In this document: positions 1 to 33,597 of the stretch, one piece after another
How the letters are laid out: every line of letters begins with the position of its first letter
Position numbering within the stretch: the stretch's first letter is position 1
Source of the DNA: a virus
DNA: 33,597 nt
Direction: 5' to 3' (one strand)
IMG/VR virus record: IMGVR_UViG_3300006752_000008
Notes under the pieces: model-generated
Database searches by the model: none
What the model saw: only the letters and a program-made list of their open reading frames with translations
What the model was told of the DNA's origin: nothing
Made by a program: the position numbers and the translations under genes

Positions 1-123
1 TCAAGGGGAACAGTTCCACACATTGCAATACAAACATCGTCTTTTTTAATTGCGTAGGTGTAATGTCCTTCTATTTCAAAGACATGAGACAAAGCATCAA
101 GGGGTGTGAAACCAAATATCTCA
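1..123. repeat. Terminal direct repeat, copy 1 (identical to 33475..33597)
   Basis: Read directly: tcaaggggaacagttccacac...gtgtgaaaccaaatatctca is present at both window ends, 123/123 identical. Fits a circularly closed or terminally redundant phage contig with unit length 33474 bp. Confidence 0.95.
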
Positions 124-233
124 CACTCCTTAATGTCGTTAGGTCTTAGATTATCATATATATCTAATACATCTTGCATTGTTGCATGATGCAAAGACAG
201 TGGAGGTGAGTCCACTAAGCTAGTGGTAATCAT
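1..233 (-). CDS. 5' part of a ~173-aa gene split by linearisation (continues 33474->33186). Small GNAT-fold-like phage protein, tentatively N4 gp49/Sf6 gp66-type.
   Basis: Extending the 33186..33566 ORF upstream across the repeat keeps the frame open up to ATG 233..231. That ATG overlaps the scaffold stop as ATGA. The added N-terminus reads MITTSLVDSPPLSLHHATMQDVLDIYDNLRPNDIKECEIFGFTPLDAL, then SHVFEIEG... An alternative start is ATG 179. Confidence 0.7.
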   Translation of the reverse strand, partial: MITTSLVDSPPLSLHHATMQDVLDIYDNLRPNDIKECEIFGFTPLDALSHVFEIEGHYTYAIKKDDVCIAMCGTVPL

Positions 234-958
234 CTGAATAATGTTTTCCAGCCTTCATCTACCTGACGAACAAACTCTTTTTCTCTACGAGCAGGGTCGT
301 GATAGCGTGGGTCTAGCATCATTTGTTTCAAAGTATCTTCGTTTATACGACTAGCACTTTGAGTACTTCCACCACCAGTATCGTCTCTCACAGCTTGCAT
401 CATAGCCTCCAATGCAAAAATACCGTCTGCTGTTTCGCACATTCGCTCAATAGCAGGCATGGCATCTTCTGGAAAAAACTTATTAGCAAACAAACTAGCA
501 GACTCAATACGAGCTTCAGCATTGTCACCAAGCCTATTATACTCAGCATCCATATCAGGCATACTGCCTGACTGAGCTTCAGCGTATATCTTAATCCCTT
601 CTTCAAACTGCTCTTGACTAAAGCCGCTTTCAAAAGAATGTTCAGCCCACCAGTTGAGAAGCTCATTATCTGCAACAGCTTCTACATCTAAAACTTCTGG
701 TATTTGATAATCACCAATAGATTCTGGCCTATCTGCATAAGCTTCAGACTCAAGCCCAGACATAATCTCGGCTTCAATATCTTCCCTAGAACTACCTAGC
801 TTAGATTCCAAAGCATTATATGAAGACAATAAATCTTCTGGTGTTTTGAATTTTTCTGGCAACCAGCTATTGTCTTGTGCTACTTGCGCTACGACACGTT
901 CTGGAACAGAGTCAGCCGCAGTCTCTATTACCTCTTGGGTATCTTCATCACTGTTCAT
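230..958 (-). CDS. Scaffolding (capsid assembly) protein, T7 gp9-like position
   Basis: Track ORF 230..994. I prefer ATG 958 over the TTG at 994, which has no SD. The product is acidic and helix-rich and lies between portal and capsid genes. WLPEKFKTPEDLLSSYNALESKLG resembles podovirus scaffold proteins (recollection). Confidence 0.8.
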   Translation of the reverse strand: MNSDEDTQEVIETAADSVPERVVAQVAQDNSWLPEKFKTPEDLLSSYNALESKLGSSREDIEAEIMSGLESEAYADRPESIGDYQIPEVLDVEAVADNELLNWWAEHSFESGFSQEQFEEGIKIYAEAQSGSMPDMDAEYNRLGDNAEARIESASLFANKFFPEDAMPAIERMCETADGIFALEAMMQAVRDDTGGGSTQSASRINEDTLKQMMLDPRYHDPARREKEFVRQVDEGWKTLFR

Positions 959-1229
959 TTTTCGCCCTATGACCTTGTTGTATGCGTTGCTCAATTAAGC
1001 CAACTAAGTATCGTTGACCCTCTAAGTGACGCAACTCAGCATCACTTACATTCGCGCCATTAACTAATTCAATAGTTATAGAACGCAAATACTTTAGAAC
1101 CTCTGCACCAGTATCAGTGGTAAAGAGACTCGCAATATTAATATTGATTAAATCGTTTTCTACTTTGGATCGGCTAATACCATCAGTACCAATTACCTTA
1201 GTAAACTTAGCCTTGCTCTTGCTCACCAC
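948..1229 (-). CDS. Small conserved head-module protein (between portal and scaffold; Bbp19-like position, tentative)
   Basis: 93-aa ORF with a GTG start; GGAG lies 9 nt upstream. It overlaps the portal 3' end. No internal Met, and the composition is coding-like. Confidence 0.6.
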   Translation of the reverse strand: MVSKSKAKFTKVIGTDGISRSKVENDLININIASLFTTDTGAEVLKYLRSITIELVNGANVSDAELRHLEGQRYLVGLIEQRIQQGHRAKNEQ

Positions 1230-2805
1230 CAGTTACTACTCCATCAGGTTGCATTTGACCCTGCGCTTGAGCATACTGTTGAGCCATCTGTACTAGCTGT
1301 TTTCGTTCATTACCATCACGAACAAGCTGGTCAGGTACTCCAAATTTCTTCGCCAAGTATGCCGCAGTTTCTTCTGAGTCAATGAGAATGTTCATTATCT
1401 CAGGACCGAATCTCCCTTGAACAAGTTCTAGGAAACGAGCCACGGCAGTTATGTCTTGGTTAGCTTGCGCTTGAGCAAGTGGCGATATAGACTTAACCTT
1501 AACTTCCCTGCCGTTTACAGTTGGGATGTCAATCCTTCCCTGCTTCTTCAATATATAAACTACACGTTGCAACACAGGCTGTACTAGCTCTGCTTGCAAT
1601 CTTCCAAAGGCAGAGCCAATACGTCTTGATAAATCAGACATACGTTCTGCAACTTCAGTAGCCGATGCTGGTGTTTTATTTGGATCGCCTAGCATATCGT
1701 TATACAACGCACGTTTAATATTCAAACGCATATCGTTAAGAACTAAGCTTGCCACATCAAAAGAACCAGCACTTGCTACTGGCTGTAACCCTAGAGAATT
1801 AGGGGCTTTTGGAATGATTGTTCCCGGAACGAGATTGATTGTATCGGGATTAATAACGCCATCATCATCCATTTGATAGATGCCAGAGATTGCCATCTGT
1901 GCATTTTCTAGGATGAGTTCGATTGTTAGATTGGTGGTTTTAATTGCACTAAGCGCATTAATAAGTGGACCACGCCCATAAATTTCACCAGCACACTTAG
2001 ACCAACGGAAACAAACAAATGGGTTACTACCTACGCCGTTGAATGTTTTCTCGTCTATAACTTCCTTGCTAGTCATTTCGATAGCAAAGAACATATGCGC
2101 TTCTTGATTTATCTTTGAGTAATCACGACAGACTATCTCAAGAACTTTTGTTTTTTCTTCTGGGTATGTATTGATACGCCTTTGAACATTCTCACTAAAC
2201 TTTGCTTTAGGGAACATGATAGGTAAGTCACTGTTGCGACAAGGACGTTCCCTAAACACATGGTCAATACGGTCATCAGGACCAGTATCCAAAACAACAT
2301 GAGGCAAAGGGATTGCGCTAAACATGACAGGGTTGATTGAATCGCCTTCAATGACATTCAAGACTCCTGTGCCAACAGCTAAATCCATAAAGGATTCATG
2401 TACTTCTTGAGAGAAGTTAGAGTTTTGAATTACTTCAAAAACGTAATCCGTGACTTCATCAAGCGCATTGTTGACTTCATCTTTTTCATTAGCTTCAACT
2501 TCAGACCCAGCAGTGAAATCTGCCCACCTAGCAAAGTTCGGGACAAGACCCGATTGAAGTCTTGAAGCAAACTCTTGAACGCCAACGACCGCAGTTTCAT
2601 CAAATATTTTTTCATCCCTGCGTTGCCCAATTCTTTCTGCATAAAAAGATTCTCGCATTGGTAAAGCATACTCATAGCACTCCTCGAACAAAGGAACAAA
2701 GTTTTCGCGTTGCGTCTTTGCTCGTTCATACTTACGAAGATACACTTCCGCAGTCTTGGTGTTACCAGCCGCGCTAGGAGAATACTCAGGGGTTTGAGAA
2801 ATCAT
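1207..2805 (-). CDS. Portal (head-to-tail connector) protein, podovirus/T7 gp8-like
   Basis: 532 aa, located downstream of TerL and upstream of the scaffold. N-terminal RENFVPLFEECYEYALP and GVQEFASRLQSGLVP are typical of podovirus connector proteins (recollection). The start overlaps the upstream stop (TAATG). Confidence 0.88.
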   Translation of the reverse strand: MISQTPEYSPSAAGNTKTAEVYLRKYERAKTQRENFVPLFEECYEYALPMRESFYAERIGQRRDEKIFDETAVVGVQEFASRLQSGLVPNFARWADFTAGSEVEANEKDEVNNALDEVTDYVFEVIQNSNFSQEVHESFMDLAVGTGVLNVIEGDSINPVMFSAIPLPHVVLDTGPDDRIDHVFRERPCRNSDLPIMFPKAKFSENVQRRINTYPEEKTKVLEIVCRDYSKINQEAHMFFAIEMTSKEVIDEKTFNGVGSNPFVCFRWSKCAGEIYGRGPLINALSAIKTTNLTIELILENAQMAISGIYQMDDDGVINPDTINLVPGTIIPKAPNSLGLQPVASAGSFDVASLVLNDMRLNIKRALYNDMLGDPNKTPASATEVAERMSDLSRRIGSAFGRLQAELVQPVLQRVVYILKKQGRIDIPTVNGREVKVKSISPLAQAQANQDITAVARFLELVQGRFGPEIMNILIDSEETAAYLAKKFGVPDQLVRDGNERKQLVQMAQQYAQAQGQMQPDGVVTGGEQEQG

Positions 2806-3026
2806 TATAGAAACTCGTTATAATAACCCATTCCGCCGCTTGAACCACTCAGTAATGACCTACGACCACTACCGCCTCTAGCTCTACGAACACCTTTTTC
2901 AAGTGTCTCTTGCTTACGCTCAGAACGCATAGCTTGATTTTCATCACGCTGTTGCTTTTGAGCCGCTTGCACAGATGGATCAGGCGTTGGTGGCGGTGGG
3001 GCTGATGGTCTTGAACCTACACACAT
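2805..3026 (-). CDS. Small Pro/Gly/Arg-rich protein beginning MCVG, unknown function
   Basis: 73-aa ORF with SD aaaggagtgtgtaATG. Lies between TerL and portal. Shares an N-terminal MCxG, a low-complexity region and an R-x-S-L-[IL] motif with the 6146..6496 product. Confidence 0.7.
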   Translation of the reverse strand: MCVGSRPSAPPPPTPDPSVQAAQKQQRDENQAMRSERKQETLEKGVRRARGGSGRRSLLSGSSGGMGYYNEFL

Positions 3027-3053
3027 TACACACTCCTTTAGTAAATTAATTAA

Positions 3054-3089
3054 TTACTACCTATAACAAGCCACTAATGCAACGCACAA
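3054..3089 (-). promoter_or_regulatory. Candidate late promoter carrying the TTGTGCGTTG motif (TTGCAT-N17-TAGTAA)
   Basis: The - strand reads TAAATTGTGCGTTGCATtagtggcttgttataggTAGTAA directly after the TerL stop. The 15-mer 3079..3093 is identical to 20389..20403. Confidence 0.35.
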
Positions 3090-3090
3090 T

Positions 3091-4629
3091 TTAAAAGCGT
3101 GACCAGATGCTTTGTTTAATTCTTTGTCTAGGTTTACGCTTAAATACATCAAAGTCAACTCTTGCGTTAAATGCCTTCAATGGTTTCTGTCCTGATATAA
3201 GCTGTCTTCCTTCACCAGCACCAAGCATTAGGTACTGTAATGCGTCATGCACATGAGAGAACATATTCTTATCAGGCTTTTCATCAAACCGTTCACCAGA
3301 CACTTGCAATCTTTTATATGCGTATCCGCTTTGAAAGCCTTTGATTAATGTCTGGCAACGCCTATCAATCATAAAAGCTGGTTTGCCTTCTGCCATTTTA
3401 GTTAATGATTGACCAACAGCCTCTAGCCTCAAATCAACTGAATTACTAGGAGCAGGGGTTGCCTTTAACCCAGCACCACGCATTATTTGAAATGGTGTAG
3501 ACTCATCTGTTTGTGCGCGGAAATCACCAGCAGGGTCGCCATAAATGTGTACTTCTTGGTTGTTAAACCTAGTGGCTATCTCTTGCCTGAGAACTTCAGA
3601 GAACCTAACAATACCCATGTCTATAGCTACAATCTCTGACTGTATTAACCATCGACCTCGAACCTTCTGACCAAACACAGCCGCAGGGGTAAGTCCAAAG
3701 TCAACGCCAATATAAACTGGCACACCATCAGCAATCGGAACTTCTTCTTTAGCTATGTGAGTATCAGATGAAAACTGCGGATACACTGGCTTTCCTTCTT
3801 GTATCATGCCAAGTCTGTTCATTACATAAACATCAATCCAGCTTTTAGTCTTACCTCTAATTAAATTGGGGTAATAAGTCTTCAGCATGTTTTCTGTATT
3901 CTCTGCTTTTGGATTTGGAATGTAATCTTCCAACTCATTCTTCTCAGAGAAAGTTTCAATCATGCCACACGGCTGTATATAGAAAGACCAGTTGTCAGGC
4001 TTAACAAGCATCTTTGCTTGCTCATGGTGGATGTGGTCAGGAACAGGAACTTCACCAGACATAATAGGCCACCAGTGGTCTTCCTCTGGCGCATTAGTAT
4101 CAGCTATAACGCCAGACCAAGTCGGACCACCTTCACGCATAGAAGGGAAACGACCCACGCGCATAGTACACGCATCAATAATAGACTTAGGTATCTCCCT
4201 AGCCTCGTTGATCCAAATGCCAGTAAGCTCAAGGGAGAGTAGCTTCTTGACATCCTCTGGACGGTCAAGAGCTAGGAAGATAATTTCAAGCTCTAGGTCT
4301 TGTTTCTTTATCCAATGAGTATAGGGAACAGACCACATGAACTTGCCCCATTCATCTTCTGGAAACCAATCAAGCCATGTCTTGATAGTTGTTGTCCGAA
4401 GCTGGGGATTTGTATTTCTTATGATAGCCCAACGGCTTCTGCGAATACCGTTCTTATCTTTTTGTTGCTGTAAAGCTCTGCGGAATATTTCAACGCAACA
4501 GCCTACAGATTTTCCAGAACCGACAGGACCACGAATACCACGAAAGAAGTTATTGTCTTTCATAAAAGCTTTTAATACATCACCGTCTGGTCTGTACTTA
4601 AAGTTGGTCAACGTGTTTGTCCTTGCCAA
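3091..4629 (-). CDS. terL: Terminase large subunit
   Basis: 512 aa. Walker A GPVGSGKS, Walker B-like LTGIWINEA, and acidic nuclease motifs IGVDFGL, IYGDPAGD and HVHDALQY. Confidence 0.93.
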   Translation of the reverse strand: MARTNTLTNFKYRPDGDVLKAFMKDNNFFRGIRGPVGSGKSVGCCVEIFRRALQQQKDKNGIRRSRWAIIRNTNPQLRTTTIKTWLDWFPEDEWGKFMWSVPYTHWIKKQDLELEIIFLALDRPEDVKKLLSLELTGIWINEAREIPKSIIDACTMRVGRFPSMREGGPTWSGVIADTNAPEEDHWWPIMSGEVPVPDHIHHEQAKMLVKPDNWSFYIQPCGMIETFSEKNELEDYIPNPKAENTENMLKTYYPNLIRGKTKSWIDVYVMNRLGMIQEGKPVYPQFSSDTHIAKEEVPIADGVPVYIGVDFGLTPAAVFGQKVRGRWLIQSEIVAIDMGIVRFSEVLRQEIATRFNNQEVHIYGDPAGDFRAQTDESTPFQIMRGAGLKATPAPSNSVDLRLEAVGQSLTKMAEGKPAFMIDRRCQTLIKGFQSGYAYKRLQVSGERFDEKPDKNMFSHVHDALQYLMLGAGEGRQLISGQKPLKAFNARVDFDVFKRKPRQRIKQSIWSRF

Positions 4630-4792
4630 ATTTAATCATACGCTCAACTACATCAGGAGCAATGGCATCTATTAACTTGTCAGCTTCCCTATCGGTGCAA
4701 AATTCTTTCGGGTAGTGAGCAAAGTGTACCTTCTTCACCACAGTCCTAAGAATTTCTCGCTCCTCTACTTTAAGAGTGTGCATGAAACTCAT
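4598..4792 (-). CDS. Hypothetical protein (64 aa)
   Basis: ORF in the late-strand series. The upstream stop overlaps its start (ATGA-type coupling at 4789..4792), and it overlaps the TerL start by 32 nt. Confidence 0.55.
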   Translation of the reverse strand: MSFMHTLKVEEREILRTVVKKVHFAHYPKEFCTDREADKLIDAIAPDVVERMIKFGKDKHVDQL

Positions 4793-5043
4793 TTAGATTT
4801 CCTATACTGCCTAACCTTATCCGCAATAGATTTAGGTTGTTTAGAAACTTGCTTGCCAGATTTTTTAGCTTTGCGTTTAGCCGCAGATGTTTTTGAGTAT
4901 TCCTGAGAAGACAATGCTCTTATTGCCGCCTCTGGCAAGTAACGCTCACCAGTTGCTTTAGAACCTTGAGTAGAGTTCTTACCAGACTTGGTGCGCCACT
5001 TCTGTTTAGTCCACGCAACAAGAGACTTCTGAGACTTCTTCAT
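4789..5043 (-). CDS. Small highly basic protein (84 aa, about 30% K+R)
   Basis: ORF with a coupled start. WTKQKWRTKSGK...GERYLPEAAIRALSSQEY resembles a small conserved phage/giant-virus family (recollection, unverified). Confidence 0.7.
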   Translation of the reverse strand: MKKSQKSLVAWTKQKWRTKSGKNSTQGSKATGERYLPEAAIRALSSQEYSKTSAAKRKAKKSGKQVSKQPKSIADKVRQYRKSK

Positions 5044-5213
5044 TTATACCCACCGCCTTTAGCTTTGTAAGCTTTGGCAAGCATCTGAGCCTTACGCGCT
5101 GACCATTGACCAGCACCGCCGCCTTTAGTACCAGCCTTAATGCGATTAAATAAAGATTTACGCATAGAAGGCTTGGTGTAATTACCAGCTTCGTTGACTT
5201 TACTTTTTGCCAT
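5040..5213 (-). CDS. Small basic protein (57 aa), not in the ORF track
   Basis: Translated by hand: MAKSKVNEAGNYTKPSMRKSLFNRIKAGTKGGGAGQWSARKAQMLAKAYKAKGGGYK. Its stop overlaps the next start as ATGA (5040..5043). Confidence 0.65.
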   Translation of the reverse strand: MAKSKVNEAGNYTKPSMRKSLFNRIKAGTKGGGAGQWSARKAQMLAKAYKAKGGGYK

Positions 5214-5340
5214 CTTTTGCTTTTTTCTTCTTAAGCATAGCGATAACTTCAGCTTTGCTCATTTTCTTTTTACCCTTCTTCTTGTCTTCTTCAGACGGAC
5301 GACCTTTTTGAGAGCCGTATGTACCTTTACCCATTGGCAT
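5200..5340 (-). CDS. Small basic protein (46 aa), not in the ORF track
   Basis: Translated by hand: MPMGKGTYGSQKGRPSEEDKKKGKKKMSKAEVIAMLKKKKAKDGKK. Strong SD taaggagaaagaaaaATG. Overlaps both neighbouring genes by a few nt. Confidence 0.6.
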   Translation of the reverse strand: MPMGKGTYGSQKGRPSEEDKKKGKKKMSKAEVIAMLKKKKAKDGKK

Positions 5341-5575
5341 TTTTCTTTCTCCTTACTTTCTTCTTGGGGGCTTTGCCCCCTTTCCAAGCTTCATTAACTT
5401 CTGGTGTATCTTTATCATCTGCAATAAAGCCACCATCATTATCCCTAGCACGTTCTGGCATAGGAAATAATTTCTCAGATTCCGCAGTTAAGGTCGGACC
5501 AGTTTTGATTCTGCCATCGGGTAGAACCACAACCTCACCTGTGTAAACAGTGCCATCAGCTTTTTGATACTTCAT
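5327..5575 (-). CDS. Hypothetical protein with a basic C-terminal tail (82 aa)
   Basis: Track ORF, coupled to its neighbours. C-terminus KGGKAPKKKVRRKKNANG. Confidence 0.65.
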   Translation of the reverse strand: MKYQKADGTVYTGEVVVLPDGRIKTGPTLTAESEKLFPMPERARDNDGGFIADDKDTPEVNEAWKGGKAPKKKVRRKKNANG

Positions 5576-5808
5576 GTGTAGTACCCCAACAAATTTTTAG
5601 GTTTAGAATCCTTTGGCGGTTTCTTCATCTTAACCGCTTCTGAATATTTTTTAAAAGCCTTTAGTGCGGTTTTCCGTTCACTGTCACGCTTCTTCTTGCG
5701 TGTGTTGAACTCTTTGCGTGTCTTATTAAAAGATTGGTTGATTAGACTTTTAACAACAGGAACAACAAACTCACTGCTGTTCATAATTTCATCGACAGCT
5801 TTCATCAC
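5572..5808 (-). CDS. Hypothetical basic protein (78 aa)
   Basis: Track ORF with 4-nt overlaps on both sides. The middle and C-terminal parts are K/R-rich. Confidence 0.65.
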   Translation of the reverse strand: MMKAVDEIMNSSEFVVPVVKSLINQSFNKTRKEFNTRKKKRDSERKTALKAFKKYSEAVKMKKPPKDSKPKNLLGYYT

Positions 5809-6149
5809 TTCTTACCTTTCTTCTTAGAAGATGCATACCTCTTTAGCAAAGAACGACCCCTACGCACAGCAGATGCCTTATCACCACCATGCCCCCATGC
5901 CTCTAGCGAGAGCTTCAAACGAGTCTTGCGACCCTTCTCGTCTTTCAACGCCCCCTTCGCTGAACCCATGCGAACTAGGAAACTGCCCTTGCGTCTCTTT
6001 TGCTCTGGAGTCGAGGCCGCTTTCTTTACTGGAGCTTTGAGGTTTCCCTTCTTCCCAGACTTGGTGCGATAAGATGCGCGACCCTTTGCGTTCAATCCGC
6101 CTTTTGGATTCTTCCCTGCCTTGCGTGTCCATGCTGGTGATTTACTCAT
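5805..6149 (-). CDS. Very basic small protein (114 aa; 37 K+R by my count)
   Basis: Track ORF. PAWTRKAGKNPKGGLNAKGRASYR...LSLEAWGHGG resembles a conserved marine-phage small-protein family (recollection, unverified). Confidence 0.7.
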   Translation of the reverse strand: MSKSPAWTRKAGKNPKGGLNAKGRASYRTKSGKKGNLKAPVKKAASTPEQKRRKGSFLVRMGSAKGALKDEKGRKTRLKLSLEAWGHGGDKASAVRRGRSLLKRYASSKKKGKK

Positions 6150-6496
6150 ATTGAAAACTCGCCAATGCCATCGTTGTTTGTATCAGGCGCACTGCTCTTG
6201 CCGCTAGTCTGACTATCAAAAGCGTCTTGCATAGCATCTCTTATTCCTCCAATGCCTTGATCCCCTGCCTTTCCTTTGCCACCCTTTGAGCCAAAGTCTG
6301 GGCTGTGGTCGTCACCACCACCATTGTCTATTTGGATTGTTGGTCTGCGAATAAGAGATGCGCGGATACGAGCGTTCTTCGCTTTATTCTTTTCTGAGAG
6401 TTCATACTTAGACACAACGATTTCATTCGAGGTGTCTTGAAGCCATCTTGGTTTTGCTGGTGGCCGATAACCACCGCCGCCTCCGCCCATGCACAT
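6146..6496 (-). CDS. Gly-rich small protein beginning MCMGGGGGG, unknown function
   Basis: 116-aa track ORF with SD aagtggagaaccgtaATG. Looks paralogous to the 2805..3026 product. Confidence 0.7.
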   Translation of the reverse strand: MCMGGGGGGYRPPAKPRWLQDTSNEIVVSKYELSEKNKAKNARIRASLIRRPTIQIDNGGGDDHSPDFGSKGGKGKAGDQGIGGIRDAMQDAFDSQTSGKSSAPDTNNDGIGEFSI

Positions 6497-6610
6497 TACG
6501 GTTCTCCACTTAAAAAATTATTCACCACTAACAACAAAAGCTTTTTACGACTATCGCCATTATGAACCATCCCTTGCCAGTCGCCACCAACTTTTTTACA
6601 CCCCCTCGGT

Positions 6611-6985
6611 CTAGGTCAGGTCTATGGAAACCTTAATTTCCCCTGCATGGAGATGCATATGTTTATCTGGGGCTTTGAATCCTGCCCTGTCAAGGATGTC
6701 TTTACTCGCTTCAAGCTGAACGTACTCGCTTTTGGCACCACGACTCAGTTGCATAAGCCTTGCCGCCGCACTCGTAGCATTGATACCGAGACTATCAGCC
6801 ACCGCTTGCATCATGTACTGTTGCACATGAGGAAGCCGCAATGCCTTACTGGCTGTGACTCTGCCCGATTCGCCTTTGGCGTATCCAGCAGAGTGTGAAG
6901 CATCTTTGATGCTACAGCCAGTTGCTACGAGTGTATCAACCAACGAGCGTTGCTTTAGCGTGAGTTTAGTTGAAATAGAAGTCAT
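6611..6985 (-). CDS. terS: Terminase small subunit (HTH-type)
   Basis: LTLKQRSLVDTLVATGCSIKDASHSAGYAKGESGRVTASKALRLPHVQQYM matches the terminase small-subunit HTH pattern. I prefer ATG 6985 (SD gaGGGGGGGtt) over ATG 7000. Confidence 0.8.
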   Translation of the reverse strand: MTSISTKLTLKQRSLVDTLVATGCSIKDASHSAGYAKGESGRVTASKALRLPHVQQYMMQAVADSLGINATSAAARLMQLSRGAKSEYVQLEASKDILDRAGFKAPDKHMHLHAGEIKVSIDLT

Positions 6986-7007
6986 AACCCCCCCTCTCAT
7001 CCCCCCC

Positions 7008-7044
7008 TTTATGGATGGTGCTTGATGCGTTTGTCAACGCACAA
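7008..7044 (-). promoter_or_regulatory. Candidate late promoter carrying the TTGTGCGTTG motif (TTGACA-N18-CATAAA) just upstream of terS
   Basis: The - strand reads ATTTTGTGCGTTGACAaacgcatcaagcaccatcCATAAAggggggg. The -35 hexamer is a perfect consensus match. Confidence 0.4.
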
Positions 7045-7047
7045 AAT

Positions 7048-7075
7048 GGTCGATAGGCGCAAGCCTAGGTCGACC
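7048..7075 (-). terminator. Hairpin with flanking A/T runs at the distal end of the left repeat arm (leader terminator candidate)
   Basis: GGTCGA-TAGGC-gcaa-GCCTA-(gg)-TCGACC, which is 11 bp with a 2-nt bulge. On the - strand it is followed by ATTTTGTG. Confidence 0.5.
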
Positions 7076-7094
7076 CATTTTGAATCGCGCTTGA

Positions 7095-7529
7095 CTAAGC
7101 ATACAAGCGAATTGACGGACAGAGTACTGCAAGACTGAGCAACCCTGACGCTGACTAACTTGGCTGTTGACAGTCTTCCAAGTCCTGCCGCCTTGTTGTA
7201 AGCCAAGTAAGCGCGTCATGGGAAGCGGTAGTTCGCGCAGTACGACCGCCATACGAGGAGGATGTAGCATCGTCTTGGCGAGTTGCACATCCACAACTGC
7301 CTTAGTCTTCGTCCAGCGTATAAGGCAACTCTGCCATGACGTAGCACATCTGCCGTACCATCCGTTGGATGCAAGGCGATGTTGGTGTTCCGCATAGCAC
7401 TCTGAACACTGATGCCCTACGGTAAGGTTATGTTCGCCTCATAAAATCATGTAAGCATACTAAAAGGACGTCCATTCCGAATGAGATAAGTTGGCTAATG
7501 CAAGGTGGAGTTACATTTTTCTAAGACAT
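7095..7529 (-). pseudogene. Decayed inverted copy of the 7846..8262 early gene
   Basis: The reverse complement aligns colinearly with 7846..8262 at roughly 65-75% identity by eye. It begins SD-ATG TCT TAG (stop at codon 3), has further in-frame stops, and has a frameshift before the residual ORF 7034..7294. That residual ORF still reads VDVQLAK..RM...L.EL, compared with VDVNLAK..HRM..ELVEL in the intact gene. Confidence 0.7.
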
Positions 7530-7604
7530 GTTAGCTGTCTCCTACTAGAACATCAGGCCGAACAGTTCGATCTCACTGTGCTAAACCGACCACAGTACTT
7601 GCCG

Positions 7605-7612
7605 ATAATATA
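7605..7612 (-). promoter_or_regulatory. Conserved -10-like block TATATTAT in the left arm (mirror of 7769..7776)
   Basis: The - strand GGTATATTATCGGCAAGT matches the + strand AAGTATATTATCTGCAAGT in the right arm. This block is better conserved than the surrounding arms. Confidence 0.3.
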
Positions 7613-7647
7613 CCAGCCTCCGTCTGGTAGTGTCCCAGCCAGATAGT

Positions 7648-7672
7648 GCATCGCATAGCGATGCGCTTTTTG
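7648..7672 (+). terminator. Perfect 7-bp hairpin plus T-run in the inter-arm control region
   Basis: GCATCGC-ata-GCGATGC followed by GCTTTTTG. It is nested inside a second stem, CCCAGCC (7634..7640) with GGCTGGG (7676..7682). Confidence 0.4.
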
Positions 7673-7677
7673 ATTGG

Positions 7678-7693
7678 CTGGGCTTGCGCCCAG
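7678..7693. repeat. Perfect palindrome CTGGGC-ttgc-GCCCAG at the symmetry axis of the large inverted duplication
   Basis: Read directly. The midpoint between the pseudo-ATG (7529) and the real ATG (7846) is about 7688. Confidence 0.8.
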
Positions 7694-7768
7694 ATGGGGC
7701 TGGGGCTTTGTTAATTGAGGTCAGATGGGCTTCGCTCCACTGACCATGTGCCACGTTCGTGAGGCAAG

Positions 7769-7776
7769 TATATTAT
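7769..7776 (+). promoter_or_regulatory. Candidate early promoter -10 (TATATTAT), about 70 nt upstream of the first early gene
   Basis: GTGCCA-N17-TATTAT is possible. The block is conserved in both repeat arms. Confidence 0.3.
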
Positions 7777-7845
7777 CTGCAAGTTCGGTGGTTCGGAAGC
7801 ACACTGGACGAACGGTTCGTCCAGATAACCTAGAAGGAGACAGAC

Positions 7846-8262
7846 ATGTCTAAGAAAAACGTAAATCCAGCATTAGCACAACTTATCTCATTCAAAATGG
7901 ACGTTGTATGCATACATGAAGGCGATCATAACGCTTACCTTCGTGCATCAGTATCCAGAGATGCTTGCTTCACATCCAACAACGGCATCCAATGGAAGCT
8001 ACAGCAGATGAGCGACCTCAAGGCAGAGATAGCCACGCTGGTCGAAGGCGAAGGCCAAGAAGTTGTGGATGTGAATCTCGCCAAGAAGATTGACATCTTC
8101 CATCGCATGGAGGACGAACTGGTTGAACTACAGCTACGCCATGACGCTGACTTGGCTGTATACAACAAGGTGACAGGGGAAGACTGGAAGTCAACACCCA
8201 AGTCAGTCCGCGCCAAGAACGCACAGGCAGTACTGAGTGCCGCCAAAGCGATTGTAGGCTAA
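7846..8262 (+). CDS. First early protein (138 aa), unknown function
   Basis: Strong SD ctagaaggagacagacATG and an intact ORF, followed by an intrinsic terminator. GC content looks higher than in the rest of the genome. Confidence 0.85.
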   Translation: MSKKNVNPALAQLISFKMDVVCIHEGDHNAYLRASVSRDACFTSNNGIQWKLQQMSDLKAEIATLVEGEGQEVVDVNLAKKIDIFHRMEDELVELQLRHDADLAVYNKVTGEDWKSTPKSVRAKNAQAVLSAAKAIVG

Positions 8263-8270
8263 CTCAAGCA

Positions 8271-8305
8271 AGGGCGATTCAGAAATGGGTCGCCCTTTTC
8301 TTTTG
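8271..8305 (+). terminator. Rho-independent terminator after the first early gene
   Basis: AGGGCGA-ttcagaaatggg-TCGCCCT followed by TTTCTTTTG. Confidence 0.7.
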
Positions 8306-8341
8306 CCTATAGTTGTGCGTCAACGTATGGGGAGATGAGAT

Positions 8342-8500
8342 ATGTTTATCACGCTGACACAGGAGACAGTCCTGATACATACGTCACGCGGAAACAGGAG
8401 TCAGTTCTGCATACATCTTTTCCATAACAACAGGGTGCTAGGGGCTTTGGTCTTTGCCGACAATATCACTTTCATATTGCGTCAGAGTTCAGGTCACTAG
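8342..8500 (+). CDS. Possible small ORF (52 aa), not in the track
   Basis: Hand translation gives MFITLTQETVLIHTSRGNRSQFCIHLFHNNRVLGALVFADNITFILRQSSGH. SD ggggagatgagatATG. No recognisable family. Confidence 0.35.
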   Translation: MFITLTQETVLIHTSRGNRSQFCIHLFHNNRVLGALVFADNITFILRQSSGH

Positions 8501-8518
8501 CACCAGAAAGGAAACTAA

Positions 8519-8701
8519 ATGTTTTATATTAAGATTGATGGTCACATTCTTGCTGAGTGTTTTACTTGGAGACAAGCTCTCAATCAACAGACCAAAATAA
8601 AGTTAGGTCTTTATGAGATGTATCGCTCACAAAAGAAACGGATACCACATGAACGCATCAATCAAATCCGTATTCACAATACTGGTATCAACCCAACATA
8701 A
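8519..8701 (+). CDS. Hypothetical early protein (60 aa)
   Basis: Track ORF preceded by a junction-cassette variant, aaaggaaactaaATG. Confidence 0.65.
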   Translation: MFYIKIDGHILAECFTWRQALNQQTKIKLGLYEMYRSQKKRIPHERINQIRIHNTGINPT

Positions 8702-8718
8702 TAAATAAAGGAGGTGTT

Positions 8719-8883
8719 ATGTCTGAAACAATATGTAAGTGCATTAGTTGCGGCAATATTTATTTGGATGAGGACAACGACAATCCTCAATTAGTTATAT
8801 GTGAAGATGAACGTGGATTATTCTGGGGTTGTCCAACTTGTGAAACAGACAACCACCTAATGGATATGAACCACTGTATCTAA
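8719..8883 (+). CDS. Small zinc-ribbon protein (54 aa), not in the track
   Basis: Hand translation gives MSETICKCISCGNIYLDEDNDNPQLVICEDERGLFWGCPTCETDNHLMDMNHCI, with CxxC...CxxC. SD aaaggaggtgttATG. Confidence 0.7.
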   Translation: MSETICKCISCGNIYLDEDNDNPQLVICEDERGLFWGCPTCETDNHLMDMNHCI

Positions 8884-8937
8884 CAAACCACAATATGTTG
8901 TTGCTTATACTGCGTTGATGCAGTAACCTAATTAAAT

Positions 8938-9011
8938 AGGGGTAAAGTGTTACGGTAGCACATCAGGTTCCAACCCTGAGAGAGTGGGTTCAATTCCTAC
9001 TACCCCTGCCA
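8938..9011 (+). tRNA. trnW: tRNA-Trp (anticodon CCA), 3' CCA encoded
   Basis: Folded by hand. Acceptor AGGGGTA/TACCCCT (7 bp). D stem GTGT/GCAC with a GG-containing loop. Anticodon stem TCAGG/CCTGA with loop TTCCAAC. 4-nt variable loop. T stem GTGGG/CCTAC with loop TTCAATT. Discriminator G followed by CCA. Position 8 is A, which is unusual. Confidence 0.85.
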
Positions 9012-9029
9012 AATCAAAAGGAGAACTAA

Positions 9030-9215
9030 ATGTTATCGCTTCGTACAATCTCAATCATCGGTGAGATATTCTTGCTTTCAATAAGCATCGTTGGCTTAAC
9101 AGTCGCCATCCCAGAAATGATTTATTATGCACCGCCTTTGTTGGTAATCATATTTGTTGTCGGTGTTATCGGAACATGCATGGGCATCACGTTAATTATA
9201 TGGAGGATGCAATGA
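9030..9215 (+). CDS. Small membrane protein (61 aa, two predicted TM helices)
   Basis: Track ORF preceded by the cassette aaaaggagaactaaATG. Hydrophobic stretches IIGEIFLLSISIVGLTVAI and LLVIIFVVGVIGTCMGITLIIW. Confidence 0.75.
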   Translation: MLSLRTISIIGEIFLLSISIVGLTVAIPEMIYYAPPLLVIIFVVGVIGTCMGITLIIWRMQ

Positions 9216-9361
9216 AAGTCAGAATCTATAAGCGTCTTATATCAGGTAGAGTTTGTTTCTATCTGTTCCCTCGTTACCTCTTTACTAATTGTGGGTACAC
9301 AGTGAAGTGGCTTGGTTTAATTATTACCCACAGATACTCACTCGAAAGGAGAACTAAATGA
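9212..9361 (+). CDS. Hypothetical protein (49 aa)
   Basis: Internal ATG 9212 of track ORF 9176..9361, with SD tggaggatgcaATG. ATGA overlaps with genes on both sides. Confidence 0.5.
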   Translation: MKVRIYKRLISGRVCFYLFPRYLFTNCGYTVKWLGLIITHRYSLERRTK

Positions 9362-10233
9362 ATATGTTACGTCCATTTACAGAGAGCATTGACTCATCTG
9401 CTTATGATTTCCCAGTGGAGACAATGGGTTTGTTAGCCGCTAAAGATGGCGACCCTAATCTTCATACTGTGCCAAGCAAAATGGCACGATGCATCATCCG
9501 CACTGATACCAATGAGGTGCTTGGTGTTCATGGCTCTAAGTACAAACCCATCACTCATTCAGATGTGGTCAACTCAATAGCCGATGCCGTTCACACATCA
9601 TCCGTAACTAAAGATTACGAAATCAAAATAAATGTGTTCGACAACGGTGCTAAGTTGCGTGGCTTTGTAAACTTCCCTGACCTGACGATCGAACCAGCAG
9701 TAGGAGACATCGTTCATTTTCGTGTACCATTCTACAATTCATACGATGGTTCATGGTCGTTCCAACAATCAGCCGAAGGCATGAGGCTATGGTGTTTGAA
9801 TGGTTGCACCGACCCACTCACTGTCGCTCGAACAGTTGCCAAGCACACAACCAACGTCAACGTGTCAGCTTCAGCATCCAAGATTCATGCTGGGCTTCAA
9901 GGTTTCTTCCGCAACAAGGAGGTATGGAAAAGCTGGATGACCACACACGTTGATGATGACATGGCTGAACAATTCTTCAAACATAAAGTCGTGCGTGTAA
10001 AGAACAACACAAGTGAGTTCAAATATAACTTCAAGCAATTAGATAATCTAATGGGTTGTTGGTTAGAAAACAAAGCACACTTAGGTTCTAACAAGTGGGC
10101 ATTATATAATGCACTAACTTATTGGGCGACCCACACTGAGGGTCAATCATCTACCCCACACGTTGCCACTCGACTGCGTGAGTCCATTGTAGCCAAGGCT
10201 ATCAGTGACACAGTCGGATGGGAACGAGCCTAA
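9358..10233 (+). CDS. DUF932/DUF945-family phage-plasmid-like protein
   Basis: 291 aa. The segment HFRVPFYNSYDGSWSFQQSAEGMRLWCLNGC matches the conserved core of this family (recollection). Preceded by the cassette gaaaggagaactaaATG. Confidence 0.85.
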   Translation: MNMLRPFTESIDSSAYDFPVETMGLLAAKDGDPNLHTVPSKMARCIIRTDTNEVLGVHGSKYKPITHSDVVNSIADAVHTSSVTKDYEIKINVFDNGAKLRGFVNFPDLTIEPAVGDIVHFRVPFYNSYDGSWSFQQSAEGMRLWCLNGCTDPLTVARTVAKHTTNVNVSASASKIHAGLQGFFRNKEVWKSWMTTHVDDDMAEQFFKHKVVRVKNNTSEFKYNFKQLDNLMGCWLENKAHLGSNKWALYNALTYWATHTEGQSSTPHVATRLRESIVAKAISDTVGWERA

Positions 10234-10252
10234 ACATTATCAACCGACAAGT

Positions 10253-10287
10253 GATTGCCGCCCCCGCGTGGGGTAAGGGCGGCAATC
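10253..10287 (+). other. Perfect 11-bp stem-loop in the intergenic gap (no T-run)
   Basis: GATTGCCGCCC-ccgcgtggggtaa-GGGCGGCAATC. The loop contains an inner CCCC/GGGG pair option. Confidence 0.6.
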
Positions 10288-10317
10288 ATTGTCGCCATGC
10301 TAAAGGAGAAACTAAGC

Positions 10318-10563
10318 ATGTCTTTAATCAATCAACTTCAACAGGTGCGTGACCAGCTTGCTGTCATTCACCAGCGTACCAAAGATGAATCGTCACAGTT
10401 TCAGTGGCCTGTTCATACTGCGCTGACATCAATACAAAATTGTGTTGATACATACGCAGAGGTATTAGAGCGTGACACTAATGATGACTCGCCCTATATC
10501 CCTGCGCTTCGTGAAATACTTCCAGCCGATATGGATGGACTAACAATCAGAAAGGATAAGTAA
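10318..10563 (+). CDS. Hypothetical early protein (81 aa)
   Basis: Internal ATG of track ORF 10255..10563, chosen because of the cassette taaaggagaaactaagcATG. The upstream part of the ORF overlaps the hairpin. Confidence 0.7.
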   Translation: MSLINQLQQVRDQLAVIHQRTKDESSQFQWPVHTALTSIQNCVDTYAEVLERDTNDDSPYIPALREILPADMDGLTIRKDK

Positions 10564-10775
10564 TGACTAAGCCTTTACTTGCTAAAGGTCAGCTTGAATT
10601 TATTGCAGATAAGGTTGCCCCTCTAATGGGGTGGCCTACTGTAATTCATCAACTTGCTGATGAACTTGCAACAGCTAACCCTAAGTTTGATCGTGAAAAA
10701 TTTATGACTCGCGCTGTCGATGCTTGGGAGAAGCACAACCCACCGCCAGAGATTGATGATGAAATACCCTATTAA
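10563..10775 (+). CDS. Hypothetical early protein (70 aa)
   Basis: Track ORF coupled to the upstream gene by TAATG. Confidence 0.7.
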   Translation: MTKPLLAKGQLEFIADKVAPLMGWPTVIHQLADELATANPKFDREKFMTRAVDAWEKHNPPPEIDDEIPY

Positions 10776-10785
10776 AGATAAAGCA

Positions 10786-11055
10786 ATGACAGTCCAGCAC
10801 TCAGACTTCTATGAGTGTGTGGACTGTAATCAACAGCATGAGAACTACAATGATTTGTACCACCCGAACAATGATACTGGTGGGTTCTGTGCTAATTGTC
10901 TTTCAGATAATATCAAAACACTTGAGGCATACACAGTTGTTCATACTCTGTATGCCACATCACCAGAAGATGCACTCGAAACATCCCTCGAACTAGATGG
11001 TTGCTGTCAAGAAACCACAGTGTATGAGGGAATCATATCAGAAAAGGAGAACTAA
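10786..11055 (+). CDS. Small Cys-rich (CxxC...CxxC) protein (89 aa)
   Basis: Internal ATG of track ORF 10720..11055, located after the upstream stop. Contains ECVDCNQQ...FCANCL and ends in -EKEN, encoded by the junction cassette. Confidence 0.65.
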   Translation: MTVQHSDFYECVDCNQQHENYNDLYHPNNDTGGFCANCLSDNIKTLEAYTVVHTLYATSPEDALETSLELDGCCQETTVYEGIISEKEN

Positions 11056-11056
11056 A

Positions 11057-11374
11057 ATGAACGACCTCTTTGAAACTCAAGCCTATCAATTGGCTCGTAA
11101 CACCGACCCCTCGACTAGCCATGAGGCGGCAGAAAAATTAGATGCTACCAAATTGGAAGCTCTTGTTCTTAGCTACATTAAAATCTTCAGCATCGAAGGT
11201 GCTATATCAGAACAGATCGAAGACCTGATGTGGGTCAATGAGCAAGTCAAAGCCTCATCTGTTACACCTAGATACAGAAAATTATTAGATAAAGGATTGA
11301 TTAAGATTGATGGCAAGCGCAAAGCTAGGTCAGGTCGTAGTCAACAGGTGATGTATGCATTGCCCCAAGTGTAA
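11057..11374 (+). CDS. Winged-helix DNA-binding protein (105 aa)
   Basis: ATG after the cassette gaaaaggagaactaaaATG. The pattern [14 protein letters not shown]...LVLSYI...ISEQIEDL...[16 protein letters not shown] is typical of MarR-like wHTH phage proteins. Confidence 0.7.
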
Positions 11375-11636
11375 GTCTGATACGAAGGTAAAAGACTCAC
11401 GCTCATCTGCCAACAATACCATAAGGCGGAGGCGTGCTTGCCTGTCCTGTGACCACAAGTTCACAACCTTGGAAGCAATCCCAAGAGTGAGGGCAGTTGC
11501 GGAGGTAACTATAAAACCGAAGCGACTGCCTCACATCAAGGAGAAAAAGAAAATCCGTACAGTCACAAAGCAAATAGACTACACTGATGAAATGACTGAT
11601 GAAGAATTAGAGGCTTGGATATTTTCTGAGGATTGA
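11355..11636 (+). CDS. NrdR-like zinc-ribbon protein lacking the ATP-cone (93 aa)
   Basis: [40 protein letters not shown] aligns with the NrdR N-terminus (MHCPFC..DTKVIDSR....VRRRRQCLVCNERFTTFE). The rest is short, basic then acidic, and has no ATP-cone. Confidence 0.8.
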
Positions 11637-11667
11637 CGATTAACTGCAAGTATGCAATCGTAGCCAC

Positions 11668-11865
11668 ATGAAAAGTTATTATGAAATCTTAGAACAAAAA
11701 GCTACGAACTCAAACGTGTTGCTGAAGGATGCCTTTGTATTAGCTGGTGTTCCTTCATCAACTTACTATCGTGTTAAGTATGGTCAGGATATGCGGCACT
11801 CAACAGCATTAAAGATATATGAAAAACTTCGAGCATTACAAACAACCAACACAAGTGACAGATAG
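11668..11865 (+). CDS. Small putative HTH protein (65 aa)
   Basis: Track ORF. AGVPSSTYYRVKYG looks like an HTH turn plus recognition helix. No obvious SD. Confidence 0.55.
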   Translation: MKSYYEILEQKATNSNVLLKDAFVLAGVPSSTYYRVKYGQDMRHSTALKIYEKLRALQTTNTSDR

Positions 11866-12073
11866 TTACAGTGATGTTGTCAATGAAATGGTTAGCCATC
11901 GTACTAGACAGAAGATGTCTCAGGAAGAACTAGCCCACAGAATAGGAGTCAACAAATCTTTAATCCACAAATGGGAGCAACACAAACGTGTACCTAGTGG
12001 CTTTATGTTTACTTGTTGGTTAGATGCGCTTGGCCTTACGCTCAAAATCTATAAGAAAAAGATTAAAAAATAG
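11819..12073 (+). CDS. XRE-family HTH transcriptional regulator (84 aa)
   Basis: MSQEELAHRIGVNKSLIHKWEQHKRVPS is a classic Cro/C1-type HTH. The start is uncertain; an alternative ATG lies near 11887. Confidence 0.75.
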   Translation: MKNFEHYKQPTQVTDSYSDVVNEMVSHRTRQKMSQEELAHRIGVNKSLIHKWEQHKRVPSGFMFTCWLDALGLTLKIYKKKIKK

Positions 12074-12374
12074 CGACCCGAACAAGGGCGTACCATATAA
12101 ATGCGATGCTTGCTCAACGCTCACTCATTACTTTGTGTGTGTGCTTGCATCAATAGAACCAGTAGCACATCACACAATTTGTGATAGCTGTATGGAAAAA
12201 GGAGCAGACTATTGGCAAGCAAGAATCGCAGAAAAGGCGACTATCACGAAAGAAGAATTGTATACTGGTTACAAGAGCAAGGCTTCCAAGCGAAAAGGCA
12301 ACCGATGTCTGGACAATTGGGAGGAGAATATTCTGGCGACATCATCTGGAAACTCAACGGACACGGATTGGTAA
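12024..12374 (+). CDS. Questionable ORF with a CxxC...CxxC segment; overlaps two neighbours
   Basis: 116-aa track ORF. Only the 12074..12211 portion is free of better-supported genes. No SD. Confidence 0.2.
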   Translation: MRLALRSKSIRKRLKNSDPNKGVPYKCDACSTLTHYFVCVLASIEPVAHHTICDSCMEKGADYWQARIAEKATITKEELYTGYKSKASKRKGNRCLDNWEENILATSSGNSTDTDW

Positions 12375-12589
12375 CTGAAGTTAAGTACCGTGACGCCGCA
12401 TCTTTTCCTAATGCTTTCAAGGTGTTAGAAGGAAGGGATGCTGCAATTTATAAACGTAAGACAGGCACACCAAGAACCTGTGTTATATTTGACGGTGATG
12501 TATTTGAGAAGTACATCGCCCCACTTTTAAAGGAGAACTTAAATGTCATTCTTACTAATGGCGAAGGTAATCAAGGAGAGGATTCCTGA
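12212..12589 (+). CDS. Hjc-like PD-(D/E)XK Holliday-junction resolvase/endonuclease, TTG start
   Basis: RKGDYHERRIVYWLQEQGFQAKRQPMSGQ...GDII...VTEVKYR fits the G-x3-ER...G-x4-R...SG...D...E-V-K resolvase pattern. TTG 12212 lies 7 nt after AAGGAG. Confidence 0.75.
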   Translation: MASKNRRKGDYHERRIVYWLQEQGFQAKRQPMSGQLGGEYSGDIIWKLNGHGLVTEVKYRDAASFPNAFKVLEGRDAAIYKRKTGTPRTCVIFDGDVFEKYIAPLLKENLNVILTNGEGNQGEDS

Positions 12590-13154
12590 TTGCTATGCCA
12601 AGTGGTTGATGGTTGTTCTGGCTGATTATGCTAATGAAGAAACGCATAAGTGTTGGCCTTCATTAACTACAATCGAAGAACGAACATCAATGAATCGTTC
12701 AACAATAACTCGCAAACTAAATTGGTTAGAAGAAGAAGGCTATGTTACTCGGCAACGAGGCAACAACAAGCGTTCCACTGTGTATACATTATACCCACAG
12801 TTAGTTGCAGACAGCACCCAGCTAGGTGCAGACAGCACCCCTAACCTATTACTAACCAGTAAAACAAAGATAGAGGACTGGCATCCAAGTGATGAATTGA
12901 TTGTCTCTATTAACTCGAAGGGAGAAATCGACCATGACCTTGAAGCAGATCAGTTCCGTAATCACCACCTCGCCAAAGGCACAAAGCTCAAAGACATCAA
13001 CAGAGGCTACCGCTACTGGTGTAACAACGTCATTAAGTGGAGAGCAGAAAGAGAAGGCAGTGGCAAGGCTACTGGAAATTGGAAAGCCAAACGTGGTGGA
13101 CACAAATCTTCTTTGTTCGGTGGAATCCATTCTCGGCTGTCAGGTAATTCCTAA
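12543..13154 (+). CDS. HTH replication initiator / replisome organiser (lambda O-like role)
   Basis: The N-terminus KWLMVVLADYANEETHKCWPSLTTIEERTSMNRSTITRKLNWLEEEGYV is a wHTH typical of phage replication proteins. The C-terminus has the FRNHHLAKGTKLKDINRGYRYWCNN motif. Preceded by the cassette ttaaaggagaacttaaATG. Confidence 0.8.
   Translation: MSFLLMAKVIKERIPDCYAKWLMVVLADYANEETHKCWPSLTTIEERTSMNRSTITRKLNWLEEEGYVTRQRGNNKRSTVYTLYPQLVADSTQLGADSTPNLLLTSKTKIEDWHPSDELIVSINSKGEIDHDLEADQFRNHHLAKGTKLKDINRGYRYWCNNVIKWRAEREGSGKATGNWKAKRGGHKSSLFGGIHSRLSGNS
12803..12840. repeat. Two iteron-like direct repeats, AG(T/G)TGCAGACAGCACCC, with 21-bp period
   Basis: 12803..12819 and 12824..12840 are 16/17 identical. 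They lie inside the initiator gene linker. An ACTGTG...CACAGT inverted repeat precedes them and an A/T-rich stretch follows. Confidence 0.6.
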
Positions 13155-13563
13155 AGAGACAGTGCGCTATCCTAAAGATGGTGACGTTGACATCAGGCTC
13201 AATGGCTACACCATATCATGTGATAACATCCTGTCAGTTGAACGAGCGATGGGGGCGGTTGCGGCATCGCTCGTTCCCCTGCCAGTAGATGACATCATCA
13301 GCCAACTAAAAATGTTAGCGGCTCTTGTTGTCAAACCATCTGGCGAGAACGCAGATGATTACAGTGTACGCATACAAGCAATAGCTATGCAGTTATCTGA
13401 ATACCCTGCCGATATTGTTGTTCGTGCAATCAAAGAAACGTCAGAGACTACAACCTTCTGGCCTTCTTATGCAGAGATATACGCCAAAATCAAATGGCGT
13501 ATGAAGAAGCGTGAGCTTCTAATGGTAGCCCTCGAAAGAAAAAGGGTTGAACTTACTGCGTAA
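13093..13563 (+). CDS. Replication accessory protein (possible helicase-loader/G39P-like); start uncertain
   Basis: The frame of track ORF 12901..13563. The C-terminal part (...YPADIVVRAIKETSETTTFWPSYAEIYAKI...) looks coding. In-frame start candidates are ATG 12933 (good SD but a 222-nt overlap) and GTG 13093, 13096, 13120 and 13162. Confidence 0.55.
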   Translation: MVDTNLLCSVESILGCQVIPKETVRYPKDGDVDIRLNGYTISCDNILSVERAMGAVAASLVPLPVDDIISQLKMLAALVVKPSGENADDYSVRIQAIAMQLSEYPADIVVRAIKETSETTTFWPSYAEIYAKIKWRMKKRELLMVALERKRVELTA

Positions 13564-13597
13564 TTGCAGTAGTATAATTAAACAAAGGAGAACTAAT

Positions 13598-14389
13598 ATG
13601 GAACGCAAAGGTTTCTTAGGTGGCAGTGATGCCAACCGTATCATGGCTGGTGATTGGCACAAGCTATGGCTTGAAAAGACAGGTCGTGTAGAGCCAGATG
13701 ATTTGTCTGGCAACATAGCAGTACGGCTTGGCAGTCATACTGAAAGCTTCAACCTCGATTGGTTTATTGAACAGCACCCAGATACAAATATATCTGCATG
13801 GCAATACCCAATGGAAATGAATTGGGAAGGCATACCACTCAAAGGTACTGCCGATGCTATGATACAGCCAGAGCCAGATAGCACAGCGCATGAAATGATT
13901 GAGTGCAAGCACACCCATGAGCGTAACAACATGGAAGCAGTGCTTCAACGATACATGCCACAGCTACAATTCTATATGTGGCTGGGCATAAAAGATGGCA
14001 TCTATGTATCTGTTATATTCGGTAACAATAGATGGGAATGTGTATACGTTAAGAAGGATTGGGATTACATCAACAAGATGCAAGTCCATCTAGCTGAGTT
14101 CTGGAAGTGTGTGACCACAGACACAGAACCAGCATCAGCCCCAGCACCAACATCTATAGATAAGATTCCTGTTGATGGCATGGTGCGTAGAGATGCCAGT
14201 GGTGACAATGAGTTTATCTCTATGTGTCACGACTACATTAAGTTTGCTGACGAAGCCAAGACATTTGATAACGTCAAATCAAATCTCAAGGATATGGTCG
14301 GTGATAACGAGCGAGAAGTTTATTGTGAACTTCTCACAATCAAGCGTGATAAGCGTGGTGCTTTGCGCTTCACAGTAAAGGAGAACTAA
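13598..14389 (+). CDS. YqaJ/lambda-Exo-type recombination exonuclease
   Basis: MERKGFLGGSDANRIMAGDWHKLWLEKTGR and the D...E-x-K motif (ADAMI...MIECKHT). ATG 13598 follows the cassette caaaggagaactaatATG. Confidence 0.85.
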   Translation: MERKGFLGGSDANRIMAGDWHKLWLEKTGRVEPDDLSGNIAVRLGSHTESFNLDWFIEQHPDTNISAWQYPMEMNWEGIPLKGTADAMIQPEPDSTAHEMIECKHTHERNNMEAVLQRYMPQLQFYMWLGIKDGIYVSVIFGNNRWECVYVKKDWDYINKMQVHLAEFWKCVTTDTEPASAPAPTSIDKIPVDGMVRRDASGDNEFISMCHDYIKFADEAKTFDNVKSNLKDMVGDNEREVYCELLTIKRDKRGALRFTVKEN

Positions 14390-14390
14390 G

Positions 14391-14825
14391 ATGCAAGAAT
14401 TATGTAAAGCTTTAATTAAGTTTCACAACTCAGGTGCCGCCGCGAAGAAGGGGGCTAACAATCCATTCTTCAAATCAAAGTATGCTTCACTAGAAGAAGT
14501 CATTGAGACTGTTCGAGCGGAGGCTGGGAAGTGTGGGCTTACATTCACACAGCTTGTGGACTTTGATGAAACGCATATGTTTGTAACTACAATACTTATG
14601 CATGAGTCAGGCGAGTCAGTCACAGGACGCACACCTATCCTGACTAAAGACAACACTGACCCACAGAAGATGGGATCAGGTATAACCTATGCTAAACGCT
14701 ATGGATTACAATCAGCGTTTGGTCTGCCATCTGAAGATGATGATGGAAATTCAGCAAGTATGCCAACGCCAAAAGTAAGTGGCGGCAAGTCAACAACAGC
14801 AACCAAAGATGAAGGAGCATGGTAA
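14391..14825 (+). CDS. erf: Erf-family single-strand annealing protein
   Basis: NPFFKSKYASLEEVIETV and GSGITYAKRYGLQSAFGLPSEDDDGN are hallmark Erf motifs. Confidence 0.88.
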   Translation: MQELCKALIKFHNSGAAAKKGANNPFFKSKYASLEEVIETVRAEAGKCGLTFTQLVDFDETHMFVTTILMHESGESVTGRTPILTKDNTDPQKMGSGITYAKRYGLQSAFGLPSEDDDGNSASMPTPKVSGGKSTTATKDEGAW

Positions 14826-15253
14826 TGGCTGAAGAATATGACAACACAAACTCGGGGGCTTTCTTTACCCCCTTCCCCGAACAGAAGTTTATACTTCAAG
14901 GCAAGGTCGATGTGTTTGGACACGAACACAAGACCATCCTAACAACAGCAGAGAACAAAGATGGTTCAAAGCGTATTGATGTCTGGGCAAAAGTCGGTGC
15001 CGTGTTCCCCAACGACAAGGGTGACAACGACAAGAAGCCCGACTACACAGGCTCAGTACAGTATGCTGGGTTGATGGATGAACAGGGCAAGTTCGGCAAG
15101 ATAAGGATTGCGGCATGGAAAAAACAAACTGAGGATGGCAAGAATTTTATGTCAGCCCAAGTGTCCATGCCTCAAACTCAGGTTGACAATCAACCACCAA
15201 CAGATAATAATCCTAGCAAGGATGTTGTCATTGATGATGACATTCCCTTCTAG
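14825..15253 (+). CDS. ssb: SSB-like single-stranded DNA-binding protein with a C-terminal DDDIPF tail
   Basis: The C-terminus ...VVIDDDIPF equals the canonical bacterial SSB tip. Lies in the recombination module. ATG 14825 is 7 nt after GGAG and overlaps the Erf stop (TAATG). Confidence 0.75.
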   Translation: MAEEYDNTNSGAFFTPFPEQKFILQGKVDVFGHEHKTILTTAENKDGSKRIDVWAKVGAVFPNDKGDNDKKPDYTGSVQYAGLMDEQGKFGKIRIAAWKKQTEDGKNFMSAQVSMPQTQVDNQPPTDNNPSKDVVIDDDIPF

Positions 15254-15271
15254 GATTAGTTGGGGGTTTGA

Positions 15272-15283
15272 TTAGTTCTCCTT
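15272..15283 (-). other. Orphan inverted copy of the early junction cassette AAGGAGAACTAA
   Basis: Exact 12/12 match on the - strand with no start codon behind it. Sits between the ssb stop and the convergent terminator. Confidence 0.6.
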
Positions 15284-15291
15284 CCTCCAAC

Positions 15292-15319
15292 AAGGGGCGA
15301 GTCGATGGGCTTGCCCCTT
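15292..15319 (+). terminator. Terminator hairpin at the convergence of the early and late arms
   Basis: AAGGGGCGAG-tcgatggg-CTTGCCCCTT (10 bp including one G-T pair), followed by ATTCTTT on the + strand. Confidence 0.7.
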
Positions 15320-15324
15320 ATTCT

Positions 15325-15771
15325 TTAGAGAACTAATCCACTCATATATTCTTTACCATTGTAGGTTAAAACTTCTTTGCGATTGCCTATAGTTTTGTAA
15401 CTACAATGAACCCAACCAGTATTGCCACCAGTATAATACTCAAGAATAAGCTGGTCGAAATCCATTGTCTCCTCAATGTAGGTAGCTAACTTGTAGTTAT
15501 CTACACCAGCCACCTCGAAGTCAGCCGCCTCGCCTTTAGCATGTTGAGAATGGATACTTGATCCGATAGCAACGCATAGCTCTGGACTACGATACCCACT
15601 GCTGGGGCTTATAGGCTTGCTGAAGTGCCATCTAATAGGCTCAAGTAGGTTGATACATAATTCTGTTAAAGCCTTTGTGTGTTCTTCTGAGGGCTGATTA
15701 GAGATACCTTTGCGTAATGCGGTCTGACTCTTAATCATTTCCTCTAAGCTAAAATTCTCTGATAACTGCAT
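15325..15771 (-). CDS. Endolysin, peptidase M15 (zinc D-Ala-D-Ala/L-Ala-D-Glu peptidase type)
   Basis: SGYRSPELCVAIGSSIHSQHAKGEAADF...WVHCSY fits the M15 H/D/H zinc-site pattern. It is the last gene of the late arm. Confidence 0.85.
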   Translation of the reverse strand: MQLSENFSLEEMIKSQTALRKGISNQPSEEHTKALTELCINLLEPIRWHFSKPISPSSGYRSPELCVAIGSSIHSQHAKGEAADFEVAGVDNYKLATYIEETMDFDQLILEYYTGGNTGWVHCSYKTIGNRKEVLTYNGKEYMSGLVL

Positions 15772-16109
15772 TACTTTTTCCTAAACCTATCTAATCCTTT
15801 TAAACCAAGACCAGCTAGGATGGTAACATACAATATGTTTTGATACCAATCAGGCAATTCAGCAATAACATCAAACCCACGTTTAGCTAAGTCAGGGTCT
15901 ATCCATGCCATGACACAAGGGGCAAGCACAACGATAGTTATTATCTCATCTTTCCAACTAGACTTTGTAGACTCAGCCATAATAAGTTCCCACTTACTAT
16001 CATGCTGTGCCGCAGTCTTTAGAATTTCAGACTTAGCTCGTTGCTTATCTACTTTACCTTCAAGAAAAGTCTGGGCTAAGTTGCCCACTACACCTAATAA
16101 CTGTATCAT
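15771..16109 (-). CDS. Holin-like membrane protein (3TM GTA-holin-like)
   Basis: An N-terminal amphipathic region is followed by ...AESTKSSWKDEIITIVVLAPCVMAWI... and a C-terminal LAGLGLKGLDRFRKK. Adjacent to the endolysin with a 1-nt overlap. Confidence 0.6.
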   Translation of the reverse strand: MIQLLGVVGNLAQTFLEGKVDKQRAKSEILKTAAQHDSKWELIMAESTKSSWKDEIITIVVLAPCVMAWIDPDLAKRGFDVIAELPDWYQNILYVTILAGLGLKGLDRFRKK

Positions 16110-16321
16110 TTTTTATTCTCATGCCCCATCCAGATGCCAAACGCGCCTGTCATAGCACCCATAACAACACTAACGAAAGCTGATTGTGAAGCAGTAGGCG
16201 CATCTAAATCCATAAACCATTCAGCGCAACGCCAACTCATCATGGTCATAACAAGCATCATGCCTCTAGGTAGAAGCGCGGCCTTGCGTGAGTAATCTAA
16301 TATTCTATCTATCATAGACAT
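16106..16321 (-). CDS. Small membrane protein (71 aa), lysis-cassette member
   Basis: Track ORF with hydrophobic segments GMMLVMTMMSW and FVSVVMGAMTGAFGIWMG. Overlaps both neighbours. Confidence 0.65.
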   Translation of the reverse strand: MSMIDRILDYSRKAALLPRGMMLVMTMMSWRCAEWFMDLDAPTASQSAFVSVVMGAMTGAFGIWMGHENKK

Positions 16322-16748
16322 AAGCCAACCAATAAAAGAATCCGATAATCGTACACACTAAAGCCAGACAAAGAACACTAATCAGTCCTACTTCGATCCA
16401 ATGCTGTATTTTTTTCCGCCTGTCTTGCGCTCTTTTGAGACGAGCTTTCCTAGCTTCAGCTTGAAATCTTACCCAATCTCCCCAAAGTCCGGGTCGACCC
16501 GTGTATATCATCAGTTGTTTTAGTTCTTCTTCTTGTTGTTTAAGCTTTTCTAAATGCATAAATTCTTCTAGCTCACCGCCAGAAGCCAAGACACTTCTCT
16601 TTTTTTTCTCGCCTAATTTTCTTAGGTCTTCAGTAGCATTGACATAATCAGAAACCTTAGACCCGACATCCGCAATACTCTTGCCGTTCATCAGTGCTGT
16701 TTTAATTACAGCAAATGCAGCGTTAGCCGCCGCTAATTCGGCAAGCAT
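16305..16748 (-). CDS. Coiled-coil protein with a C-terminal TM anchor (147 aa)
   Basis: Track ORF. A charged helical middle part is followed by WIEVGLISVLCLALVCTIIGFFYWLAYVY. Confidence 0.7.
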   Translation of the reverse strand: MLAELAAANAAFAVIKTALMNGKSIADVGSKVSDYVNATEDLRKLGEKKKRSVLASGGELEEFMHLEKLKQQEEELKQLMIYTGRPGLWGDWVRFQAEARKARLKRAQDRRKKIQHWIEVGLISVLCLALVCTIIGFFYWLAYVYDR

Positions 16749-16750
16749 AG

Positions 16751-16921
16751 CTAACCACGCAACACCATCGTGAGCAATAACACGATAGTTGTCCCAGCAG
16801 AACCAATCATAATATGCTCTATTCTTTTGATACGGATTATGGTTTCACGCCACCGTTCAGCACACACAGCTTCGTGTGTATCTATCTGTGACTTAACTGT
16901 TTGCGCTGTAGGCTTAGACAT
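16751..16921 (-). CDS. Small C-terminally anchored membrane protein (56 aa), not in the track
   Basis: Hand translation gives MSKPTAQTVKSQIDTHEAVCAERWRETIIRIKRIEHIMIGSAGTTIVLLLTMVLRG. The start overlaps the upstream stop (TAATG). Confidence 0.6.
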   Translation of the reverse strand: MSKPTAQTVKSQIDTHEAVCAERWRETIIRIKRIEHIMIGSAGTTIVLLLTMVLRG

Positions 16922-17301
16922 TAATCACCTACCAATGCGTTTTTCTTTGTGACACAAGAAGCTACAATAGCGGCGATAGCATCTTTAACTGTAGCGTCAT
17001 CAGTTCGTAACGCTTGAAGCTCATCATCAATAGAATAGCTCTGCCTTATTTCCTCAACACATTCTTGGTTCAAAATTTTTGCTTGAGGGCTGTTAGCCTT
17101 AACCCAATTTTTATCTGCCGTAGTTGTAGTAGTGGCAAGATCATCATTAGATGAAGAACATGAAGATGCAAAATCTGCTTCTAACAAAGCATAACCATTG
17201 CCATCCTCATCATACCCATACCATTGTGGGGCTTCCAACTCACTGTCGTAACCATCAGGTTCAATGATTTCGCCAGTCCATTTATAAAGTGCTTGAGCCA
17301 T
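16921..17301 (-). CDS. Acidic 126-aa protein downstream of the fibre gene (possible fibre assembly/chaperone)
   Basis: Track ORF. The functional call rests on position and acidic composition only. Confidence 0.7.
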   Translation of the reverse strand: MAQALYKWTGEIIEPDGYDSELEAPQWYGYDEDGNGYALLEADFASSCSSSNDDLATTTTTADKNWVKANSPQAKILNQECVEEIRQSYSIDDELQALRTDDATVKDAIAAIVASCVTKKNALVGD

Positions 17302-17312
17302 ATTACTTACCT

Positions 17313-19439
17313 CTAATTAAGTTGCATCCAAGATTCGATGTACTGGTCGCTAGACTCAATCTGTCCTTGAGCGTTGTAACCACGAACCAAGATAGTGCCA
17401 TCACTCATAAAGCAGAGTGAAGTTCCCTCTGAGTTATATGAATAGCCCATTGTTATAATAGCCTCGACACTTCTCTGAGTTTCCCCAACCCAGAAGTTAG
17501 TGGTCGTTGTTTCTGGTGTACTCATCGGACCAACATCTTGCCTAAAGTTAAGTATGTTAGTGTTGCCATGGTTGTTCTGATAATATGTAAAGCCTTGGCT
17601 GTAACCATTTACAAACAAATTACCAACACTATCTTCACAATAAATGTGACTTGTTGTTTGACCAAGGATACCAGACTGAGGCCAAATTTTTACAATGTCA
17701 GTTCTTGGGAAAGTAAGTGCAGTGCTAGTAGGCGCACTGTCAGCCGCAGTTGATGCAGTAGTGTTTGTGTAAAGCATAGTAGTGGATGGCTGAATTGGGC
17801 TTGATGAATTAGTTGTAGTGCCATTAGCTAATTGTGCATTACCATTATCACCCCATTGATATATCTCTCCATTAGGTGATGATGGAGTTCCACCAATAAC
17901 TACGCCAACAAAGTCTCGGCTTTGACCGTGAGCATACATCCGTGAGTATGTAGTAGAACCGCCAATCCTTGAATAAGCATTTGCATTAGACGTTGAGCCA
18001 GTTCCCAAAGCGTTATTGCCACCATACCCAGATGAGTAAAGCTCTCCGCTTTCGTTTAGATAATAACTTGTTCCATAATAAGTCCAGCCACCAGAATAGT
18101 ATTGGCAATTATTATTAATAATCTGATAAGCATTTGTTGCACCAGATATTTGTGTCCAAGTATTAACGGCAGTATTTTGTGCAGAAATACCAGCAAGATG
18201 ACCGTTGGTATTGTAACCTGTGGCAAAAACATTCTTGCTTCCATCAATAGCCATAGCTGAATGATAGCCAATTTCAATGTGAGTTACGTCACTCATTGTA
18301 GTTATTAACTGAGGGCGGTTTTGGTTAGTTGAGTTACCATTGCCCAACATACCGTTTCTGTTGTGACCCCAAACAAACAGTCTGCCTTGTTCATCAATAG
18401 CGTAACAAGAATGTTCTTGACCAGAACCTTCGCCACCACCCATTGTCCAGAACCCACACAAACGAGTGCCAGTACCACCGTGAGTTCTTCCCTGACCAAA
18501 CGCAGGAACGCGCACAAGGTTGTGCCGATCTAAAGTATCACCAACACCAAGCTGTCCATGACCATTGTAACCAGCCGCAAACAATCCGCCTTTGTTAGTC
18601 ATTACATAAAGATTGTAATACTGATACCAAATGCGAACAAAGTATTCGCCATCTTCTAATCCACCAAACTCAGGAGATATATTAGTTGTAATGCCTCTGC
18701 GATGAGTGTTGCCACCAGAGTTACCCATCACACGATAACCATCTGTGCCAGATAGAATGACTTCATGGTTTTGATTTAGATATGCAAAGCCACGATACCC
18801 ACCACCGTATCCTGTCAACTTATCTTGAAACATAAGAGGACTCATCTTTGGATTAGGTATACCGCTTTCGGGTATCCAGTTGTTTGCATAGTCAGCAAGC
18901 CAAGCCCTAGAGCCAGATGCCCCATAAGTGGTTGCCGCATTGTGATGAACAACTTGGTCATAGTTTGGCTTAAGATATTTTCTACCTGACAAAGCATCTA
19001 AAGGAGAAAATGTGACATCGCTACCTGATACTGTCAGAACCTCACCGTTGTTACCTCTGGCAAGACGAGTAGCATTACTGCCATCGTGAGTCATCAAGTC
19101 GCCTTGGGTTGTCAGGATGTTTGTGCCTTCAGCAACAATATCCCAATACACAGTGTTAGTTGAAGTTGGCTCATTAGTAGACCAGTAGCCAACACTAGCT
19201 GATGGTTGTTGCCCAGCAGTCGGTGTGACATTTATAAAGCGGTAAATAACTCCCCCATCACTAGCCAAGTCCCCAGAACTATAAACTGTAAGAGCGTTAT
19301 AAGCAGAAGCAGTTTGATCAATCTTGGCAATCCATGAACTGCCATTGTAACTAACCGCATCATTCTGGCTGTAAGCTGTGGTGTTTACCCATGCGCTTTT
19401 CCATGTGAATCTGATTTTTCCAATATCTATCGTTGCCAT
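17313..19439 (-). CDS. Tail fibre/receptor-binding protein with RCC1-like beta-propeller repeats
   Basis: About 7-8 repeats of the G-x-N-x-x-G-Q-L-G type: AAGYNGHGQLGVGD, VWGHNRNGMLGNGN, ATGYNTNGHLAG, SSGYGGNNALGTGS, QWGDNGNAQLANGT, VRGYNAQGQIES. The N-terminus has W..T.Y..ND.V.YNGS.W repeats (carbohydrate-binding-like). Confidence 0.85.
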   Translation of the reverse strand: MATIDIGKIRFTWKSAWVNTTAYSQNDAVSYNGSSWIAKIDQTASAYNALTVYSSGDLASDGGVIYRFINVTPTAGQQPSASVGYWSTNEPTSTNTVYWDIVAEGTNILTTQGDLMTHDGSNATRLARGNNGEVLTVSGSDVTFSPLDALSGRKYLKPNYDQVVHHNAATTYGASGSRAWLADYANNWIPESGIPNPKMSPLMFQDKLTGYGGGYRGFAYLNQNHEVILSGTDGYRVMGNSGGNTHRRGITTNISPEFGGLEDGEYFVRIWYQYYNLYVMTNKGGLFAAGYNGHGQLGVGDTLDRHNLVRVPAFGQGRTHGGTGTRLCGFWTMGGGEGSGQEHSCYAIDEQGRLFVWGHNRNGMLGNGNSTNQNRPQLITTMSDVTHIEIGYHSAMAIDGSKNVFATGYNTNGHLAGISAQNTAVNTWTQISGATNAYQIINNNCQYYSGGWTYYGTSYYLNESGELYSSGYGGNNALGTGSTSNANAYSRIGGSTTYSRMYAHGQSRDFVGVVIGGTPSSPNGEIYQWGDNGNAQLANGTTTNSSSPIQPSTTMLYTNTTASTAADSAPTSTALTFPRTDIVKIWPQSGILGQTTSHIYCEDSVGNLFVNGYSQGFTYYQNNHGNTNILNFRQDVGPMSTPETTTTNFWVGETQRSVEAIITMGYSYNSEGTSLCFMSDGTILVRGYNAQGQIESSDQYIESWMQLN

Positions 19440-19448
19440 TAGCTTCCC

Positions 19449-20357
19449 CTATGGAGTGTTAATTTGCAACACACCACTTGCAGAAATGGTAAATGTTACA
19501 TTTGGAGATGAGAAAAAATAATTGTCATAATCATTTAAGTCGAATGAACCAGCTACACCTAACTCACTATGGTCAACCTTTAATGTGCCAGTAGAGCCAT
19601 CAACATACAGACCATAGAACACACCGTTATTCTGTGCAGATGTAGCAAGTTGATAACCAGTTTCAGCAGGGTTTACTTCGAGAACTTTACCAGCCTCACC
19701 CACAAAATTAGTAGGAAGATTAGCCGCAGACAAAGTATTCGCGGCAGTTGTAGCTGATGTAGCCGCATTTGTTTCGCTTACAAGAGCCGCCGCCGCAGAC
19801 GTTGCCGCATTAGTAGCCGCAGTATTAGCGGCAGTTTGATTTGCAACCACATTATTGAGCGTGGTAATGGCAGGACCCGCAATAGCATCGCCATCGGCAT
19901 CGAATCCAAGCACATTACCAGCTCGGGAGGAAACAAGAGGAAGGTTTAGAGTAGCATCAGGGTCAGCAGGATTTAATTTAATAGACCTTGTAGACGCATC
20001 AGACAAATCACCAGCAATAGCAATCAATCTATCTAATTCTGTATTTAAAGCCTCAATGTTAAACACACCAGACAACGGAAAGTCTGTGGTTCTTTGAAGC
20101 GGAATGTCTCTAGTAATAACTACAGTGCTATTAGAGCCAACAGGTGCAACAGGAACAACAGTGCTAATAGTTCCAGTAGAACCATCGCCACCAGTTACAG
20201 TAAAATCTGCACCTAATGAAATTTGCACACCATTTAAGTAAACATCTAAGTCTTCTTGGTCGAAGAAAGAAAAAGTAACATTAAATAAAGACTGAGTATT
20301 ACCGCTTGTTACGGTATACGAATCTCTAGGTGTGTTATTATTTAACGAAATAGCCAT
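19449..20357 (-). CDS. Tail fibre protein with a T7 gp17-type N-terminal (tail-attachment) domain
   Basis: The pattern YTVTSGNTQSLFNVTFSFFDQEDLDVYLNGVQ...ITRDIPLQRTTDF...LNTELDRL is typical of podovirus fibre N-termini. An Ala/Thr-rich linker follows. Confidence 0.75.
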   Translation of the reverse strand: MAISLNNNTPRDSYTVTSGNTQSLFNVTFSFFDQEDLDVYLNGVQISLGADFTVTGGDGSTGTISTVVPVAPVGSNSTVVITRDIPLQRTTDFPLSGVFNIEALNTELDRLIAIAGDLSDASTRSIKLNPADPDATLNLPLVSSRAGNVLGFDADGDAIAGPAITTLNNVVANQTAANTAATNAATSAAAALVSETNAATSATTAANTLSAANLPTNFVGEAGKVLEVNPAETGYQLATSAQNNGVFYGLYVDGSTGTLKVDHSELGVAGSFDLNDYDNYFFSSPNVTFTISASGVLQINTP

Positions 20358-20389
20358 GCTCGAACCTTACTAGCCAAAAAAAATTCACG

Positions 20390-20399
20390 CAACGCACAA
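20390..20399 (-). promoter_or_regulatory. TTGTGCGTTG motif copy directly after the 1392-aa gene stop, upstream of the fibre genes
   Basis: The - strand reads TAAATTGTGCGTTGCGTgaattttttttggcTAGTAAggttcgagcATG. The 15-mer is identical to 3079..3093. Confidence 0.3.
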
Positions 20400-20400
20400 T

Positions 20401-23400
20401 TTAGAACCTACTTCTGGACATAGCGTCACCAGTTGCAGACACCATACCCTTCAGAAACCACAGCCTCATAAATGGCAAATTCTCTAATATGTTCTTTGAG
20501 CCTTCACCAAAGTTGCCAGACATAAATTCCATTAAGCCGTTGCGAACAAGATCGTCTGCAATACTAACACCAGCACCACCGTAACCAGTTGCAACAGAAC
20601 CATAGTCGCCTTCTTCTGGCGTAACTTTTGGATTAATAATCCCCATTCCCAAGTCGGGTCCACCTAATGCCGCAGATGTAGACATCGCTGTGTATAGCTG
20701 GTCAGTAAACAAAGCCAATAAACCTGATTGGTCTATAGACCTACCTAGTTTATCTTGCCAACTCATCTGTTCCCAATATCTTTGGCTACCTTCACTGTTA
20801 AATGGCTGGTTGTATTTAATGCTAAGAGACATATAGCCAAGCCCAACAGACAATGCCATTGCAGTAAATCTATTACGCACCTGTCCTTGAGCATACGCGG
20901 CAGTAATTTTGTTAGCCGCCGCAAAGCTGTATGACATAAACTGAAACGGCATACCCATTAAACCATTTTCAATTCGAGCATAGCCTCGAACCTTTGGGTC
21001 TTCTTTCATACCTAACTTACCAGCAATCCTCATAGGTATATGGAATATGCCATCAACAAGAACTGGTTTATCTGCTGGTGTACCCATAAGAATTGTATTC
21101 ATAATACCACTATTTAAAGAACCCCTGACATCATCCCTTAATTGTGTAAACACAGCATCAGTAGGCCATTTCTCAGTATTTAAAAGCCAGACACCAGAAC
21201 CATCGGGTCTGGAGTTTTCGATAATGTTCATGTCAACAAGCTGTTTAATTTGTTTTGCTTGGTCACTGCCGATATTGTACCGACTCATGTACCCCAAATC
21301 TAAATCTGACAACTTGCCGTTTGGATCTGCGCGTCTTAAAGCCATATCAACAATGGTATGTGCGCGGCACATGCTATCCATTTGCTTAAACACTCTTGTA
21401 AATGGAGCTAACAAATTCAGCATATAAAACACGTTCTTAGCTTCGTCTGCCGTTTTGTCGTAAAAGTTTTTGCTAAAGACATCATTAGATAATTCTTCAG
21501 TCACACGCATATGAGAAGAACCGTTAATGATATCCATTATTTCACCAGCTATTCTTCCCTCGTAAGCGTTCATGCGAACCCTCTGGTCGCCTATAACATC
21601 TGTCAGCACTTTCATAATAGTGCCAAGTTCATGCTCCATTACAATCTTAGCCATGTCTGGCAAAGTAGAGAACCCAGCAGAACCTAAGTAATTAAGCTGT
21701 GCGGCATCACGCATAACAGTTGCTAGTTTGTTACTCCATGTATCAGGCTCACGGAAAACAGTACCAACAACCCTGTCATACATAATAATAAAATCTTTGC
21801 GAACAGCGTTGATTTCATTAGTACTTTTACCAGCCGCCATCATCTCATCTTCGATGTCTTCTAAGACTTCATCTAATGACTTTGAGTTAAACTTCTTAGC
21901 GTACTCATATCGAGGAGCAACACGATTAGTGTATGCTTTCATAACAACAATAGGGTCGTTCTGAATAAAATCAAAAACTAAGCTATTAGGTATATCTAGT
22001 TCTCTGTGCTTGAAATGCTTAGACTTTCCCATGCCAAAGAAAGACACAGGCTCGGCAGTTAAATCGTCTAAACCTAAAATCTTATCAACAGTATCTTCTG
22101 CTCTCTTGCGTATATCTCTAGGATTCGGAGACATATCTGTTTCTTGATACTTACCTTGTTTATCACGACTTACAATCTTAGGATTACGCTCGTACCAGTT
22201 CTGTAGTATTTGAGTAAACTTTTCTTTATTAGCTATGATAGCATCTCTATCCCAATATCTAGGAAACATATCTTCTGCATCTGGCGCAAGCCTTGAAACA
22301 TCAGTCAAACCATCAAGCGTTGTAGTAAGCTCATCAATTTCTTTTGTGTATCTATAAGTACGTTCTTCAAGAGCAACAAGATAAGCACGTTGACGCGGAG
22401 TTAATGTCTTGCTTTTCTTACCAGTCTTAAATTCGTTTATTTCTTTAGTTAATTTTTTTAAGAGATTTAATTGATTTACAGTCAAACCTTTAACTTGTTC
22501 TTCATCTATTAACTTCTGAACAATTTTAACTTTCTTAGAGATTTGATTGTTAATGTAATCTGTATTCTTGCCTTCCTTTGCGCGTAGTTCATCGCGTATC
22601 TTTACTGCTTCAGCAAGCCTACGTTCTTTAAATATCTTAGAGTTTTCAAAAAACTTTCGAGTTCCAATCAACCCAACGTCTTCTAATCTCTCGCCCCATT
22701 TTTTATAAAAGTCTCGCAACACTTGAATAGATTCATTCTCTAAATCTGTTGCGCCTTTTTCACCCATGATATATTTGCGATTATCTTCTTTAGCAAAATC
22801 ATCAAAACCTCTTGGGCGAGTATCTGCAATTCTGCCAATAGGAGTTTTAATACCAGCAAAATCTGCAATAGTACCGTTGCCTTTTTTACTTAATCTAGCA
22901 AAATTACTAATAAGAGCGTCCATAACTTGAACGTATTCGCCCTCACGAACCTTTGCCATTACATAAGCAGAATGTCCATTTGTAAGGCCAATCTTATTTA
23001 GGTTCATATACTGAGCATTATCACCAAACGCATCTACAAATTTCTTTTTAATTGTAGTTGGTATGTTTCCTTGCAGGGTAGCCTTCATTGGAGTGGGAAC
23101 AAGATTGTTGTATATCCAACTATTAGTGAACCAGCTATCCGCTAGACGATAAGGATCGTCTATAGCTTGCTCAAAGTTTCTTACAGACTCCATTCTTCTG
23201 AAGATTTTTTCTTGCTTTAAATCAATTAAGTCAGCTTCGGCTCTTGCCTTTGCTTTCTCAAGGTTGTCTAAGTCTTGTTGCTTAATAGGTGTTTGCTTGC
23301 CAGTACGGTCAAAGTCTTTTTTAGTAAGTACTTCGTACTTTCCTTTAGGAATAATAATATCAGCATCAGTATAAACAACGCTCTCGCCCATAGCTTCTTC

Positions 23401-24579
23401 TTTTCTAGGAGGCAAAGCATCTTTATCAATAACAAAAATTACACCATCTTTGTTATCAGATGGGTCGCGTGAATAGTTATCGCGTCTGTAGGTGTAGTTT
23501 CTAGCAACCTCAAATGTTTCTCCAAAAGAAACACCATTGCCCCTTTGAGCATCAAAGTCACCAACACTAGGACGCAACACAAGCTCACCACGTTTATTAA
23601 TAAAAGATTCCATCGTAGGCTTTGGAGACTCAGCATCAACTACACCTTTTTTATTAGATAGATTTGTGCCGTGATATACTTTAGTTGAACCTTCTTGTTC
23701 TGTTTTTAATGCAACATCGTCTAGTTTTTGTGGGGTTTTATTTAACCTAGCTTTAACTCTGTCTATTCTTTTTTGTATATCGTTAATAAACTTAGGCAAA
23801 GTTTTAGCTTCGACCTCTAACGTCTGCTCATCAACAGTTCCAAACTTTCTTTCTTCTGGCTTGCCTAACTTAGCCGCATCATCTTGAGTCACAGTCTTTG
23901 TGACCTCAATCATTTCTTCGATGTCTTTAGTAGTTTGTAATTCAACTTTAGCTTTTCTTGCGGCTGGTATAGAAACCAAACCACCTATCAAACCACCAGT
24001 TACAAAAGCCGCGCCAACATTTAAAGCAGATTCTTCAACAGTAGCTAACGGATCAAAAGGATATTTGATAGCCTCTTGACCAGCTTGCAATGTGGCAACA
24101 CCTACACCAGTACGCAATGCGCCTCTTGTCATTACCCCTGCCGCAGTTGCTCTTGCCCCTGCCGCAAAAATACCAGCACCACCAAAAGGCAATGCTAATA
24201 AATTAATAGGGTCAAAGACCCCAGCTACTACATTCTGAACAAAACCAGCGTCAGCCATAATTTTTCTTCTGTCAGAAGATTCTCTAATTTGACGCTTAAG
24301 AGATTCCATGTGGTCAGAATTACGAGCCTCAATCAAAGTACTGGCAAATTGTTCATACCCTTCCATGTTGTTAATAGGGTCAAAGTCTTTATCGAATCTA
24401 TTGCCATAACGCACCTTATCGCCAACATACTCAATAATAGGGTCATAGGTATAACCAAGATTCGCACCAACAACATCTAAGAAACCAGTCTGAGAAGTGC
24501 TTACATCTGTCTCAACATCAGCTTTGAGAGGGCTTTGATTAAAACCAAATGGGTCTACGACTAACGCATTGTTGCTCAT
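20401..24579 (-). CDS. Large internal virion/ejection protein (T7 gp16 position), 1392 aa
   Basis: Size and position. Has a Gly/Ala-rich hydrophobic N-terminal region (res ~115-205), long coiled coils, and a discrete globular insert at res ~297-422. Confidence 0.85.
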   Translation of the reverse strand: MSNNALVVDPFGFNQSPLKADVETDVSTSQTGFLDVVGANLGYTYDPIIEYVGDKVRYGNRFDKDFDPINNMEGYEQFASTLIEARNSDHMESLKRQIRESSDRRKIMADAGFVQNVVAGVFDPINLLALPFGGAGIFAAGARATAAGVMTRGALRTGVGVATLQAGQEAIKYPFDPLATVEESALNVGAAFVTGGLIGGLVSIPAARKAKVELQTTKDIEEMIEVTKTVTQDDAAKLGKPEERKFGTVDEQTLEVEAKTLPKFINDIQKRIDRVKARLNKTPQKLDDVALKTEQEGSTKVYHGTNLSNKKGVVDAESPKPTMESFINKRGELVLRPSVGDFDAQRGNGVSFGETFEVARNYTYRRDNYSRDPSDNKDGVIFVIDKDALPPRKEEAMGESVVYTDADIIIPKGKYEVLTKKDFDRTGKQTPIKQQDLDNLEKAKARAEADLIDLKQEKIFRRMESVRNFEQAIDDPYRLADSWFTNSWIYNNLVPTPMKATLQGNIPTTIKKKFVDAFGDNAQYMNLNKIGLTNGHSAYVMAKVREGEYVQVMDALISNFARLSKKGNGTIADFAGIKTPIGRIADTRPRGFDDFAKEDNRKYIMGEKGATDLENESIQVLRDFYKKWGERLEDVGLIGTRKFFENSKIFKERRLAEAVKIRDELRAKEGKNTDYINNQISKKVKIVQKLIDEEQVKGLTVNQLNLLKKLTKEINEFKTGKKSKTLTPRQRAYLVALEERTYRYTKEIDELTTTLDGLTDVSRLAPDAEDMFPRYWDRDAIIANKEKFTQILQNWYERNPKIVSRDKQGKYQETDMSPNPRDIRKRAEDTVDKILGLDDLTAEPVSFFGMGKSKHFKHRELDIPNSLVFDFIQNDPIVVMKAYTNRVAPRYEYAKKFNSKSLDEVLEDIEDEMMAAGKSTNEINAVRKDFIIMYDRVVGTVFREPDTWSNKLATVMRDAAQLNYLGSAGFSTLPDMAKIVMEHELGTIMKVLTDVIGDQRVRMNAYEGRIAGEIMDIINGSSHMRVTEELSNDVFSKNFYDKTADEAKNVFYMLNLLAPFTRVFKQMDSMCRAHTIVDMALRRADPNGKLSDLDLGYMSRYNIGSDQAKQIKQLVDMNIIENSRPDGSGVWLLNTEKWPTDAVFTQLRDDVRGSLNSGIMNTILMGTPADKPVLVDGIFHIPMRIAGKLGMKEDPKVRGYARIENGLMGMPFQFMSYSFAAANKITAAYAQGQVRNRFTAMALSVGLGYMSLSIKYNQPFNSEGSQRYWEQMSWQDKLGRSIDQSGLLALFTDQLYTAMSTSAALGGPDLGMGIINPKVTPEEGDYGSVATGYGGAGVSIADDLVRNGLMEFMSGNFGEGSKNILENLPFMRLWFLKGMVSATGDAMSRSRF

Positions 24580-27500
24580 AGGTTTCCTCTGCGCCTGTTA
24601 TTCAAATCTATTTCGTCTTGAGTTAAATAATCTTCTGCGCGAACTGGTTCTAAACTATTTCTTAAATCTCTTTGAGGGCGAACCATAAGAGGGTTAGCAG
24701 TTTTATTGCCTTGGTCATCCTCTGTCATGCGGAACAAAGGTACTAATTTGTTTTTAACAATTCCCATAACGCGATACATAACTTGATTGTTAGAATATCT
24801 AATAGGAACAAGAACAGCTTTTCTATCTACTCCATCATCAGAAGTGGCTAACTCTCTTTCTTTAGCTATAGCTTCTGCTTTTCGAGTTTGCCTCATTAAC
24901 ATTGTACTTTGAGGGTTTACAAAAAATGCCGCGCCTTCTCCTATGTCTTGGAAGAAAGTGCTTTCTGCCCTTTGATTGTACTCAACATCTTTTGACAAAA
25001 GAAAAGTACCAGACTCGCCACTAGCGGTAAACACTGTGCCAGTACCTAGAAGTTGGTCAACACTATCTACAAAACCTTCTACATTAGCTTCACCGACAGT
25101 AGCTCTCAAAGAAGCCCTAGACCTATTGCCGTAGCCAGATGAATAATCAACAACAAACCCTTCAGTCGGTAAGAATTGACTGTTGTAAAAATCATCTAGT
25201 TTTTTATCTAATGTGTGAAACGTCATGCCGTTTTCAATCATTGTCTCGGCATAAGGCAAAAGCTGAGTCACAACATTTAAGTTGCCCTCAAAGTTATCTA
25301 TTAAATAATCTTTTACACTGTAGCTTTCGTTGTCTTCCTTATCTAAAGCTTCCTTCATATTCTTTTGGAATACAGTTTTGTTTAAGTCTTTCGCCACATC
25401 ATCGACTTCATTGACTCTTGTAATAGCACTAGCCGCGTCAATGTTTTCCACATCCATTATTGATAAGACAGTATCTAATTTAGCCATTGTCTTTGAATCT
25501 ATAGCTGTGCCACCTTCAGCTATAGCTAAATGATTAATGCTATAACCAGTCATGCTAGAAACTGCGTTTCGATTGTTAGCGTAATGTTGCATTGCTACAT
25601 TAGCTTGCCCTGCTGATAACTGACCATTAGCAAGTTTGTTTATAGTATTAGAAAAAACTTCTGGAATTGCGTGAAGATTTCTTATCTGACGATAAACTTC
25701 CTTTGTGCCTGTTGGCATATTTTCACTAGGCAAATTATCTTCTTTAGTGAAATAATTAATATCATTGTCAGTTGCATTACTAGCTTTTTGATTGATGTAA
25801 GTCTTTTGATCGCCAACAGTTGACCCATATGAAGTGCTTCCAAATGCACCATTCTCAACAACTTGACCAGCGTTTTGACCACGCAATAAATCAGCGTCTT
25901 GGTTTTCTTCACTCTTTAAAGTGCTTATTGTTGCTTTAATATCATTAGCAACACCCTGCAAAGCATTAGGGGATTTCTTGTTTGCCATCTCTAGCATAAT
26001 TGAAAGCTGTTCTCTGTGTGACTCTGGCACACCAGACATATTGCCGCCGCTAGTTTTGATTGCCATATGTATGCCTCGAAGTGAACGGCTGTTTAATTCA
26101 ACAACCTCTCCTTCAGCATTTTTCATAACGCTACTACCATTACGCAAACCATCTATAAAGCCGCCAAAAGTAGAATCAATTACATTAGTTAAAGCAGTTA
26201 CCCTAACTGTTGAAGTAATTTTTTTATTATCTGGGTCAATGTTATCAACATAATCAAAACCTTTTTGCAAAGTATCTGCAAAGTAAGTAGTGCTTCCGTT
26301 GTTATTTGTTGCAGAACCTTTAGCGCGAATATTACCACTGTTTATTTCTTCAGCCGCGCCAGTAAGAACATCTAAAGAAGCTTGAGATGCGGCGGAGGCA
26401 TCTTCTTCAGCTTTAATTCTTTCAGCTTCAGCACTAAATTTAGAAGCATCAACTCCTTTAGAATTAAACCAAGAACTAAAGGCTTGCTCATCAGTGCCTC
26501 TAATATACATCTTATGTTTAAGCAAAGAGTCTAAGCTTGGTTTGATTCCGTTAATAAATTCTTCTTTGCCATTAACAATCTTTCCTTGATTAAGATAAGT
26601 CTCTACAGCAATTAAATCAGTTTGATCCATATTAGTAATGTCAGGCAAAATCTGATTAAGAAATTGCGAAGTCTTAATCCTACGACTGCCATCTAATTTA
26701 GTTTTAGATTCATCAATCTCTCTGTTTCCATACAGAGCATTTGCTACTTTTTGCCTATCGTCTAATTGCTTTCTTGCTTGGACAACAGAATCTACATTGA
26801 ACGCACCAACTAAATCATCGCTATTTTCATAATCATCAGACCAAATGTTAGCACTAAGATTGTTAGAAGGGATGCTGTTGATTCTATTCTTTTCTTTTAC
26901 GGCATCATCAGCAGTCTTTAGTATGCTTTCAGAAGAACCGTTTTGATTAAAGTAAGTAGTAAAAGCCCCCATATCTTTATCGGGTTTATATCCTTGGCTA
27001 TCAATAATAGCTTGAATTGCGGCTTTTTGATTGTCGTTCATCCATGCTGGAAATTCTTTTTTAGATACAAGAGCCTGTTTAACATTAACCCATTTAGCGG
27101 CAGACATATCTTTACCAAATACTTTGGTCAACAACTCCATAGAGTTTAGCTGTCTGTAAGCATCTAATTCATCAACGTCTGATTCTTTAATCTGCCTTTC
27201 TTGTGCCATACCAGTTCTTTTCGCCCTCTCTGCTGAAAGGACTTCTTGGTTGGCAATAAAGGTTTCAATGGGATTGTTAGCATTTCGCAACGATGGCAAG
27301 TTTGTTGACAGAAAGTTTTCAGTAAACTTGTTCATACTAGGAACGTGAATTGTGCTGTAGTTCTCTGTCTTTGCTATAGACTCTTGTTGCAACTGCTCAG
27401 TTTGAATTGCATTTTTATCTGAGATGTAACTGTCAAGCCAAGTAGTTAGCTCTTTAGTATCTGTGCCAACAACAAACTTTGAGTTCCGATTAGATGAACC

Positions 27501-28412
27501 GCTTTTCAAAACTTGTGTAACAGCCGCTTGCAACTCAGCAGTTTGAGTTTCATTTTGGCCTTCAATTTTTGAAGTAGTAACTCCATTAGAGTTAATGGCA
27601 GATTTAATCTGCCTCATAGTTACTATGCCCAAGTCATTAAAGTTTGGAATCTTTGATAAGAAAATAGATTTTTGTCTAGTGTGTCTTAAAGACTGCAATT
27701 CATTTTCGTATGCTTCGCCAACTAGAAGATTGGAATCACGCGCATCTTCTATCAAACCAAGCTGAGATTCAAACATTTCGTTGATCTCATTTGGCTTTGC
27801 ACCAGCAAAAGCAGAGTCGAGTATGTCACCATTTTGCGATTGAAGTATTTTTAGAACGTCTGTTCTATCTTCGTCTAACTGTCTAGCTACACGCTTTTCT
27901 TCTAGGTTAAGACCAGTAGAAGCTAAGTATTCAGAGCCAACAGATTCAATGTACCCCTTATATTTTCCAATAGCCAAGCCATGCATATTGTCAATATAAT
28001 CGCCAAAGGTAGTCTTAAATTCTTCAACACCTTTGTCACTGCCTTGATATTTCAAAGCAAGAGTAGCCGCTTTCGTTTTTATTTCTTGGTTAATTGATTC
28101 TTGGAAACGCTTATCAATAACAGATTCGTAAGCGTCTTGAGCGATAGAACCGAAACCAGTAGGTAATAAAGACATCGCCTCTGGCTTGCCTGTCTCTGGA
28201 TTGATGGTTCTTATCTGTTCTCGCTCTAATTGTTCAGCAACCTCTATACCCTTCTTACGAGCCTCTACAGCCGCCATCTTGTAAGCTTGGTTAGTTAGCT
28301 GGTTAGCAGACTCATAAGCCCCTCTCCACGCTTGTACGGCGGCGGTAGGCGCACGAACAACGCCTATGCTAGTATTCCGAAACGATACTCTTTCTTTAAT
28401 TACACCAGCCAT
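24576..28412 (-). CDS. Large internal virion protein (T7 gp15 position), 1278 aa
   Basis: Size, position, and 4-nt coupling to the next gene. No enzymatic motif recognised. Confidence 0.85.
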   Translation of the reverse strand: MAGVIKERVSFRNTSIGVVRAPTAAVQAWRGAYESANQLTNQAYKMAAVEARKKGIEVAEQLEREQIRTINPETGKPEAMSLLPTGFGSIAQDAYESVIDKRFQESINQEIKTKAATLALKYQGSDKGVEEFKTTFGDYIDNMHGLAIGKYKGYIESVGSEYLASTGLNLEEKRVARQLDEDRTDVLKILQSQNGDILDSAFAGAKPNEINEMFESQLGLIEDARDSNLLVGEAYENELQSLRHTRQKSIFLSKIPNFNDLGIVTMRQIKSAINSNGVTTSKIEGQNETQTAELQAAVTQVLKSGSSNRNSKFVVGTDTKELTTWLDSYISDKNAIQTEQLQQESIAKTENYSTIHVPSMNKFTENFLSTNLPSLRNANNPIETFIANQEVLSAERAKRTGMAQERQIKESDVDELDAYRQLNSMELLTKVFGKDMSAAKWVNVKQALVSKKEFPAWMNDNQKAAIQAIIDSQGYKPDKDMGAFTTYFNQNGSSESILKTADDAVKEKNRINSIPSNNLSANIWSDDYENSDDLVGAFNVDSVVQARKQLDDRQKVANALYGNREIDESKTKLDGSRRIKTSQFLNQILPDITNMDQTDLIAVETYLNQGKIVNGKEEFINGIKPSLDSLLKHKMYIRGTDEQAFSSWFNSKGVDASKFSAEAERIKAEEDASAASQASLDVLTGAAEEINSGNIRAKGSATNNNGSTTYFADTLQKGFDYVDNIDPDNKKITSTVRVTALTNVIDSTFGGFIDGLRNGSSVMKNAEGEVVELNSRSLRGIHMAIKTSGGNMSGVPESHREQLSIMLEMANKKSPNALQGVANDIKATISTLKSEENQDADLLRGQNAGQVVENGAFGSTSYGSTVGDQKTYINQKASNATDNDINYFTKEDNLPSENMPTGTKEVYRQIRNLHAIPEVFSNTINKLANGQLSAGQANVAMQHYANNRNAVSSMTGYSINHLAIAEGGTAIDSKTMAKLDTVLSIMDVENIDAASAITRVNEVDDVAKDLNKTVFQKNMKEALDKEDNESYSVKDYLIDNFEGNLNVVTQLLPYAETMIENGMTFHTLDKKLDDFYNSQFLPTEGFVVDYSSGYGNRSRASLRATVGEANVEGFVDSVDQLLGTGTVFTASGESGTFLLSKDVEYNQRAESTFFQDIGEGAAFFVNPQSTMLMRQTRKAEAIAKERELATSDDGVDRKAVLVPIRYSNNQVMYRVMGIVKNKLVPLFRMTEDDQGNKTANPLMVRPQRDLRNSLEPVRAEDYLTQDEIDLNNRRRGNL

Positions 28413-28867
28413 TACGCTATCGCCATAGTTTCGTACATCTTGCCCATGCCTCCTACAAGAGACATCATAGCTTTATTTCTAGCACTCTTAGCTTGCACAG
28501 CACCTTCGTATCTAGCAACTTTCCCAGATAACTCTAAGCTTTCACTTTTCATAAATCCTTGGAAACTAATACGACTAGCATCTCTGAAAGCTGTTTCTTT
28601 TTGTTTATCTAAGAAAGCTTGAAAAGATGAATCTGATGTATCCCTGCCAAGGAAAGAACGGAACGCTTCATTAGTAGCAGTGGCAGAATCAAATTGATTT
28701 ATTCTATCAACATGCATCTGCTCTGATTCAATCATAGAATTAATCTGCTCTTGCTGATATTGCTGTTCTTTGAACTTGCCCATATCATTAGCGGCACTGC
28801 CCTCTTGCATTGCAGAGTAAACAGAAATACCTGTGCCAATAGCTTGCATTGCCATCATAAAACTCAT
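28412..28867 (-). CDS. Internal virion protein (T7 gp13/14 position), 151 aa
   Basis: Track ORF. Has a hydrophobic N-terminus (MSFMMAMQAIGTGISVYSAM) and is coupled to genes on both sides. Confidence 0.75.
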   Translation of the reverse strand: MSFMMAMQAIGTGISVYSAMQEGSAANDMGKFKEQQYQQEQINSMIESEQMHVDRINQFDSATATNEAFRSFLGRDTSDSSFQAFLDKQKETAFRDASRISFQGFMKSESLELSGKVARYEGAVQAKSARNKAMMSLVGGMGKMYETMAIA

Positions 28868-31374
28868 TAGAACGATACCTCCGCAATTAGTCCATTAACC
28901 TCTAGCTTTAATGGATAGTTTTGTGAAATTTTAATTGAAGGGTCTTTATCATAACCCAAGAACCTAAATTCTTTTTTACCAGTAGCGGCTGTTCTTTCAT
29001 TGCTAAAGTCATCAGTCACTTGCCTGAGTATAAGACTGTCGTTGTTTATTTTAATTGAATATGTATCAAGCACATCAACAACAACTTTATAAATACTTCT
29101 CGGTTGTCCTGTTAGTGGACCACCTTGGATAATGCCATCAATAGGCATTGTCTCTGCATTTACATTAAATTTGTATCCTACTTCTACATTTGTTAATGCG
29201 TTATTTATTTTTGTTAAATCAAGAATCGCACCAGTTGCAGACACAGTAACACTAGAACTAGCAATAGTTGTGGTCACGCCTCCGAATGAAGCCTCTGCAT
29301 ATATGTTTGCATTGTCACCTTGCAAAGAATCAAAAGTAATTGTGAACGTACTATTGCCGCCGCCAACAGAAACCTCAACTGGCTGTTCGGTAAATGCCGT
29401 TCCGTTACCTTTATAAAATGTAACAACAGACAAAGATGTAGCTGTAATCTGTGCTGTAGCGGCTGGGTCTTTAACCATTACATTCCCATAGTAATCCGAT
29501 CCTTCAACAACATCTACCATAGAGCCATCAACAAAGTAATCTGAAACATCAAACACACCAGCAGTGCCAGTGTATGAGTTAGAGAAGTCTAAGTTGAACG
29601 TAGGCTCGAACTCAAGGAGATAGAACCTATCAACGCCATCACCTTTATCAAATACCATAACAACAAACACTCTATCATCAATAGTGACCACAGAATGAAA
29701 CTTGCCTGTCGATGTAAACTCTGTCCAACCAGCGCGTTTCTCGCCTCGGTTAGAAGCAAACAAAGCCATAGTGCCATCTAAGTTTACTGCAAACATAAAT
29801 GTCTCTGGCCTGTTTAAAGCACCATTCAATACAGACATTTGAATAGGAGATTTAATGAGGTGAGGCGACAACGTAGAAACTGCGGAACTAACATATGCCG
29901 CCTCTGCGTCAGAGAATAGATATTCCCTAACGACTGAGCCGTTCTTTTGAATATAGATAGTCGCGCCATCATAAGATAATGGTCGAACAAAACTAGAGCC
30001 AAAAGGTGTCTGTCTTTTAATCTGAGCGTTTGTTGCAGTAATAGGTTCGTTCAATAGTGACGGAATATAAAACTCAGATGTTGAAGTGAATATCTGCAAA
30101 TCACGGTTTGAAACAATATGGCGTATTGCGTTAATCTCACCAATACTTGCAGTTAAGTCTAACGCATCATTATCTTCAGCATCGCCAACATCGAAGTTAA
30201 AGTATTCGCTAGAGCGACTAGCCCATATACCATCAGGCTGTCCGACAGTACCACCAAACCACAATCTATTCTCATGGAAGGTAACTGCCGCAGGAAAGCC
30301 ACGATAAGAACTATATGATTGTTCTTTCCAGTTAATAGTGGGTGCATGAGTTGTTATTCTTGGCGCACCACCACCGTCTACAGAAGCGTTAGCATTTGTT
30401 CCTGCGGTTATGAAGTAATGGTTTGCGTCAATAACTTCTTGCACGTTCCTAGTACCGTTAATATTACCAGCAGTAATACCAGCAATAGAACCAGCCCTAG
30501 ATATCTCTATTGTGTCGCCAACTTTTAAACCATGCTCAATATGAGTAACTTCAAGATCGGCAGTGCCATCAACACTTCTAAAAGCGTCAATGTCTAAATC
30601 AATTTGGATTGTTCCAAATATATCACCAGTAGCTTGAGTTGCGCTTTGCACACTCTTAATCTCTATTTCAGTCTTGGCGTATTTTAAAACAACACCAATA
30701 TGTTTTGAGTCTGGATAGTTGCCGCCAGTTTGCGTACCAGTTGTGTCAAAGTAATTAGAGCTTGTTGTTAGCGTAACCCCTGCGCCACTAGATGCTGATG
30801 GGTCAAGAGTAACGCCAGTTTCTTGAAAGCTATAGTATGGCTGGAAAGTTGTGTTGCCATCAGAGCTTGTCTCAAAGAGAAAAGAGCTAACCTCAAAGTC
30901 AGTTAAGCTAGTTCTTCTAAGCTCTCTTGTCTGAAAACTGTTATGACTAATAAACATTACATCGCCTGATTGTGCGTATGTAACTTCGTGCAAGATGCTG
31001 TCAGTGAATGGTAGCGCATCACCGTCAACATCTTGCGTGACAGTAGATACCAAACTAACAGCACCAGTAACAGGGCTTATTTGAAAACATCTAATCTTAG
31101 CGTTTTCTAAAGAAACTATATATCTCTCATCGTCAGAGAATATAAACGGCACAAGTCTATGTTGCTGAACCTTGTTGTTTAAATCAGGGACAGTATCAAA
31201 TTCATATATAGATTTTGTGCCAAATCTTTTTAGGATGCCGCCTTCGTTTTTGATAAAGAAGTTCTCTAATCTTTGCGCGGCATTGATATAAACATTAGTG
31301 TCAGTTCTAGTGATAAGTGAAGGACTGACTTCGCCAAATTGAAAGTTGCTAAGTGGTACTCTTATTCTAGGCAT
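28867..31374 (-). CDS. Tail tubular protein B / nozzle (T7 gp12-like), 835 aa
   Basis: Size and position after the gp11-like gene. The N-terminal pattern FGEVSPSLITRTD...RLENFFIKNEGGILKRFG is typical of podovirus tail tube B proteins. Confidence 0.8.
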   Translation of the reverse strand: MPRIRVPLSNFQFGEVSPSLITRTDTNVYINAAQRLENFFIKNEGGILKRFGTKSIYEFDTVPDLNNKVQQHRLVPFIFSDDERYIVSLENAKIRCFQISPVTGAVSLVSTVTQDVDGDALPFTDSILHEVTYAQSGDVMFISHNSFQTRELRRTSLTDFEVSSFLFETSSDGNTTFQPYYSFQETGVTLDPSASSGAGVTLTTSSNYFDTTGTQTGGNYPDSKHIGVVLKYAKTEIEIKSVQSATQATGDIFGTIQIDLDIDAFRSVDGTADLEVTHIEHGLKVGDTIEISRAGSIAGITAGNINGTRNVQEVIDANHYFITAGTNANASVDGGGAPRITTHAPTINWKEQSYSSYRGFPAAVTFHENRLWFGGTVGQPDGIWASRSSEYFNFDVGDAEDNDALDLTASIGEINAIRHIVSNRDLQIFTSTSEFYIPSLLNEPITATNAQIKRQTPFGSSFVRPLSYDGATIYIQKNGSVVREYLFSDAEAAYVSSAVSTLSPHLIKSPIQMSVLNGALNRPETFMFAVNLDGTMALFASNRGEKRAGWTEFTSTGKFHSVVTIDDRVFVVMVFDKGDGVDRFYLLEFEPTFNLDFSNSYTGTAGVFDVSDYFVDGSMVDVVEGSDYYGNVMVKDPAATAQITATSLSVVTFYKGNGTAFTEQPVEVSVGGGNSTFTITFDSLQGDNANIYAEASFGGVTTTIASSSVTVSATGAILDLTKINNALTNVEVGYKFNVNAETMPIDGIIQGGPLTGQPRSIYKVVVDVLDTYSIKINNDSLILRQVTDDFSNERTAATGKKEFRFLGYDKDPSIKISQNYPLKLEVNGLIAEVSF

Positions 31375-31967
31375 TAGCTACGCCTTTCAGCAATAAACCT
31401 TGAGGTAGTCAACTTCCTTGTTGTCTGTTGCTGTGAGTCAAGATTCCTAGCTTTGATCATAGCCTTATCAGCTAAGTTCTGCATAAGGGTAGCCATAGAA
31501 GAATCTCTAGCTAATGAAGTCGCAAACACAATGGCGATAGAATATTCAACAGCAAGAGTGAAATATGAAGGCCAACGAGATTCGTCTGGTCTATAGGTAT
31601 AGTCAGCTATAACTGTGTTAGTTGTGCTGGTATCACTAAAGACTTTATCACCATAGATAGCATACTCTATAGGCGAATCATTTACAGTGACCGCGTGTAT
31701 CATTAAAGAATCAGTAGGTATCTGATGCGCGGCTGACCATCTGCCAGTAGGCGTGGCAGTAAGAAGGTTAAGAGCTTGCTGATTGGTAGCAAACCGCCAC
31801 CTTGTATTTGTAAGAGCATTGCGAACAATGTCTTCATACATATTAACAGCAACAGTAGACTCAGTTGTTCCGTCACCAAAAGAAGTAATTGGCTGTGCGC
31901 CAATCAAGATTAACGCTCTCGAACAAATGTCTACGCCAGAGTTGGCGGTGGTGCTAGTTGTTGCCAT
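31374..31967 (-). CDS. Tail tubular protein A / adaptor-gatekeeper (T7 gp11-like), 197 aa
   Basis: ICSRALILIGAQPITSFGDGTTESTVAVNMYEDIVRNALTNTRWRFA parallels T7 gp11 (VNDILASIGEPPVSTLEGD...RILNKINRQIQSRGWTFN). The size matches as well (196 aa in T7). Confidence 0.8.
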   Translation of the reverse strand: MATTSTTANSGVDICSRALILIGAQPITSFGDGTTESTVAVNMYEDIVRNALTNTRWRFATNQQALNLLTATPTGRWSAAHQIPTDSLMIHAVTVNDSPIEYAIYGDKVFSDTSTTNTVIADYTYRPDESRWPSYFTLAVEYSIAIVFATSLARDSSMATLMQNLADKAMIKARNLDSQQQTTRKLTTSRFIAERRS

Positions 31968-31976
31968 GATAGGTTA

Positions 31977-32008
31977 GGGAGGGGTAAGTTAATACCTTGA
32001 CCCCTCCC
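31977..32008 (-). other. Perfect 9-bp stem-loop after the capsid/decoration genes (attenuator or stabiliser candidate)
   Basis: GGGAGGGGT-(14 nt)-ACCCCTCCC in the 47-nt gap. No clear U-tract. Confidence 0.6.
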
Positions 32009-32014
32009 AATCCT

Positions 32015-32278
32015 TTAGTCAGCGTCAGCGACACTGATAGCAGTGCCGTCTGAAACGTCAACGATACCAGCCGCATTAGACAGAACAGTTACAATATTCA
32101 CTGTAGGTGTTGCTGTGTCATACACGAACATAACGTCGCCAACATTAACCATGGTCGATGCGTCATTGAAGTAACCTTCAGTGTTCACATCAGCGATAGC
32201 GTCAGCAGAAGCGTACATCCAAACATTGTAGCCGCCCCCACCTGCCATACGAGTAAGACCAGAAGATGCATAAGCCAT
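32015..32278 (-). CDS. Small protein after the capsid gene (possible head decoration/cement protein), 87 aa
   Basis: Track ORF with SD aagaggagacttttaaATG. The functional call rests on position only. Confidence 0.75.
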   Translation of the reverse strand: MAYASSGLTRMAGGGGYNVWMYASADAIADVNTEGYFNDASTMVNVGDVMFVYDTATPTVNIVTVLSNAAGIVDVSDGTAISVADAD

Positions 32279-32292
32279 TTAAAAGTCTCCTC

Positions 32293-33105
32293 TTAGTTAT
32301 CGTCTAGGACTTCATAGATGCCATTGTCATCAATGACAACAGAACCCATAGACATCATAGATGTTGCAAGGTGTGCCACACGCTCTGGAACATAGTTCAG
32401 TTCGGTGGTCACATCAGCGCCAATACCCAAACCAACAGAAGAAGTATGATAAGCAATGTTCTTCCCTGCGGTAATCGCAGATGTTGAAAAGATATTGAAG
32501 CCCAAGAATTGCTTCATGGTCATACCACCAGCATACGGAAGGTTTTGTTCCCCAACGTAATCTGATGAAGCAAATTCATTGATGTTAAACAAATCAGCGA
32601 ATCCTGCTGGGTGCATCGCTAGATAACGCCCACCGTCCTCTGGAATGTTTCCTGCGCCAAATGTTTCAAACAGTGTCAACAGATTGGCTTTAGAAACAGC
32701 CGCACCAGTTGTACCAATTTGAGTAGCATTTGCACCAGCATCCATTGCAGTCACAAGAATTTCATCTGTCTTACGACCCAATGCAGCCGCCGCAGATTTT
32801 GCTACAGCTTGGCGTTCATCAATGTTGGTCTTGAGTTCATCCAATTTGTCGATGTACTCAGCCGCATAATAGTCAGCCATAGTCGCTTCGACATTGGTGT
32901 GATCCAATTCCATCGGTGTTACCATACCATTTCGTGATTTGGTAGAAGCAGAGCCAGTTCCGATTTTCTGGAAACGAACTGTGTTGCCGCGAACATTCGC
33001 AACAGTACGCACAGTATTCCGTAACTTTGAACCCATACGCTGATAAGCCATATGGACTTCGGACTCGAACTGCTTAATAAAGGCTTGGTCAATAGTATTA
33101 GCCAT
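32293..33105 (-). CDS. Major capsid protein (270 aa)
   Basis: Position after the scaffold and a strong SD (ttaggagctagtaATG). The N-terminus FIKQFESEVHMAYQRMGSKLRNTVR resembles podovirus capsid proteins (recollection). Small for an HK97-fold protein. Confidence 0.8.
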   Translation of the reverse strand: MANTIDQAFIKQFESEVHMAYQRMGSKLRNTVRTVANVRGNTVRFQKIGTGSASTKSRNGMVTPMELDHTNVEATMADYYAAEYIDKLDELKTNIDERQAVAKSAAAALGRKTDEILVTAMDAGANATQIGTTGAAVSKANLLTLFETFGAGNIPEDGGRYLAMHPAGFADLFNINEFASSDYVGEQNLPYAGGMTMKQFLGFNIFSTSAITAGKNIAYHTSSVGLGIGADVTTELNYVPERVAHLATSMMSMGSVVIDDNGIYEVLDDN

Positions 33106-33185
33106 TACTAGCTCCTAAGTTAGAGTTTACAGTTGTATCGGTTGTCTGCTTTCTCTACTTCGGCACGATTGTCCTTGCGGGTCGC

Positions 33186-33597
33186 TCAGTGATACACAGG
33201 CCGTTGAGTGTAATATGCTTGACTTTTTTCATCTTTGCAACGCACAAATCGCAACATTTCGTAACCGTTTACATCTTCACGCTGTTCGTGGAAAACAAAT
33301 CCACACCAAGATAACCACATAATTGTTTCGTCATGCCCTACTGGACATATGTTTTCAATGATGTCGTAGTCGCCTTGAAGCAAGGTAATGACCTCCTTAC
33401 ACTTGCGAACAAACGGTTTTGCGTATGTGTTTATGCCTTCAGTGCCAAGCATCCACACACTGCCTCTGCCATCTTCAAGGGGAACAGTTCCACACATTGC
33501 AATACAAACATCGTCTTTTTTAATTGCGTAGGTGTAATGTCCTTCTATTTCAAAGACATGAGACAAAGCATCAAGGGGTGTGAAACCAAATATCTCA
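33186..33597 (-). CDS. 3' part of the split GNAT-fold-like gene (see 1..233)
   Basis: The track ORF 33186..33566 begins at a TTG only because the window ends. The frame stays open to the window edge and continues into 1..233. WMLGTEG...FVRKCKEVITLL...WLSWCGFVF fits a small acetyltransferase-like phage family (tentative). Confidence 0.75.
   Translation of the reverse strand, partial: EIFGFTPLDALSHVFEIEGHYTYAIKKDDVCIAMCGTVPLEDGRGSVWMLGTEGINTYAKPFVRKCKEVITLLQGDYDIIENICPVGHDETIMWLSWCGFVFHEQREDVNGYEMLRFVRCKDEKSQAYYTQRPVYH
33212..33247 (-). promoter_or_regulatory. Candidate late promoter carrying the TTGTGCGTTG motif (TTGCAA-N17-CATATT), about 100 nt upstream of the capsid gene
   Basis: The - strand reads TTTGTGCGTTGCAAagatgaaaaaagtcaagCATATT, inside the 3' end of the preceding gene. 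Confidence 0.35.
33475..33597. repeat. Terminal direct repeat, copy 2 (identical to 1..123)
   Basis: See copy 1. Confidence 0.95.

Follow-up and report, generated by a model that had tools for sequence, protein, structure and literature searches.

Results

Genes and predicted control elements at the locus

The window, by which we mean the whole 33,597-nucleotide stretch of viral DNA analysed here (IMG/VR record IMGVR_UViG_3300006752_000008; W below, with L-numbers such as L005 and L010 for related lineages), carries the small terminase gene, terS, as the first gene of a leftward late operon (minus strand, 6611..6985; Pfam Terminase_2, E = 2e-8; PHROG terS). The true start of terS is probably the ATG at 6985, which would give a product of 124 aa; the gene starts at the equivalent ATG in relatives (123-124 aa), and the 129-aa ORF that opens at 7000 begins within a G-run motif. 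Upstream lies a conserved putative terS promoter block (minus strand, 6988..7037) with a -35 box TTGACA at 7037..7032, an 18-nt spacer, a weak -10 box CATAAA at 7013..7008, and the G-runs GGGGGGG-ATGAGA-GGGGGGG at 7007..6988. Our consensus scan missed this candidate because the final base of its -10 box is A. A TTGAC(A) -35 box with G5-7-N5-9-G5-7 is found in 15/15 lineages that have terS in the locus, always between terS and the distal hairpin of the non-coding arm described below, and with a variable, weak -10 in most. The block differs by 0% from L010 and by 2% from L005, against 11% and 35%, respectively, at 4-fold degenerate sites.

To the right lies an early gene cassette, for which a preliminary description of this DNA had reported an intact 138-aa gene with a terminator; both are present, together with a promoter-like site and a 5'UTR. 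The predicted rightward early promoter, P_R, is sigma70-like (GTGCCA-17-TATTAT; plus strand, 7748..7776; consensus scan), and a stem-loop in the 5'UTR, CTGGACGAAC-G-GTTCGTCCAG (plus strand, 7804..7824), directly precedes the SD; the position of this stem is kept in most lineages, with differing and co-varying sequence. The first early gene (plus strand, 7846..8262; ORF list) is intact. Its 138-aa product is predicted to be all-helical (AF2 pLDDT 89.9; helices 8-21, 27-66, 72-110 and 126-137) and belongs to a family of 131 unnamed proteins without Pfam domains; it has no significant match in Pfam, PHROG, PADLOC, PDB sequences or a fold search, and blastn and tblastn of the locus against annotated phages gave no DNA or protein match. 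The terminator scan places an intrinsic terminator with a 12-bp stem and a T-run after the gene (plus strand, 8270..8305), and an equivalent GC hairpin lies 3' of the early gene in 21/21 lineages with a readable flank, with a T-run next to it in nearly all. No leftward promoter conserved among the lineages emerged from a search of their right flanks, beyond the gene.

An imperfect inverted repeat with one non-coding arm

The reverse complement of 7053..7620 is colinear with 7761..8310 (Smith-Waterman alignment of the reverse complement of 6990..7700 with 7670..8360), which bears out the inverted duplication proposed in the preliminary description. The alignment contains 441 matches, 82 mismatches and 72 gap columns (identity 84% without gaps, 74% with gaps); its score of 402 compares with 20.8 ± 2.3 in 200 shuffles, the highest of which reached 33. 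This is one colinear alignment, and in a second repeat-search method the inverted segments I1-I8, I10, I11 and I15 likewise form a colinear chain, while the longest exact run common to both arms is 15 nt. Particular matches cited earlier also hold: the minus-strand ATG at 7529..7527 is followed by TCT and then by TAG at 7523..7521, the GTATATTATC block matches between the arms, 7269..7298 matches 8061..8090 at 90% in the repeat search (given before as 7297..7268 against 8062..8091), and TTGTGCGT stands 3' of both arms (minus strand 7044..7037; plus strand 8313..8320). The symmetry is thus real but wider than the 7028-8330 first given, spanning about 6985..8344 with a remnant in the right flank included. 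In this remnant (plus strand, 8313..8344; TTGTGCGTCAACGTATGGGGAGATGAGATATG) the terS -35/G-run/ATG block seems to survive as a collapsed copy; it resembles the minus-strand sequence TTGTGCGTTGACA...GGGGGGGATGAGAGGGGGGGTTATG, and similar remnants are kept in L005 and L037.

The left arm (minus strand, 7037..7620) aligns as a mirror of the 5'UTR, the 138-aa gene, the terminator and TTGTGCGT. Its coding part has decayed as previously claimed, with the TAG at codon 3, further stops and frameshifts, and without an intact ORF. Mismatches between mirror and gene in W are even over codon positions (23/24/14), and in-frame stops in the mirrors of 24 lineages occur at the neutral level (74 observed, 68.5 ± 7.6 simulated), which rules out selection for silencing stops. 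An ATG with an SD and then an immediate stop is retained in the mirrors of W, L005, L037 and L036; across lineages the mirror SD is often weakened and the mirror 5'UTR stem often broken. A candidate leftward promoter, P_L (GGGACA-18-TATATT with an extended TG; minus strand, 7607..7636; consensus scan), is the twin of P_R, but the scan returned 8 sites where 5.3 ± 2.4 were expected, so that P_L is weak on its own. The -10-like block and the SD said to be kept in the left arm are indeed present in W; however, the -10 block GTATATTAT, common to both W arms, is not conserved in L005. W, L005, L020 and L037 have a left-side-specific motif, CCAGACGGA (minus strand, 7619..7627 in W), at the mirror's inner edge, and right arms carry CCACGTTCG(A/T)GA instead (7751..7762 in W).

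The mirror arm ends in a predicted distal hairpin, t_L (minus strand, 7043..7081; RNA fold), followed by ATTTTGTG. Its extended stem reaches 7099 and takes in the terS -35 box, and the 68 nt that end at this box fold with a dG of -30 kcal/mol. The same fold appears in L005 with a compensatory T-A to G-C change, and the arm alignment indicates that t_L is constructed differently from the terminator of the 138-aa gene. Both arms had been described as ending in a hairpin plus T-run; the left hairpin is real, but its T-run (ATTTTGTG) is weak and the terminator scan made no call there. The distal hairpins of other lineages have different sequences, and in many the T-run is weak or absent. The mirror RNA alone is not unusually structured (z = -2.4, compared with -4.3 for the mRNA of the gene), which gives weak support to an independently structured ncRNA, and no known RNA family was found apart from tRNA-Trp.

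Between the arms lies a central spacer (7621..7760) that has changed by 3.6% relative to L010 and by 12% relative to L005, more slowly than 4-fold sites. Over the scanned loci spacers are mostly 50-175 bp long, with a shortest of 24 bp and longer ones in some distant lineages. The W spacer contains a terminator-like hairpin with a 10-bp stem and TTTTT (plus strand, 7645..7672), directed from the mirror arm towards the early promoter; it has no minus-strand counterpart, is kept in L005 with an altered loop, and has an equivalent hairpin and T-run in L110. The axis hairpin at 7678..7693, CTGGGC-TTGC-GCCCAG, had been called a perfect palindrome on the symmetry axis; it is actually a stem of 6 bp around a 4-nt centre and is offset by about 5 bp from the arm midpoint. 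Most lineages of the W clade have a small GC-rich hairpin of differing sequence at this position.

Distribution among related phages

Every close and mid-distance relative examined has the same layout. Arms of 420-600 bp, with an arm-to-arm identity of 76-89%, were found at 65 loci from 24 independent lineages, where inverted-orientation scores of 200-455 contrast with 19-48 in a direct-orientation control. The family consists of uncultured podoviruses from metagenomes, several of them labelled marine or TARA; the mirror-bearing lineages have compact genomes of 31-34 kb, and their proteins have diverged to about 40-50% identity. A second intact copy of the gene was seen at 0/173 loci. In distant lineages the mirror measures only 70-230 bp, with near-complete loss in some.

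In the cultured Pelagibacter phage Hodr, a 205-bp stretch mirrors that phage's first gene (score 136, compared with 19 ± 2.5). This gene is not detectably homologous to that of W; the terS promoter of Hodr is embedded within the mirror, and the order is mirror promoter, mini-ORF, small hairpin, terS. HTVC023P-type pelagiphages form a separate group with genomes of about 59 kb.

An assembly artefact is ruled out, since the structure recurs in 65 long-arm loci from different studies and the longest exact run shared by the W arms is so short. Nor do the arms represent genome ends or terminal inverted repeats: the breakpoints of full-length 31-34 kb contigs vary relative to the locus, and the circular record of Hodr and the TerS/TerL packaging genes of W count against a terminal-repeat or telomere reading.

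Concerted evolution of the two arms

Within a genome the arms are 0.71-0.87 identical, whereas the left arms of divergent genomes cannot be aligned to one another. Quartet counts grouping the arms by genome, by side or crosswise were 47/52/2, 111/16/1 and 93/4/3, and over five independent pairs they were 150 by genome, 330 by side and 8 crosswise. Among 12 groups of close relatives, 53 of 195 recently changed gene sites had a mirrored polymorphism, in the same column, with the same bases and in the same genomes, compared with 2.5 (maximum 8) in a column-shift control. These sites sit in perfect runs with a median of 8 nt (range 1-21), lengths that set an upper bound only on the copy tract. Polarised with outgroups, 8 mirror sites had changed to the gene state and 4 gene sites to the mirror state.

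The run lengths are compatible alike with template switching, heteroduplex repair or selection. Copy tracts with a median of 8 nt would be unusually short for conversion, and compensatory selection in very large populations could produce the same mirrored pattern. Template switching between imperfect inverted repeats is a known mechanism that homogenises the arms and mimics compensatory changes (PMC8794818, PMC8604942, PMC7202029). The phage encodes a RecE-like exonuclease, an Erf-like annealase and an SSB. Homogenisation showed no dependence on distance, identity being flat (0.80-0.84) along the arm. No other block of the region evolves as fast as the left arm, yet its divergence proceeds at only about half the rate of 4-fold sites.

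Strand bias of the arm mismatches

Mismatches between the arms, pooled over 24 lineages and written as left-arm sense base followed by gene base, are strongly asymmetric, both in transitions (GA 506 vs AG 37; TC 364 vs CT 53) and in transversions (TA 275 vs AT 76; GT 257 vs TG 87; AC 200 vs CA 91; GC 161 vs CG 31). They favour pairing of the minus strand in 24/24 lineages, and the minus-strand fold is likewise the more stable in 24/24 (mean -136 kcal/mol). Polarised changes in the left arm run in the direction of the mismatch bias at about 3:1. Left-specific insertions, which are unpaired, are T-rich and G-poor like neutral sites; this composition, together with a 4-fold G content of about 0.10-0.12, led us to reject the idea that the G gain stems from neutral drift towards the composition of the genome. 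If a minus-strand bias were general, synonymous sites of the gene should be A/C-rich in all lineages, but they were so in only 7/18; polarised gene substitutions nonetheless lean towards the minus-strand bias.

The strand-asymmetric mismatch spectrum is not explained by conversion alone. Because the mismatches that persist favour the minus strand, the spectrum suggests that pairing between the arms on this strand is under some constraint. A plus-strand transcript of the mirror arm was rejected as a trans-acting antisense RNA against the early gene, as plus-strand pairing has the most destabilising mismatches and forms the weaker duplex in 24/24 lineages.

Discussion

Family-wide conservation, concerted evolution of the arms and a strand-asymmetric mismatch spectrum all go beyond the preliminary description of this locus. 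The explanation that we favour, with about an even chance of being correct as a whole, is that the locus is a quasi-palindromic early/late control region maintained by short templated conversion, in which the mirror acts as a twin unit or spacer. The phage would be a podovirus of about 33.6 kb that depends on the host RNA polymerase, with the locus at the point where early and late genes diverge. The mirror arm would be an ancient inverted duplicate of the early cassette, originally reaching the terS start, that lost its coding capacity and may now fill the space between the axis and a separate terS promoter. Very short templated corrections between the arms, probably by template switching during replication or by short-patch conversion, and plausibly aided by the RecE-like exonuclease, Erf-like annealase and SSB, would stop the arms from drifting apart. 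Transfer would run mostly from gene to mirror and occasionally back, and new mutations in the mirror would keep the arms 11-25% diverged. As to its role, the mirror may duplicate the early promoter region in the leftward direction and give rise to an untranslated RNA of at most about 0.5 kb, ending at the hairpin that abuts the terS promoter; it would then be a buffer or attenuated upstream unit of the late operon, and not its sole promoter and leader. Much of the arm appears dispensable, because distant lineages keep only 70-230 bp of it, and these short arms are as compatible with a relic in slow erosion as with a unit that has a function.

The preliminary description had likened the left arm to the PR'-tR' leader of phage lambda, a reading that the results bear out in part, and the corresponding explanation would have a constitutive P_L, about 480 nt of untranslated RNA and a terminator controlled by antitermination as in PR'-qut-tR'. 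The decayed mirror does keep a promoter-like site with an extended -10, an SD and an ATG before terS, the ATG with its immediate stop recurs in W, L005, L037 and L036, the distal hairpin has been preserved by compensatory change between W and L005, and Hodr shows the same order of mirror promoter, mini-ORF, hairpin and terS. However, the late operon probably has its own promoter 3' of this putative leader, because a near-invariant TTGAC(A)/G-run block sits between hairpin and terS, in 15/15 lineages with terS in the locus, although transcripts from the twin promoter may also read through into terS; many lineages have a hairpin without a usable T-run, the -10 is not conserved in L005, and no Q-like antiterminator, other late regulator or phage RNA polymerase was detected among 28 ORFs compared with PHROGs and 8 with Pfam. 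With arms ranging from 70 to 600 bp across the family, and only 70-230 bp in distant lineages, a leader of about 480 nt is not a family requirement, and we consider a late leader of the lambda kind improbable. Similarly doubtful, in our view, is the reading of the mirror as a non-functional relic that conversion refreshes faster than it is deleted, with only the terS promoter and the spacer functional. Stops at neutral frequency, mismatches spread evenly over codon positions, a decaying SD and 5'UTR stem, variable arm length with near-complete loss in distant lineages, an RNA that is not unusually structured and a left arm that evolves fastest in the region, yet below the 4-fold rate, would all be expected of a relic. 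Against this, about 0.5 kb of useless DNA would have been kept in compact 31-34-kb genomes whose proteins are down to about 40-50% identity, and a mirror is also found in Hodr, with a different gene; the arm identity band is narrow (76-89%), in no lineage is the copy intact or nearly identical, conserved side-specific motifs mark the inner edges of the arms, and the strand-biased spectrum opposes the neutral composition of the genome.

A further possibility is that pairing is itself the function: the minus strands of gene and mirror would form a long imperfect duplex under selection, and the mirrored substitutions would be compensatory. Three forms can be imagined: (a) a leftward RNA that runs antisense through the gene folds into a hairpin, (b) the mirror RNA serves as decoy for an antisense RNA that targets the mRNA of the gene, or (c) minus-strand ssDNA, exposed by replication or by resection of an end, folds back into a hairpin. 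All six asymmetries yield mismatches that are stable on the minus strand (G.T 870, G.A 457, T.T 275, G.G 161) and unstable on the plus strand, the minus-strand fold is more stable in every one of the 24 lineages, and the bias appears only where a partner base exists, unpaired insertions being T-rich and G-poor. Changes from G to A and from T to C are depleted in the mirror despite an AT-rich genome, mirroring operates at single-site resolution, and the unmirrored changes of the gene also add G or T to the minus strand. On the other hand, the flank to the right of the gene has no leftward promoter that is conserved, transversion mismatches are plentiful (59/82 in W, 93/123 in L009), and a single preference order of G>T>A>C on the minus strand fits the same counts without pairing. 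Selection per base pair over a 0.5-kb duplex should be weak, distant lineages and Hodr have short arms only, and long hairpins are normally harmful in bacteria (SbcCD). We think it unlikely that pairing is the function, and give the same low probability to its more specific form, in which minus-strand complementarity is itself selected as a G.U/G.T-rich duplex of about 0.5 kb. This duplex would take part in replication, in the early-to-late switch or in the processing of DNA ends beside the packaging genes, and the pseudogene would serve as a structural element of nucleic acid, bound to track a fast-evolving early gene.

The literature that we searched contained no earlier description of a mirror-gene layout of this kind, and several known systems share parts of it. 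Template switching at quasipalindromes reportedly goes back to a model by Ripley and to work of the Lovett laboratory in E. coli. Described quasipalindromes (Mönttinen & Löytynoja 2022, PMC8794818) resemble our locus in having imperfect inverted arms and complementary changes in very short patches that look compensatory. Their stems are a few to tens of bp long, however, whereas here arms of 0.5-0.6 kb comprise a gene cassette and a pseudogene, a steady divergence of 11-25% has been held over deep phylogenetic time, and the residue of mismatches is strand-biased. Plastid inverted repeats and sex-chromosome palindromes are large inverted repeats that evolve in concert by gene conversion, and there too an arm is closer to its partner in the same genome than to its orthologue in another; in those systems the two arms are nearly identical, both work and conversion tracts are long, while here one arm is dead, identity is at most about 89% and tracts are at most 21 nt. 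Late control in lambda by PR'-qut-tR' and the Q antiterminator likewise has, 5' of a packaging and structural operon, a promoter-like site followed by untranslated sequence and a hairpin, but in our phage no Q homologue was found, a separate promoter follows an often non-canonical hairpin, and the "leader" is a pseudogene of an early gene. In the silent-cassette gene conversion of pilE/pilS and vlsE/vls, a degenerate silent copy trades short segments with an expressed gene as may happen here; our locus differs in its single cassette, in a flow for which the gene is the main donor and only 4 candidate transfers run in reverse, and in the absence of evidence of diversifying selection. The TR/VR pairs of diversity-generating retroelements also combine a coding repeat with a nearby non-coding one and many directional differences, but here the repeats are inverted and cover the whole cassette. 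Such an element is further rejected as positions with A in the gene account for only 872/2138 mismatches (41%), all 12 mismatch classes occur and there is no RT; among ORFs of at least 250 aa, which are structural, packaging, DUF932, exonuclease, of an unnamed PHROG family or unmatched, none is an RT.

Compact phage genomes are expected to drop dead DNA fast, yet here a half-kilobase pseudogene mirror persists beside the packaging operon, across a large and abundant podovirus family and in a cultured SAR11 phage. The locus displays concerted evolution between a gene and its inverted pseudogene at the level of single nucleotides in many independent natural lineages, and so provides a setting in nature where rates of templated micro-conversion or template switching could be measured for phages with Exo/Erf modules. 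It also carries a caution, in that apparent compensatory covariation over hundreds of bp may arise without RNA structure. If selection does shape the strand bias, the arms would represent a new kind of element at the early/late switch, a long duplex with a role in regulation or replication, and as both members of the Hodr/HTCC1062 pair are in culture, these questions are open to experiment.

Results

Inverted arms in the window

The window, about 33.6 kb long, is a podovirus-like genome in which late genes run leftward from the small terminase gene terS (6611..6985) and encode TerL, a T7-type portal, the major capsid protein, tail tubular and internal virion proteins and an endolysin, and early genes run rightward and encode DUF932, HTH regulators, an O-like initiator, a RecE-like exonuclease, an Erf-like annealase and SSB; neither a phage RNA polymerase nor a Q-like protein was found among the ORFs scanned. 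The first early cassette, or right arm, contains an intact 138-aa ORF (7846..8262, plus strand) and, by consensus scan, a strong terminator (8270..8297, plus strand). Structure prediction gave a confidently all-helical protein (pLDDT 89.9) for which fold and sequence comparison found no significant relative of known function, and neither the locus DNA nor the protein had a match in any annotated phage.

When the reverse complement of 6990..7700 was aligned locally with 7670..8360, a single match emerged, in which 7053..7620 (reverse complement) is colinear with 7761..8310 (441 identities, 82 mismatches and 72 gap columns; 84% identity without gaps, 74% with them). Its score was 402, compared with 20.8 ± 2.3 (maximum 33) in shuffled sequence, and a repeat finder recovered the same chain of inverted segments. 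The imperfect inverted duplication proposed in the preliminary description is thus borne out, as is its account of the left, or mirror, arm (minus strand), which has no equivalent ORF and retains an SD and ATG (7529..7527) reading ATG-TCT-TAG, with the stop at codon 3. The element at 7678..7693, described as a perfect palindrome, proves to be a 6-bp stem around a centre of 4 nt, and the mirror symmetry, itself upheld, extends farther than first described, into the right flank (8313..8344). This flank resembles a collapsed copy of the block directly upstream of terS, with remnants of its -35, G-run and ATG, and indicates that the duplication originally extended to the terS start codon; similar remnants are kept in two related lineages (L005 and L037).

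The mirror arms of four lineages (7521..7529 in the window; L005, L037 and L036) start ATG-NNN-TAG, with AAG changed to TAG at codon 3, and one of these lineages encodes a protein only about 46% identical to that of the window. This shared start may be an old lesion that outlasted conversion, or the lesion may have recurred and give a start-stop mini-ORF.

A GC-rich island (5750..8450; about 47-53% GC vs about 36-44% in adjoining windows) spans terS, the genes for small basic proteins upstream of it, and the entire inverted unit; at 4-fold sites G is 0.24 in terS vs 0.06-0.22 (pooled 0.10) in the remaining late genes. A tRNA-Trp (CCA) gene lies at 8938..9011 (plus strand) in an AT-rich stretch downstream of the 138-aa gene. 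At the convergent junction of the last early (SSB-like) and last late (endolysin) genes, a strong hairpin (15292..15319) scanned as a plus-strand terminator; its minus-strand side has no clear T-run, and late transcripts may also be stopped there.

Conservation across relatives

Protein and locus searches of public viral and metagenome contig collections yielded 173 related loci, several with a marine or TARA label. The distance from terS to the gene is 820-860 bp in every close and mid-distance relative, with no gene called in the interval, and all of these relatives carry the inverted arm, never as an intact ORF. Relatives with two intact divergent copies, which the preliminary description had proposed seeking, were absent: a profile search of six-frame ORFs found a second intact copy in 0/173 loci. 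Arms of 420-600 bp with 76-89% identity were present in 65 of the 139 loci with sufficient upstream sequence, representing 24 lineages at a cut-off of gene-arm identity below 88%; more distant lineages keep only 70-230 bp of mirror around the RBS and N-terminus. Because contigs break at differing places, the axis is not a genome end.

The nearest cultured relative is Pelagibacter phage EXVC031P Hodr (portal 64% identical), whose first early gene has no detectable homology to that of the window (hhalign probability 9%). Between terS and this first early gene, Hodr carries a 205-bp mirror (score 136 vs 19 ± 2.5) that covers the gene's own promoter region, its SD and ATG, and its first ~49 codons. 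This inverted duplication of the 5' third of the gene (OQ414635, 2505..2972) keeps the SD and ATG, followed by a 7-codon mini-ORF. A textbook TTGACA-17-TATACT promoter lies within the mirror arm at the position corresponding to the window's putative terS promoter block, and is homologous to the gene's coding sequence. Locus tags in OQ414635 read 'EXVC032PBaldr', whereas the record is named EXVC031P Hodr.

Concerted evolution of the arms

Arm-to-arm identity inside one genome was 0.84 in the window, 0.87 in L005, 0.76 in L003 and 0.71 in L009, and gene-to-gene identity between these genomes was 0.66-0.84; left arms of divergent genomes could not be aligned with one another. Quartets gave ratios of by-genome to cross sites of 47:2, 111:1 and 93:3, and 150:8 when pooled over five independent pairs. 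Among near-identical genomes (12 independent groups), 53/195 polymorphic gene columns were mirrored in the left arm by the same bases in the same genomes, compared with 2.5 (maximum 8) in column-shifted controls. The mirrored sites are flanked by persisting left-specific differences and lie in perfect runs with a median length of 8 nt (range 1-21). Outgroup polarisation suggested conversion of 8 left-arm sites to the gene state and of 4 gene sites to the left-arm state, and left-arm divergence is about half the 4-fold-site rate (0.048 vs 0.106; 0.193 vs 0.345). Assembly cross-talk was excluded because the longest exact run common to both arms is 15 nt.

Mismatches between the arms, classed as left-arm sense base followed by gene base and pooled over the 24 lineages, were strongly one-sided (GA 506 vs AG 37; TC 364 vs CT 53; TA 275 vs AT 76; GT 257 vs TG 87; AC 200 vs CA 91; GC 161 vs CG 31). 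Arm-to-arm mismatches are therefore of the most stable kinds on the minus strand (G.T, G.A, T.T, G.G) and of the least stable kinds on the plus strand, and the whole unit folds more stably on the minus strand in 24/24 lineages (mean difference 136 kcal/mol). Polarised left-arm changes run in the same direction, about 3:1, the gene's own unmirrored changes likewise add G/T to the minus strand, and transversions are common among the mismatches. Drift to genomic composition was ruled out by G of about 0.10-0.12 at 4-fold sites, and is also contradicted by partnerless left-arm insertions, in which T is high and G low (A.20, C.23, G.17, T.40).

Promoters, hairpins and motifs

Consensus scans identified a mirrored pair of promoter-like sites, P_R (7748..7776, plus strand) and P_L (7636..7607, minus strand); the P_L -10 is not conserved in L005, the next lineage. 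Each arm has its own motif at the inner edge, CCAGACGGA on the left (7619..7627, minus strand) and CCACGTTCG(A/T)GA on the right (7751..7762). These motifs are conserved among lineages with otherwise different arms, and may be separate signals, for regulators or in the -35 region, of the two divergent units. The spacer holds a strong terminator-like hairpin (10-bp stem plus TTTTT, 7645..7672, plus strand; called by the scan at 7645..7667) with no minus-strand counterpart; it is kept in L005, and L110 also has a hairpin and T-run. It faces so as to halt rightward transcription leaving the mirror arm before the early promoter, an orientation that would imply some rightward transcription through that arm, for which no promoter was identified.

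Directly upstream of the 138-aa gene's SD is a 5'UTR stem-loop (7804..7824, plus strand), often built around a GGGATGGTCC-like core, whose stem sequence co-varies among lineages and is frequently disrupted in the mirror; it is probably a functional RNA element, e.g., a stabiliser, processing site or operator. Mirror RNA by itself is not unusually structured (z=-2.4 vs -4.3 for the gene's mRNA). Most lineages have the distal hairpin nearest terS (7043..7081, minus strand), and the window and L005 differ in it by a compensatory change; the T-run described with it is only weak in the window, and is often missing elsewhere.

Between this hairpin and terS, all 15 lineages with terS in the locus have a TTGAC(A) box, a weak -10 (in most lineages) and a pair of G-runs. 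In the window this minus-strand block, a putative terS promoter that is almost invariant between relatives, comprises TTGACA (7037..7032), CATAAA (7013..7008; 18-nt spacing) and G-runs (7007..6988), and within 6988..7037 GGGGGGG-ATGAGA-GGGGGGG leads directly to the start of terS. The G-run pair (G5-7 N5-9 G5-7 in 15/15 lineages) formally fits a G-quadruplex motif (G3N1G3N6G3N1G3), and could alternatively be a slippage, pause or terminase-recognition element.

Discussion

Two statements are well supported by sequence comparison: that the first early cassette underwent an ancient inverted duplication, one copy of which is dead, and that very short templated transfers keep the dead copy matched to the live gene. 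A described mechanism, template switching between imperfect inverted repeats, yields exactly such apparently compensatory changes (PMC8794818, PMC8604942, PMC7202029). It is plausible that the phage's Exo/Erf/SSB module aids this transfer.

Most likely, the mirror arm would serve as a spacer and as a twin transcription unit that is not translated, ending at a hairpin beside a dedicated terS promoter. The preliminary description instead took it for a late-operon leader resembling lambda PR'-tR', a reading to which the P_L site and distal hairpin still lend some support; it is weakened, however, because terS has a separate, conserved putative promoter, the distal hairpins are non-canonical, often lacking a T-run, and no antiterminator was found among the ORFs scanned. 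Selection on minus-strand pairing of the arms itself remains a live alternative, and the more stable folding of that strand is consistent with it; however, the mismatch counts are fitted just as well by one base-preference order (G>T>A>C) that needs no pairing, and transversions are common among them. Also live is the proposal that the mirror arm is a functionless relic refreshed by conversion.

Quasipalindromes, inverted repeats that evolve in concert and divergent promoters are all known individually. In the searchable literature we found no description of their combination as seen here: a half-kilobase gene/pseudogene quasi-palindrome at the early/late switch, conserved across a large phage family, with a steady 11-25% divergence and a strand-biased mismatch spectrum.
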